In this document: positions 1-54,550 of the stretch, piece by piece
Layout: every line of letters starts with the position of its first letter
Position numbering within the stretch: position 1 is the stretch's first letter
DNA from: Promethearchaeota archaeon
GTDB taxonomy: Archaea > Asgardarchaeota > Lokiarchaeia > Sigyniarchaeales > SOKP01
Assembly: GCA_048938895.1 (NCBI GenBank)
Contig: JBHLLU010000027.1
Coordinates: 1-54,550 of the forward strand
Direction of reading: 5' to 3'
Length of the DNA: 54,550 nt
Notes under the pieces: model-generated
The model's input: only the letters and a program-made list of their open reading frames with translations
What the model was told of the DNA's origin: nothing
The model's database searches: none
Position numbers and translations under genes: made by a program

Positions 1-159
1 TTGAATTATTTTTTTGAAATAATAATTTATATATATAGATCTCTAAGTCATAAAATTAAAAAAGTTTACGAATTATAGGAAAGAAAGAAATATTTTAATA
101 TTAATGATTAAAATTTTTCTACTTTAGATATTCAAAAAATCTTTCAGTGATTGTTTGAA

Positions 160-1260
160 TTAATCAAAGAAAATCTTGTATTTTTTACAAAATTCAGGAT
201 TTAATAGATTACTTGAATCAATGAATTGATTTATTGTTCCAAAAATTTGGTATCTGATATCTTTGTATCTTGGATCTATACCCTTCAATAATTCATGTGT
301 AATCTTTTGAACAGGAACTATTAATTGAGGTCGGCTATGGAATCTAATTGCTTTAATTTCAATATTAGGGATTAATCCTAATTGAATGTGTTTTCTTGCA
401 AGAAGCAGATAGGCTTCTACAAGAAATTTCTCTCGTTGTTCCCACTGATTTTCTTTTAAAACATCTAATAAAATAGGTTTTAATTTAGTGGCAATTGGTA
501 ATCGACTAAAAGCAATCCCAAACCATTTTTCATAAGGGATAAATTCTTTTTCTAACATAAAAGCCATTTGCATGATATACCTTACAAGACGAGATGCTTC
601 GATTCGGGAACCTAAATCGTCTCCTATTCCACCAGTTCTTCCCACAAACGCTATTTCTTGAGCAATACGGTTCCATTGTGCGATTATTTTTAATTTCCAA
701 ATGGAATCTGGGTAATAATGTAATAATTCTCTCGCCCGATTTAATTCACCAAGACTATCAAAAAAAACCTTTCCTGAAGTAAATTCTAATAATCTCTGTT
801 CAGGAATAGTGAACCAATCTATTTCATCAACATTCAATGATTCTAGTGCAAGATGTTGTCTCAAATAACGCTGGACCGTATATATTTCTATTCGATGATT
901 AACAGGACTACTTTTCTTTGGTTTAAGGAACTGATTATTGTTATCTTTTGGATCTGGTTCACTCCAATTGGTTGAATATCCATGGAATGTTAAAGGTAAG
1001 TTGTTGCTTAAGAATTTCTTTATGGATTCTTTGTATTTATCATAATCGCTTTCTTTTAAAAACAGTTGTAATCTGGGTCCCCAATGATGATCAGTTGACA
1101 TCTCATCATCGAAGTTAAGGACTTCAGAGCCCCTTCCTATTAATGCGGCGGCATACTCTAAATTAGGATACTGTTTTTCTAATACGGTTTTTATTATTTC
1201 GTTGTAAAGCAATTCAGATAATTTCAACCCATGAATAAATTGAACTGAAATAAAATACAC
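160..1260 (-). CDS. DUF4037-domain protein (nucleotidyltransferase-like fold)
   Basis: Motifs GxGSEVLxFDDxxSTDHxWGPR and PYxKW typical of DUF4037 proteins; true start may be ATT at 1251. Confidence 0.75.
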   Translation of the reverse strand: MYFISVQFIHGLKLSELLYNEIIKTVLEKQYPNLEYAAALIGRGSEVLNFDDEMSTDHHWGPRLQLFLKESDYDKYKESIKKFLSNNLPLTFHGYSTNWSEPDPKDNNNQFLKPKKSSPVNHRIEIYTVQRYLRQHLALESLNVDEIDWFTIPEQRLLEFTSGKVFFDSLGELNRARELLHYYPDSIWKLKIIAQWNRIAQEIAFVGRTGGIGDDLGSRIEASRLVRYIMQMAFMLEKEFIPYEKWFGIAFSRLPIATKLKPILLDVLKENQWEQREKFLVEAYLLLARKHIQLGLIPNIEIKAIRFHSRPQLIVPVQKITHELLKGIDPRYKDIRYQIFGTINQFIDSSNLLNPEFCKKYKIFFD

Positions 1261-1340
1261 CTGTTTTAAATTGGATTAGTAAATTTATATAATTATAAAA
1301 TAATTGGCAACTTATAAGATTGTAAAAGATTTTTTAATGA

Positions 1341-1502
1341 TTATTTAGTAAGTTCCCTTTTCTTAGGTCTTAAATCCTTGCTATGACATCTTCTACATTT
1401 CTTTGCTCTAACTGGATTTAAAGCACCACATTTTCGGCAGACACTTTTTTCTAGTAGGTGATATCGTGCAATTCTTCGTTTCGCAGGATCATCAATCGGC
1501 AT
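1341..1502 (-). CDS. rpl40e: 50S ribosomal protein eL40 (missing from ORF track)
   Basis: Manual translation [53 protein letters not shown] (53 aa); CRKCxAxNPxRAxKCRRC..LRPKK signature; no ubiquitin fusion. Confidence 0.95.
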
Positions 1503-1693
1503 TTTTTTCAGTTTTCCTTTGTTATGAGTTTCTTAAAATCCAACTTATTATTGAAAAATATAAGAATAATTTCAAAAAAGCACTATTCAAAATAAAATTT
1601 GTGATTAAATAATTGTAAAATATGATAAAATTAAAATTTCATAGAAAATAGATCTATTCAACGATTACATTAACAAGTGTTAGTTGAGTTTAT

Positions 1694-1888
1694 ATGCCTA
1701 GAGAAATTTTTGATGAAGAAAAGTTTATTGAATTAGCTGAGTTTGCTGTTCATTGTCGAGTGAAGCGTTTAAAGGAGGTAGTTAAATTGAAACTTAGAAC
1801 TAGAAAAATTCTTTATACTTTCAAAACAGATCCAACGACGGCAGAAAGACTCCTAAGAAATATACCTTGTGACGTAATAGAAATATGA
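1694..1888 (+). CDS. rpl38e: 50S ribosomal protein eL38
   Basis: MPREI...KLKLRTRKILYT motif of L38e; 64 aa, basic. Confidence 0.9.
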   Translation: MPREIFDEEKFIELAEFAVHCRVKRLKEVVKLKLRTRKILYTFKTDPTTAERLLRNIPCDVIEI

Positions 1889-2063
1889 AATTAAAGTTCC
1901 TTTTTTACGAATAATTTTTATATTAAGACTTAACCGAGTCACAAGATTTTAAATATCTTTTTCTGAAAAAGATAACTATAAATTTTCCTATTTAAATTAT
2001 GTATGTAAAGATTTTAAGAGGAATAATTTATTTTCAAATTTATAAAATTAGGGAATTTCACCG

Positions 2064-2984
2064 ATGATTCAATCACTGTATATCTTTCATAGTGATACCA
2101 AGAACCTATTGTATAATAAGAATTTTCAAAGCGATGAGAAAATGGAAATGTTTAGTTCTTTTTTTTCTGCGCTTCAAACTTTTGTTTCAGAATTAACTGC
2201 GAGTAGCACTGATTTACTCAACACAATTGAATTAGGTGAATATTTAGTCCTCATTTCGAGAATATCTGAAATTTCTTCCGATTTAGTGCTTATAATTGAT
2301 AATGAGGATATGAAAGAAGCTCAAAAGATGATACCTAAGATCACGAAGATCATTAATGACCATGAAGATTTATTCATTGACTGGGATCATGAACCAGAAA
2401 AGCTCGAAATGTTTGATTTAAAAATCATAAAGTTAATCCTCTCTAACAAAAAATTGATTTCTGAATCATCTCTAACTGCAAATCAGAGTTCAATTTTAAA
2501 ATCTATTTGGGAGCAAAAAGGAGCGCTTTCAGAACAATTGAGAGAGAATTTATCGAAAGAACAAGAGGAGCTTACTGTCCAATATTTAAATGAGGATAAT
2601 TACCTTAAAAAATATGGGATTTCTAAAAGTTTAATTGAGATCTCAGAGAAACTTCATGATGATGAGAAGTTTATTGAGTATCAAACTGAAGCAAAATCTT
2701 TAAAAGACGAAATTAAGGATCGAAGGCTTAGATTACAGTATTATTTAGATATGGTAAAAGAATCCTTAGAATATTCAAAATATGCAGAAACTTATTCATA
2801 TTTATATTCCCTTTGTTTAAAACTCGAGAATTTTATTGAACCTAGCGTCATTGAGAAATATAAACGAATCGCAAAAACGATATTAAATAGGGATAAAGTA
2901 TCTAAAGCCGAATTTAGGGAAGCTGTAAGAGAAGTAGCTATGATTGAAGAAGAAATCAACCAATGTCTATCTTTTAAGGTATAA
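2064..2984 (+). CDS. Longin-like N-terminal domain protein with helical C-terminus
   Basis: MIxSLYIF..LLY...FSSFFSALQTF pattern of Asgard longin-like domains; acidic helical tail. Confidence 0.55.
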   Translation: MIQSLYIFHSDTKNLLYNKNFQSDEKMEMFSSFFSALQTFVSELTASSTDLLNTIELGEYLVLISRISEISSDLVLIIDNEDMKEAQKMIPKITKIINDHEDLFIDWDHEPEKLEMFDLKIIKLILSNKKLISESSLTANQSSILKSIWEQKGALSEQLRENLSKEQEELTVQYLNEDNYLKKYGISKSLIEISEKLHDDEKFIEYQTEAKSLKDEIKDRRLRLQYYLDMVKESLEYSKYAETYSYLYSLCLKLENFIEPSVIEKYKRIAKTILNRDKVSKAEFREAVREVAMIEEEINQCLSFKV

Positions 2985-3155
2985 ACTTCAATTATAATCC
3001 TTTTGATGTAAAAGAAACTTTTTTAAACAAAATAATTAAGAATCTTTATCATAAAATTAATTAAACATTTTTAATAGATCTCAATCATAATAGCTCTACT
3101 AGACTATTTTAGGGAATAAATTTATTACCAATTTTTTCACTCGAGTTTAGATATT

Positions 3156-3668
3156 ATGAAAGTTCTTCCTGCTGACAAAACTTGTATAAATTCTGGATTC
3201 CTATGTACCAATTGTCAAGCTAGACTTGATGCGGGTGAAATTACAGAATTCGAGATTGATTTAGCTAAGGATCTTTTAGAATTAGAAGAAGTAAATGAAA
3301 ATTTCGGATTTTTAAAAGATGTATCTTTTTACAAAGCGATTGATTATGAAGATTTAATAATAATTATCGTAGGTAAGAGAGATAAATTAAAAATATCCTC
3401 AGAGTTAATAGATTGGATAAAAGAAACATATGAAGTTGACGAGATTATATTAATCGAGAAAACCAATAAGCCTCGACCAGTAATAGAAGCATTAATCAAC
3501 CCTTATAAGTTAATTTCTTTAAATGAAATATTTTTGGCAACGGGAGATATCCAGTTTAGAGCTGTTTTATGGGAAGATGATCAAGATAAGTTGTTATTTA
3601 CAAAAGAAGAACTTGAACAATTAATTTATGAATTAACAGGAAATATTATTCGAGTAGAGTTTCAGTAA
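3156..3668 (+). CDS. Archaeal NusA-like KH protein with N-terminal Cys cluster
   Basis: N-terminal DxxCxxSGxLCxxC..L..GEI pattern of archaeal NusA-like paralogs. Confidence 0.65.
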   Translation: MKVLPADKTCINSGFLCTNCQARLDAGEITEFEIDLAKDLLELEEVNENFGFLKDVSFYKAIDYEDLIIIIVGKRDKLKISSELIDWIKETYEVDEIILIEKTNKPRPVIEALINPYKLISLNEIFLATGDIQFRAVLWEDDQDKLLFTKEELEQLIYELTGNIIRVEFQ

Positions 3669-3717
3669 TAATCAATAAGTTTAATTACCTCTATTCCTAA
3701 TATTTAATAGAAATACT

Positions 3718-4074
3718 GTGGAAGACTATAAACAAGTAATTTTAATTCGAACAGATTTAAAAATGAGTACAGGAAAAAAATGTGCTCAGTCGTGTCATGC
3801 AAGTGTTTCAGCCTCAGATATAGTCCGTATTCAGAATAAAAGTAACTGGAAGAATTGGAAGAATTCTGGTCAAAAGAAGGTTGTTCTTAAAATAGGCAGT
3901 ATGGAACATTTAAAAGAGATTGTAAAAAGGCTAGAATCAAATAAGGTTCCATATTTTATAGTAAAGGATGCAGGGCTCACTCAATTAGCACCTGGTACAA
4001 CCACCGCGGTTGGAATTGGTCCTGATCTTTCTCGAGAAATTGACAAGATTACAGGAGATCTCAAATTATTATAA
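3718..4074 (+). CDS. pth2: Peptidyl-tRNA hydrolase Pth2
   Basis: [16 protein letters not shown], AQxx[32 protein letters not shown]. Confidence 0.95.
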
Positions 4075-4090
4075 AAGATAGGCTTTAAAA

Positions 4091-5482
4091 TTGTTAGATA
4101 ATAAGAGTGATGATATAACTTATTTTTTTGTTTCAGATAATGAAAAAGAAGTAGAAATCTTTGTAGGAATCGAAAGCTATGCGACATCTAAGATAAAAGG
4201 AATTAATGGGGAATATAAATCACTTTTCAAAGATTTTATAGTAAAAGAAATAGATAAAAATGGGAAAATTCTTAGTATAATTGAAGATTTCTCAAATCCA
4301 AAATTTTCAAAAGATTTACATGATAAATTTACGACATTTAATTTGATTAAGGTTAATAGAGATACCTTTGAGGCTATTAGAAAAATTAGTAAAGCATTAA
4401 AAATACCTTCTAACCTAATACAATATTCAGGACTGAAAGACAAACAAGCTATTTCAGTGCAAAAAGTATCCATCAAAGGAAATTATATTAACGAGTTACA
4501 AAAGCTAAAAATTAGAGATATTTTCATAAGAAATATCTATCCTTCAAAAAAACCAGTTAAAATAGGAAGTCATCAAGGTAACCATTTTACAATTACAATT
4601 AGAAACCTTACGGATTCCAACAATCTCAAACGAAATATTGAGAAAATCTTAAAATATATTAAGACATTTGGTTTTCCAAACTACTTTGGTCTCCAAAGAT
4701 TTGGGAATTATAGACCGAATTCTCATATTGTAGGACAATTATTTTTAAAGGGAGATTATGAGAATGCATTTAAAGAATATGTATCATCGACATATTCTAC
4801 TGAGTCTAACGAATCAAGAATAGCTAGGAGTGAATTTAAAAGAGACGGAGATTTAAAGAAAGCTTATGACCGTTTTCCCAAACTTCTAAAATATGAAAAA
4901 GAAATGATTTATTTCCTCTTAAATCATCCTAATAACTATGAAGGAGCTACCAAAACTTTGCCAAAAGATCTGATAAGATTATTAATTAGTTCCTTTCAAT
5001 CTTATTTATTCAATAGAATGATCTCCACAAGAGTTAAAAAGGGAATCCCATTGTTTAAACCTGTTAATGGTGATGTAATTTCGATTTTAGATGATAAAAA
5101 CGGGAATATTACACAAATTAAATATATTTATGGTGCGGGATATGATAATTATTTGAAAAAAGCAATTAAAATAAATCGAGCTCTAATAGTTTTACCTATT
5201 ATAGGAAGTACAACAAATTTAGACGATTTTCCTTTAATGAAAACTATATTTGAAGATATATGTAGGGAGGATAAAATAGACAAAGAAATTTTTAAGAGCG
5301 ATTATATTGACGGAAATGATTTTAAAGGGGCAATTAGAGCTATGACTGTTAAACCTAATGGGTTGCATATGATAGAATTTGCAACAGACGAACTTAATCC
5401 AAGTAAAAAAAAGATTAAAATTGAGTTCTCGCTTCAAAAAGGGAGTTATGCTACAATGTTATTAAGAGAACTAATTAAATAA
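4091..5482 (+). CDS. truD: tRNA pseudouridine(13) synthase TruD
   Basis: DFIVKE, GLKDK (catalytic Asp), GNHF, PNYFGLQRFG, QSYLFN, FSLxKGSYAT motifs. Confidence 0.95.
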   Translation: MLDNKSDDITYFFVSDNEKEVEIFVGIESYATSKIKGINGEYKSLFKDFIVKEIDKNGKILSIIEDFSNPKFSKDLHDKFTTFNLIKVNRDTFEAIRKISKALKIPSNLIQYSGLKDKQAISVQKVSIKGNYINELQKLKIRDIFIRNIYPSKKPVKIGSHQGNHFTITIRNLTDSNNLKRNIEKILKYIKTFGFPNYFGLQRFGNYRPNSHIVGQLFLKGDYENAFKEYVSSTYSTESNESRIARSEFKRDGDLKKAYDRFPKLLKYEKEMIYFLLNHPNNYEGATKTLPKDLIRLLISSFQSYLFNRMISTRVKKGIPLFKPVNGDVISILDDKNGNITQIKYIYGAGYDNYLKKAIKINRALIVLPIIGSTTNLDDFPLMKTIFEDICREDKIDKEIFKSDYIDGNDFKGAIRAMTVKPNGLHMIEFATDELNPSKKKIKIEFSLQKGSYATMLLRELIK

Positions 5483-5484
5483 TT

Positions 5485-7008
5485 CTAAATTGTAATCTTA
5501 TAAGATTTTTGAGTAATAATTCCGAATATATCAATGACTTTGACAGATAAATTATATAAACCATTTTCTTCATAAGTATAGGGTTTTGATTTCAATTCTA
5601 ATTCCCTCTTTTTTCCTGAGCGAAATGAAACCCATTTATTGTTAAAGGTTTGGTTTTGAAAATTATAATCTATAGCCCAATAATCAATAAAATCTGAGAA
5701 AGATGTAATTTTACTTCGAATTTTATTTGAAATTACTTTTTTATAAGGAATAGTATAGTTTAAAAGTTCAATTATTACATTTTTGTTGTTCTGATGTATT
5801 TTTACATTTATTTCTGGAGGTTCAAATTTAGAAGAAACATTATTTTTGAATGAATCTTTTTCCAAGAATTCTTTTGAAATTATTTGCTCTTCCTTATTTA
5901 GGCTAATAACTCTAAATGAGTTAGGATTCCTTTTGTAATTCTCTTTCCAATTTAGGAGATTATTACTTTTATTTATATTGAGAATTCGTTTTCTTGAGAT
6001 ATGTATAGCATGTTTATTCATATCACATCCAATCCAGCGTCTTCCCAATTTTTCTGCTACAGCTAGTGTCGTACCTGAGCCACAGAAAAAGTCTGCCACA
6101 ATATCTTTTTCATTGGTGCAAGCTAAAATTATCCTCTTGAGTAAGCGTTCTGGTTTTTGGGTTGAAAAACCTTGATATTCTGGAGTATTTGCTCTGATAT
6201 ATGGAATATCATTCCACACATCTCTAGGAAATATTCCATTTTGTTCCACATACACTTTTCTTGATAATTTTTTCCCATTATGACTACCACCTCTATAATA
6301 AAATGTTCCATGTTCATCTTTTTTCAAAGCATCTTTAACTCTATTTGAATACTCCATATATATTTTTGGGTCATCCTTAAAGACATAATCTTCAGTTTTT
6401 GAATAAAAAAGGAGAGTATCATAGGATCTGATGAAAAATCGTCTTGTTTTTACAGAAGCTGCAGGGTAAGCCCAAATTATTTCATTTCTAAAATTATTAA
6501 TTCCAAAAATATCATCCATTACCAGTTTAATATAATGAGAAATATGCCAATCTAAATGAACAAATATTGAACCATTTTGAGCTAATAATTTCTTCATTTT
6601 AAGAAGTCTCCTGTGTAAAAAGGTTAAATAAGAGTCTAATCCTTTTTCCCATTTGTCTGTGTAGGATGTTTTTTCAATAAATTTCCCTCTTTCACCTATT
6701 TGAATCTTGAAATTGAAATCTCCTCCAGTAGCAAAGGGGGGATCTATATAGATTAGAGATAACTTGTTTCTGAATTCATTCATGAGGGTATTGATAACTG
6801 ATTCATTTTCCCCCCAAATTAGTAGATTTTCCCAATTGTCTAACAATTCATTATTTTTATCGGTAAAAGAGTAAATGTCAAGATTATGGAAAGGTTTTAT
6901 ATTATCTAATTTAAAATCATTTCCCTTCTTCCCATTCCATATCAAATTTACCATATATAAAAGATAGGAAAGAAAAAATTTTATTTTTTCTTTAATTTTA
7001 TAAATCAT
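5485..7008 (-). CDS. Beta-class N6-adenine DNA methyltransferase (Mod-like); likely start 6954
   Basis: LIYIDPPF precedes TQKPE and DFFCGSGTT; Mod-like C-terminus (IDYWAID...VKVIDIFG). Confidence 0.85.
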   Translation of the reverse strand: MIYKIKEKIKFFLSYLLYMVNLIWNGKKGNDFKLDNIKPFHNLDIYSFTDKNNELLDNWENLLIWGENESVINTLMNEFRNKLSLIYIDPPFATGGDFNFKIQIGERGKFIEKTSYTDKWEKGLDSYLTFLHRRLLKMKKLLAQNGSIFVHLDWHISHYIKLVMDDIFGINNFRNEIIWAYPAASVKTRRFFIRSYDTLLFYSKTEDYVFKDDPKIYMEYSNRVKDALKKDEHGTFYYRGGSHNGKKLSRKVYVEQNGIFPRDVWNDIPYIRANTPEYQGFSTQKPERLLKRIILACTNEKDIVADFFCGSGTTLAVAEKLGRRWIGCDMNKHAIHISRKRILNINKSNNLLNWKENYKRNPNSFRVISLNKEEQIISKEFLEKDSFKNNVSSKFEPPEINVKIHQNNKNVIIELLNYTIPYKKVISNKIRSKITSFSDFIDYWAIDYNFQNQTFNNKWVSFRSGKKRELELKSKPYTYEENGLYNLSVKVIDIFGIITQKSYKITI

Positions 7009-7038
7009 ATTTGAGAAAAATTTAGTACTATTAAGAAG

Positions 7039-8370
7039 ATGAGATTAGATAAACTTGATAATTGGAGAAAATCTCATTACACAAGAGATGTGACGCAGGA
7101 ACTAGCTGACGATGAAATAATTTTAGGTGGATGGGTTCGAAATTTTAGAGATTTAGGTGGATTGAAATTCATTTCATTGCAGGATAAATATGGGGAACGA
7201 CAAATTACGTTAAAAAAAGGTGTTGTATCAGATGAGTTGTTTGAAAAAACTAAGGTGGGATATCAATATTGTCTAATGGTAAAAGGTATAGTTAAAAAAT
7301 TTAAATCTGCCCCCGGAGGGATAGAAATAATTCCTTCAGAAATAAAGATACTAAATAGAACACCTGAAAAACTCCCAATAGATATGACTGGTGAAACAAT
7401 ATCTGAATTAGATCTTAGATTAAATAATAGGGCTTTAGATCTAAGATCACTGAGAAATCAAGCTGTCTTTGAAATCAGAGGGGAAATGCTTAGGTCGATA
7501 AGGCGTTTACTAAATGAAAGGGATTTTTCAGAAGTGAGTACCCCAAAAATTATCGGTTCAGCAACAGAAGGGGGTACAGAATTATTTCCTATTATGTATT
7601 TTGAGAGAGAAGCATTTCTAACTCAATCAGCTCAACTTTATAAAGAACAGCTAAGCGGTGTTTATGAGCGGGTTTTTGAATTAAGTGATTGTTTTAGAGC
7701 AGAAAAAAGCCGAACTAAGAGACACTTATGTGAAATTTATACTTTAGATGTTGAGATGGCATTTGTCGCAATGGATGATGTTATGAAAATGTTGGAGGAA
7801 TTGATATATAACGTAATTAAAGATTTACAAGATAATAAAATGGAAGAATTAAAAATCCTAAAAATGGACAAGAAAACTACTTTACCTGAAGTGCCATTTC
7901 CAAAATATAGATATGAAGAGATCATTGATTTAATTAATACCAAATTTGGAATTAATCTTGAATTTGGTGAAGATCCTGGAAAGCTTCCAACTGAAGTTTA
8001 CCGAAAATTAGAAGAAGAATTATCTGGCTATTATTATATTACTCATTGGCCAATGTCAATTAAGCCTTTCTATATCATGCCCTCTGAAAATCCCAAGTAT
8101 AGTGAATCTTTTGATTTACAAAAAGGAATGTTAGAATTGACTTCAGGGGGAACCAGAGTTCATAATAAATCTCAATTAGTAGATGCTTTAGAATCAAAAG
8201 GGTTAAATTCTGCCGCTTTCGAGTCCCACCTTAAAGCCTTTGATTATGGAATGCCTCCCCATGCTGGATTTGGCCTAGGAATAGATCGCTGGCTTACTAT
8301 ACTATGTGGATTGGAAGATATACGAGAAGCGGTAATGTATCCAAGAACTCCAGATAGATTGACTCCATAA
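7039..8370 (+). CDS. aspS: Aspartyl-tRNA synthetase, archaeal type, probably non-discriminating
   Basis: OB-fold GWVxxxRDLGG, ATEGG, QSAQLYK, FRAE, GMPPHAGFGLGIDR, PRTPDRLTP; Pro in the SAPGG loop as in non-discriminating enzymes. Confidence 0.93.
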   Translation: MRLDKLDNWRKSHYTRDVTQELADDEIILGGWVRNFRDLGGLKFISLQDKYGERQITLKKGVVSDELFEKTKVGYQYCLMVKGIVKKFKSAPGGIEIIPSEIKILNRTPEKLPIDMTGETISELDLRLNNRALDLRSLRNQAVFEIRGEMLRSIRRLLNERDFSEVSTPKIIGSATEGGTELFPIMYFEREAFLTQSAQLYKEQLSGVYERVFELSDCFRAEKSRTKRHLCEIYTLDVEMAFVAMDDVMKMLEELIYNVIKDLQDNKMEELKILKMDKKTTLPEVPFPKYRYEEIIDLINTKFGINLEFGEDPGKLPTEVYRKLEEELSGYYYITHWPMSIKPFYIMPSENPKYSESFDLQKGMLELTSGGTRVHNKSQLVDALESKGLNSAAFESHLKAFDYGMPPHAGFGLGIDRWLTILCGLEDIREAVMYPRTPDRLTP

Positions 8371-8382
8371 TTAATATTTAAA

Positions 8383-9309
8383 ATGGGTATCATGAATGAA
8401 AAATATATTCAAGATTATATAAAGGCAGGAAAAGCTGTAATTGCTGCTAAAAAATTAGCAAGTCAAATAATCAAACCCGGAGTTTTATTATTAGATATTG
8501 CTAATCAATGTGAAGCCGAATTAATAAAAAATGGATGTGAGTTATCTTTTCCAATCAATTTATCTTTAAATGAAATTGCTGCACATTATAGTCCCCCTAT
8601 TGATGATGATATGGTAGTTCCTGAAAATGGTTTATTAAAAATTGATATTGGTGCCCATTTTAATGGATATATAGCAGATTCCGCTTTTACAATTAATATT
8701 GATGGAGATCCAAAATTACAAAATTATGTTGACGCTGCCAAAGAAGCATTAGATGCAGCAATTGAGCTATTTAAACCTGGAGTCAAATTATATGAATTAG
8801 GTGAAGCAATTGCTCAAAAAATCTTGAATAGAGGGTTAAGACCAATTACAAATCTTGGTGGGCATGAGTTAAAGCAATATAATTTGCATGCCGGACCATT
8901 TATTCCTAATTATAAAGAAAAATTACATGATCAAATATTGAAACCAGGAGATGCTTATGCTTGTGAACCCTTTGCAACTTCAGGAGTAGGAAAAGTTGAA
9001 AATGGAAATAGTTCTTATATATATCGATTCGCTAGGAAAGTAAAAAAAAATGTACCATATACAGAACAAGTTTATATGAATAAAATAGAAACTAATTTCA
9101 AACAGCTTCCTTTTTCACCTCGATGGATAGATAATAATAATCTTTTTCCTAATCAAAATATCCAGACAATAATTGATTCGCTTTTGAGAAGAAAAATTTT
9201 GGATAAATATCCCATTTTAATTGAAAAAAGCAAAGAACCTGTGGCTCAAGAAGAACATACTATTATATTGGATATGGATGGAAAGAAAATTGTCACTACC
9301 AAAGAATAA
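8383..9309 (+). CDS. map: Methionine aminopeptidase type II
   Basis: FPINLSLNEIAAHY, DIGAHxxGYIADSA, NLGGH, ACEP, QEEHT motifs. Confidence 0.95.
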   Translation: MGIMNEKYIQDYIKAGKAVIAAKKLASQIIKPGVLLLDIANQCEAELIKNGCELSFPINLSLNEIAAHYSPPIDDDMVVPENGLLKIDIGAHFNGYIADSAFTINIDGDPKLQNYVDAAKEALDAAIELFKPGVKLYELGEAIAQKILNRGLRPITNLGGHELKQYNLHAGPFIPNYKEKLHDQILKPGDAYACEPFATSGVGKVENGNSSYIYRFARKVKKNVPYTEQVYMNKIETNFKQLPFSPRWIDNNNLFPNQNIQTIIDSLLRRKILDKYPILIEKSKEPVAQEEHTIILDMDGKKIVTTKE

Positions 9310-10141
9310 ACTTAAGGCAAAAATATCTGTAATAATATTAGCTGCTGGGGAAGGAACACGGATAAGTGACTTTATACAAAATATACCAAAGCCAATGATT
9401 AAAGTAAATAATAAACCACTTCTGATGCATATCATATCTAATCTAACTTCACCAGAAATTAGTTCTATTAATATTATAACTGGACATCTGGGAAATGAGA
9501 TAAAGAAGTTTATTTTATCTCTTAAAAAAATTAATACTACTCTTTATGAAAAAATTGCAATTATTGATTCTGGAGAAGATTATAAGAAAGGCTCGTTATA
9601 TTCCTTTCTTTCAATAGCGAATAAGCCTATCCTCGAAAAAGACAAATTCTTTTTGGTTATTCCAGGTGATACGTACTTTGAACCAGATTTATTCACAGAG
9701 ATTTTTAGTAAAATCCAAAAAGATTTCAATATTATTGAAAAGTATTCAATTATCTTTTATCAAAATATACAGGGTATTGAATTAAAATCAAATTTAAACT
9801 CAAAACGAAGAATATCAATTGTAACAATTGAAAGATTTAAATCGAAAGAAATTCTTAAAGAAATTACACAAAAGACCATCAACGGTATAAGGAATAATGA
9901 AGAGGTTAACCAAATTTTACCAGTATTTATATTCAATTATGAACTTATGAAAAGAATAATTGAGGTTGAAAAAGATGTTTCCGCAACAACAATTAGAGAA
10001 ATAATTAATCATTTTATTCAAAAAGAGAATTATACTATTTTTGCATATCCAATTAGTTCTGGTTATACCTTTATTGATGTTGATACAAAATCAGAATTAA
10101 AAACACTACAAAAAAAAAAGGACAATAGAGGCTCCGATTAA
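9221..10141 (+). CDS. NTP-transferase family protein (start probably downstream of 9221)
   Basis: ILAAGEGTR..IPKPM, PGD, C-terminal DVDT. Confidence 0.8.
   Translation: MKKAKNLWLKKNILLYWIWMERKLSLPKNKLKAKISVIILAAGEGTRISDFIQNIPKPMIKVNNKPLLMHIISNLTSPEISSINIITGHLGNEIKKFILSLKKINTTLYEKIAIIDSGEDYKKGSLYSFLSIANKPILEKDKFFLVIPGDTYFEPDLFTEIFSKIQKDFNIIEKYSIIFYQNIQGIELKSNLNSKRRISIVTIERFKSKEILKEITQKTINGIRNNEEVNQILPVFIFNYELMKRIIEVEKDVSATTIREIINHFIQKENYTIFAYPISSGYTFIDVDTKSELKTLQKKKDNRGSD
10110..10119 (-). terminator. Oligo-T terminator of candidate RNA A
   Basis: T10 on minus strand directly after ...CTATTGTCC. Confidence 0.45.
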
Positions 10142-10216
10142 TCAGAGGGTAATTGATCCAAAGGAATCTCTTGATTAAAAAGCCATTGAAACAACTAGGC
10201 AATCAAAGCGTCTATT
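10120..10216 (-). ncRNA. Candidate structured small RNA A (three-way junction)
   Basis: 16-position terminal helix AAUAGACGCUUUGAUU/AAUCGGAGCCUCUAUU (one C-C mismatch; two G-U pairs only on minus strand) enclosing two hairpins; TATA-like at about -30..-22; U10 tract follows. Confidence 0.55.
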
Positions 10217-10382
10217 ATTAAAAATCTTTTATTTAAGCTATATATTATAGTTTCTCAGTCTCGTGTATCTCTTAAAAATGACATCTCACACAACAAAATT
10301 TTTCAAAGTTTTATAGATTCAAAGGAAAGACTTTATTACTATAACATTCAAGTGCGAAACTTATTATTTTTCCCCAAAGTGC

Positions 10383-10474
10383 TAAACTAATTCATGTTAT
10401 CACAGAAACTCCAAAAAGATTTAATCTTCTGTACGATGGTATCAAGCACTACAGGAACATTAACGATTAGTTCA
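10383..10474 (-). ncRNA. Candidate structured small RNA C
   Basis: Nested helices UGAACUAAU/AUUAGUUUA, AUGUU/AACAU, AUC/GAU, ACAGAAG/UUUCUGU; G-U pairs on minus strand. Confidence 0.35.
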
Positions 10475-10543
10475 AACCAATTACTAAGATATATTGTAGC
10501 TTTCTAAATTATCTACATCAAAAAAAAAATTATCGATAAAAAA

Positions 10544-10631
10544 GGAATCAGCATAAATAGAGTAAACAACTAAGCTGCTGTTTGAGCCGTATTAATGTAT
10601 CTAATTCCAATGCAAAATTGACCTATTGTCC
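10544..10631 (-). ncRNA. Candidate structured small RNA B
   Basis: Long hairpin GGAAUUAG/CUGAUUCC ... AAACAGC/GUUGUUU with G-U pairs on minus strand; U6 then U9 tracts follow; TTTAAATA at -31..-24. Confidence 0.5.
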
Positions 10632-10654
10632 AACTAAATATATGACATTAAGCA

Positions 10655-10662
10655 TATTTAAA
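10655..10662 (-). promoter_or_regulatory. Archaeal TATA box upstream of candidate RNA B
   Basis: TTTAAATA at canonical distance from G10631; AT-rich context weakens this. Confidence 0.35.
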
Positions 10663-10759
10663 TCTTGTTATTAAGCCATATAAAAATTTCCAGAAATAAT
10701 TTATGAATTGTAGAATTAGGTAATTAAAACAATATAAATATCGGTAGTTATATTATTTA

Positions 10760-11158
10760 TTGAATATGAATAGTGATTCAGGTATAGTATCGGTAAAACT
10801 TGAATTATTCGGAATTGGCACATTAGAAGGAGAAATTATCAGACATATTGCGCCATTATCCGCAGATGCTATAATTGAGAAATTTCCACTCAATAGAAGG
10901 GGAAGATTCAGTTTTGGCTCAAAGAGTTATTGGACTCTTCCAGGTTTAGGTATTTTTAAAGGTCTAAATCCAAAATCTCTAAAAGACGTTGAAAAGGGAG
11001 ATATTATATATAATCCTAAGACTGATGAATTGGTTATAGTTTTAGAGAACATTCAAATGCCAAACAGAGTTAATAAGGTGGGAAAGGTACTTTCAAACTT
11101 AGATTTATTGTTAAAAGCAAGAAATGGTTTAAATATGAAAATATCTAAGAAATCATAA
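10760..11158 (+). CDS. Cyclophilin-like fold protein
   Basis: APxSAxAI..xP, VEKGDIxY.P..LVI, VNKVGKV pattern of the TM1367/DUF3830-like family. Confidence 0.65.
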   Translation: MNMNSDSGIVSVKLELFGIGTLEGEIIRHIAPLSADAIIEKFPLNRRGRFSFGSKSYWTLPGLGIFKGLNPKSLKDVEKGDIIYNPKTDELVIVLENIQMPNRVNKVGKVLSNLDLLLKARNGLNMKISKKS

Positions 11159-11162
11159 AATT

Positions 11163-11978
11163 ATGGCAGTTCCGAAAAAATTAATCATTGTTTTTACTGG
11201 TTTTTATGTAGTTATAATCATATATATCTTGTTATTACTTTTTATCCCAGATGTTCAAAATGCTGCTATTCAGTTGAGAGAAAATCTGACAATCTTAACT
11301 GAGGGTTCCAACTATATCTGGACTTTACTAATTTCTTTAATTATTTGTTTTCTAGGTTCAGCCTCAATTGGTTTTCCAATCCCCTTTCCATTTGTGCTTT
11401 TTTCTCTTTCAAATTCAATCTTTTATAGGTTCATCAACTCTGGATTGACCACTACTCAAACATTGCTTACTGGGACTTTTTGGTTTGAAATAATTGGAAT
11501 TACAGTTGTTGGTGGTCTTGGAAGCGCTTTAGGAGAGTTTACTGGTTATGCTGTAGGTTATGGTGCAAAAAAAATTACTGAAGAAAGAAATTCTGATTTG
11601 CTGAACAACGTAGATGGATTTGGAAAATTAATTTTAGAGAATCAAAAGCGTACTCCCTTGTACATCTTTTTATTTGCTTTGACACCTCTACCCGATGATA
11701 TATTATTCTTACCATTAGGAATGATTAAGTATCCTTTCTGGAAATGTATTATTCCTGGTTGGTTAGGCAAGAATTTCACAATATTGTTTTATTGTTGTTG
11801 GCCTATATTTATAGCTCTTGGTTTTACAAGTCAAGGAATTCAATCTAATAATATATCTTCAATAATCACAGAAGCAATATTACTATTAGTGACAATTTCT
11901 GTGATGTTTTTTATTATGAGTTTTGATTGGAAAAAATTCCTTGAGAACAGAAAGCAAAAAAGAGATTCAAAAAGATAA
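11163..11978 (+). CDS. DedA/VTT-domain membrane protein
   Basis: GSALGEFTGYAVG, FALTPLPDD, GWLGK motifs; several TM helices. Confidence 0.85.
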   Translation: MAVPKKLIIVFTGFYVVIIIYILLLLFIPDVQNAAIQLRENLTILTEGSNYIWTLLISLIICFLGSASIGFPIPFPFVLFSLSNSIFYRFINSGLTTTQTLLTGTFWFEIIGITVVGGLGSALGEFTGYAVGYGAKKITEERNSDLLNNVDGFGKLILENQKRTPLYIFLFALTPLPDDILFLPLGMIKYPFWKCIIPGWLGKNFTILFYCCWPIFIALGFTSQGIQSNNISSIITEAILLLVTISVMFFIMSFDWKKFLENRKQKRDSKR

Positions 11979-11991
11979 AAGCAAGATTAAT

Positions 11992-12162
11992 CTATTTTTC
12001 ATTATTTAAACAATTTTTACAGACAAATACCGTTTTTCTTTTCTCTTTTGAATTCTCATCAAAATAAATACGTTTATAAATGAAGTTATTACAAAGGGCG
12101 CATACATGTTCTGTCCGATGTTCGTCTAATAAAGGACCTAAATTCTTAAAATTAGATTTCAT
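11992..12162 (-). CDS. Small zinc-ribbon protein, 56 aa (missing from ORF track)
   Basis: Manual translation MKSNFKNLGPLLDEHRTEHVCALCNNFIYKRIYFDENSKEKRKTVFVCKNCLNNEK*; CxxC..CxxC; ATG 3 nt after the Alba stop. Confidence 0.75.
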   Translation of the reverse strand: MKSNFKNLGPLLDEHRTEHVCALCNNFIYKRIYFDENSKEKRKTVFVCKNCLNNEK

Positions 12163-12165
12163 ATA

Positions 12166-12492
12166 TTATGCTGTAGATTTGGTTTTTAGGGTAATTTCAA
12201 TTTTAGAAATAATATCTTTCTTATTTCCATTAAATCTATTATTTCTATTATAATTTCGACGATTCTTGTTTTCAAAAAAGGGACGGCTTCCTAACGAGAC
12301 ATTTGCAATTTCTAATCGGGGGTACATACGATTCTTTAAAATTTCAGCGACTTCTACTGCTGTACTTATCTCTTCTCCTTCACCCTTAATTAATAATGAT
12401 TTTTTTCCACCTGAAAATGCAAAAATTGCATCTTTTATAGATCTATCTTTGTCACTTCTGTTTCTTATAATAATAGTAGTATCGTTAACCAT
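12166..12492 (-). CDS. Alba-family DNA/RNA-binding protein (divergent)
   Basis: IKGEGEEISTAVEVAEILK (cf. IKARGxAISxAVDVAE) and C-terminal ISKIEITL; start taken at MVND, ORF extends to 12528. Confidence 0.8.
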   Translation of the reverse strand: MVNDTTIIIRNRSDKDRSIKDAIFAFSGGKKSLLIKGEGEEISTAVEVAEILKNRMYPRLEIANVSLGSRPFFENKNRRNYNRNNRFNGNKKDIISKIEITLKTKSTA

Positions 12493-12651
12493 GAAAGAAC
12501 CTCTTTCGGGAAAAAGTACAAATTTCATTAAAAAGAAGCTTCAATTAATCTTAATAATATCTTATCTATAATAAATTTATCTTAAAAATCTTAATTTGAT
12601 AATATATACACCATTTTTAAATTTTGACAAAAATAAAACTAAAAAATTGTA

Positions 12652-13779
12652 CTAAAGATTCTCTAAATTTAATTCTGCTCTACTATTTAAGTCATCTAAA
12701 ATTCTTAGATATTCAGAACTTCTTTCTTCAAAGTGTTCTATGATTTTCCTTTCGTGAGTGTCTAAATAATCATATAAGGAACTAATATTTTCTATTTTTT
12801 TAGCAAAATCATCCATGAGTTTTTCAGACCATTCATTTGGTTTTGCTAACAGGTTTTGAATTTTTTTCATTAATTTCTCTTTTCTTGCAACAAATTTCTC
12901 TCTATCTTTCCTTTCCATTAATTTATCAAGTTCATCATAAGCTTCCGATATTGAATTCTCAACTTTTTCTCGAAATTTGGGGATTCGATAAGATTTTTTA
13001 AAGAATTCAGGATCCCACTCATATAAAAAACGCTCGTCTTCTTCAGCTTCATCTTCATTTTCAGTTACTTTAATCTCCTCCTTGGGAACAAGAATGAGTC
13101 CAAAATTCCTCTGTAATTGGGCAAGTGCTTTTTTCCGAAGGACCTCATCTATATATCTTATTTCTTCTAAGGCAGCTTCCATTTTTTTGTCGATATTACG
13201 TATTGTTTTATCAACCTTTTCAGCCATTGTTTTTTGATCTAATTCATAACTCAATTCTATTAAGTCATAAGTGGATGACATCCCTAAGTCAGGATCTTTT
13301 AGTCTTAATCCTGCTATTCCAAGTATATTATCACTCGTATCCTTTTTGCAATGATCAAAAATTAATCCTACAGCATAAGGATTTGGTATTTGATAGCCTA
13401 ATTGAGTCATACAATCTATAGGAGAATAGAAGAAACCAAAACCAGGATGAGTATGCCACCATCCAATAATGAAATCATCCTTATTATCTTGAACAGACCT
13501 TTCAAAAACAGAACTATCTATTTGAGCCATGTCAACATATTGTTTACTTTCATATGTAACACCGGCTCTATCACCAACAATCATTGGGATGGCATCTTTT
13601 ACAATTACTTTAGAATTATTTTCAATACAACCAATTAATATTCCATATACTTCTCGCCATTTATCAGGTTTTAAATTATCATTTGCATATCTTATTGCAT
13701 AACCTACAATCCTTTTGTAAGCCTTTAATGTTAATAGTACTGGTGAAGAAAAGGGTCTCTTCTTTTTTTTCTCCTTCAT
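12652..13779 (-). CDS. JAB1/MPN/JAMM metalloprotease with long helical C-terminus
   Basis: EVYGILIG ... IIGWWHTHPGFGFFYSPID = intact E..HxHx7Sx2D JAMM motif. Confidence 0.88.
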   Translation of the reverse strand: MKEKKKKRPFSSPVLLTLKAYKRIVGYAIRYANDNLKPDKWREVYGILIGCIENNSKVIVKDAIPMIVGDRAGVTYESKQYVDMAQIDSSVFERSVQDNKDDFIIGWWHTHPGFGFFYSPIDCMTQLGYQIPNPYAVGLIFDHCKKDTSDNILGIAGLRLKDPDLGMSSTYDLIELSYELDQKTMAEKVDKTIRNIDKKMEAALEEIRYIDEVLRKKALAQLQRNFGLILVPKEEIKVTENEDEAEEDERFLYEWDPEFFKKSYRIPKFREKVENSISEAYDELDKLMERKDREKFVARKEKLMKKIQNLLAKPNEWSEKLMDDFAKKIENISSLYDYLDTHERKIIEHFEERSSEYLRILDDLNSRAELNLENL

Positions 13780-13886
13780 TATTCCCTACTTAACGACTAG
13801 TAAAGCTATATTTTTAAAAACTATATTTCTTATTCTATATAGAATCTAAACAAATACTAGATATATAAATTATATTAAGAAAATTT

Positions 13887-14435
13887 ATGAAAGTAATTAC
13901 AATAGGTCTTATTGGGCTCCCAGGCTCAGGGAAAACAACTGCAATAGATGCAATTAAAGATTTAGGAACTGTATTGTCCATGGGTGATGTAGTTCGTAAT
14001 GAAGCTAAAAAAAGAGAATTTAGCTTGAATGATGAGAATTTGGGAAATATTGCAAAAGAATTAAGAGAAAAATATGGTCCCGGGATAATTGCAGAAAGAT
14101 GTGTAGAGATAATAAAACATAAAAAAGAAAGGGTTATCATTGTTGATGGAGTTAGGTCATTCGCAGAGGTTAAGGTATTTAGGAAATATTGGAAATTCCC
14201 AATAATAGCTATTGTGGTCTCTGAAAAAAATAGATTTAAATGGCTTTTTGAAAGAGGCCGTAGTGATGATCCAAGAACAATTGATGATTTAAAAGAAAGA
14301 GACAGTAGAGAAATTCAATTCGGCTTAAACGAAGTGATAGAAAAAGCAGATTTCATTATTGAAAATTGTTCGTCTATTGAGGATTTAAAAGAAAAAACAA
14401 GGAGCGTTGTACTTGAAATAATAAAATCATCCTAA
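13887..14435 (+). CDS. P-loop nucleotide kinase (UPF0200 / dephospho-CoA kinase-like)
   Basis: GLPGSGKT, MGDVVR, VDGVRS, RGRSDD, RDxRE. Confidence 0.85.
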   Translation: MKVITIGLIGLPGSGKTTAIDAIKDLGTVLSMGDVVRNEAKKREFSLNDENLGNIAKELREKYGPGIIAERCVEIIKHKKERVIIVDGVRSFAEVKVFRKYWKFPIIAIVVSEKNRFKWLFERGRSDDPRTIDDLKERDSREIQFGLNEVIEKADFIIENCSSIEDLKEKTRSVVLEIIKSS

Positions 14436-14443
14436 ATCTTTAT

Positions 14444-15367
14444 TTATCTTAAGTACTCAGCAATCGCTTTGGCTAATGACACTTTACTAACTTCATTATC
14501 TATGGAATCAGTACCCACAATCTCATCTGCTCCCGCTTCTATAATTCTAAACTTTGCTTGTCCTAATAATAATGCATGGGTTGCTACAGCAAAGATCTTA
14601 TTAGCTCCTCCCTCCTTAGCTAGTTTTATTGCTTTGGCCATTGTACCTCCCGTGGCAATGATGTCATCTGCTATAACAACATTTTTATCTTGTAAACTCA
14701 GAGATCCTGTCAATTCTATTTCTCCCGTTTTCACATCTCGTTCTTTACTTAAAAAATCTACAGGAATATCTCTACCAAAATGTGTAGCAAAAGTTTTTGA
14801 TCTTTCTATGGCACCTTTATCAGGTGCAATCACAACAATATCCCTTGCTCCTTTAGATATAATATAATCTGCTAATACTTTCATAGAATCAATATTAATT
14901 GCTTTGCATGTACACTCTTCTAAAACTTTATTGGCATGAATATCCACAGTATAAAATTCATCAATACCAAGTGAATTAATTATATGAAATATGACATTGG
15001 CAAATTGACTTTCTCCCGGTCGAAAAATCTTATCTTGACGAGCATAAGCCAGATATGGTACTACTACAATAATTTTAACTCCTCCCATGCGCTTCACAGA
15101 ATCGATTATCATAAAAAGTTCCATTAAACGGCTATTTTGAGTTCCATTAGTACTAGGTCCAGTAGATTGTACTATTATAACCTCCTTTCCTGCAATCAAT
15201 GTCTCATCTTCAATATTAATTCTTAAGTAATTTTCACCATCTGGGAAGATTTTAACGTCAGTATTTATTACTTTAATTCCTAGTTCATTAGCAATCTTTA
15301 CACCAAGGATTTGGGATGCGGGACCTGCTATTAATATTTTTTCTATATTCATAATGAAGTTCACCAT
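14444..15367 (-). CDS. prs: Ribose-phosphate pyrophosphokinase
   Basis: FPDGE, PYLAYARQDK, APDKG, DDIIATGGT. Confidence 0.95.
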   Translation of the reverse strand: MVNFIMNIEKILIAGPASQILGVKIANELGIKVINTDVKIFPDGENYLRINIEDETLIAGKEVIIVQSTGPSTNGTQNSRLMELFMIIDSVKRMGGVKIIVVVPYLAYARQDKIFRPGESQFANVIFHIINSLGIDEFYTVDIHANKVLEECTCKAINIDSMKVLADYIISKGARDIVVIAPDKGAIERSKTFATHFGRDIPVDFLSKERDVKTGEIELTGSLSLQDKNVVIADDIIATGGTMAKAIKLAKEGGANKIFAVATHALLLGQAKFRIIEAGADEIVGTDSIDNEVSKVSLAKAIAEYLR

Positions 15368-15406
15368 TATACATAAATTATTATTCTTATTTCTTTTTTA
15401 CTTTCT

Positions 15407-16147
15407 TTATAATTTCTTCAAAAATTCGAGGGCTTGGTTAAAAATATCCTCTCGATGACCTGAAAATGTATGCCCTCCAGTATCAAACTCGATAACATTT
15501 TCATCTTGTAATCCAAGATGCTTTTTTATGAGATATACGTTTTCAAAGGGTACAGTATCGTCATCTCTACAATGTGCGATTAATATTCTCTGATTATTTC
15601 GAGGATCTTTCTTTAGGAAAGATTTGGGACTAATCTTATTAATGATTTCATCTCCCTCCTTCTCTTCTACAGCTCTGTATCTTCCACGAATAGATGTATA
15701 ATCGTATCGAGTACTAAGTGCAATTAAAATTTTAGCCTTTTCATCTATAAAACCATGTGATAAGGTAATGGCCCCCCCTAGACTTCTACCGAACAATGCT
15801 ATTTTATTTTTTAAGAGTCTCTCGGCTTGAATTTCAACGATCCACTTGAGTACAACATGAATATCTGAAAATATTTGAGGAACCATCTCAAACCACTTAT
15901 TTCCAGTTTCGATTTGTGTTTCACCATGACCTCGATAATCATACGAGAGAACATAATATCCCACTTCAGCAAATTTTTCGGAAAAAAACTTTACTAAATA
16001 ACTTTTCCTGTGATTCATAAATCCCGCGAGATTAACAATCCAGGGGGCTTTAGAGGGTGTATTAGAGCTATAATAGATCGTGCTTTTTAGGTTTATATTA
16101 TCTGATTCTACAGGAATATCAATATTTTCAGTTATTATTTCAGTCAT
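15407..16147 (-). CDS. Alpha/beta hydrolase
   Basis: DYRGHG, GRSLGG nucleophile elbow, DDTVP, GGH. Confidence 0.9.
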   Translation of the reverse strand: MTEIITENIDIPVESDNINLKSTIYYSSNTPSKAPWIVNLAGFMNHRKSYLVKFFSEKFAEVGYYVLSYDYRGHGETQIETGNKWFEMVPQIFSDIHVVLKWIVEIQAERLLKNKIALFGRSLGGAITLSHGFIDEKAKILIALSTRYDYTSIRGRYRAVEEKEGDEIINKISPKSFLKKDPRNNQRILIAHCRDDDTVPFENVYLIKKHLGLQDENVIEFDTGGHTFSGHREDIFNQALEFLKKL

Positions 16148-16153
16148 TATACA

Positions 16154-16621
16154 TTAAAATTTTTTTTCTTCTTTATATTTTTTAATTGCACTTCTAAGAG
16201 TTTTAACCGCTAATTCCAAACAGTGATACTCATCTTTAGGTATGGTCATTAAAGCTGTATCTATATCTTCTGCAGTTAACTTTTCAGCAAATTCAATTGA
16301 TTTCCCTTTAATTAAAATTGTTGTTTGACTTCCAGTAGCAATCATTACACCACAACCATCTGTTATAAAATTCGCATTAACTATAATATCATCTTCTATC
16401 CTTAAATACAGTCCTAAAAAATAACCTTTAGGGCCACTCCTCTTTTCTTTATAAACAGTTATTCTATCTTTAGAAAGTTTTCCCCAGTTTTGAGGATGAT
16501 AGCATAAATTTACTATTCTTTCATTATGATCTCTAATTTCCTTTTTAATAATCTTATTTTGGAGTGTTTCTACAAATTTATCAAAGTTATCAGACATGAT
16601 TAACTCAATATAATATTTCAA
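16154..16621 (-). CDS. NifU/IscU-like Fe-S scaffold
   Basis: PxNxG, F.TDGCG...A, GKSIE.A, HC..LAV. Confidence 0.75.
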   Translation of the reverse strand: MKYYIELIMSDNFDKFVETLQNKIIKKEIRDHNERIVNLCYHPQNWGKLSKDRITVYKEKRSGPKGYFLGLYLRIEDDIIVNANFITDGCGVMIATGSQTTILIKGKSIEFAEKLTAEDIDTALMTIPKDEYHCLELAVKTLRSAIKKYKEEKKF

Positions 16622-16622
16622 A

Positions 16623-16886
16623 TTATTTAGATTCTAAGACATGGGATTCTAAACCTGCTAAATCATCCTGTGTTTTTTGGTACTTTTTTACTATTTCAAT
16701 TATTCTTTTATTTAATTGATTGTGTTCATCAAGACAAGATGATTTTTCAAGAAACTCCTCTCCCCGACGCATAGTTAAAGTGTTTTCTGTAACCTTTATA
16801 AGCTCTGTTGCTATTATCCCGTTAACATAAATTAAATCTGCCAACATATTTTTTATGTATAATAAAATTGCAATTTGTTCAGACAT
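16623..16886 (-). CDS. Hypothetical helical protein
   Basis: 87-aa ORF abutting the IscU-like gene on the same strand. Confidence 0.6.
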   Translation of the reverse strand: MSEQIAILLYIKNMLADLIYVNGIIATELIKVTENTLTMRRGEEFLEKSSCLDEHNQLNKRIIEIVKKYQKTQDDLAGLESHVLESK

Positions 16887-16994
16887 ATTTTAGAAAAAGT
16901 TGCCTTAAATAAAAAATTAAATTATAATTTATACTATAATATCCTCAAAACCTCAAAACTAGATAATATTTAACGGGAATCAGGCAATAAATTC

Positions 16995-17471
16995 TTGGAT
17001 TTTAAAGATTTTCAAAACGGACTCTTATCTTTAGTACTGACTTTACTTATATTTTCTTTCACATTAATGATAAGTTCAATTGTTTTGAAACCCTATATTA
17101 ATAACAGTATTGAGCAGAGAAATTGTCTCGTTTTATTATCCTCTGGGAACCTTGTTTTTAGTTTTTATTGTTTATGGGAATTCTCAAAGTTAGAAAAAAC
17201 TTTCAAATTGGAAAACAAGAACATTGTAAAATTCGGTAAAAGAATTGGCTTAATAACTATCATTTATTTTCCACATCTGGTATTGATGATTATTCTGGTT
17301 TTTAGAAAACTTCATAATTTAGTTTTAATAATTGTTCTATTAATTATTATTATTGAGATCCTACTTATTGGTCTTATATTTAAAGAAACCTACGATTTAG
17401 TTTTTTTGGAAGAAACTAGAAGAGATTTTGAAATTGATGAAAATCGAACAAAATACTTTGAAAAAGTATAA
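16995..17471 (+). CDS. Hypothetical membrane protein (~4 TM)
   Basis: Four hydrophobic segments. Confidence 0.65.
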   Translation: MDFKDFQNGLLSLVLTLLIFSFTLMISSIVLKPYINNSIEQRNCLVLLSSGNLVFSFYCLWEFSKLEKTFKLENKNIVKFGKRIGLITIIYFPHLVLMIILVFRKLHNLVLIIVLLIIIIEILLIGLIFKETYDLVFLEETRRDFEIDENRTKYFEKV

Positions 17472-17497
17472 GAAGAAGCTTAGATTTTAGAGAGAAC

Positions 17498-18727
17498 CTA
17501 TTTTTTCCCTAATTTCTCAATTGCAGATTCAATCATCTTTAATTTAGTAGAGAATTTCTCCATTAATACTGCGAATTTTTCTACCTCAATTTCGTTATTT
17601 TCTTTAAGTAATTTCAATTCATTTATTGTTCGAACGACTCCAGCTTTTTGATCAATTAATTTTTCTTTTTTACTATAGGGAATTTTTTCTTCTAATTTTT
17701 TCCTCTGATAATTCTTGAATCTTTTTATGTTTAAATCTTTAGGAACAAATTTTGTTAAATAAATGATATTTTTAGGAACAAAAGGAGCTAAATTTTCTGG
17801 TATAATGATTATAGGTTCTGGATCTTGTATTTTTTTAATATTTTCATAATCTAATGCTTCAACATCGCTTTGATTTAGGTTATCACTTACAATTGATAAG
17901 TTGAGTTCAATGCTCTCCTTCTCTTCTATTGAAAGAGTAATATTTCTTAGCATTTCCTCCCAAATATCTTTTGCTTTCTCATAATACCATAAAGATTTCT
18001 GTTTTAATCTTTTAACTTTATCTTTGTTAATATTTGTAATCGATGACTCAAAAGATGCTTGGGCTTTAAGGTGACAAGCTTTTCCCATATCATAATGGAA
18101 TTGAGCTCTGATTTGCTGCTTCTTCTTTTCTTCATGTTGTTTTAAATAGAATAATCTTTTAGATAGTAAACTAAGTCCCGCATACAATTTAGATGCAAAG
18201 TATATATTATTACTTGTTTCCTCCCTTAATGCGGCAACGCTTTGAGCAAGGATCCTTGATTCTTCTGAATTTAATTCTAAATTTTCTGCGTCAAGGGTTA
18301 CACCAACATCTTGTTGGTTTACTACAGCAGCGCTAAAATATGCTGCTGTTTTATACATTTTGCTACACTCTGTCATTGAGATTATTGCATTTTCCCATTC
18401 GCCCTCTTCTTCATAAGTCTCAGAGAGTTGTGAATAGGCCCTTGCCATAACCCAAAGAACACGTGCACATTCAAACATCAAATCTTGAATTTCTATATCT
18501 TTATTCATTAAAGGATCTTGGAAAGTATTAGTAATATCTAATTCTTTTAAAATCTCTTTATGACTTTTAGTTTGATAATTTCTATTCAAAATTTTTGTAT
18601 ACTCTAAAATTAAATTTAAATCATCAAGATTAAAATATTCATCATCCTTTTCGATAGCGTCTTCTATTTTTTTTATTTTGAAGTGTAGATATCGAATCCG
18701 TCTCATGACTTCTTCATCAAAATACAT
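17498..18727 (-). CDS. Hypothetical alpha-helical (TPR-like) protein
   Basis: 409-aa ORF with repeated A..Y/A..L helical patterns. Confidence 0.65.
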   Translation of the reverse strand: MYFDEEVMRRIRYLHFKIKKIEDAIEKDDEYFNLDDLNLILEYTKILNRNYQTKSHKEILKELDITNTFQDPLMNKDIEIQDLMFECARVLWVMARAYSQLSETYEEEGEWENAIISMTECSKMYKTAAYFSAAVVNQQDVGVTLDAENLELNSEESRILAQSVAALREETSNNIYFASKLYAGLSLLSKRLFYLKQHEEKKKQQIRAQFHYDMGKACHLKAQASFESSITNINKDKVKRLKQKSLWYYEKAKDIWEEMLRNITLSIEEKESIELNLSIVSDNLNQSDVEALDYENIKKIQDPEPIIIIPENLAPFVPKNIIYLTKFVPKDLNIKRFKNYQRKKLEEKIPYSKKEKLIDQKAGVVRTINELKLLKENNEIEVEKFAVLMEKFSTKLKMIESAIEKLGKK

Positions 18728-18991
18728 CAGAAACAGCTTTTTTTATTAGAGTTAAGTTAAATAACAATATACAAAGGCTCCTTTAAAACCTTTTGAATAA
18801 CTCTGAATATTCACTTCAAATTCACTCACCTGTCAGATGATTCCTTTAAACTACTATGTAAATTGTTGATGGTATAAAATATTTATATACATAATTACTA
18901 TTGGAACTTATGCTGAAATGGCCTTATTATATTCATGAAATTCATAAAAAACGTTTTAATCTAAAAGGAGAAACGTAGTGTTTCAGAACTC

Positions 18992-20314
18992 ATGGTAGGA
19001 AAGAGAATTTTTATATTTGAATTTGTTTCAGGTGGAGGTTTTAATAAGGAAGATATCCCAATTTCACTTTTTTGTGAAGGTTTTGGGATGCTAAATTCTC
19101 TAATAAAAGATTTTAAATCTTTAGATTTTGAGGTTTACACCTTATTAGATTACAGAATTAATCAATTATCATCACTGTTGGCAGTAAATCATATTATTAT
19201 TAAAAAAGACGGTAATTTGCTAAATCATTTTGAAGAACTTGTGGAACGCACAGATTATAGTTTTATTATTGCTCCAGAATCTCAAAATATTCTTCTTAAA
19301 TTAACTAAAATTGTTCAAAAACACCAAAAAGACCTTTTGAGTACTAATTTAGAAGGGATAGTAATAGGTACATCCAAAATGAAAACATATGAATTTTTTC
19401 AGAAGAATAAACTATTAACACCTAAAACATACTTAATCCCTCCTAAGAATAAACAATTGAATCTTGAGTTTATTATACGCAAATTTAATGAAATGAACAA
19501 ATCAATTGTTATTAAGCCGGAAGATGGGGTTGGGGCTGAATGCATATATTATTTTGAAACAATTGAGCAAATTAAAGAATTTTTTCATCAGGAAAATTCC
19601 AAAATTGATACAACCAGAAATTATATCCTTCAAGAGTATATTGAAGGTGAAGATATAAGCATTTCATTAATAAACATGCCAAGTTCAAGTGATAAAAAAT
19701 CTTACAGATCTCTTCTTCTAAGCATTAATTCACAATTTGTAGATATTAAGAATTATAATTATGAATCAGAATATTTCGGGGGATATACTCCCATAGAGAA
19801 TTTTCAGCAGTATTCTAACGAATTAATGGAGATCCTTAAAGAAGTTGATTTTTCATCATTTTCAGGATATTTCGGGATTGATTTGATAAGAAGTGAGGAT
19901 TCAAAATTCTATTTTATTGAAATTAATCCACGACTTACAACCTCATATATTGGCATTAGAAATGTAATTATTCAAAATCCTGCTAAGTTGATCATGGATT
20001 CAAGATTAAACTTATTACAATCAAAAACAGTTAGTATCCGCTTTTTTTCAATATTTACAAGAATCGAGTTAACATATACAAAATCTAGATTTACCAATAA
20101 ATCTAAAGAAAGTTTAATAAACGAGTTAATGAGAAGAATACCTGAATTTGTAACTCCTCCCATTTCTTTGGAGGATTCTAAGCAATTCACATGTTTTATT
20201 GCAACTAAAACAGAAATATTACATTCTTCAAAAATTAGAATCAAGGAAATAAAACGTATATTACAGGATCTAAATTTTAGTATTGTTAAACAAAAGTTAA
20301 CAAAATTAATGTAA
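18992..20314 (+). CDS. ATP-grasp ligase, MfnD (tyramine-glutamate ligase)-like
   Basis: FEFxSGG..EGxGML, IIAPE, KPxDGVG, QEYIEG, GYFGID, IEINPRLTTSYIG. Confidence 0.75.
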   Translation: MVGKRIFIFEFVSGGGFNKEDIPISLFCEGFGMLNSLIKDFKSLDFEVYTLLDYRINQLSSLLAVNHIIIKKDGNLLNHFEELVERTDYSFIIAPESQNILLKLTKIVQKHQKDLLSTNLEGIVIGTSKMKTYEFFQKNKLLTPKTYLIPPKNKQLNLEFIIRKFNEMNKSIVIKPEDGVGAECIYYFETIEQIKEFFHQENSKIDTTRNYILQEYIEGEDISISLINMPSSSDKKSYRSLLLSINSQFVDIKNYNYESEYFGGYTPIENFQQYSNELMEILKEVDFSSFSGYFGIDLIRSEDSKFYFIEINPRLTTSYIGIRNVIIQNPAKLIMDSRLNLLQSKTVSIRFFSIFTRIELTYTKSRFTNKSKESLINELMRRIPEFVTPPISLEDSKQFTCFIATKTEILHSSKIRIKEIKRILQDLNFSIVKQKLTKLM

Positions 20315-21167
20315 ACGGGAGCATATCTAGTAATAGAGCAATTATAAAACTATTTTCAAATTTCAATTCCTTCTTCACATTCAAGCTATATGAAAGCAAC
20401 CATAACGACCATACTTGAAAAATTATCATTAAAATATTATCAATAAAATTGAATAGATTTATCGTTAAGAGAGATGTGTTTTCAAAAATAAAGTGTATAA
20501 TGAGATAGATAATCATAGGAAATTGTACCAATGCAAATGATATAAAAAACTCCTTAGTATTTTTATCTTTTTTATATAAAATGCGAACTATGGCTTCCAC
20601 AATAACAAAAAATACAAAGAAATTTATGATAAAACTTAGATTACTCAGTACTTGATACACGAGCAATAGATTTTCTTGATTTGTCTCAATAAAAAACAAT
20701 AAAAATGAGCTAAACCCATTTAAATTACAGAATAATGTACCTAAAACAATTAAAGAAATAGATATTAATATCGTATAGATCTTATCTTCTTTATTAAATT
20801 CTATAAACCTCTTTAAGGATAGAACCAAGAACTTTTTTAAAAACGAAGCCTTCAATCCTTTTTCTGGAGTTTTTATTGTCTCAATATTATCCTTTAAAGA
20901 ATTGTAGGCATAAAACCCTAATTCCTTCAAATAATATTTTTTGTCTTCCTTTTGTTCAATTAATTCCGATAAAGTTTCAAGATGATGATATATAGTACCT
21001 GTACTTACTCCCAACTCTTTTTTAAGATGAGTAAACGATGTAAATGAATTATCACCAATAATCTTAATTATTTTTCTTCTTAATTCATGACTTAGAGCAT
21101 AATAGAAACTTGATTCTCGGTCTAGATCACTATTATTATCTGAATTTTCACTTCTTTTTTCACTGAT
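20286..21167 (-). CDS. Winged-HTH (ArsR-like) protein fused to a multi-pass membrane domain; start extended to ATC 21167
   Basis: Frame is open upstream of 21014 and encodes ALSHELRRKIIKII..SFTHLKKELGVSTGTIYHHL (complete wHTH); GGAGGT 9 nt before ATC; about 5 TM helices follow. Confidence 0.7.
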   Translation of the reverse strand: MSEKRSENSDNNSDLDRESSFYYALSHELRRKIIKIIGDNSFTSFTHLKKELGVSTGTIYHHLETLSELIEQKEDKKYYLKELGFYAYNSLKDNIETIKTPEKGLKASFLKKFLVLSLKRFIEFNKEDKIYTILISISLIVLGTLFCNLNGFSSFLLFFIETNQENLLLVYQVLSNLSFIINFFVFFVIVEAIVRILYKKDKNTKEFFISFALVQFPMIIYLIIHFIFENTSLLTINLFNFIDNILMIIFQVWSLWLLSYSLNVKKELKFENSFIIALLLDMLPFTLILLTFV

Positions 21168-21173
21168 AGGATA

Positions 21174-21593
21174 CTAACCTCCTGAAGTATTCTTTTCTGT
21201 TATAATAACATTAACTAAATTAAGGATAATTAACAAAAAACCAATAATTCCAAAGTAAAGACCAATACCCGCATCAGAGATAAATTCTATTTCTTGTGCA
21301 ATATGCTCAATAAAAAAGAAAATTTGAAACCCTAATCCGACAAAAGATAAAATTATTGATTGATTTCTAAATTCAGTTTTAAATATTACTAAAACATGAG
21401 CTATTAAACAAATAATTCCACTTATAATAGGAAAAAGATACAAGAATGAGTTTTCAATTTCTAAATCTGTAAAGATAACATATAATTCAATCAAATTATA
21501 CCTCGAAAACCAAGAGAAAAATTCGGATAATATCAGAAGAAGTGGTCCACTCAATCCAAGAAGAAAGATAAAAGATATCTTTTTAAGCTTCAT
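21174..21593 (-). CDS. Hypothetical membrane protein (~4 TM)
   Basis: Hydrophobic 139-aa ORF. Confidence 0.65.
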   Translation of the reverse strand: MKLKKISFIFLLGLSGPLLLILSEFFSWFSRYNLIELYVIFTDLEIENSFLYLFPIISGIICLIAHVLVIFKTEFRNQSIILSFVGLGFQIFFFIEHIAQEIEFISDAGIGLYFGIIGFLLIILNLVNVIITEKNTSGG

Positions 21594-21731
21594 TAATAAT
21601 CATTTTAATCTAATCTATAATCAAAATTGAAAAACTATAAAAATTCAAAAAGAATAATATTAAAATAAATTCTGAAAATATTAATTTATCTCGGATAAGT
21701 CATAATATATTAAAATATTTATTCAAATCAA

Positions 21732-23126
21732 ATGTCTTCACAAAATAAAACAGAGATTGAAACTGTATCACCTCCACTTTTCAACTATCTGAAACAAGAA
21801 ATCCCTCTTGAGGATTTAAAGGATTACGCATCGCCTAAAAGAATTCAGTCTATTGATTTTGTCAAGGGGTTCGCAATACTTTTTATAATGCTTGCCCACA
21901 CTTCAGCTGGTTGGTTAGATTCAGAATCACGTTATTTATATGGTCTTCTCTTTACTCTGCTTGATATATTAGGTCCTTCTTTATTTGTCTTCCTTTCTGC
22001 ACTAAGTGTTATATTTAGCATTAAAAGGAAGGAAGGACTATTGCCGCAAAAAATAATAAGAAATAGAATTTTTACAAGGGGAGCTGTGATGATTGTTATC
22101 GGGATGCTCACGAATATTGTTGTTCTTGAAGAAGGACAGGTCAGGATTGCGATATGGGGCTGGAACATTATCACTTTTCTTGGATTTTCTCAGATTTTTT
22201 CATTCTACATTTTAAAATTAAGTAAAAGAAATAGAATAATTATAGGATTAGTAATAATTATTTTATCCCCAACAATTAGAGCTATTCTTTTTGAAGGAAA
22301 AGAGTCTGGAAACATTATATTGACTATCCTTCACTATTTTATAACTTCTCCTACTCCTCATTTGACCTTTTTTCCGTATATTTCATATATTTTTATCTCG
22401 ACTATTTTTGGGGAATATATTTACGAAGCTATGAATAAAGGAACTAAGGATGCGTACATAGGTTTATTCCGTATTTTCTTAGTGTGGGGGATATTTTTTG
22501 TAGTTATAGGGATATTTTTCATTTTCCCTAAAGGACTTAGTTTAACTGACTGGGAACCAGGCTGGGCATTGCAAACTCCTGAAACTATGGTAGGAGGATT
22601 ATTAGAATATCCACATCTCAGATTATTAGAGAGTGCGAATAATCAGGACTACTTTGTAATCCCTGGGGTTCCCCTTTTCTTGATAAGATGTACATCAGCC
22701 AATATGTTTTATAACCAAGGTTGCGCATTAATTATTATTGCAATTTTCTTTTATTATATTGATATCAAAAAGAAATCGAATGATTTCATTAATATGTTAA
22801 TTTATTATGGAAAAGTTTCTTTAAGCTTATTCTTACTCCATTTCTTATTTATTCCCTTATTTTTTAGTCAGTTTAGTATTATGTTTTTTCTTATAATAGG
22901 AATAGTATATTTAGGATTTATGGGCTTGCTTATGTATATTTGGAACGAATATGGTCGTGGAGTAGGCTCCCCGGAGTGGCTTATGGTTCAAATGGGACGG
23001 ATTGGTCAAAAATCGGGAGAAGCAGTAGTAAAGACTACCAAGATGGTTTATAACAAGCTTAAAAAGGAAAGAGTTAAAAAGATGGAAGATTTCATGAAAA
23101 AACTGTCCAAAGATGAAGAAAAATAA
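21732..23126 (+). CDS. DUF1624/HGSNAT-like membrane acyltransferase, paralog 1
   Basis: RIxSIDFVKGxA..M..H, PxLFVFLS, multi-TM, C-terminal GSPEWLM. Confidence 0.75.
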   Translation: MSSQNKTEIETVSPPLFNYLKQEIPLEDLKDYASPKRIQSIDFVKGFAILFIMLAHTSAGWLDSESRYLYGLLFTLLDILGPSLFVFLSALSVIFSIKRKEGLLPQKIIRNRIFTRGAVMIVIGMLTNIVVLEEGQVRIAIWGWNIITFLGFSQIFSFYILKLSKRNRIIIGLVIIILSPTIRAILFEGKESGNIILTILHYFITSPTPHLTFFPYISYIFISTIFGEYIYEAMNKGTKDAYIGLFRIFLVWGIFFVVIGIFFIFPKGLSLTDWEPGWALQTPETMVGGLLEYPHLRLLESANNQDYFVIPGVPLFLIRCTSANMFYNQGCALIIIAIFFYYIDIKKKSNDFINMLIYYGKVSLSLFLLHFLFIPLFFSQFSIMFFLIIGIVYLGFMGLLMYIWNEYGRGVGSPEWLMVQMGRIGQKSGEAVVKTTKMVYNKLKKERVKKMEDFMKKLSKDEEK

Positions 23127-23201
23127 ATCAAATATACTTTCTCAATATTTTTTAAGGGTACATAATTATTAATCATCTAATTATTTCAATTAGAATAATC
23201 T

Positions 23202-24485
23202 ATGAATAGAACTCAGTCATTTTTTTTATTATCTATAGGAATCAATGCAATTTATTTAATTATAACATTTCTCTTTTTCTATGTTTTTGATAGTTTTTTA
23301 ATGAGTAGTGATAACAATGATTATCTGTCTTTTCATAATGCGGGGAGAATAGTGATAGAAGATTTGCCTAGCTTATACGATTCATCACTTTATGTATTCC
23401 CATTTAGATACTTTCCTCTGTCAGCGTATTTTTTTACTCCATTTTCTTTATTAGGATTAAAATTAGGTTATTTTACCTTTCAGATTTTCAATTTTTTTTT
23501 GAATTTTATAAATATTTATCTTATTTTTAAAATAATCCAAGTTTATAAAATTCTAAATCCGGATTCAATATTTAACTATAAAACAAATAATCCAAAAGAG
23601 ATCTTCACTCAACCCGAAAATGAATCAATACTTCATCAATGTGCGATTTTTCTCATAATGGCACCACAATTCATGAATTATTTTTTAGGACAGATTAATA
23701 TCATGGTATCTTTTTTCACTCTTGCTTCAATTCTTTACTTTTTGAAAGGTGGAGCTAAAAATGATTTCCTGGGAGGATTTTTACTAGGTATCGGTATCTT
23801 AATTAAGCCGACTTTAATTCTTATCTTGGTATTTATAATCCCTTTTGCTTATGAGAGAAAAAGTAAGAAATTATTGCTAAGTTTAAAACAAGCAATTTTA
23901 AGATTATCTGGTATTTCTATATTATTAATAATTTCTGGAATATATTTCCTAGTCTATCCAAATATGTTTAACGATTTTATTAAAGTGAATCTGGCAGGAA
24001 AATATACTTATAATCTAGGAGGAGAATTAGAGATAAATCCCTCTTTCAGTTTAACGAGAATTTTACTAATTATCTTTGATTTGATAAGCTTAAACATAAG
24101 CAACTCTATAGTATTTATTATAATTTTGTTGCTATTTTTAGTTCCAATATATTTCTTTTTTGTAAAATCTTGTAACCAACCAAATAAGTTAATTTATGGC
24201 TATTTTGCTGGAATTCTTGTCACTCTGATAGCATATTTTGATACCTGGCCTCACCATCTTGTGGTTTCAGCTCCATTTTTAATTCTTTTTATCCTTCTAA
24301 ATAAAGATTTTGATCATATAAAGCTAATAAAATATATGCATTATCTACTCTGCACAATAATATTGGGTTTTTGGGGGCTCTTTTATCTTACTTATGAAAT
24401 CTTCCCATTCAATATAGGGGGGATGTTTCTTTTACTTATCTTATATTATGGTGTATTTCTTTACTTTAGAAATGGATTCACTTAA
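23202..24485 (+). CDS. GT-C glycosyltransferase family 87 (DUF2029)
   Basis: NDYxSF..AG...LY, FRYFP, GQIN, IKP, WPHH; multi-TM. Confidence 0.8.
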   Translation: MNRTQSFFLLSIGINAIYLIITFLFFYVFDSFLMSSDNNDYLSFHNAGRIVIEDLPSLYDSSLYVFPFRYFPLSAYFFTPFSLLGLKLGYFTFQIFNFFLNFINIYLIFKIIQVYKILNPDSIFNYKTNNPKEIFTQPENESILHQCAIFLIMAPQFMNYFLGQINIMVSFFTLASILYFLKGGAKNDFLGGFLLGIGILIKPTLILILVFIIPFAYERKSKKLLLSLKQAILRLSGISILLIISGIYFLVYPNMFNDFIKVNLAGKYTYNLGGELEINPSFSLTRILLIIFDLISLNISNSIVFIIILLLFLVPIYFFFVKSCNQPNKLIYGYFAGILVTLIAYFDTWPHHLVVSAPFLILFILLNKDFDHIKLIKYMHYLLCTIILGFWGLFYLTYEIFPFNIGGMFLLLILYYGVFLYFRNGFT

Positions 24486-24632
24486 TTTATTTGAATAGAT
24501 ATATAATTCACAACTGGTCAAGAAAATAATACTAATTTGGATTTATGATTAAAAAAAATTTATAAATATTTAATTAGGAGATTAAATTAAGTTTTTTAAT
24601 TTTAAAGTAGTAAAATAAAACTCTTAGAAGAA

Positions 24633-25862
24633 ATGTCAAATTCCAACCAGACGATATATGACACCGATGATATTAAGTTTTCTAATGAAAATTATAAAGA
24701 TAATTCATCAACAAGAAGAATTGCATCTATAGATTTTGTAAAAGGGCTTGCAATGGGGTTTATAGTTTTAGCACATGCAGCTTTAGCTTGGTTTGACAAT
24801 GATTGGCGATATATATATGGACTTGTTTTTTCTTTCTTAGATATATTAGGACCCTCCCTGTTTGTGTTCCTATCAGCTTTGAGTGTGATATTTAGTATTA
24901 AACGAAAGAAAAAATCAGTGTCAGATAAGATGATTCGAAATCGCATTATTACTCGCGGCATCGTAATAATAGTTATTGGTATTCTCTTTAATCCGATGTC
25001 TTTGTATACTTCAAATGTAAGTGTTGGATTCCCTCTTAATTTATGGGGTTGGAATTTTCTTGTATTTATTGGCTTCTCCCAGATTTTCTCCTTTTATGTC
25101 TTAAAGATTGGAAAAATACCTAGAGTCATTATTGGTGTAATTGTTATCGTCATTTCACCCTATATTAGAGATTTTCTTTTTGTAAATAAGGATCTTAATC
25201 CTGGAATCTGGATCCTACATTTTCTCGTAACTTCTCCACTCCCTCAGGTTCCATTCCTTCCATGGGTTGCTGTTTGTTTTATTTCTACGTTATTTGGTGA
25301 ATATTTATATGATGCGATGATCAAAGGTACGGAAGAAGCTTATTATCAATTATTTCGGATATTCCTTGGAAGTGGGGCTATACTTGTAATAACAGGGCTT
25401 ATACTAGGATGGGGGAGACAAACTCCTGCTACTTTGGAAGTATCAGAATACCTCCACTTGGATTTACTTAGAATAGCAAATCTACAAGATTATTATCATT
25501 TTGATGGCATGCCAGATTTCATGATTAGAAGTACTATGTCCAATATGTTTTATAACCTTGGTGCTGCTCTAATAATCATAGCTGTGAGCTTTTACTTTAT
25601 TGATATAAAAAGACAAGAAAATGATGTTACTAAAATGGTTATTTTTTACGGAAAAACAAGTTTATCATTGTTTTTAATTCAATACCTATTTCTTCCCCTA
25701 TATATTGGTCAATTTTCGATAATCTTCTATCCCATAGTATACGTTGCTTATTGTGGATTTTTAGGGCTCTTAATGTATGTATGGTATAAATTTTTCGATG
25801 GTATTGGAAGTCCTGAATGGTTAATGACTAAACTTGGACAAATGGGGCAAAAAGCTAAATAA
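24633..25862 (+). CDS. DUF1624/HGSNAT-like membrane acyltransferase, paralog 2
   Basis: Same motifs as 21732..23126; identical stretch LDILGPSLFVFLSALSVIFSIKRK. Confidence 0.75.
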   Translation: MSNSNQTIYDTDDIKFSNENYKDNSSTRRIASIDFVKGLAMGFIVLAHAALAWFDNDWRYIYGLVFSFLDILGPSLFVFLSALSVIFSIKRKKKSVSDKMIRNRIITRGIVIIVIGILFNPMSLYTSNVSVGFPLNLWGWNFLVFIGFSQIFSFYVLKIGKIPRVIIGVIVIVISPYIRDFLFVNKDLNPGIWILHFLVTSPLPQVPFLPWVAVCFISTLFGEYLYDAMIKGTEEAYYQLFRIFLGSGAILVITGLILGWGRQTPATLEVSEYLHLDLLRIANLQDYYHFDGMPDFMIRSTMSNMFYNLGAALIIIAVSFYFIDIKRQENDVTKMVIFYGKTSLSLFLIQYLFLPLYIGQFSIIFYPIVYVAYCGFLGLLMYVWYKFFDGIGSPEWLMTKLGQMGQKAK

Positions 25863-26126
25863 TTAACCATTTATGAATAAGCTTGTTTATCAATAGATGA
25901 GAGTAATTGTTATCTAACAAAATTTTCATAAATACTCCAAATGATTTGTGAAGAGGAATACTTTATATTTACTTCTTGTAAATATATTAATATCTTAGAA
26001 AAATTATATGAAATAAGTGAATTTTTTATTACTATAAATCATTATTTTCATATTAAATTAAAAAATTCTAAATTACAAAATTAAACAAGGTAAAATTGAT
26101 ATATATTATTAAAAAGGAGCTTAACT

Positions 26127-26651
26127 ATGTCGGGGAAAGAACAATATAAGTTCAAGATAACTCTTTTTGGACCGGGGGGTGTGGGAAAAACAAGTCTTTT
26201 ATTAAGATACATTAAAGATTACTTTAGTGATGATTTAAAAAAAACAATTGGTAGTAATTTTTTGATTAAGGATGTGGAGCTTGAGGGAAAATCTGTCCGA
26301 TTACTTTTATGGGATATAGGAGGTCAGCCTCAATTCCATAAACTCCGTACAATTTACTTTAAAGGAAGTAATGGTGCTCTAGGTGTATTTGATCTCTCAT
26401 CAAATCAGACTCTTCTAAAAATACCGGGGTGGATTAGCTCTATTAAAAAAACTGTAAAGAAAACTATTCCTATGATTCTTTTAGGGAATAAAGTTGATTT
26501 AAAACGAGAAGTTGAAAAAGAAGAAGCTTTGGATACAGCAAAAAGATTGGGGTGTGAATATTTAGAAACCTCTGCTAAAACTGGTGAAAATGTAGAAAAT
26601 GCATTTGAAAAAATCGCTAGAGCCTGTTTACGTGATGTAGGGGAAATATAA
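26127..26651 (+). CDS. Rab-like small GTPase
   Basis: G1 GPGGVGKT, G2 TIG, G3 WDIGGQ, G4 NKVD, G5 ETSAK; GGAG upstream. Confidence 0.93.
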   Translation: MSGKEQYKFKITLFGPGGVGKTSLLLRYIKDYFSDDLKKTIGSNFLIKDVELEGKSVRLLLWDIGGQPQFHKLRTIYFKGSNGALGVFDLSSNQTLLKIPGWISSIKKTVKKTIPMILLGNKVDLKREVEKEEALDTAKRLGCEYLETSAKTGENVENAFEKIARACLRDVGEI

Positions 26652-26673
26652 ATAAGTAATTTTATTTTAAGTA

Positions 26674-27291
26674 TTATAGAACCTTTAATTTCTCAAGTTC
26701 TTTAATAAGTTCTTCTTCATTTGAAAACTTGATTGCAATAATTCCTAATTCTCCTGCTGCTCGGATATTATTTATCCCATCATCAATAAAAACTATCTCA
26801 TCTGGATTGCATCCTGCTTTTTCAATTGTAAATTCAAATATCTTTTTATCTGGTTTTGTTAGGTGTACTTCATGAGACAAGATAAATTCATCAAAATATT
26901 GAAGAAAATCCCATTTTTTGCTTATAAGATAATCCCAATGGCTAGCATTCACATTTGATAAGCATAATAATTTTACTCTAATATTTTGTCTTATCTTTTT
27001 AATTATATCAACAATTTCAGGATTATAGCTAGAAATTATACTATTGAAAGCATTAAAAAATCTTTGTTGTCCTACTTCACACACTTGAAGCAAGTCACAT
27101 GCTAAATGGTAAAATTCCTCATCACTCATCAAACCTTGGTGATATATATCAGACTGGCGGAAAAATTCTAATAATATTGGAGTTTGAGGTTTATTTAACG
27201 GGGACTGGGTAATTATGCTATTATAAAAATTAGAGAAATCTAATTCGACTATTACACCACCTAGATCAAAAACTACCGCTTTAACTGCCAT
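26674..27291 (-). CDS. HAD-family phosphatase
   Basis: FDLGGV, LSN, KPD, FIDD motifs. Confidence 0.9.
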   Translation of the reverse strand: MAVKAVVFDLGGVIVELDFSNFYNSIITQSPLNKPQTPILLEFFRQSDIYHQGLMSDEEFYHLACDLLQVCEVGQQRFFNAFNSIISSYNPEIVDIIKKIRQNIRVKLLCLSNVNASHWDYLISKKWDFLQYFDEFILSHEVHLTKPDKKIFEFTIEKAGCNPDEIVFIDDGINNIRAAGELGIIAIKFSNEEELIKELEKLKVL

Positions 27292-27317
27292 TATTTCTAA
27301 CTATTTATTTTATTTTA

Positions 27318-29378
27318 TTATTTTCGAAAGAAAATTCTCGTAGAGAATCTTCTAAAAGGTTTTGGTAATTTATAACGGGGAAAATTCCTTGTATCTTCTT
27401 CAAGCATTTCAAATAGCTCATCTAATTTTATATCGTTAATTTGTTTAGATGTCTGCTTCTTTGGCCCATATGGGATTCCAATTAATCTTTTTCTTACTGA
27501 GATTGTCTGGTTCTCTTTTTCTTTTTTACCAAGTATTACCGTATAAGGTATCCAATCAATTTCAGATTGTCGTATTTTCTTACCAACTGTTTCTTCCCGA
27601 TCATCAAAATCTGCTCTAAATTGCTCACCATTGATTATCTCCAGAATTTTCTCGGCATAATCATTTTGATCATCTGAGACCGTTAAAATTCGAATTTGGA
27701 TTGGAGATAGCCATGTTTTAAACCCAGGAACGATTTTATCCTTATTTCTTATAGCAGACTCTATGAGCCCCCACAAGACTCTTTCTACTGCACCTGTTGG
27801 GGAGTTATGAAGAATAATGGGGTGCCTTATCTGACCATCGCTATCTATAAATGATATATTATATTTCTGTCTTTCCACTCCATCCGTATCTCTCATATAT
27901 TCCAAAGAGCTTTCTACATCAATTTGATTTGTAGCTAACGTAGCACTCTTCCCTTGAGCCGATAATACGTTCCTTTCAAATTTTAAAACGTAATAGTAAT
28001 ATCTAGCATCCCACAATTCTAATAATGTAGGGTGCTTTTCTAATTTTAATAATTCCTTAATCCAATCTTTATTTTCTTTATAAAAGTCTTTTGTTGCTCT
28101 AAAAATAACATAACTCTTTATACCTAAATCATTTTCAAGATTCTTAATTAATTCATATTGCTTTTTAAACTCCTCGATAGAAGATTCTAAGTTACTACAC
28201 ATTGTATGCATATCTGGCATAATAAATCCGCGAAGCCTTCTTAATCCTGAAAGCTCACCCTCTTGTTCTCTTCTAAAAGCATATTGCTCATACTCATAGG
28301 CTCTTAACGGGAGGTAATTTGGTTTTAGATTCATCTGTGAGAATAAATCAAAGAGAAGAAAGTCATTTGCATATCTTAGTAGATATCTATCTTTTCCTGA
28401 TTCAACCCAATAACTTCTCGCAGGAAATCGAGCAGTCTGAGCTGTCAATTTCTTATTTTTTACAGTATACATGACAGGAGTATCGACTAGTATCGCCCCA
28501 AAATCTATTAATCTGTCTTCAATAAAATTTTTTATAAGATTCTTCATAATTACTCCCTTTGTAAACCATCTAAAGTTTCCTGCATCGGTGTTAGGATCAA
28601 AATCTACTAATTCAAATTCTTTCATAACTTTTATATGAACTGGTTCAATAGATTTATCTACGATCCTGGAACCTAATTCTGAATTTAGAAACGCTATATA
28701 ATTGTCATCTTTAATTTCTTTTGGAGGAATTAATCTTTGGTCTTTGTCAAAATTAAGATCAATTTCCCTCCCAGAGGTTTCAATTATTTTGAACACTGAA
28801 TTTTTGAGTTCCTCCTCAGGTTTAATAGCTAATTTAACATCTCGATACATCTCGGCTAATTCATGCCCAAGACAATTAATTTTAAAAGATTTATACCAAC
28901 CAAAAGGAGAATACTTAGCTTCGATACCTCTTTGTTCTAAATGGTCAGCGATTTTTGGGCAAACTTCCATAGCGTTTGATTCATTACTAAGAAATTTGCT
29001 TAAATGAGCCCATGGATAAACTAAAACCTTATCTACACGATAATTATCTCTATCCAATATAAGTTCCATTGCTTTTCTTGGCTTTCCTTTTACTTTTCCC
29101 TGTTCGATCTGCTTATTAATGTTTCTTATTTCTTCATTTCTTTGCCTAATTAGCTCCGGAAACCCTGTAATTTGCAGTATAGCAGATTCTATCTCTTCAG
29201 CACCTTGTTTTGCAATTAAATCTGTATCATAAGTATCTTGATCTTCAACTGACACGTAACAAATTAAGATCAAACCTTCCATTTTAATTATATCTTCTGC
29301 AAACTCTTGGGGATTACTGGTTGCTTCTTTATTCTTGGTGACTTCAACATCTTTAGAATGGATTAATAAGATTTTCAT
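27318..29378 (-). CDS. thrS: Threonyl-tRNA synthetase, archaeal type
   Basis: MKILLIH editing domain with YPWAHLS and PFGWYK; FRREQxGELxGLxRLR, MPDMH, C-terminal anticodon-binding domain. Confidence 0.95.
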   Translation of the reverse strand: MKILLIHSKDVEVTKNKEATSNPQEFAEDIIKMEGLILICYVSVEDQDTYDTDLIAKQGAEEIESAILQITGFPELIRQRNEEIRNINKQIEQGKVKGKPRKAMELILDRDNYRVDKVLVYPWAHLSKFLSNESNAMEVCPKIADHLEQRGIEAKYSPFGWYKSFKINCLGHELAEMYRDVKLAIKPEEELKNSVFKIIETSGREIDLNFDKDQRLIPPKEIKDDNYIAFLNSELGSRIVDKSIEPVHIKVMKEFELVDFDPNTDAGNFRWFTKGVIMKNLIKNFIEDRLIDFGAILVDTPVMYTVKNKKLTAQTARFPARSYWVESGKDRYLLRYANDFLLFDLFSQMNLKPNYLPLRAYEYEQYAFRREQEGELSGLRRLRGFIMPDMHTMCSNLESSIEEFKKQYELIKNLENDLGIKSYVIFRATKDFYKENKDWIKELLKLEKHPTLLELWDARYYYYVLKFERNVLSAQGKSATLATNQIDVESSLEYMRDTDGVERQKYNISFIDSDGQIRHPIILHNSPTGAVERVLWGLIESAIRNKDKIVPGFKTWLSPIQIRILTVSDDQNDYAEKILEIINGEQFRADFDDREETVGKKIRQSEIDWIPYTVILGKKEKENQTISVRKRLIGIPYGPKKQTSKQINDIKLDELFEMLEEDTRNFPRYKLPKPFRRFSTRIFFRK

Positions 29379-29503
29379 AATAGATCATTTATGTAGATTG
29401 TTAACTAATACATTATAATAAATTCTAAATATTTTTCTTACTTCTGTTATTTAATCATATACTGAATTCAAATTAATTTTTACTAGAATTTATCTCTATA
29501 ATT

Positions 29504-30112
29504 ATGAATCTTAAAAAAGCGTTTTCTGAAGTTTCTAATTTATTAGATATCTTATATAGTGATAGAGAACAAATTCTGCATCTGTCTCGGGATATTGTTC
29601 GAGATTGTAGTGTTGGTATTAAAAATATCCACAGACAAGAAATCACAGAATTTCAAGAAAAAGTGAATGTGATTAAATCTAATCATGGGAATTTAGTTAA
29701 ACTCGTAAATAAGAATCCTGGAGTTTTTTCAAAATATCTAAAAACTCCTGAACAAGAATTTACTGAACTATTGACTTTTTATGCCATAATAAATGATAAA
29801 GATATTCCTACTCCTTCAGAAATGAAGATAGATCCTCTGAATTTTGCATTAGGTTTAGCTGATGTTATCGGAGAGCTAAGAAGATATGCTCTAGACAATA
29901 TTCGAAATGATAATACTGATAACTTGAATTATATTTTAGAAAGCATGGATGAAATATATACATCTCTCTTTTCTATTGACTATCCTATTGGAGTTACCCA
30001 AGATTTAAGACATAAAGTTGATGTGGCGAGAAGTATTATTGAAAAAACTAGGGGAGATGTATCACTTGCGATTCAAATGAATGATTTAAAAAGATGTTTT
30101 GAAAATGAATGA
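29504..30112 (+). CDS. Translin/Trax-family protein
   Basis: RE..L.LSR, QEFxE, GLADVIGELRR, LRHKVD. Confidence 0.85.
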   Translation: MNLKKAFSEVSNLLDILYSDREQILHLSRDIVRDCSVGIKNIHRQEITEFQEKVNVIKSNHGNLVKLVNKNPGVFSKYLKTPEQEFTELLTFYAIINDKDIPTPSEMKIDPLNFALGLADVIGELRRYALDNIRNDNTDNLNYILESMDEIYTSLFSIDYPIGVTQDLRHKVDVARSIIEKTRGDVSLAIQMNDLKRCFENE

Positions 30113-30566
30113 AACAAAGAAAAAAGTGCTAATTGCGGGGACATTTGATCTTATCCATGCAGGACATATTTATCTCATAAATGAAGCAGCAAAATTAGGC
30201 GATGTTTATGTTATCGTTGCAACTGACAGAAATCGTGAATTATTTTCTGGCGAACGCCCAATAATTCCTCAAGATCAGAGGCTGGAAATTATTAAAAGCA
30301 TCAAACATGTAAAAGAAGCAAGATTAGGGAGAAGTGATAATGATACACTTAAAACTGTAGAAGAAATACAACCAGATATAATCCTCTTAGGACCAGATCA
30401 AAAATACAGCATAAAAATATTAAAAAAGGGACTTGAAGAAAAAGGACTTAAGCATATTGAAGTAAAAAGACTGGAACAATATTATAAACGGTACAAACTA
30501 CATAGTTCAAGCTTGATAAAGCAAAAAATCGTAAAGAAATATAAAAAATATAATAAACATTCATAA
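30099..30566 (+). CDS. ribL: FAD synthase (cytidylyltransferase family)
   Basis: AGTFDLIHAGH, PDIILLGPDQ, HSSS; adjacent to riboflavin kinase. Confidence 0.85.
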   Translation: MKMNETKKKVLIAGTFDLIHAGHIYLINEAAKLGDVYVIVATDRNRELFSGERPIIPQDQRLEIIKSIKHVKEARLGRSDNDTLKTVEEIQPDIILLGPDQKYSIKILKKGLEEKGLKHIEVKRLEQYYKRYKLHSSSLIKQKIVKKYKKYNKHS

Positions 30567-30568
30567 AA

Positions 30569-31291
30569 ATGGATAGTAACGAAGAAATACCTCCTGATAA
30601 TTATGCAAATTGGTTTGCACTCTTCCATCTTTGCCAGAATATAGGAAGTCAGAAAGCAATTCATTTGAGTAGTGTCGAATTTTCTAAGATACTCCATTTA
30701 TCTCAACAAACAGCATCTAGAAGATTAAATCAATTAGAAGAAATTGGTTGGATTAGTCGAAAGAATGTTGGAAAAGAACAGAGAATTAAAATTACTAAAA
30801 AGGGAGCTGATGTAATGTTAACAATGTACAAAAGTTTAAAACAAATCCTTGAAGAAATCTTGATTGTCGGTGAAGTAACTGAAGGTATGGGAGAAGGTGG
30901 ATACTATGTTAGAATTCAAGAATATTATACTCAATTTAGTGAGAAATTAGGCTTTAAACCTTGGTATGGAACGTTAAATCTACAGTTTAATGATCTCAAT
31001 AAAGAATTACTAGAAGAAAACTTGAAAAATCAAATTCCCGTTAAGATTGAAGGTTTTGAAAAAGAAGATGAAGAATATGGGAAGCGTACCTATGGATCAG
31101 TCGATTGTTATAATTGTATCATTTCTTGTTTAGATAATCAGGATAAAAAGATTAAAGCAGCAATTTTAAAAATTAAGAGAACACACCATAAAAAAAATAT
31201 TGTTGAGATAATTGCAGAACCATATTTAAGAGATATATTAGAATTAAAGGATGGAGATAGAATTCGAATAGAATTTTCAAAAACAAAATAG
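30569..31291 (+). CDS. ribK: CTP-dependent riboflavin kinase with N-terminal wHTH
   Basis: SQQTASRRL HTH; GMGEGGYY, GTLN, RTHH, EII. Confidence 0.92.
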   Translation: MDSNEEIPPDNYANWFALFHLCQNIGSQKAIHLSSVEFSKILHLSQQTASRRLNQLEEIGWISRKNVGKEQRIKITKKGADVMLTMYKSLKQILEEILIVGEVTEGMGEGGYYVRIQEYYTQFSEKLGFKPWYGTLNLQFNDLNKELLEENLKNQIPVKIEGFEKEDEEYGKRTYGSVDCYNCIISCLDNQDKKIKAAILKIKRTHHKKNIVEIIAEPYLRDILELKDGDRIRIEFSKTK

Positions 31292-31310
31292 ATATTTTTT
31301 ATTGTATCTT

Positions 31311-31931
31311 CTATATGGTTTCTTTTTTCTTTATAAAATTATAGATTTTTATTGTTCTAATCATTAATGTGTAAATAACTAGGCACATAAAGATAAATAA
31401 GAAAATTTTCAAGTAATTATAGAAAAAAGAAACCATCGTTGTTACGAAAAGATAAAAAAGTCTCTCAGATCTAGCCATCAGCCCAATATCGTAATCTCCC
31501 TTAAATATAACTTCTGCTCTCGCTCTAGTATAACTAATCATAATTGAAGCGAAGAATGATATAAAAATGATTAATTTCACATCAAACCATGTCCATAATA
31601 CTCGATCTCTGTTATAAATAAGGAGACCAAAGAATATGAAGAACTCTGAAACTCTATCCATGAATGAATCAAAAAAACCGCCAAATTTTGTAGATTTATT
31701 TGTTAGTCGGGCAATAGCTCCATCACAACCATCCATAATTCCCGTAATAAATACGAATATCGAAAAAAATAAGAGGTTTTGGAATAAAACTAAGGAAATG
31801 AAGCAAAGAAGTGAAAAACAAAACATTAGGAAAGTTGCTAAGTTTGGGGTAATGCCAATTTTAACTAAACCTTTAGCAATTATATTAACTAAAGGTTTAA
31901 ATATGTATCTTACCCGTAATTTAGAAGGCAT
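31311..31931 (-). CDS. CDP-alcohol phosphatidyltransferase (archaetidylinositol phosphate synthase-like)
   Basis: TPN; DGxDGxxAR...GxxxDxxxDR signature; SYTRARAE; R.ERL. Confidence 0.9.
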   Translation of the reverse strand: MPSKLRVRYIFKPLVNIIAKGLVKIGITPNLATFLMFCFSLLCFISLVLFQNLLFFSIFVFITGIMDGCDGAIARLTNKSTKFGGFFDSFMDRVSEFFIFFGLLIYNRDRVLWTWFDVKLIIFISFFASIMISYTRARAEVIFKGDYDIGLMARSERLFYLFVTTMVSFFYNYLKIFLFIFMCLVIYTLMIRTIKIYNFIKKKETI

Positions 31932-32054
31932 GGTTTAAATTGTTTTATGAGATAGATTAAAATATATTTTACATTATAAAATAACATAGTTTTTTTATTT
32001 TGAATTTTTTAACTATATAATTATTCACGCACATAATAAGAAGAGTGGATATAT

Positions 32055-32360
32055 TTGAAATTACGCTTGATCTTGAAAACAAAAACTAAGAAAAACAAAG
32101 AATTATGTATTAAATTCCCCATTGGACCAAGTAAACACATTGGTTTTATTAATTTCATAAATTTAGCTCTAAATCAAGATATACCCATAGAATTATCATT
32201 TGAAAAAATCTCAAAGACAGGGGAACGAGAAGAAAGCAAAATTTATGGACAATTTAAATTACAGGGAAAAGCAGATTCAAGACTTTATGAATTAGATGAA
32301 GAAATTCAAGATGCAGAGCGAAAAAGAAAGAAACTCCAACAAAAAAGAAAACAAAAGTAA
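32055..32360 (+). CDS. Hypothetical basic protein
   Basis: 101-aa ORF filling the gap; basic helical C-terminus. Confidence 0.6.
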   Translation: MKLRLILKTKTKKNKELCIKFPIGPSKHIGFINFINLALNQDIPIELSFEKISKTGEREESKIYGQFKLQGKADSRLYELDEEIQDAERKRKKLQQKRKQK

Positions 32361-32440
32361 TAATTTTGTGAATTTTTCTCTTATTTTTTGGTATTATGAA
32401 TATAATTTTTATATTTATACTTAACTAATGTCTGCTTATT

Positions 32441-33385
32441 ATGAAAACAAAGGTCTCGGTAAAAATCCCTGGTCGAATTTGTCTGATGGGGGATAAGGTC
32501 GACTTATTAGGTAAGCCTGTTATAGGAATGGCAATTAATCTTATGATGACAGTTAATTATGAAGAGCGAAATGATGATCATGTTGAATTCTATAGTTATA
32601 ATACAAAAGAAAGAGTTAGATTCAAAATTGGTGAATCACCTCCCAAAAATATTGATTTGGCTTATTGGAGTGTATTATATGAGAGATTGAAGGACTACAT
32701 TGAAAAAGAATTTTATATTGAAGTAAATTCTGAAATTCCTATAGGAGCAGGCTTATCAACCTCAGCAGCTTTATCAATTGGATTTATAAAGGCATTAAAT
32801 CAAGCTCTCGATTTAAATCTTTCAAATTTAGAAATTGCAGAACTTGCTTATTTAGGTGAAAATCATGACTTAGGAATTCAGTGTGGTAGATTAGATCAGT
32901 ATACAGAGGCGTTTGGAGGTATTGTTTTCATCCATACTGACGAGAATCCTTATGTTGAGCATTTAAATGTAAATAAAATGCCTGTGGTCGTTGGAGATTC
33001 TTTGGAAGAGAGAAAAGCATCCTTAATATTAAATCGAGTGAAAAATCAAATTAGAGAAAGAGATTCCCAGACATTAAAGGCTTTCAAAGTAATTGAAGAT
33101 TGTGTGCTTCAAGCGAAGGAAGCCATAATTAGAGGGGATTATGTAAAACTGGGAGAATTAATGGATATACAACAGAAGCAGGAGATAATTTTGAATGCAG
33201 ACACACCTAAAATTTTAAAATTATGTTCTGCTGCAAAAGATGCTGGTGCGTTAGGTGCAAAACAAATGGGTGCCGGAGGTGGTGGTTGTATGGTAGCTAT
33301 AGCTCCAGAAAAACAAAAACAAGTTGCTCAAGCAATTACTGATGTAGGTGGAAAAGCTTGGATTTTTGATATTTTTAAGTATTAA
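32441..33385 (+). CDS. GHMP kinase (mevalonate/galactokinase-like)
   Basis: PGRIxLxG, PIGAGLSTSAA, GRLDQ, GAKxxGAGGGG. Confidence 0.88.
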   Translation: MKTKVSVKIPGRICLMGDKVDLLGKPVIGMAINLMMTVNYEERNDDHVEFYSYNTKERVRFKIGESPPKNIDLAYWSVLYERLKDYIEKEFYIEVNSEIPIGAGLSTSAALSIGFIKALNQALDLNLSNLEIAELAYLGENHDLGIQCGRLDQYTEAFGGIVFIHTDENPYVEHLNVNKMPVVVGDSLEERKASLILNRVKNQIRERDSQTLKAFKVIEDCVLQAKEAIIRGDYVKLGELMDIQQKQEIILNADTPKILKLCSAAKDAGALGAKQMGAGGGGCMVAIAPEKQKQVAQAITDVGGKAWIFDIFKY

Positions 33386-35603
33386 CATCTATTTTCCTAT
33401 ATTGAAATTCCCAGGATTTCCTAACATATAAGGCATCATTTATAGTATCAAATACTACAGACCTCTCACTTAGTCCTCCTATATCTTCCACTTCAATATC
33501 TATTTCTAGTGAGGCTAATTCTTTTTTTACTGCGTCTAAATTTTCTTGATAGGTCATATCATAATCTAGGAATAGTTTAGCACCGCCGATTATAATAGCT
33601 CTTATATTTGACTCATCAGCACCATTGTAAATTAGATTATTATATAAATCCTTTACTGAGGTGTCTGCAAATGTATGAGGGAATAATAAATGATAACCTT
33701 GTTTTGAAGCTGATGAATCAGGCAAAGAGATGTGAGACATAGCAAAAATGTTATTTATAGGATCCTTAAGAATAAGAGCTACGCTCGATCCTAAACCTTG
33801 AATAGAAAATTTTGTACCATCGATAGTTCTATCAAAAGAATTGATTAATCCATAGTATCCCATTGGGATAACGTATTCTTTTTTACTATTTGATTTTTCA
33901 ATACGATCGTATCTCTTTTCTTCAAACGGAGGAATATCTTCTGTTCCTTCCTCTTTTATTTCAATTTCCTTCGAATTAATATTAATTTGTATTTCTCTTT
34001 GAATAATTTGACGAGAAAATTGTCCAATTTGATTTAAACGATCTTGTAATTGCCTTTCTTTTTGTTCTATCACTTGCTCTCGTTTATCTAACCGCTTTTC
34101 AAATCTTTCTAAGGTTTGTGCTTTATTATTGATTTCTCTTTCCTTTTCCAATGTATTTTGAAGAAATACCCGCATTTTTTTCCATTGATTATCTAAATCT
34201 TCCTTTTCTTTTTCTAGAGATATAGAGGTCTGTTGGAGAGTTTGTTCTTTCTTTTTTAATAAAAGTTCTCTATAATTTAACTCGCTTTCTCTTTTAGCTA
34301 ACTCCGCTGTACTTTTTTCATTTTGAAACGATCTATTTCTATCAATAGGGCTTAAACTAAATAAATTAATTGAGTCTCTCTTGTTTTCTGGAGAATTGCT
34401 CTTGAATTCATTATTTACAACAATATCTGTAATTCGAACTTCCGTTGGTTGTGTGTTTTTAATTATTGCTTCATCCTTGAGTTTAGGTATTGAATGATCT
34501 TGTTTTTTGATTTGTGACTTCTTAATATTGTTTTTGTTTTTAATTTCTTGTAAATCGGTGGGAATCACGATTTGTCCAAGTTTAATCTCCCTTTCCGATA
34601 GAATTTTCTTAGTTTTGGTTAAATTCTCCTTTTCAACTAATTCACGTTTACTTGGGGCTATAACACCAGTCTTACTTTTGCTAACCTCTATATTCTTTCT
34701 TTTTTCTTTAATTCTTTTACTTTGGAAAGAATTGTAAATTTTCTGTTTATAATCTTTATCTTGGGATGAGATTTCTTTTATATAAAACCGATCTCTAATA
34801 TTTATAGATTCAAAACTTGTATTCTGGGTTGAGAATGATTCTGATCCTCCTAACACCAATAATCCACCTTTGATTAATCGAGATTCTAAAACCCTCATAA
34901 GTTTTTCTCGAGCATATTGATTAATGTAAATAATAAAATTTCGACAAAATATTACATCATATTTTTCATTACTTTGATGTCCCTGAATTATATCCTCCTT
35001 ACAAAAAGTAACTTTTTCTCTTATTCTTTTGTCTAAAAGATATTTTGGTCCAAGATCTGTATCTAGTTTTGAAAAATAGGTGTTAATTAGCATTTTAGGT
35101 GTTTCATGTACCGCATATTCACCGTAAATCCCTTTTTTTGCTATTTCTAAAGCATTTTTGTCTATATCCGATGCAATTATTTTGAAATCAGGGAAATCCT
35201 TGACACTATTTTTAAATTGATCTAACATCATTGCAATCGTATAGGGTTCATCCCCTGTAGCACATGGTGCAGACCATATCTTAAGAGGTCTTTTTAGATC
35301 CTTTACATAGATTTTTAAAAATTTTTCAAAACTTTCAAAAACCTTGTAGTTCCTAAAGAAGTAAGTATAATTAATAGTGAATTTATCTAAAAATAAATCA
35401 ATTTCATCTGGATTTGAGTGTATATAATTTACATAATGTTCATATTGGTCTATGTTTAAATGCTTCATTCTATAATAGATTCTTTTTTCTAGGAAGTTTC
35501 TCTGATAATGATCGAACTCCATTCCTGTGGTTTTTTTTAATTCATTAATTAAGAGATCGATTGAGTTAGGATTTAGAGCCGGTAACGCTATTTTATACAC
35601 CAA
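33375..35603 (-). CDS. CheR-type methyltransferase / coiled coil / CheD-like fusion
   Basis: N-term TINYTYFFRN, IWSAPCATGDEPY, ASDID, DVIFCRN (CheR); C-term GLGSSVA, HISLP, FADT, GGAKLF, EDIGG..RSV.F (CheD). Confidence 0.88.
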   Translation of the reverse strand: MVYKIALPALNPNSIDLLINELKKTTGMEFDHYQRNFLEKRIYYRMKHLNIDQYEHYVNYIHSNPDEIDLFLDKFTINYTYFFRNYKVFESFEKFLKIYVKDLKRPLKIWSAPCATGDEPYTIAMMLDQFKNSVKDFPDFKIIASDIDKNALEIAKKGIYGEYAVHETPKMLINTYFSKLDTDLGPKYLLDKRIREKVTFCKEDIIQGHQSNEKYDVIFCRNFIIYINQYAREKLMRVLESRLIKGGLLVLGGSESFSTQNTSFESINIRDRFYIKEISSQDKDYKQKIYNSFQSKRIKEKRKNIEVSKSKTGVIAPSKRELVEKENLTKTKKILSEREIKLGQIVIPTDLQEIKNKNNIKKSQIKKQDHSIPKLKDEAIIKNTQPTEVRITDIVVNNEFKSNSPENKRDSINLFSLSPIDRNRSFQNEKSTAELAKRESELNYRELLLKKKEQTLQQTSISLEKEKEDLDNQWKKMRVFLQNTLEKEREINNKAQTLERFEKRLDKREQVIEQKERQLQDRLNQIGQFSRQIIQREIQININSKEIEIKEEGTEDIPPFEEKRYDRIEKSNSKKEYVIPMGYYGLINSFDRTIDGTKFSIQGLGSSVALILKDPINNIFAMSHISLPDSSASKQGYHLLFPHTFADTSVKDLYNNLIYNGADESNIRAIIIGGAKLFLDYDMTYQENLDAVKKELASLEIDIEVEDIGGLSERSVVFDTINDALYVRKSWEFQYRKIDVNT

Positions 35604-35743
35604 ACCATTAGATAGTTTAAATTTTTTCTAATACATTATAAATTAATGCATAATAAAATTTTGGGAAGAAAAATTTGTTATCGTAAGTGTAACAAAATAA
35701 AACTTAAAATCTGACTCAATTTGTGGTAAAAATCATAGTTTTT

Positions 35744-36496
35744 TCATGCAAAGGAGATAAATCCCATTTTAATGAGGTTTTTACATATATTATAAACTCT
35801 ATTATGATCTACATTAAGTTCTTTCGTGATCTGATTGATAGTTTTTTTCCCATCAATATTCTCATATATCCTACATGAATCTTCTCCCGTTAAGTAATGT
35901 TTAGGGTTAATTTTCTTAGCTGTTGTAAAGATAGGAATATAACTATAGTAATCTGGATTTGGGTCAACTTGTTCTAAATCACTTTCTAATTTTACTTTTA
36001 CATCCATATTATCTTCAAAACTTCGTAACCAGCTTACCACATTATCATCATATTTAGCTTGTGTTTTTTTTTCCTCTTTTTCATAACAATCTTCAAGTAC
36101 ACTCTCGAAATCCTTAAAATTGTTTAATCTTCCATTCCAATTTGCTATTTGGTTGTAGCTATAATTTTTCAAAAAGAGATTAGAAATTCTTTGTAAAAAA
36201 TTCTGAACATTAATGAGTTCTGAATTTTTATCATATGTAGCAAGAAAAATGAGATCGGGAACATTTAAATCTTTTAAAAATGACAACTTTAATTTATTAT
36301 TCGAAAGCTTCAACTCACTAATGGTTCCCAAATCTTCAAATGAATCAGAAAAAGAATTCAAAGCAGAAAAGAAACCAGATACCATTATTAGATTATCTAT
36401 TTCTGAGAACATATTTTTTACATTAGAAGAATTAGAAAAACTCTTAGATAATAGCGGTAATCCATCTTTAATAATTAAAACGTCGCAAATCATCAA
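35744..36496 (-). CDS. Longin-like domain plus C-terminal wHTH protein
   Basis: LIIKDGLPLL..MVSGFFSALNSF; C-terminal IDGKKTINQI..L...VY.I.K.L.KMG.I. Confidence 0.6.
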   Translation of the reverse strand: MMICDVLIIKDGLPLLSKSFSNSSNVKNMFSEIDNLIMVSGFFSALNSFSDSFEDLGTISELKLSNNKLKLSFLKDLNVPDLIFLATYDKNSELINVQNFLQRISNLFLKNYSYNQIANWNGRLNNFKDFESVLEDCYEKEEKKTQAKYDDNVVSWLRSFEDNMDVKVKLESDLEQVDPNPDYYSYIPIFTTAKKINPKHYLTGEDSCRIYENIDGKKTINQITKELNVDHNRVYNICKNLIKMGFISFA

Positions 36497-36667
36497 TCTC
36501 AGTAAAATAGATTATATATAATTAAAAATCATAAAGCGCTTTAAATAAAATAATAGTATCTACAATACTGGGAAAAAAAAAGAATTATAATACTGAAGTA
36601 ATATCAGAGTAATATAATTATTCTTAATAATATAATTCTACCATGAAACTTTAGTTTATTATATGTA

Positions 36668-37426
36668 TTGAGTGAATTAAAATTGAAAGCTATTATTTTA
36701 TGTGCTGGTTTTGGTAAGCGAATGAAACCATACACCGAGAAATACCAGAAATCGATGATACTGATTCACGGAAAACCATTACTTGAATACATTTTAAATG
36801 GATTAATTTTTGCTGGATTAAGAGATTTTATTATTGTTGTAGGTTATCGCAAAGAACAAATTATAGATTACTTTAAAGAAGGAAAAAAATGGGGGGTAAA
36901 AATTCAATATATAGAACAAAAAAAAATAAATGGTACAGGAGGAGCCCTACTAATTTGCGAAGATTTAATTCAAGAAAACCATTTTTTTTTAACTTGGGGG
37001 GATATTGTAGTTTCTTATCCAATTTACAAAAAAGTTATTGAGATCTTTAAACAAGAAAATCAGGACTATATTTTAGTAGCGAACTACGCAAATGATCCTC
37101 ATAAAGGTGCTGCTGTTTATTATGAAAAGGAGTTTTGTACCGGTATAATCGAAAAACCTCCATTGGGAAAATCAAAATCAAAACTCAATAATACAGGTGT
37201 ATTTATTTTTTCTATTGAAATTTTTAACATATTAAGAACTATTAATCCTTCAACGAGAGGGGAGATTGAATTAACAGATGCAATAAATTCTGGAATTTCG
37301 AGAAATAATTGGCAAGTAAGATTACTAAAAATGAAGAAAAAGCAATTCCGAGGAGATTTTGGTGATATTAAGGTTTTTGAACAACTCAATAAAGAAAAAA
37401 AGTGGTTAAATAAATTATTTCAGTAA
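36668..37426 (+). CDS. Sugar-phosphate nucleotidyltransferase
   Basis: ILCAGxGKRMKP, GTGGAL, WGD, IEKP, RGEIELTDAI. Confidence 0.88.
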   Translation: MSELKLKAIILCAGFGKRMKPYTEKYQKSMILIHGKPLLEYILNGLIFAGLRDFIIVVGYRKEQIIDYFKEGKKWGVKIQYIEQKKINGTGGALLICEDLIQENHFFLTWGDIVVSYPIYKKVIEIFKQENQDYILVANYANDPHKGAAVYYEKEFCTGIIEKPPLGKSKSKLNNTGVFIFSIEIFNILRTINPSTRGEIELTDAINSGISRNNWQVRLLKMKKKQFRGDFGDIKVFEQLNKEKKWLNKLFQ

Positions 37427-37447
37427 GTAAGAAAATAATAAAAAATA

Positions 37448-38020
37448 TTAGATTTTTGAGCCACAATTCTCACAAAAACTTGCTCCTTCTCTTATTTTAT
37501 GACCACAATATACACAGTAATTCTTCCCTTCTGGGATAATTGGTTCTGCAAGATTTTTTGGAGGTGGAGAATAAGATTCCGAACGTACATAAGTAACTTG
37601 TTTTCCTAGTTCTATTTCGCCTGTTTGTGAATTGAATTTGTAACTTATTTGTCCCTTCGCACGTAGATCACTTAAAACCCGTAATAAATCCTTTTGTTTA
37701 ATTCCAACTTCTAATGCGATATCTTCTAGTTTATAAGTTCCGGGACTTTCATAATTTAGCATTGCATTTTTGACAGCTCTCCTAAATTTATTATTTGTAT
37801 ATAATTGCTGAAATCCCCCGAAAAAGACTATAAAAAAACCCGGTATTATCATCCAATAACCCCAACTCTGAATTCCTGCAGGATCAAATTCAGCTTGAAT
37901 ATTCATAAGTATAAGAGAAACAATAGCAACAATAATAAATGCCCCACCACAAATAAATGAACTATATGTTGATTCGTACTTCTCTTTCGAATAATATCTT
38001 TCATGCGACATTAAATTCAC
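37448..38020 (-). CDS. 2-TM protein with wHTH-like and C-terminal zinc-ribbon domains
   Basis: Two TM helices; LEDIALEVGI..L..L...G.I; CVYCG..CENCG. Confidence 0.7.
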   Translation of the reverse strand: MNLMSHERYYSKEKYESTYSSFICGGAFIIVAIVSLILMNIQAEFDPAGIQSWGYWMIIPGFFIVFFGGFQQLYTNNKFRRAVKNAMLNYESPGTYKLEDIALEVGIKQKDLLRVLSDLRAKGQISYKFNSQTGEIELGKQVTYVRSESYSPPPKNLAEPIIPEGKNYCVYCGHKIREGASFCENCGSKI

Positions 38021-38292
38021 TAAATTTTTTTAGTTTTATATTTTAATAAATGAACAATTACTAAAAAATGAAATTGAGTCCAGTAATTGATTAAATTTTA
38101 ATATTGTTTTACCAGTATTTATATACTCGATTTTATCTTAGGGGAGCGTTTCTCTAAAATTTATAAATCTTTTCCTTTTTTCTCTAATAAAATTTTTTAC
38201 TTAACAATAATTTAACCTCATAGGAATTAGGGTTCAAATTATTGGTGATTTAAATTACAACATATAAAGATGAAAAAACTGAGTTTAGATCA

Positions 38293-39759
38293 ATGGGAAC
38301 AGTGAAACAAAAGAATGTCCCCTTCGAAAGAGATAATATCCCTTTTGATTTCTTATTCAATCCACGAGCTGTAGTCGTTGTTGGAGTTAGTAAAGGAAAA
38401 GATTGGGGAGGAACCCATTATCTTGAAACTTTTGAAGAATATGGATATTCTAAACCTGTATATCCTGTTAATCCAAAGTATGAAGGAGAAGAAATTCAAG
38501 GATATACAGTGTATGGGTCAATCTCCTCATTACCAGATGATCCCCCAATCGATTTAGGAATAGTTGCCGTTCCCGCTAGAAATACACCCCAAGTAATAGC
38601 AGAATTAGGACATAAAGGTATCCTCTTTGCTCATATCTTTTCAAGTGGTTTTTCAGAACTTGGGGAAGAAGGAAAACGTCTTGAAGAGCAAATTTTAGAG
38701 AATGCTAGAATAAATCATATACGGATCCTTGGACCTAATTGTATGGGAATTTATAATCCTAAAGCGAATATTGGATTTACACATCGACTTCCACGGAAAA
38801 GCGGATCAGTAGCTTTCATAAGTCAATCTGGTGGTAATGCCCATAGACACGCGTTTGGAGGTATAATGATGGGTTACAATTTTTCAAAAATTATTTCTCT
38901 TGGAAATCAGATTGATCTCGATATTGTAGATTTCTTGAGATATTTTCGAGATGATCCTGACACTGAGGTCATTACTATGTATGTAGAAAATATTAAGAGA
39001 GGTGGGAATGAATTTGTCCATTTATTAAAAGAAACTACTAAAGTGAAACCAGTAATTATTTGGAAAGGTGGTAAATTAGAAGCCGGTCATAGTGCAGTTC
39101 GGAGTCATACTGGCGGACTTGCTGGTAATATTAAATTGTGGAAATCCATGGCACGCCAAACAGGTGTTATCCTTGTGAATAATTTTAATGAACTAATTGA
39201 TATGATCCAAACCACTTTAATTCTCAAGATTCCGAGAGACCGGAATTGTGTCATTCTGAGTGGAGGTGGAGGTCCCGCTGTTGAATTAACAGATGAATGT
39301 GAAGCTAATGGCCTTAAGGTCCCAAGGATAACAGAAGAATCCCAAAAAAAGATAAGAGAATTTATTCCTGAAGTAAACTCAAATCTTTCAAACCCATTAG
39401 AGTTTGGCGCCAACGGGGGATATCAAAATATGATAAAAGTAATGAAAATTCTTGATCAAGAACCTCATATATCTTCAATAATAACAACTATAAGCCCAGA
39501 ATGGGGCTCCTACGGAAACCTAAGTGTTGATGAAATCGTCAAGAGTTTTGCTAATACATTATCTCCAAACTCGAATAAAAATTTGATTAATATCTATAAT
39601 TCTTCTCGAGCAAGGAAAGAATCAATAGATATTATAGATGATTTTTACTTAAAAACGAGAGAAAATGGAATTATTATATATGATTCAGCTCAAGCTGCTG
39701 CAACATGCATTTATCGCTTATGGAGTTATGGAAATTATCTAAAAAAACATGGATGCTAA
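38293..39759 (+). CDS. Acyl-CoA synthetase (NDP-forming) alpha subunit-like
   Basis: YPVNP, SSGFSE, GPNCMG, SQSG, GNQxD, SHTG (phospho-His), NPLE. Confidence 0.9.
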   Translation: MGTVKQKNVPFERDNIPFDFLFNPRAVVVVGVSKGKDWGGTHYLETFEEYGYSKPVYPVNPKYEGEEIQGYTVYGSISSLPDDPPIDLGIVAVPARNTPQVIAELGHKGILFAHIFSSGFSELGEEGKRLEEQILENARINHIRILGPNCMGIYNPKANIGFTHRLPRKSGSVAFISQSGGNAHRHAFGGIMMGYNFSKIISLGNQIDLDIVDFLRYFRDDPDTEVITMYVENIKRGGNEFVHLLKETTKVKPVIIWKGGKLEAGHSAVRSHTGGLAGNIKLWKSMARQTGVILVNNFNELIDMIQTTLILKIPRDRNCVILSGGGGPAVELTDECEANGLKVPRITEESQKKIREFIPEVNSNLSNPLEFGANGGYQNMIKVMKILDQEPHISSIITTISPEWGSYGNLSVDEIVKSFANTLSPNSNKNLINIYNSSRARKESIDIIDDFYLKTRENGIIIYDSAQAAATCIYRLWSYGNYLKKHGC

Positions 39760-39828
39760 ATAAGTAATATTAAGTAAATTTTTACTCACTAATAGATTAA
39801 TCAAATTAAAAAAAATTGAGTTAATTAA

Positions 39829-41220
39829 TTAACCTGATGTTGCTTTTTTTCTCTTCACTGAATGCAATTTTCTTGCATCATCAGTTAATTGATTATACCT
39901 TTCTTTATTAATAGGAAAGAATTTCATTGCTATTATCCCAATAATTAGAAAGACAGTAGGAAAAATAACCATCAAACTCCGCAGGCCAATATTCGTAGCA
40001 CTAGTAAGTGTTTCTATATCAAAAATTGCCCAATCTGAGCCAATAAAGACTAAAGCAATTGAGAGAAAAACTACTACATTAGAAAATTTAATCACAAAAC
40101 CATTTATTCCATAAAAACTTGCTTCCCTTCTCACTCCTGTTTTTAATTCATCCTCATCAATTATTGCTGAAATAGTGACATCTCTTACAATCAACACTCC
40201 TGCTAAACCAAATCCTAAGATAAAAAAGAATATGAAACCTAAAAGAACTCCTTCTATAAATAGAAGTGGTAATAAGGTTAGTATGAAAACAACCATTGCT
40301 AACATATAGGAACCTTTAGCACCCAATTTATTTACAATTAAACGCCAAGGGAAGACAAATATCGCTGCTGCTATGAAACCTGCCCCAAGTATTAATGAAA
40401 GTGTGAATGCATCTGGTTCTCCTAAACATATACTCCCATAAAGCGGCATAATCGTGGGTATCATATTGAAGGCATACCATATGGCAAAGTTCCCAATTAC
40501 ATATAATTTAAATGATTTAAGGCTAAAAGTATACTTTAAGGCCTGAACAAAACCTGGAGCTTTTTCATGATCTTTAGAGAATTCAATTCTTTCCTTTAGT
40601 CCAAATAATATAAAGATAGAACCCCCTATCGCACAGATTATTGAAATCCAGATAGCTGCTAAGATGTATTGGGAATAAGAGCCAGGATCATCATATTGAT
40701 CAATAAATAAACCCGGTAAGATAAATGCGATTAATAATGAAATTACTTGAAAAAACTGAATAGATGTATTTGCTTTGGCTCTTTGATCGAGATCTCTAAA
40801 CATTTCTGGAAAGAGGCTTGTTTGATTAAGTGAATACATTGTATAGAATAATTCCCAGACAATTATAATGATTAAAAAATACATAAATGCTAATGATTTT
40901 GGGTCTCTTGGAACTGTCCATAATAAAACATTTACTACTAACAAGGGAATAAAACCAAGAATAATAAATGGCTTTCTGCGTCCCATTTTTAAATTTGAAC
41001 GGTCAGAAATTGCTCCTAGCATTGGATCATTAATTGCATTCCATATAGCCCAAATTATAAAACCAAGAGAGATTAATGCACTGTCTAATCCTACCACGGC
41101 AAAGTAAAATGTAAAGAGTAGGAACGTAAAAAATTGTAAGAAAATTACGTCTGTAAATCCCGCGAAACTGTAAAAAAATGCCTTCTTAAAACTATATTCT
41201 GTAGTTTCTTCAGTCATCAT
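39829..41220 (-). CDS. MFS transporter, glycoside-pentoside-hexuronide family
   Basis: WNAINDPxxGxxSDR..GRRKPF; DEDELKTGVRRE; about 12 TM. Confidence 0.9.
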   Translation of the reverse strand: MMTEETTEYSFKKAFFYSFAGFTDVIFLQFFTFLLFTFYFAVVGLDSALISLGFIIWAIWNAINDPMLGAISDRSNLKMGRRKPFIILGFIPLLVVNVLLWTVPRDPKSLAFMYFLIIIIVWELFYTMYSLNQTSLFPEMFRDLDQRAKANTSIQFFQVISLLIAFILPGLFIDQYDDPGSYSQYILAAIWISIICAIGGSIFILFGLKERIEFSKDHEKAPGFVQALKYTFSLKSFKLYVIGNFAIWYAFNMIPTIMPLYGSICLGEPDAFTLSLILGAGFIAAAIFVFPWRLIVNKLGAKGSYMLAMVVFILTLLPLLFIEGVLLGFIFFFILGFGLAGVLIVRDVTISAIIDEDELKTGVRREASFYGINGFVIKFSNVVVFLSIALVFIGSDWAIFDIETLTSATNIGLRSLMVIFPTVFLIIGIIAMKFFPINKERYNQLTDDARKLHSVKRKKATSG

Positions 41221-41459
41221 TTTTCACTTAGATTCACAATTTTGTTTGAAAATATTTTATTTATTATTTTGCTATTGGTATTAATAAAATATTCTTTTTG
41301 TCAAACTTGTGAAAAATATGAAAATTTGCATATATCAAAAGACCCTATCCTTAAGGTGTAAATTTGTCGAATTGCCACTAAACTACACGGGGCTTTCATT
41401 TTAAATATGTAATTGCTGCAATATATATCAAAGTGTAATTTTCTCCGAGATGAAGTAAT

Positions 41460-41921
41460 ATTTCAAAAGGTTTTTCTAACAAAGAAATTTCTGAAATTTC
41501 GACTCAGAGGAATCAAGATTTAATAAAATCTGTTAATTTAAATCAAATTGAGTCAATAAGCAAGAGGGAGAATTTTATATCCGATCTTGTCTCAGAGTTA
41601 TTTGATCATATTGATTCAAAAGAGTCTTTTGATTTTATTTCTGATTTATTGCTAACCTCCTTGACTATTTATAAAAAGAAATTTTCATTTGAAATTAATC
41701 CCATATCACAGGAAAAAGGCCTAATTCTAAATGGAAATATTTTGAATAACTTTCAAAAAGATAATAAAACAGAATATCTTTCTATTTCAAATGATATTCA
41801 TTCGATATTATCTAACTGCCCAGATTTAAGCAGCGATCAAAAACTAGATTATTGTAATAGTCAGAGATATTTCATGAAATTATATTTGAAAGAGCTGTTA
41901 ATTAAAATCAACCATAAATAA
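41460..41921 (+). CDS. Hypothetical protein; frame open from 41454, start uncertain (ATT 41460 or TTG 41649)
   Basis: Reading frame continues 65 codons upstream of the listed TTG to TGA at 41451. Confidence 0.5.
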   Translation: MSKGFSNKEISEISTQRNQDLIKSVNLNQIESISKRENFISDLVSELFDHIDSKESFDFISDLLLTSLTIYKKKFSFEINPISQEKGLILNGNILNNFQKDNKTEYLSISNDIHSILSNCPDLSSDQKLDYCNSQRYFMKLYLKELLIKINHK

Positions 41922-41977
41922 CTTTAGAATTAGAGAAAAATTAAGAAAAAAAGAAAAATAAAATTTTTAAAATCTTT

Positions 41978-42682
41978 TTAGCTTCTAAGACCTAGATAAA
42001 GCCAAATAGCGAAAGTCATTTGTAATCCTCGAATAATTCCTAAAATAGGACCAGGATCGAGTAGAGAATCTGAAGCTCCAGTAACTACAAAAATTATAAA
42101 TCCAATTGCTAAAAATATGAACTTCTTTCTTAATTCACCCGTTGCCTGTATACCTTTTATTAAAAAGCCAATACCTAAGAATACTAATGCCGAAACTAAG
42201 AAAAACGCAACTAATAAAAACGTTGGATGGCCACGATCAAAACTTGCTGATATTATAGTTTCACCTGGAGTTTCAGGAGCAAGATCTATAAACGAAGCAT
42301 TTGTATTAAACCACAGAAACATTTCAAAGAGAATTCCTAAAGCTACATAAATAACTACTAAGACCCATTTCCCTTTGGGCCATATGAGTTCACCACCAAG
42401 ATATATAGCAAAAACTAGAGTGGGAGCGACCCACATATAGCTTAAGAGAGCATATGTTCTATAAGGATCAATATTTTCCTCATACAATAACAGTAATATT
42501 AAGTCAACGGAGGGGCCCAACCACAATAATCCTACTAAAATCATAGTAAGGGCAGCAACACCAAGAAGTTTCGCCTTTAATTTTATTGCTTTATACAAAG
42601 TAAATAATCCGATTAAAACTGCTGATAGAACAATTCCTAGTGAAGTAAGACCATCTAACAAACCTTCTGGAGAAATAGCCAT
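41978..42682 (-). CDS. Stand-alone 7-TM membrane protein
   Basis: Seven hydrophobic segments counted by eye; long loop between TM4 and TM5. Confidence 0.7.
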   Translation of the reverse strand: MAISPEGLLDGLTSLGIVLSAVLIGLFTLYKAIKLKAKLLGVAALTMILVGLLWLGPSVDLILLLLYEENIDPYRTYALLSYMWVAPTLVFAIYLGGELIWPKGKWVLVVIYVALGILFEMFLWFNTNASFIDLAPETPGETIISASFDRGHPTFLLVAFFLVSALVFLGIGFLIKGIQATGELRKKFIFLAIGFIIFVVTGASDSLLDPGPILGIIRGLQMTFAIWLYLGLRS

Positions 42683-42857
42683 TTCTAGATTTACACCATT
42701 TTGTTTATAAAAGAATAATCTAAATTTTAAAATTATATATCTATTTATTTTGCTTCTATTTATAAATATATTTTTTGAAGATAAATAATAATTAAATGTT
42801 TGAAGCTGTTAGTCTAATAGTCTTCTAAGTATTAATATTTAAGTATCTTTTGTAAAA

Positions 42858-43400
42858 TCAAATTCTTCTATAAAAAAAAGTTGAAATCTTTTGTTGATAA
42901 AGATTCTGATCTAACTTGAATTTAAACTCTATTAACTGAATTAAACTTTCTAGTGGATATCTGTGAGAAATAATCGTAGCATTCCGTTTAACAGTCTGAA
43001 AGACATGATTAAGATATTTATGCATTGTTGGTAATGAATAAATGTAAACATAATCATATGTTTTTAAATTGTGGCAATAAAAATCACCAGTTATAATTTT
43101 AATTTTATTTTTTTTAAAACCTTTATCTAGCTTTAATGACTTAATAGCCTTTTTAGCTTCTTCTATTAAAACGGGATCAATTTCAATTCCTATTGACTTT
43201 ATTCCGTAGTTAACAGCACAATAAATAATGACTTGACCATTTCCAGAGCCTAAATCAATAAAAACTTGTTTAGAATTTTTTTTTAGATCGAATTCCCTCT
43301 TAAGAGTAACAAAAATATCCCTTAGAAAAAGGTGATTAGTTTCTTGGTATGGTAAGTCTAATTGAGAGTGAAATTTACCAGGTTCCATTTGATATCTCAT
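42858..43400 (-). CDS. Class I SAM-dependent methyltransferase (FAM173/DOT1-like)
   Basis: FIDLGSGNG, GIEID, GDF, YVYIY, SHRY. Confidence 0.8.
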   Translation of the reverse strand: MRYQMEPGKFHSQLDLPYQETNHLFLRDIFVTLKREFDLKKNSKQVFIDLGSGNGQVIIYCAVNYGIKSIGIEIDPVLIEEAKKAIKSLKLDKGFKKNKIKIITGDFYCHNLKTYDYVYIYSLPTMHKYLNHVFQTVKRNATIISHRYPLESLIQLIEFKFKLDQNLYQQKISTFFYRRI

Positions 43401-43501
43401 GCGTTATACAAATGATTTTCATAATCATTAGTTTTTGCTACATAATTAACTGTTATGGAAAAAGATTAACAAATTCATTCTGTGAGAAAAAAATTATGAT
43501 G

Positions 43502-45328
43502 TTATATATTATTTTCAATGTAATTTTTCATTTTTTCAATGAATTCAAGACTTTGGTGGCGGAAGTATGTATTATATAATCTAGCATAATATCCATTCTT
43601 TTGTAAAAGTGTATCATGGTTTCCTTCTTCTACAATTTTTCCATGGTCTAATACAATTATTCGATCTACATGTCTAACTGTAGTAAGTCTATGAGCAACT
43701 ACGATTGTTGTTCGTCCTTCCATAACTTTTTCCATTGCTTCTTGAATCTGTAGTTCTGTAAAAGGATCAACTGATGCTGTTGCCTCATCCAATATTAAAA
43801 TTGATGGATTCTGTAGTAAAACTCTCGCAAATACGACCAGTTGTCGTTGTCCCATTGATAACACTTTTCCTCTTTCCAAGATAAAGGTTTCAATCCCATG
43901 ATCAAGATTTTGAACCCAATCTATACCTCCAGACTGTTCTAAAGCCCATAATACATCTTCTCTTGTAGCATCTGGTGTACCGTATTTAATATTGTTCTCT
44001 ATGGTATCTGCCCATAGGAATGGGACTTGAGGTATAAATCCAATAGATCTCCTAAATTCCGATAATGAGATATCTCGTATGCTATGGCTATCAATACGTA
44101 CATCTCCTGATTGAAATTCATATAGGCGTAATAAAATCTTGGTCAGACTAGACTTACCAGCACCAGTGTGTCCAACAATAGCAACAGTCTCTCCTGGTTG
44201 GATGGTTAAATTAAAGTTTTCAAATACAGGATTATCTGGTATATATTCAAATTTTAAATTATCAAACTCTATCATTCCCTTTATTGAATCTAATACAAGA
44301 TCTCCCTGTTTAATATAAGATTGAGAGTCTTGCAGAGCAAATATCCTTTCTGCAGCTGCTAAACCTTCTTGGAACTGAGGCCAGAAACTAGCAATTTGAA
44401 GCAGAGGATTGAATAAAACTAAAGAACTCTGTAAAAATAGAAATATCTCTGGACCAGTTAGAACACCCTCAATCATAAAGTTCCCACCAAAAAAAATGAG
44501 TAAAGCATATAGAATAGCAATAAGAAAATCTAGGGATGGAAAGAGAATTGATAAATATAAGGCTCTACTCATATTCACTTTATATGATTGATCATTAATT
44601 GCCTGAAAATTCTCAAATTGACTAGCTTCTTGACGAAAACTTTTAATAATTTGAATTCCTGACATAGATTCTTGGACAAAAGCGTTTACTTGTGCTAAAG
44701 AACGTTGACCATACATAGATTTTCTTCTTGAAACTTTCTGAAAAGATAGTGTGAATGCAAAAACAATAGGAACCATAATCATAAATACCGCGGTTAATAA
44801 GGAACTAATAAAGATCATAGGGACGAGTACTATAATAAACATTAAAAAAGCTGCTAGTAATTCTGTGAACATGGTGATAGCTCCTCCGAATTTTTGTCCA
44901 TCTGAATTTATCCTACTTACTATCCTACCTGTCGGATATTTATCAAAAAAAGAGAGATCCTGTTCAAGAACTCTTAGATTTGTTTGCCTACGTAAATTAT
45001 AGCACACTCCATACACCATACGATTAGATGTACGTCTGTTTACATAGTTAAGAAGATATCCTAACGAATTTATAAAGAAGGTAATGACTATAATTAAGAT
45101 TAAAAATAATGGATCTGATTCCAATTCTAGTTGAATAATGATTAGAGTCATAAAATAGGGTGTTAAACCATAAGTAAATGATGAAAGAACCAGAGTAACT
45201 ATTACGATTGTCATTGAACGCTTATAAGGTTTAAATAATTTTACAACTCTTGAAACTAATTCCCTATCTGAATAGATTCTATCATAACCCTCTTCGTCTA
45301 ATCCAAAGTAACCCATTCTTCTAGCCAT
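43502..45328 (-). CDS. ABC exporter, fused TMD-NBD, subunit with consensus Walker B
   Basis: GHTGAGKS, LSMGQRQ (degenerate signature), ILDEAT, AHRL. Confidence 0.93.
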   Translation of the reverse strand: MARRMGYFGLDEEGYDRIYSDRELVSRVVKLFKPYKRSMTIVIVTLVLSSFTYGLTPYFMTLIIIQLELESDPLFLILIIVITFFINSLGYLLNYVNRRTSNRMVYGVCYNLRRQTNLRVLEQDLSFFDKYPTGRIVSRINSDGQKFGGAITMFTELLAAFLMFIIVLVPMIFISSLLTAVFMIMVPIVFAFTLSFQKVSRRKSMYGQRSLAQVNAFVQESMSGIQIIKSFRQEASQFENFQAINDQSYKVNMSRALYLSILFPSLDFLIAILYALLIFFGGNFMIEGVLTGPEIFLFLQSSLVLFNPLLQIASFWPQFQEGLAAAERIFALQDSQSYIKQGDLVLDSIKGMIEFDNLKFEYIPDNPVFENFNLTIQPGETVAIVGHTGAGKSSLTKILLRLYEFQSGDVRIDSHSIRDISLSEFRRSIGFIPQVPFLWADTIENNIKYGTPDATREDVLWALEQSGGIDWVQNLDHGIETFILERGKVLSMGQRQLVVFARVLLQNPSILILDEATASVDPFTELQIQEAMEKVMEGRTTIVVAHRLTTVRHVDRIIVLDHGKIVEEGNHDTLLQKNGYYARLYNTYFRHQSLEFIEKMKNYIENNI

Positions 45329-45333
45329 TTTTA

Positions 45334-47166
45334 TTATTCATCTCCTAATAGTTCATTCAAAGACTTATCGAATCGTTTAATAAAGATTTTTTGATATTCT
45401 TTTGAATTTTTAAGTAGATATTCATGTGAACCTTGATTTACAATTTCTCCTTGATTCATAACCAAAATTAAGTCTGCCCATCGAATCTGGGAAAGTCTAT
45501 GAGTAATTATAAAGGTAGTTCTTCCTCGTAAAATCTTAAATATTGCCTCTTGGATTTTTTCTTCAGTTTCTGAATCTATAGCAGAGCTCGAATCATCTAA
45601 AATCAATATTTTAGGATCTGAAAGGAATGCACGCGCAATCGCAACTCGTTGACGCTCTCCTCCACTTAGTTGCACGCCTCTTTCTCCTACTTCTGTTTGA
45701 TACATGTCTGGTAAATCCTTTATAAATTGATGAGCTTGTGCTTCTTGAGCTACGGCAATAACTTGTTCTTCTGAAGTTTCTCGACCAAATGAGATATTAT
45801 CTAATAAAGAATCAGAAAAGATAAAAATGTCTTGTTCTATATATGCAATTTGATCTCGAAGAGATTGTAAAGAGAGACTTCTTACATCGATTCCATCAAT
45901 TAAAATTCGACCTATGTCAACGTCATATAATCTTGAAATTAATTTTGTAAGAGTAGTCTTCCCAGAACCTGTTGTGCCTACTATTGCTACAGTTTGTCCC
46001 TCGGAAACTTCAAAATTGATATTTTTTAAGACTTTATTTTGTGTACCTGGATATGAAAAAGTAACATTCTCAAATTTAACTCTTCCCTCTATTTCTTTTG
46101 AAACTACATCAGGGGAATCATAAATTTCTGATTGTTCATTCATAATTTCTAGCAACCTCCCTGCTCCTACAATAGCTTCTTGTGCCATTAAGAAAGACCT
46201 TATTGAAGCATTAACAGGAAACCGCAATCGTAATAGTAGTCCTACTAAGCCAATTATCTGACCAATTGTCAATAATTCCGCTTTATTATAGATTACACCT
46301 ATCGTTAAACCCAAGGTAACTGTTACTGAAAGTAGAAGTATAGGAAGATATTTCGCTTGTATATCTCCTTGTTCAATTCCTGCATCTCGATAACTCAATG
46401 CACTTTCTTTATATTTCTCAACACTATCCTCTTCCCGAGCCATGGATTTAACAACTTCAATCCCACTTAAGGATTCATTTAATACAGTATTCATGAAACC
46501 AAAAGCGACTCTCCTTCTAATAGTTGGGGGTGCCAACTTCCTTAAAAAACTTCTTAAATAAATGATAAAAATGATACTAAAAATAATTGGGAGTATCATT
46601 AATTCGAGCCTATAAATGGTACCAATTAAACAAATTGGTACAATTAAGTTGATAAAAGCATCGAAAATCATTGCCAGCGCAGGTGATATTAGGAAATTTA
46701 AATTTCTCACATCACCAGTCGCTCGAGCCATGATATCCCCAATTCTTTGATTATCATGAAATGATTGACTTTTACCTAGTAGACTTAAATAGAATTCTCT
46801 TCTCACATCTCTTTCTAATCTCTGAGCTACAATTTCTCGAAAAGTTCTGGCTAATAATCCTGCAGTGGGCGTTCCCAATCCTATAAGCAACACAATAATT
46901 GTATAACTAATTACATATTCAGATTTTCCGAGTGAGAAGATGTCAATAGCCTTTCCGATTATAATATAAATATATGACCCAAAAAACGTTATAAAGACAA
47001 CTAAAGTGAAGTAAAGTGCCATTAAATATTTATTAGATTTATAAAGAATATGTTTAATTATCCAACGTTTAGTACTCTTGCGTCTAGCTTCTAAAAAATC
47101 ATCTTCCTCTAAAATAAACTCTGAATCATTTCTCAACTCTTGATGTTGTAAACCACTCTTTCTCAA
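45334..47166 (-). CDS. ABC exporter, fused TMD-NBD, partner subunit with degenerate Walker B
   Basis: GTTGSGKT, LSGGERQR, ILDDSS; TM287/288-type heterodimer arrangement. Confidence 0.93.
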   Translation of the reverse strand: MRKSGLQHQELRNDSEFILEEDDFLEARRKSTKRWIIKHILYKSNKYLMALYFTLVVFITFFGSYIYIIIGKAIDIFSLGKSEYVISYTIIVLLIGLGTPTAGLLARTFREIVAQRLERDVRREFYLSLLGKSQSFHDNQRIGDIMARATGDVRNLNFLISPALAMIFDAFINLIVPICLIGTIYRLELMILPIIFSIIFIIYLRSFLRKLAPPTIRRRVAFGFMNTVLNESLSGIEVVKSMAREEDSVEKYKESALSYRDAGIEQGDIQAKYLPILLLSVTVTLGLTIGVIYNKAELLTIGQIIGLVGLLLRLRFPVNASIRSFLMAQEAIVGAGRLLEIMNEQSEIYDSPDVVSKEIEGRVKFENVTFSYPGTQNKVLKNINFEVSEGQTVAIVGTTGSGKTTLTKLISRLYDVDIGRILIDGIDVRSLSLQSLRDQIAYIEQDIFIFSDSLLDNISFGRETSEEQVIAVAQEAQAHQFIKDLPDMYQTEVGERGVQLSGGERQRVAIARAFLSDPKILILDDSSSAIDSETEEKIQEAIFKILRGRTTFIITHRLSQIRWADLILVMNQGEIVNQGSHEYLLKNSKEYQKIFIKRFDKSLNELLGDE

Positions 47167-47346
47167 ATAATAATTTCCTCAAGTTAAAATAAATTTTACA
47201 CTAATTATAATGGATAAAGAGTGGAAGAAATTAAGTTTTTCTATTAGTATTTTAAAAAAGAAAACTTACAATTTCACAAAATTTAACTCTAAATGTAACT
47301 CTTAACTTAAGTACAAAATTACCATTTAATATTTTGGTTTTTTATT

Positions 47347-48348
47347 ATGGTTTCCATATTAGTAACAGGTGGAACGGGATTCATAGGTATCCCACTAGTA
47401 AAAAGGCTTCATGAATTGGGTCATAAATTAAAATTACTAGTTAGAGAAAGCAGTGATATTACCCCGTTTGAAGGATTAGAAAATATTGAGTATACCATTG
47501 GGGATGTAAGAGATATAGAAAGTTTATATAAGGCAGTAAATGGAGTCAATTTAATCTATCATCTCGCAGGATATACTAAGATGTGGGCAAAAGATAAATC
47601 AGTTTTCGAGGATACTAATATTACTGGTGCGAAGAACATTGCAAAAGTTGCACTTGAGAAAGGAATTAGACTTATCTACATCAGTTCGTTTATCGCATTG
47701 GGTGCAACTCCCATCGAACCAGTTGATGAAATGTTTGAAAGCGAAGAAGGTTTACTACTGGATTATGCAAAAACCAAGTTTCAAGCTAAGAAAGTAGTTA
47801 AGAACTACATTAATAAAGGATTAAATGCAATGATTTTTTATCCTGGTATAGTCTATGGTCCAGGAGACTTCAATGTTTTTGGTCAAACTATTTTTGATAT
47901 TACTAGAAAGAAATTTCTAGGTTGCCCTGGAAGGGGTGATGCTATAGGAAGCTTTGTTTACGTTGAAGACGTTGTTGATGGATTTGTAAGTGTAATTGAA
48001 AGGAATGATTTAAATGGCGAAGAGTTCATTCTTGGGGGAGTAAATGTAAAGTTCGGAGATTGGATTAACATGATTTCTGAGATTGTCGGAAATAAGAAAA
48101 ATCCTCGCCATTTCCCAATGAGTCTAGCTAATTTTTATGGCTGGCTTTGTGAAGTTAAAACGAAAATTACCAAAAAGATGCCCTATATCAACAGATCTAC
48201 TGTCAAAATGATTAATCATAATTGGTCTTATTCTTCTGATAAAGCCATAAACAAACTTAATTATAAAATTACTCCATTAGTAGTTGGCTTACAAAAAACC
48301 ATTTCTTGGTATAGAGAATATAATGAATCTCAAAATAAATTAAAATAA
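47347..48348 (+). CDS. NAD-dependent epimerase/dehydratase (extended SDR)
   Basis: TGGTGFIG, HLAG, YxxxK (YAKTK), VYGPGD. Confidence 0.9.
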   Translation: MVSILVTGGTGFIGIPLVKRLHELGHKLKLLVRESSDITPFEGLENIEYTIGDVRDIESLYKAVNGVNLIYHLAGYTKMWAKDKSVFEDTNITGAKNIAKVALEKGIRLIYISSFIALGATPIEPVDEMFESEEGLLLDYAKTKFQAKKVVKNYINKGLNAMIFYPGIVYGPGDFNVFGQTIFDITRKKFLGCPGRGDAIGSFVYVEDVVDGFVSVIERNDLNGEEFILGGVNVKFGDWINMISEIVGNKKNPRHFPMSLANFYGWLCEVKTKITKKMPYINRSTVKMINHNWSYSSDKAINKLNYKITPLVVGLQKTISWYREYNESQNKLK

Positions 48349-48372
48349 AACAATAAGAATTAGGCTGTTATA

Positions 48373-49872
48373 ATGAAGTTGGATATTTTAGATAAATACA
48401 CTGGAGAACTAATAGATTCTCTTGAAGCCGACACAGAGGAAACAATAAAAGAAAAGATACAGAGAACAGCAAAATGGGAAAATAAATTATTAAATACATC
48501 TCTTGATGAGAGACTTGATACAATAAAAGATATTGCGACTGTTCTTATCAAAGACAAGGAAAAAATTAAAAATGTAATCGTTGCAGAGGGTGGACTTCCT
48601 GTTAAATATTCCGAATGGGAATTTCAGATGATAACCAAGGCTTACAATAATATTGATTGGTTACTTGAGAGTGGAATATTTCCTCTTAATGATGAGAAAA
48701 TTCCTGATCTTGAGACAAATAGACTATCAGTAATCAAAAAACAACCAATGGGACTAACTATAGGAATAACTCCTCGGAACACTCCCATGAGTTTACCTAT
48801 GTATTTTTGGGGTGCGAGTTTCTTGACTGGTAATCCTGCTATTATTAAACCTTCAACAGCATGTCCATTAACTATGAAATATTGCATTGATAGAATTAAT
48901 GAAAGCAATTTCCCCTTCAATGATGCCTATGATCTTGTTATTAGTCCTGGAGATTTTGCCACTAAAATATTTATTGAATCAAATTTAGTTAAAAATATTA
49001 TATGTGTAGCAGCTTCACATACAGCTAAACAAATTCTGATTGATTACTCAGACTTTTTGAAAAAAAACGTTCAAAAGTATCTAGGAGTGAATATGATAAC
49101 TCAACCGTTTAAAAATTTTGTATTTGAATGTGCAGGAAATGACGCAGGAATAGTTATGCCTGGGGTAAATTTAGATTTAGTAGCTAAGTGGAACATTATT
49201 GCTTCTTATACTAATTCTGGACAACAATGCTTTTCAATGAAAAGGATCATCGTCCATGAAGATATATATGATGATTATGTTGAATTACTTCAAAAAGAAA
49301 TAGAAAAATTGAAGATGGGTGATCCACGAGATCCTCAAACAGACTTAGGACCCCTTGGTTCTCGTCGAATTTTGATGATGATGGAGGTTATGGTTAATGA
49401 AGCACAAGAACATAAAGGGGTAAAAATTCTATGTGGGGCTGAAAAGATCGATACAGGAAAAAGCTATGGGCTCTTCTATAAACCAACTTTAGTTGAAATT
49501 CCAAGACAAAATATTCTTGATTTTAACCAAGCTCCATTTTTATGGCGTGAAGAAGCTTTTGGACCTGTAAGAAGTATTACAAAAGCAAAAAATCTCGAAG
49601 ATGCAATTTTTCTTGCAAATCATTCCAATTACGGAATGAGAGCTGTCGTATATACACCCTCTGAACATATCGAAAAATTTTCAAGAGAATTACAAGCTGG
49701 AAGCTTATATATAAATTCAGAACCAATGCAAGCTAATATCAGCACTGCATTAGGAGGTTGGAAAGATAGTTCTTATCCCCCTGGTATAAAATATTACCCT
49801 CAAGAAATGGTTCAAACCAAAATTATCTATAACGGTTCTGAAAAAATGGAGAAACAATTATTTAATTCCTAA
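48373..49872 (+). CDS. Aldehyde dehydrogenase family protein
   Basis: ITPRN, GN..IIKPS, FECAGND, NSGQQC (catalytic Cys), EEAFGP, ANxSxYGM. Confidence 0.9.
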   Translation: MKLDILDKYTGELIDSLEADTEETIKEKIQRTAKWENKLLNTSLDERLDTIKDIATVLIKDKEKIKNVIVAEGGLPVKYSEWEFQMITKAYNNIDWLLESGIFPLNDEKIPDLETNRLSVIKKQPMGLTIGITPRNTPMSLPMYFWGASFLTGNPAIIKPSTACPLTMKYCIDRINESNFPFNDAYDLVISPGDFATKIFIESNLVKNIICVAASHTAKQILIDYSDFLKKNVQKYLGVNMITQPFKNFVFECAGNDAGIVMPGVNLDLVAKWNIIASYTNSGQQCFSMKRIIVHEDIYDDYVELLQKEIEKLKMGDPRDPQTDLGPLGSRRILMMMEVMVNEAQEHKGVKILCGAEKIDTGKSYGLFYKPTLVEIPRQNILDFNQAPFLWREEAFGPVRSITKAKNLEDAIFLANHSNYGMRAVVYTPSEHIEKFSRELQAGSLYINSEPMQANISTALGGWKDSSYPPGIKYYPQEMVQTKIIYNGSEKMEKQLFNS

Positions 49873-50618
49873 ACAGAATCTATAAGTTCTTTTAAACTTG
49901 TAATTACTTTTACATTTTTAGTTTCATTATTTAATACTTTTTTATCAACTAATGATTTGCTTACACTATAATCATATAACAGTTCATCTCCACCATCGAT
50001 TTCGCGTTGGATTAGAATGGGGCGTATATCTGCCCGAATAGCAGCGGTGATATCATCTTTTGTATCTCCAATGTAACATACTTCACTAGGTTTTAAATTT
50101 GTTTCCTTAAGAGCAAATGAAAAAATTGCTGGATTTGGCTTTTTAACACCTACTTCACTGGAGATAATAATGGAATCGAAAAAATGATCAAGTTTAAGCT
50201 TAGTTAAAAGTGAATAAATATGAGGTGGATGATCAAAATTAGAGATTAATGCAACAATATTATTTCTTTTCAAAACTTCTAACACAGGTATTGCATTTGG
50301 ATCCAATGGTACATATCTTTGCCAAACATTCATAGCTTCTTGGGAAACACTTCTGATTTCTTCAGGTTTTACTTCTAATCCTAATTCAATAGATAAAGCA
50401 TAGATCCTTTTTTCGAATACTGTTAAATTCATACTCTTGTAATTAGGTTCAGGTTTATTCATAATTCCATCACATTCCACAGCAAAAGTACTTTTTGGTT
50501 TAGTATAGCCAAATCTCTTGAAGTTTTCATAGAGTGAAGACAACCAATCTTCCCAAGCTTTACGACTATTAGTATAAATCATTAATGTACCGAAAAAATC
50601 GAAAATAACTCCCCGCAT
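49869..50618 (-). CDS. HAD-family hydrolase
   Basis: FDFFGTL, ISN, KP, IGD...D. Confidence 0.88.
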   Translation of the reverse strand: MRGVIFDFFGTLMIYTNSRKAWEDWLSSLYENFKRFGYTKPKSTFAVECDGIMNKPEPNYKSMNLTVFEKRIYALSIELGLEVKPEEIRSVSQEAMNVWQRYVPLDPNAIPVLEVLKRNNIVALISNFDHPPHIYSLLTKLKLDHFFDSIIISSEVGVKKPNPAIFSFALKETNLKPSEVCYIGDTKDDITAAIRADIRPILIQREIDGGDELLYDYSVSKSLVDKKVLNNETKNVKVITSLKELIDSV

Positions 50619-50725
50619 TACAAAAACTTTTCATATTTTGAATATAATGATATAACACAAACAAAGCAAGATTTATATCTTTTCTCAACTGAAATAGATC
50701 TATTAAAATTAAAGTGTAAAAGATA

Positions 50726-52156
50726 ATGAATAAGGAAGATATTTGCTTTATGTCTGCCTATGAGATGGTAGAAAAAATTAAATCAATGGAATTGACTTCT
50801 TTAGAAATTACGGAAACGATTATTGAAAGAATTAAGAAGATCAATCCAATAGTAAATGCTTACTGTACACCCACATATGATTTAGCAAGAGATATGGCTA
50901 GAAATGCTGACGAAGCTGTTAAAAAAGGTGAAAAACTAGGCTCTTTGCATGGAATTCCTACTTCAATTAAGGATTTAATGCAAACAAAGGGGATAAAAAC
51001 GACATTCGGGTCTAAATTATATGAGAATTTCATACCAGATCAGAATGATATCGCAGTTCAAAGATTAATAGACGCAGGTTGTGTACTCCTCGGTAAAACT
51101 AATACACCGGAATTTGGAATTCCGGCACTTACTAATAATTTGGTCTTTGGTGAGACAAAATGTCCTTGGGATATAGAAAAAAATTCTGGAGGTTCAAGTG
51201 GTGGGGCTGCTTCTTCTGTTGCTTCGGGAATTGGGCCATTAGCACTAGGTTCAGATGGAGGAGGTTCCATAAGAATCCCTTGCAGTTTATGTGGTGTTTT
51301 TGGTTTCAAGCCTACTTTTGGCCGGATCCCTAGTTACCCACGAGAAGGTATCCACTTTAATTCCATGGATCATTATGGCCCAATTGTTCGATATGTTAGG
51401 GATGCTGCTTTAATGCTGAATGTAATTAAAGGATACTATCCGAGAGATCCGAATTCTTTACCAGACGATTCAACAGATTACCTTGAAATTCTTGATAACA
51501 AACCTAATAAACTTAAGATAGGATATTCAATGACTCTAGGTTTTGGTAAGTCTTTAGAAGATGAAGTTAAGGAAAATGTTATGAATAGCGTACAGAAATT
51601 TGAACAGTTTGGATGGAATGTAGAAGAAGCAAATATAAAACTTAAAAATCCTGAATCTGCTTTTAGAACTACAGTTACAGTAGGTTATGCCCAAGATTTT
51701 CAAAAAGAATTCATAACTCGTATGGACGATTTTAGCCCTGATATAAGATCTACAATCAAGCTTGGTCTCGACAATAACTTGTTGAACTTTACAAAAGCAA
51801 TAGAACAAAGAAAGCAGGTAAATGAAGTCATAGGTAGTTTTTTTCAAGATTTTGATCTTTTAATAACACCTACAACTCCTTGTCCTGCCTTTACACCCGG
51901 TTGGTTAGATTCTGGGACGGTTTTCCCAAAAATTGGGAAAAAAATGTTGAATGTAATAACATGGATGACATTTACATTTCCTTTTAATATGACAGGTCAT
52001 CCTGCAGCCTCAATTCCATCGGGATGGACTACCTCTGGGCTTCCAATAGGAATGCAAATTGTTGGAAGACGTTATGATGAAAAAACTGTTCTACAAGTGG
52101 CACAAGCATTCGAAGAAATAGCACCTTGGCAAGATAGAAAGCCTAAATTTGATTAA
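50726..52156 (+). CDS. Amidase-signature family enzyme
   Basis: SIKD, GKTNTPEFG, GGSSGG, GSDGGGSIRIP, GLPIGMQIVG. Confidence 0.92.
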   Translation: MNKEDICFMSAYEMVEKIKSMELTSLEITETIIERIKKINPIVNAYCTPTYDLARDMARNADEAVKKGEKLGSLHGIPTSIKDLMQTKGIKTTFGSKLYENFIPDQNDIAVQRLIDAGCVLLGKTNTPEFGIPALTNNLVFGETKCPWDIEKNSGGSSGGAASSVASGIGPLALGSDGGGSIRIPCSLCGVFGFKPTFGRIPSYPREGIHFNSMDHYGPIVRYVRDAALMLNVIKGYYPRDPNSLPDDSTDYLEILDNKPNKLKIGYSMTLGFGKSLEDEVKENVMNSVQKFEQFGWNVEEANIKLKNPESAFRTTVTVGYAQDFQKEFITRMDDFSPDIRSTIKLGLDNNLLNFTKAIEQRKQVNEVIGSFFQDFDLLITPTTPCPAFTPGWLDSGTVFPKIGKKMLNVITWMTFTFPFNMTGHPAASIPSGWTTSGLPIGMQIVGRRYDEKTVLQVAQAFEEIAPWQDRKPKFD

Positions 52157-52198
52157 TTTCTATTTTATTAGTTTCTCATTTTTTTTAGCTTAAACCGA

Positions 52199-53278
52199 CT
52201 ACATACTTGACGTAGTAATATAGGAGGAATCCCCAATTGTGATAGATTTTTTGATTAAATCTTCTAATATTGAATAATCACCAATTATACTTTCTGAAGA
52301 TATAATTTTTTTCAAGTTAGCTCCGTCACCGATAACGCAATCAGATAAGATACATTTTTTTAATTTCACATTGTTTCCAATAGATACATTTGGACCTATA
52401 ACAGAATCCGAGATTCTTGTACCCACCCCTATGAACACAGGAGGTACTATTTTAGAATCAATAATATCACCAGATTGAGCTAATTTTTCATAAGTAGGAT
52501 CTTTTATTTTGGTTTCGGAAAGTAATAGACGATTTCCATCTAATAAACTGTCTGGTCTTCCAAAATCCAAAATTTCTCTATTCATTTCATTGATTTTAAA
52601 TTTAAATCCTTCTTCAATTAGTTTTTGAATTATTAACGTAAGAGTATGTTCTTGGCCATTTTCCAATGGGATTTTACTCTGTTCTTCCAATAGTTCAAAT
52701 AAACGTGAAGTAGTGCTCATACCAAAAAGATAAGCCCCAGATACAGCATAATTAGATTTGGGTTTTTTTGGTTTTTCTTCAATACTTCTAACAATCTGAT
52801 TATCATCTAATTCAATTACACCATAATATTCGGGATTATCTACTTGCTTTACATTGATTACTCCATCGCAAATATCTTGATGAAAATTTAACAAAATTGG
52901 TGAATAATCCTCCATAGGAAGTCTATCGCTAAGAAATATAAAACAATCATCATTTTCGGCAAATTTTTTAGCTAATAGTACAGCATCCCCCAACCCACTA
53001 AAAAATGGTGTGTCTGCTTCATATCCTAAGGGTTTCTGTTCCAAAAAGTGAAGTTTAAAATGATTTGAATGATTTTTTTCAAGATACTCTGTTATTTGTC
53101 GTTTTTTATACCCCACGATAAAACAGATATTAGTTCCTTTAGGGAAGGATTTTTCTAATTTAGCAAGAATATGGTCAATTAAGCGTTTCCCAGCTACTTT
53201 TAAGAAAGCCTTTGGTTTAGAATACGTAAATGGTTGTAATCGCTTCCCAACACCAGCAATAGGACAAATAAGCCACAT
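52199..53278 (-). CDS. Sugar-phosphate nucleotidyltransferase with C-terminal beta-helix
   Basis: AGVGKRLQPFT..PK, GLGDAV, EEKP, hexapeptide repeats (IGPNVSIG). Confidence 0.88.
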   Translation of the reverse strand: MWLICPIAGVGKRLQPFTYSKPKAFLKVAGKRLIDHILAKLEKSFPKGTNICFIVGYKKRQITEYLEKNHSNHFKLHFLEQKPLGYEADTPFFSGLGDAVLLAKKFAENDDCFIFLSDRLPMEDYSPILLNFHQDICDGVINVKQVDNPEYYGVIELDDNQIVRSIEEKPKKPKSNYAVSGAYLFGMSTTSRLFELLEEQSKIPLENGQEHTLTLIIQKLIEEGFKFKINEMNREILDFGRPDSLLDGNRLLLSETKIKDPTYEKLAQSGDIIDSKIVPPVFIGVGTRISDSVIGPNVSIGNNVKLKKCILSDCVIGDGANLKKIISSESIIGDYSILEDLIKKSITIGDSSYITTSSM

Positions 53279-53360
53279 CTAAAATTATCTAGAGCAATTA
53301 TTTATATAAAGAATATAAACCAGTATAAAATTTAAATTATTTTGAATTCTTCTTGCGATT

Positions 53361-53885
53361 TTATAATATTTTTAATAACTTATCTAAAATCTCATAATAC
53401 TTCGATTCATGAAGTTTTTCCTGTACTGTCTTTTTTAATTTTCTTAAATAATAATTATCAGAATTTGTTCTCTCTGCTCCATGAATCTTCTTATTTATTG
53501 CTACTCTTGTTTTCTCATCTAAAAAGTTCGGAGGAATATTTTTATACTCTCTAATAATTGATAATTTAGTATTTGAATCATCTTCAATAGATTTACCAGT
53601 TTGAATTTTTGAATATAAATTTTTAATCCAGGTTTCGATTTTTTCTATATCTCCCCTTAAGTAGGTTCTTTGGTTAATCCAATCTTTAAATTCAAGGAAT
53701 TCATTAATAAATATATCTTCCTCAGTAGATTCGACTACTTTTTGAGATTCTTTCTGAACAATATTTCGGATTTTTTTTTTCTTTAGATCTTTTACCTCTC
53801 CCTCAGAAAGACTTTTAAAGATTTTCTCTCTTAAAATCTTTTCTTCCTTTGAATCTTTTTCAGAAAGCCATTTATCAATTGACAT
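53361..53885 (-). CDS. Hypothetical charged helical protein
   Basis: 174-aa ORF rich in K/E. Confidence 0.65.
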   Translation of the reverse strand: MSIDKWLSEKDSKEEKILREKIFKSLSEGEVKDLKKKKIRNIVQKESQKVVESTEEDIFINEFLEFKDWINQRTYLRGDIEKIETWIKNLYSKIQTGKSIEDDSNTKLSIIREYKNIPPNFLDEKTRVAINKKIHGAERTNSDNYYLRKLKKTVQEKLHESKYYEILDKLLKIL

Positions 53886-54011
53886 CTGTATTGTCTTTTA
53901 TTTCTAATGATGATGTTAATATTTTGTTTTTTATTAAGTATTTAACAGAAACGAAAGATGGTATAATAGTTAAATTAAAATTGAGAATCCATCTTTAATA
54001 TTATTAATACC

Positions 54012-54550
54012 ATGTCGGTTAAAGGAATTATATTTGACTATGGCTTTACTCTTTTTCAGTTTGATAATCCTTCTGTGGAAAGATATTATGAATGTTTTAA
54101 AAATGGTCTATTGAAATCAATTGAGTTGCTGAAAGAAAAGCATATTTGGAATGATAAGATAACAAATGATTTATTTTTAAAGAGATTTTCTAAAAAGCGA
54201 GAAGAATATTGGCGAGAGAGTAGAAAATCAAGAAAAGAATATCCTACCTCTTTAATATATAGAGAAGTACTTCAAACTCTACAAGAAGAGAATCTTATAA
54301 ACAAAATCGACCATTTAGATGAAGAAACATTTGAAGAATTGGCGGAAATATACCATTCTTTTGAACAAAAAGAATGGAAACCTTTTCCTCAAACAAAGGA
54401 AACAATAGAAAAGCTATCTATGCATGAAGATATAAAATTGGCTGTGTTGTCAAATCACCCAAATCAGAGGATGATTGAAAATTCATTAAAAGAGTATGAA
54501 CTTTTTAAATATTTCGATGCTGTTGTTACTTCTGCAGAATTTGGAAAAAG
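54012..54550 (+). CDS. HAD-family hydrolase, truncated by window edge (missing from ORF track)
   Basis: Manual translation MSVKGIIFDYGFTL...LAVLSN...FDAVVTSAEFGK; open to the end of the window. Confidence 0.85.
   Translation, partial: MSVKGIIFDYGFTLFQFDNPSVERYYECFKNGLLKSIELLKEKHIWNDKITNDLFLKRFSKKREEYWRESRKSRKEYPTSLIYREVLQTLQEENLINKIDHLDEETFEELAEIYHSFEQKEWKPFPQTKETIEKLSMHEDIKLAVLSNHPNQRMIENSLKEYELFKYFDAVVTSAEFGK

Follow-up and report, generated by a model that had tools for sequence, protein, structure and literature searches.

The gap between two protein-coding genes at positions 10142 to ~10765 raises the question of what, if anything, it encodes. The gap lies in a 54,550-nt contig stretch of the host genome (G000), and this whole stretch is referred to here as the window. 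The first-pass annotation had placed in the gap, on the minus strand, three structured modules of similar size (B, C and A) and had read them as independently transcribed small RNAs, with a single RNA of ~510 nt as an alternative. Comparison of homologous loci indicates that the gap probably holds one non-coding minus-strand RNA of ~520 nt (~10631 to ~10112) that is conserved throughout a family of Asgard (Promethearchaeia) archaea and has no catalogued counterpart.

Coding potential and genomic context

Between 10142 and 10759 the gap contains no ORF of 80 aa or more, and its stop-to-stop frames reach a maximum of 63 aa. It had been called the largest non-coding gap in the window. Strictly, it is the second-largest region without an ORF of at least 80 aa; the description was nevertheless judged reasonable, since the larger region (1261-2063) holds two small ORFs within DNA that has matches in 22 of 25 same-genus genomes. 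A coding gene in the gap was rejected: across the homologues the longest ORFs have a median length of 41.5 aa and agree in neither position nor strand. The G+C content of the gap is 0.23-0.30, not above that of the flanking coding DNA; many structured RNAs of A+T-rich archaea do have raised G+C. The two flanking genes are as follows.

9278-10141, plus strand: NTP_transferase CDS, convergent with the RNA (Pfam PF00483, E 2.1e-11); stop codon at 10139-10141
10732-11158, plus strand: TATA box and cyclophilin-like ORF of 130 aa, divergent from the RNA, ATG at 10766 (PF04126, E 0.002, below the cut-off)

The RNA gene, on the opposite strand, shares its 3' end with the last 22 nt of the NTP_transferase CDS, or with 32 nt if the A-run is counted. 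The gene order is M24, NTP_transferase, RNA, ORF132 and VTT; the NTP_transferase neighbour is present at all 20 loci from three other genera, and both left-hand genes are kept there. The cyclophilin-like ORF is preceded by a TATA box of its own at 10732-10741; the distance of 24 nt to the ATG suggests a leaderless mRNA. None of the seven families of the class lacks this ORF, which 136 of 151 genomes carry and which is thus not co-distributed with the RNA; at the five loci examined in families f2 and f3 it has other neighbours and only a short upstream gap. A functional link between the RNA and its cyclophilin-like neighbour was rejected on this distribution.

Promoter and boundaries of the RNA

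The elements recognised on the minus strand, from the promoter to the 3' end, are listed below.

10655-10675, minus strand: promoter, with the TATA box TTTAAATA at 10662-10655 and a BRE-like element TTAATAACAAGA upstream
10631, minus strand: predicted start GGACAAUAG (~10631), placed from the TATA spacing
10622-10631, minus strand: 5' strand of the terminal helix, GGACAAUAGG, complementary to 10129-10120
10597-10617, minus strand: conserved box UUUUGCAUUGGAAUUAGAUAC, with the core GCAUUGG
10544-10608, minus strand: domain B, with the closing helix GGAAUUAG (10608-10601)/CUGAUUCC (10551-10544) and a small hairpin inside
10505-10543, minus strand: first U-rich element, U6 at 10543-10538 and U10 at 10529-10520 within a local hairpin
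10370-10460, minus strand: domain C rod, with the 5' arm AUGUUCCUGUAGUGCUU (10460-10444), the 3' arm (10383-10370) and a variable insert between them
10258-10296, minus strand: second U-loop hairpin, with U5 at 10278-10274, ending in the conserved GAUACACGAGAC (10269-10258)
10120-10216, minus strand: domain A, a rod of ~97 nt composed of P1 (AAUAG/CUAUU), P2 (GCUUUGAU/AUCGGAGC, with tandem U.G), P3, P4 (UUCA/UGAA), a UU/UU loop and P5 (GGA/UCC)
10120-10129, minus strand: 3' strand of the terminal helix, UCUAUUGUCC, overlapping the 3' strand of P1 of domain A
10128-10110, minus strand: predicted 3' end of the RNA, CUAUUGUCC followed by the U-run
10110-10119, minus strand: U10 run, predicted terminator and 3' tail

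The TATA box that had been noted upstream of B proved real and conserved. The motif TTAATAA.AAGATTTAAATA is invariant or nearly so among 20 same-genus genomes, the promoter motif is also conserved among 41 sequences from eight genera, and the distance from the TATA box to the 5' strand of the helix stays at 22-24 nt throughout (23 nt before 10631 in the host genome). At the other end, all 58 genomes compared have a U/C-rich run after UCC, as does the same-genus alignment A1; oligo-U tracts are established terminators of archaeal transcription. As had been reported, A ends in UCC and U10, and the closing helix of B ends in UUCC, followed by U6 and U10.

Pairing of the two ends

Analysis of homologous loci revealed that the two ends of the RNA are joined by a helix of 9-17 bp in all 58 genomes examined, from six genera, and by hand also in g16 and g14. 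RNAalifold selected this helix on full-length alignments, and its seven core pairs are paired in 56-58 of the 58 genomes. The pairs covary: one position reads CG in 47 genomes, UG in 8 and UA in 3, and a second reads GC in 31, UA in 16, AU in 6, GU and UG in 2 each and AC in 1, while a third is AU in 21, UA in 16 and UU in 19. The helix is extended differently by lineage, as GAAAAGGACAAU/AUUGUCCUUUUC, GGAGGAUAAUAGG/CCUAUUGUCCUCU or UGGACAAUAGUA/UACUAUUGUCCA. Because the 3' strand is shared, the terminal helix and P1 of domain A compete and cannot both fully form at the same time. The 9-nt inverted repeat at the ends also prompted consideration of a mobile element (MITE), which was rejected: the sequence is single copy in the host genome, occurs once per genome and is syntenic across genera.

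The composite structure comprises 48 pairs in seven helices, with 84.3% of cells paired against 40-50% with slid partners. Its covariation score is 0.158, compared with 0.117 for shuffles (0 of 500 reach 0.158) and 0.055-0.078 for slid partners; related genomes are not independent and such shuffle-based counts hence overstate the support, and many of the conserved helix positions do not vary at all and are thus uninformative on pairing. Alignment of the homologous gaps, proposed earlier as a check, thus revealed compensatory changes both in the terminal helix and in the composite structure. The strand is indicated by 132 G.U against 41 A.C cells, and the 84.3% of cells that pair on the minus strand compare with 75.6% that would pair on the plus strand. 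The earlier claim of a structured non-coding RNA on the minus strand is thereby supported.

Structure between the ends

Folding energy against shuffled sequence, the other check that had been suggested, gave a divided result. Module A is real on this measure (minus-strand MFE -25.2 kcal/mol, z -3.15, 0 of 200 shuffles as stable; plus strand z -1.77), while B alone has a z of -1.54, C a z of +0.06 and the full length a z of -0.59, with 30 of 100 shuffles folding as well. Only A is thermodynamically unusual.

Domain A is the most conserved block by BLAST, with a mean column identity of 80% among 23 same-genus genomes, and 91.2% of its cells are paired compared with 34-53% with slid partners. Cross-genus RNAalifold on the covariance-model alignment of A lost the inner helices through register shifts, and single-sequence folds were used instead; the rod is closed in 29 of 31 of these MFEs, and P3 varies between genera and stays paired. 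The two U.G pairs of A read UG in 23 of 23 and 20 of 23 same-genus genomes. The wobble argument put forward for the minus strand is borne out here, since these conserved pairs would be A-C mismatches on the plus strand; the two invariant pairs fix the strand as minus.

The closing helix of domain B (GGAAUUAG/CUGAUUCC) is real, conserved and present in the MFE of the host genome. Its inner hairpin reads CGGU/ACCG in most relatives. The two domain B helices of the composite structure (helices 2 and 3) are 71% and 67% paired, with two and three pairs, respectively, changed on both sides. The CATTGG box is invariant or nearly so in alignments A2 and A6 and persists even where the 3' domain of a genus differs; in g14 it reads CCAUUGG.

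Module C, placed earlier at 10474-10383, did not survive in that form: it is no stabler than shuffles, and the conserved part is the arms of a rod and not the outer stem. These arms are conserved across genera. RNAalifold, run separately on g1 and g22, found UGUUCC/GGAGCA and AGUGC/GCACU in domain C, and the corresponding helices of the composite structure, 4 and 5, reach 77% and 76% pairing and have both-sided changes in three of six and five of five pairs, respectively. The 3' arm in the host genome reads GGGGAA where others have GGAGCA. In the second U-loop hairpin the GAGAC is invariant among 22 sequences. Local folds contain CUC/GAG and UGU/ACA, with outer pairs that differ by lineage (UUGA/UCAA, CUGU/ACAG or GAU/AUC), and the U-runs sit in GGUAU/AUACC loops.

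Distribution and relation to known RNA families

In family f1, 111 of 126 genomes carry the RNA, with one sense copy in each. Twelve of the 13 genera of this family were found to carry it by model and the 13th by hand. Outside the family it was detected in 1 of 24 genomes across the six other families of the class, as a weak match (E 3e-4). Model R1, built on domain A, matched 91 of 135 family genomes, the host genome included, again with one sense copy in each; it misses g12, g16, g23 and g14, which have a differing 3' domain and were recovered by synteny and model R2. The assignment of the DNA to an Asgard archaeon agrees with six named records confirmed by R1, which are labelled Promethearchaeota, Promethearchaeia or Hermodarchaeota. 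These came from a label scan with a pattern of 14 specified bases that returned mostly chance matches (at least 120 stretches), 6 of the 80 loci fetched being true by R1. One contig of 154 nt (10447-10600) was recovered from a run labelled metatranscriptomic and flagged as probably DNA; it is uninformative on strand, ends and expression.

No known family was recognised at the locus. A search of the window against Rfam 15 (4227 models, gathering thresholds) returned no match; a permissive search of the window gave at best E 2.3, far below threshold, and among 11 homologous loci no match fell on the RNA and two noise matches fell outside it. The earlier statement that the sequence could not be assigned to tRNA, 5S, SRP, RNase P, C/D or H/ACA RNA is therefore confirmed by Rfam, ARAGORN and motif checks, all negative; ARAGORN found no tRNA or tmRNA gene in the window. 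RNase P RNA was rejected, as RF00373 matches elsewhere in the host genome (contig C88, 123.2 bits) and not at this locus. SRP RNA was considered as the host genome has just a fragment of 16.8 bits (contig C18); it was rejected, five of five relatives having full-length SRP matches elsewhere (57.6-75.6 bits), and the SRP model RF01857 gave no match at the RNA locus even at E up to 10. In C/D-box sRNAs, box C (RUGAUGA) and box D (CUGA) lie near the two ends, and in H/ACA sRNAs an ACA lies 3 nt from the 3' end. The C/D class was rejected, with no conserved UGAUGA in the consensus of alignments A1, A2 and A5 and an unconserved CUGA in module A of the host genome. The H/ACA class was also rejected, the hairpin of module A being followed not by ACA but by an invariant UUGUCC and then a U-run. 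Matches to snoRNA models were at chance level (E 6.5). A literature search found no Asgard structured RNAs beyond the universal ones.

Comparison of the RNA with known systems revealed partial likenesses. Y RNAs carry a terminal stem of paired 5' and 3' ends and, after it, an oligo-U tail; their gene is non-coding, single copy and driven by a strong promoter of its own. The RNA studied here resembles the eukaryotic and the bacterial Y-like forms (e.g. YrlA) in the stem of paired ends and the oligo-U tail as well as in the single-copy non-coding gene and its own strong promoter; it differs in size (~520 nt against ~100 nt) and has no Rfam Y_RNA match. No TROVE/Ro60 gene was found in the host genome by a search that was positive in two control genomes. 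A search for the La family found no match there and was likewise blank in all 14 control genomes, and is hence uninformative. With SRP (7S) and RNase P RNAs it shares an archaeal host, a length of several hundred nucleotides, paired ends, a single copy and conservation; unlike it, they are encoded elsewhere, and neither model scores at this locus. OLE, ROOL and GOLLD, the large bacterial ncRNAs, are alike in being 0.4-0.6 kb long with several conserved domains, in being confined to one lineage and in having been found by comparative genomics alone; the RNA differs from them in its archaeal host, in being A+U-rich and modestly stable and in having no Rfam match. C/D and H/ACA guide sRNAs are also small structured archaeal intergenic RNAs, and module A is about the size of an H/ACA RNA, but the conserved C/D boxes and the ACA after the hairpin are absent and the 3' end is UUGUCC plus a U-run. 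The RNA may be likened to Sm-class snRNAs and other Sm/Lsm-bound RNAs in its stem-flanked U-rich tracts and 3' U-tail, although the conserved U-run could equally be a terminator, and it is unlike them in having its U-runs in hairpin loops, no conserved snRNA boxes and no Rfam snRNA match. Four LSM-domain genes are present in the host genome; such genes are general among archaea, so that this indicates nothing specific. It is possible that the U-rich loops are sites for Sm-like proteins.

One transcript or several

Two or three small RNAs would be an alternative to a single molecule: B would stop at the first U-run as a molecule of ~105 nt, A (~100 nt) would start independently, C would perhaps be a third, and the B-A pairing would take place in trans, where the complementarity works equally well. 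In 52 of 58 homologues a run of at least 6 U begins at a distance of 70-125 nt from the 5' end, and a conserved run of 6-12 U ~100 nt past a strong promoter resembles an archaeal terminator, so that much transcription may stop there. A is moreover an autonomous stable rod (z -3.15) with the top BLAST conservation, and in the host genome the sequence upstream of it (10222-10244) is similar, at 83% over 23 nt, to a portion of the promoter region of B. Against this, the TATA-like box claimed upstream of A is unconserved and wrongly spaced, with an octamer starting 27-35 nt upstream in just 5 of 45 homologues, and no conserved, well-spaced TATA box precedes C. The first U-run is enclosed by at least four pairs in 41 of the 52 homologues, through four different closing stems; since the flanking stretches pair with each other by lineage-specific stems, both sides must lie on one molecule. 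Three genomes (G019, G022 and G073) have lost the body of B and retain the promoter and the 5' strand (the first 10-16 nt), which is odd for a free-standing B gene. Separate small RNAs are hence unlikely. The sole conserved and well-spaced promoter lies upstream of B, whose 5' end is base-paired to the 3' end of A, so that three independently transcribed RNAs give way to the alternative title of the first-pass annotation, one RNA of ~510 nt, which fits the single promoter and the covarying end pairing better.

A cis-acting antisense or regulatory transcript, acting on NTP_transferase through the 3' overlap or on the cyclophilin-like gene through the shared promoter region, was judged very improbable. 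The overlap of 22-32 nt with the CDS end and the retention of the two left-hand genes at 20 of 20 loci are in its favour, as is the lack of a convincing trans target, a blastn-short search of the complete host genome with the RNA having given chance-level matches only, in unconserved A+U-rich parts. However, ~490 nt of conserved structured RNA lie beyond the overlap, the covarying terminal helix is left unexplained by an antisense role, the whole block is syntenic, so that linkage carries no specific signal, and the cyclophilin-like gene is found in seven families and has other neighbours and a short gap at the five f2 and f3 loci. The idea that the gap holds a known RNA family in a form too divergent for the models, or conserved DNA-level elements (e.g. 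promoters or protein-binding sites) without an RNA product, is scarcely credible. Rfam models can underperform in this lineage, as the Archaea_SRP model scores its SRP RNA at 57.6-75.6 bits against a cut-off of 96.5. Yet RNase P RNA is encoded elsewhere in the host genome and SRP RNA at another locus in five of five relatives, permissive searches at 12 loci gave not even weak Rfam matches on the RNA, and the excess of G.U over A.C cells (132 against 41) and the compensatory changes are hard to explain by DNA-level elements.

Proposed model and implications

We favour a single RNA of ~520 nt (362-642 nt among the homologues of 58 genomes), which the promoter and end-pairing evidence suggests would be produced as one transcript. 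Transcription would be driven by the strong and conserved TATA/BRE promoter at 10655-10675 and would stop at the U-run at 10119-10110. The initial 10 nt and the 10 nt just ahead of the U-tail would form a helix that closes the molecule around domain B, the U-rich-loop hairpin, rod C, the second U-loop hairpin and rod A, in that order. The first U-run may double as a leaky terminator giving a short form of ~105 nt. The RNA may function as a stable protein-bound scaffold, with the closed ends and U-tail being protective; the invariant internal loops (tandem U.G and UU/UU) and the two U-rich loops are candidate protein sites, and Sm-like archaeal proteins would be the leading candidate partners at the loops. 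A more specific reading is an undescribed RNP core, built like eukaryotic Pol III and Sm-class RNAs, with paired ends, an oligo-U tail, loops loaded with Sm rings and a switch between the terminal helix and P1. We consider this reading quite doubtful; if true, it would place such an RNP in a lineage among the archaea closest to eukaryotes.

The single copy, family-wide presence, strong promoter and covarying end helix suggest an RNA needed by the cell. Even with a mundane function it would constitute a new, well-delimited RNA family that can be searched for with two models (R1 and R2) and used as a marker for this archaeal family, and the overlap with the RNA gene accounts for frozen C-terminal codons of the neighbouring NTP_transferase gene. 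With its paired ends, U-tail and U-rich loops, the RNA lends itself to testing whether, before the rise of eukaryotes, dedicated scaffold RNAs were already assembly sites for Sm-like proteins.

Gene-free gap and its neighbours

The gap is bounded by an NTP_transferase gene and a cyclophilin-like ORF. No ORF of at least 80 aa lies between them and the longest stop-to-stop frame is 63 aa, so a coding gene was rejected. The G+C content of the gap does not rise, and its sequence is single copy within G000, the genome holding the window. The features are as follows.

Features of the gap and its flanks (window coordinates)
end 10141, plus: NTP_transferase CDS, left neighbour
~10631 to ~10112, minus: proposed RNA, ~520 nt
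10216-10120, minus: module A
10474-10383, minus: module C
10631-10544, minus: module B
10732-10741, plus: conserved TATA box of the 130-aa ORF, 24 nt before its ATG
ATG 10766, plus: 130-aa cyclophilin-like ORF, right neighbour

The first-pass annotation called this the largest non-coding gap in the window. A single ORF-poor stretch is longer (1261-2063), but most of it is occupied by two small ORFs, one of 53 aa (1341-1502, minus), which is rich in basic residues and has two CxxC pairs, and the other of 64 aa (1694-1888, plus). The DNA stretch containing them is matched in 22 of 25 same-genus genomes, and they may be small ribosomal proteins. Elsewhere in the window, a 428-nt gap contains a short island richer in G+C (41336-41393, minus), whose minus strand, judged by eye, begins like a tRNA 5' half; neither ARAGORN nor Rfam in permissive mode called it.

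Opposite the most invariant segment of the RNA (10120-10141) lie the final seven codons of the NTP_transferase CDS (DNRGSD, stop); the RNA probably dictates this C-terminus rather than the reverse. The TATA-to-ATG spacing of the cyclophilin-like ORF suggests a leaderless mRNA, and the TTG at 10760, listed as its start, is probably not the start in use. Each of the seven families of the class has the cyclophilin-like gene (136/151 genomes), and in the five loci examined from two other families its neighbours differ; therefore it is not a specific partner of the RNA.

Conservation and structure of module A

Comparative sequence analysis indicates that the gap very probably holds a real RNA gene. 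BLAST against 40 relatives gave matches in 22 of 24 same-genus genomes, in two blocks: module A, and the 5' half of module B with its upstream region. Alignment of the syntenic gaps added a box around GUCUCRUGUAU (plus-strand reading), two arms of the C-region rod, a U-run and, ahead of B, an element resembling a promoter.

Module A (mean identity 80%, 23 genomes) was folded by RNAalifold into a rod of 23 pairs. Two of these are U.G pairs (23/23 and 20/23 genomes), which the plus strand would turn into A-C mismatches, and almost all one-sided changes lead to G.U; the RNA strand is therefore minus, the orientation already read from wobble pairs in the first-pass annotation. Pairing held in 91.2% of rod cells across 31 homologues (four genera), compared with 34-53% with partners slid, and single-sequence folds closed the same rod in 29 of 31. 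The inner helix, P3, differs in sequence among genera with pairing kept (CAUAAUUG/CAAUUAU, CAGGAUU/AAUUCUG, CCAGGAGAGA/UUUCUUCGG).

Folding energy relative to shuffled sequence (200 shuffles per module, 100 for full length)
Module A, minus: z -3.15; 0/200 shuffles fold as well
Module A, plus: z -1.77; 10/200
Module B, minus: z -1.54; 14/200
Module C as first delimited, minus: z +0.06; 99/200
Full length (516 nt), minus: z -0.59; 30/100

Of the proposed structures, this check thus gave thermodynamic support to module A alone.

Terminal helix and RNA ends

Module B begins with GGACAAUAG (10631-10623), the reverse complement of CUAUUGUCC (10128-10120), with which A ends. When complements of the 3' end of A were ranked by length, a segment 255-416 nt upstream of A came first or second in all 31 loci, and first in 28. 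In all 58 genomes, from six genera, three features occur together: the 3' motif with a pyrimidine run after it, a complement of 9-17 bp further upstream and, 10-45 nt ahead of that complement, a TATA-like box. This terminal helix covaries, seven core pairs being kept in 56-58 of the 58: one position reads CG 47, UG 8 and UA 3, a flanking position GC 31, UA 16, AU 6, GU 2, UG 2, AC 1, and another AU 21, UA 16, UU 19. It is extended on different sides by lineage (e.g. GAAAAGGACAAU/AUUGUCCUUUUC, GGAGGAUAAUAGG/CCUAUUGUCCUCU, UGGACAAUAGUA/UACUAUUGUCCA), and genus g12 has a double change (GGAUAAUAG/CUAUUAUCC). On full-length alignments RNAalifold preferred this helix to P1, the local helix of rod A; the two overlap and could form alternative folds, a possible switch.

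Ahead of the 5' strand stands the element TTAATAA.AAGATTTAAATA, which varies little or not at all within the genus and is conserved across eight genera. Its TATA box lies 22-24 nt from the 5' strand in every lineage, including those with a shifted helix. This is the usual archaeal TATA-to-start distance, and the terminal helix therefore begins at or adjoining the predicted +1. A U-run directly follows its 3' strand. In G000 a 23-nt direct repeat (10222-10244 and 10660-10682, 83% identity) makes the sequence upstream of A look like part of the promoter region of the RNA; relatives conserve no matching TATA box with correct spacing.

Combined into one composite structure (48 pairs; 22 full-length sequences, four genera), seven helices were 84.3% paired against 40-50% when slid, with a covariation score of 0.158 against 0.117 for shuffles (0/500 reach 0.158) and 0.055-0.078 when slid, figures that overstate significance as related genomes are not independent. 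G.U cells numbered 132 and A.C cells 41. Several of these helices are mostly invariant and uninformative on pairing either way.

One transcript or several

Three independently transcribed small RNAs had been proposed, with one ~510-nt RNA as the alternative. Four observations favour the latter, and a single long functional transcript is the probable reading of these sequences. The first-pass annotation noted a TATA-like box upstream of module A; an octamer of this kind stands at a usable distance in only 5 of 45 homologues. In 52 of the 58 genomes a run of at least six U follows the 5' end after ~100 nt, and its flanks pair together in 41 of the 52 through stems that vary by lineage (CUGG/CCAG, GUGAC/GUUCAC, CCGA/UCGG, GAUCCUUA/UAAGGAUUC); it is this variation that argues for one transcript, rather than the modest excess of enclosing pairs (mean 9.8, against 6.6 in flank-shuffled controls). 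Another hairpin encloses a second stretch rich in U, and the outer pairs of this hairpin likewise change between lineages. Finally, natural deletion variants of 362-396 nt in three relatives (G019, G022 and G073; loci L020, L023 and L053) lost domain B and the first U-run and keep the promoter, terminal helix, rod C, rod A and everything downstream. Against this, a U-run conserved downstream of a strong promoter looks like a terminator, and a short form of ~105 nt ending there may well exist beside the long RNA.

Comparison with known RNAs

Rfam gave no match in the whole window at gathering thresholds, only chance-level matches at 9900-10900 in permissive mode (E 2.3 or worse) and no family in 11 homologous loci. 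ARAGORN found no tRNA. RNase P RNA is encoded on another contig of G000 (123.2 bits), SRP RNA at another locus in 5/5 relatives, and the consensus has no conserved C/D or H/ACA boxes; all were rejected, consistent with the earlier failure to assign the RNA to these classes. A repeat or mobile element was likewise rejected (one copy per genome). No Ro/TROVE gene was found in G000, and no trans target stands out in that genome. Such an RNA is not described in the abstracts and the passages of one preprint covered by our literature search.

Regarding SRP RNA itself, Rfam's Archaea_SRP found only a 16.8-bit fragment in G000 (contig C18:3865-3943) and scored full-length SRP RNAs of five relatives at 57.6-75.6 bits, under the 96.5-bit cut-off; annotation pipelines would therefore overlook SRP RNA in this lineage.

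Distribution

In 91 of 135 family genomes, G000 included, the covariance model of module A (R1) found a single sense copy; second, weaker matches were antisense of the same place.

R1 matches by genus
g1: 48/53 genomes
g22: 36/42
g21: 5/10
g19: 1/1
other nine genera: 0

Three further families of the order had no R1 match (0/19). Among the genera it missed, syntenic gaps of g23, g12, g16 and g14 share the promoter, 5' strand, GCAUUGG box (CCAUUGG in g14) and 3' strand, with a 3' domain differing from that modelled. R2, a sequence model of promoter and 5' domain, located the gene in 111/126 genomes of family f1 (12/13 genera) and in 1/24 genomes of six other families of the class, a weak match (E 3e-4). 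The RNA is 362-642 nt long. Among named records, the six matches that a model confirmed are labelled Promethearchaeota, Promethearchaeia or Hermodarchaeota; NCBI taxonomy places Promethearchaeia as a class within the phylum Promethearchaeota, the former "Asgard" archaea according to the abstract of a 2025 preprint.

Proposed function

The sequence comparisons show a single-copy gene that has a strong promoter and whose predicted RNA has paired ends, a U-tail and two U-rich loops, and several conserved domains with invariant internal loops. Candidate protein sites are the tandem U.G, a UU/UU loop and the repeated CAUUGGA and GGAGC motifs. The U-rich loops may be sites for host Sm-like proteins, for which G000 has four LSM genes; loading of such proteins on the RNA is rather unlikely. 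The closed ends and U-tail would protect the molecule, which may serve as the stable scaffold of a ribonucleoprotein.
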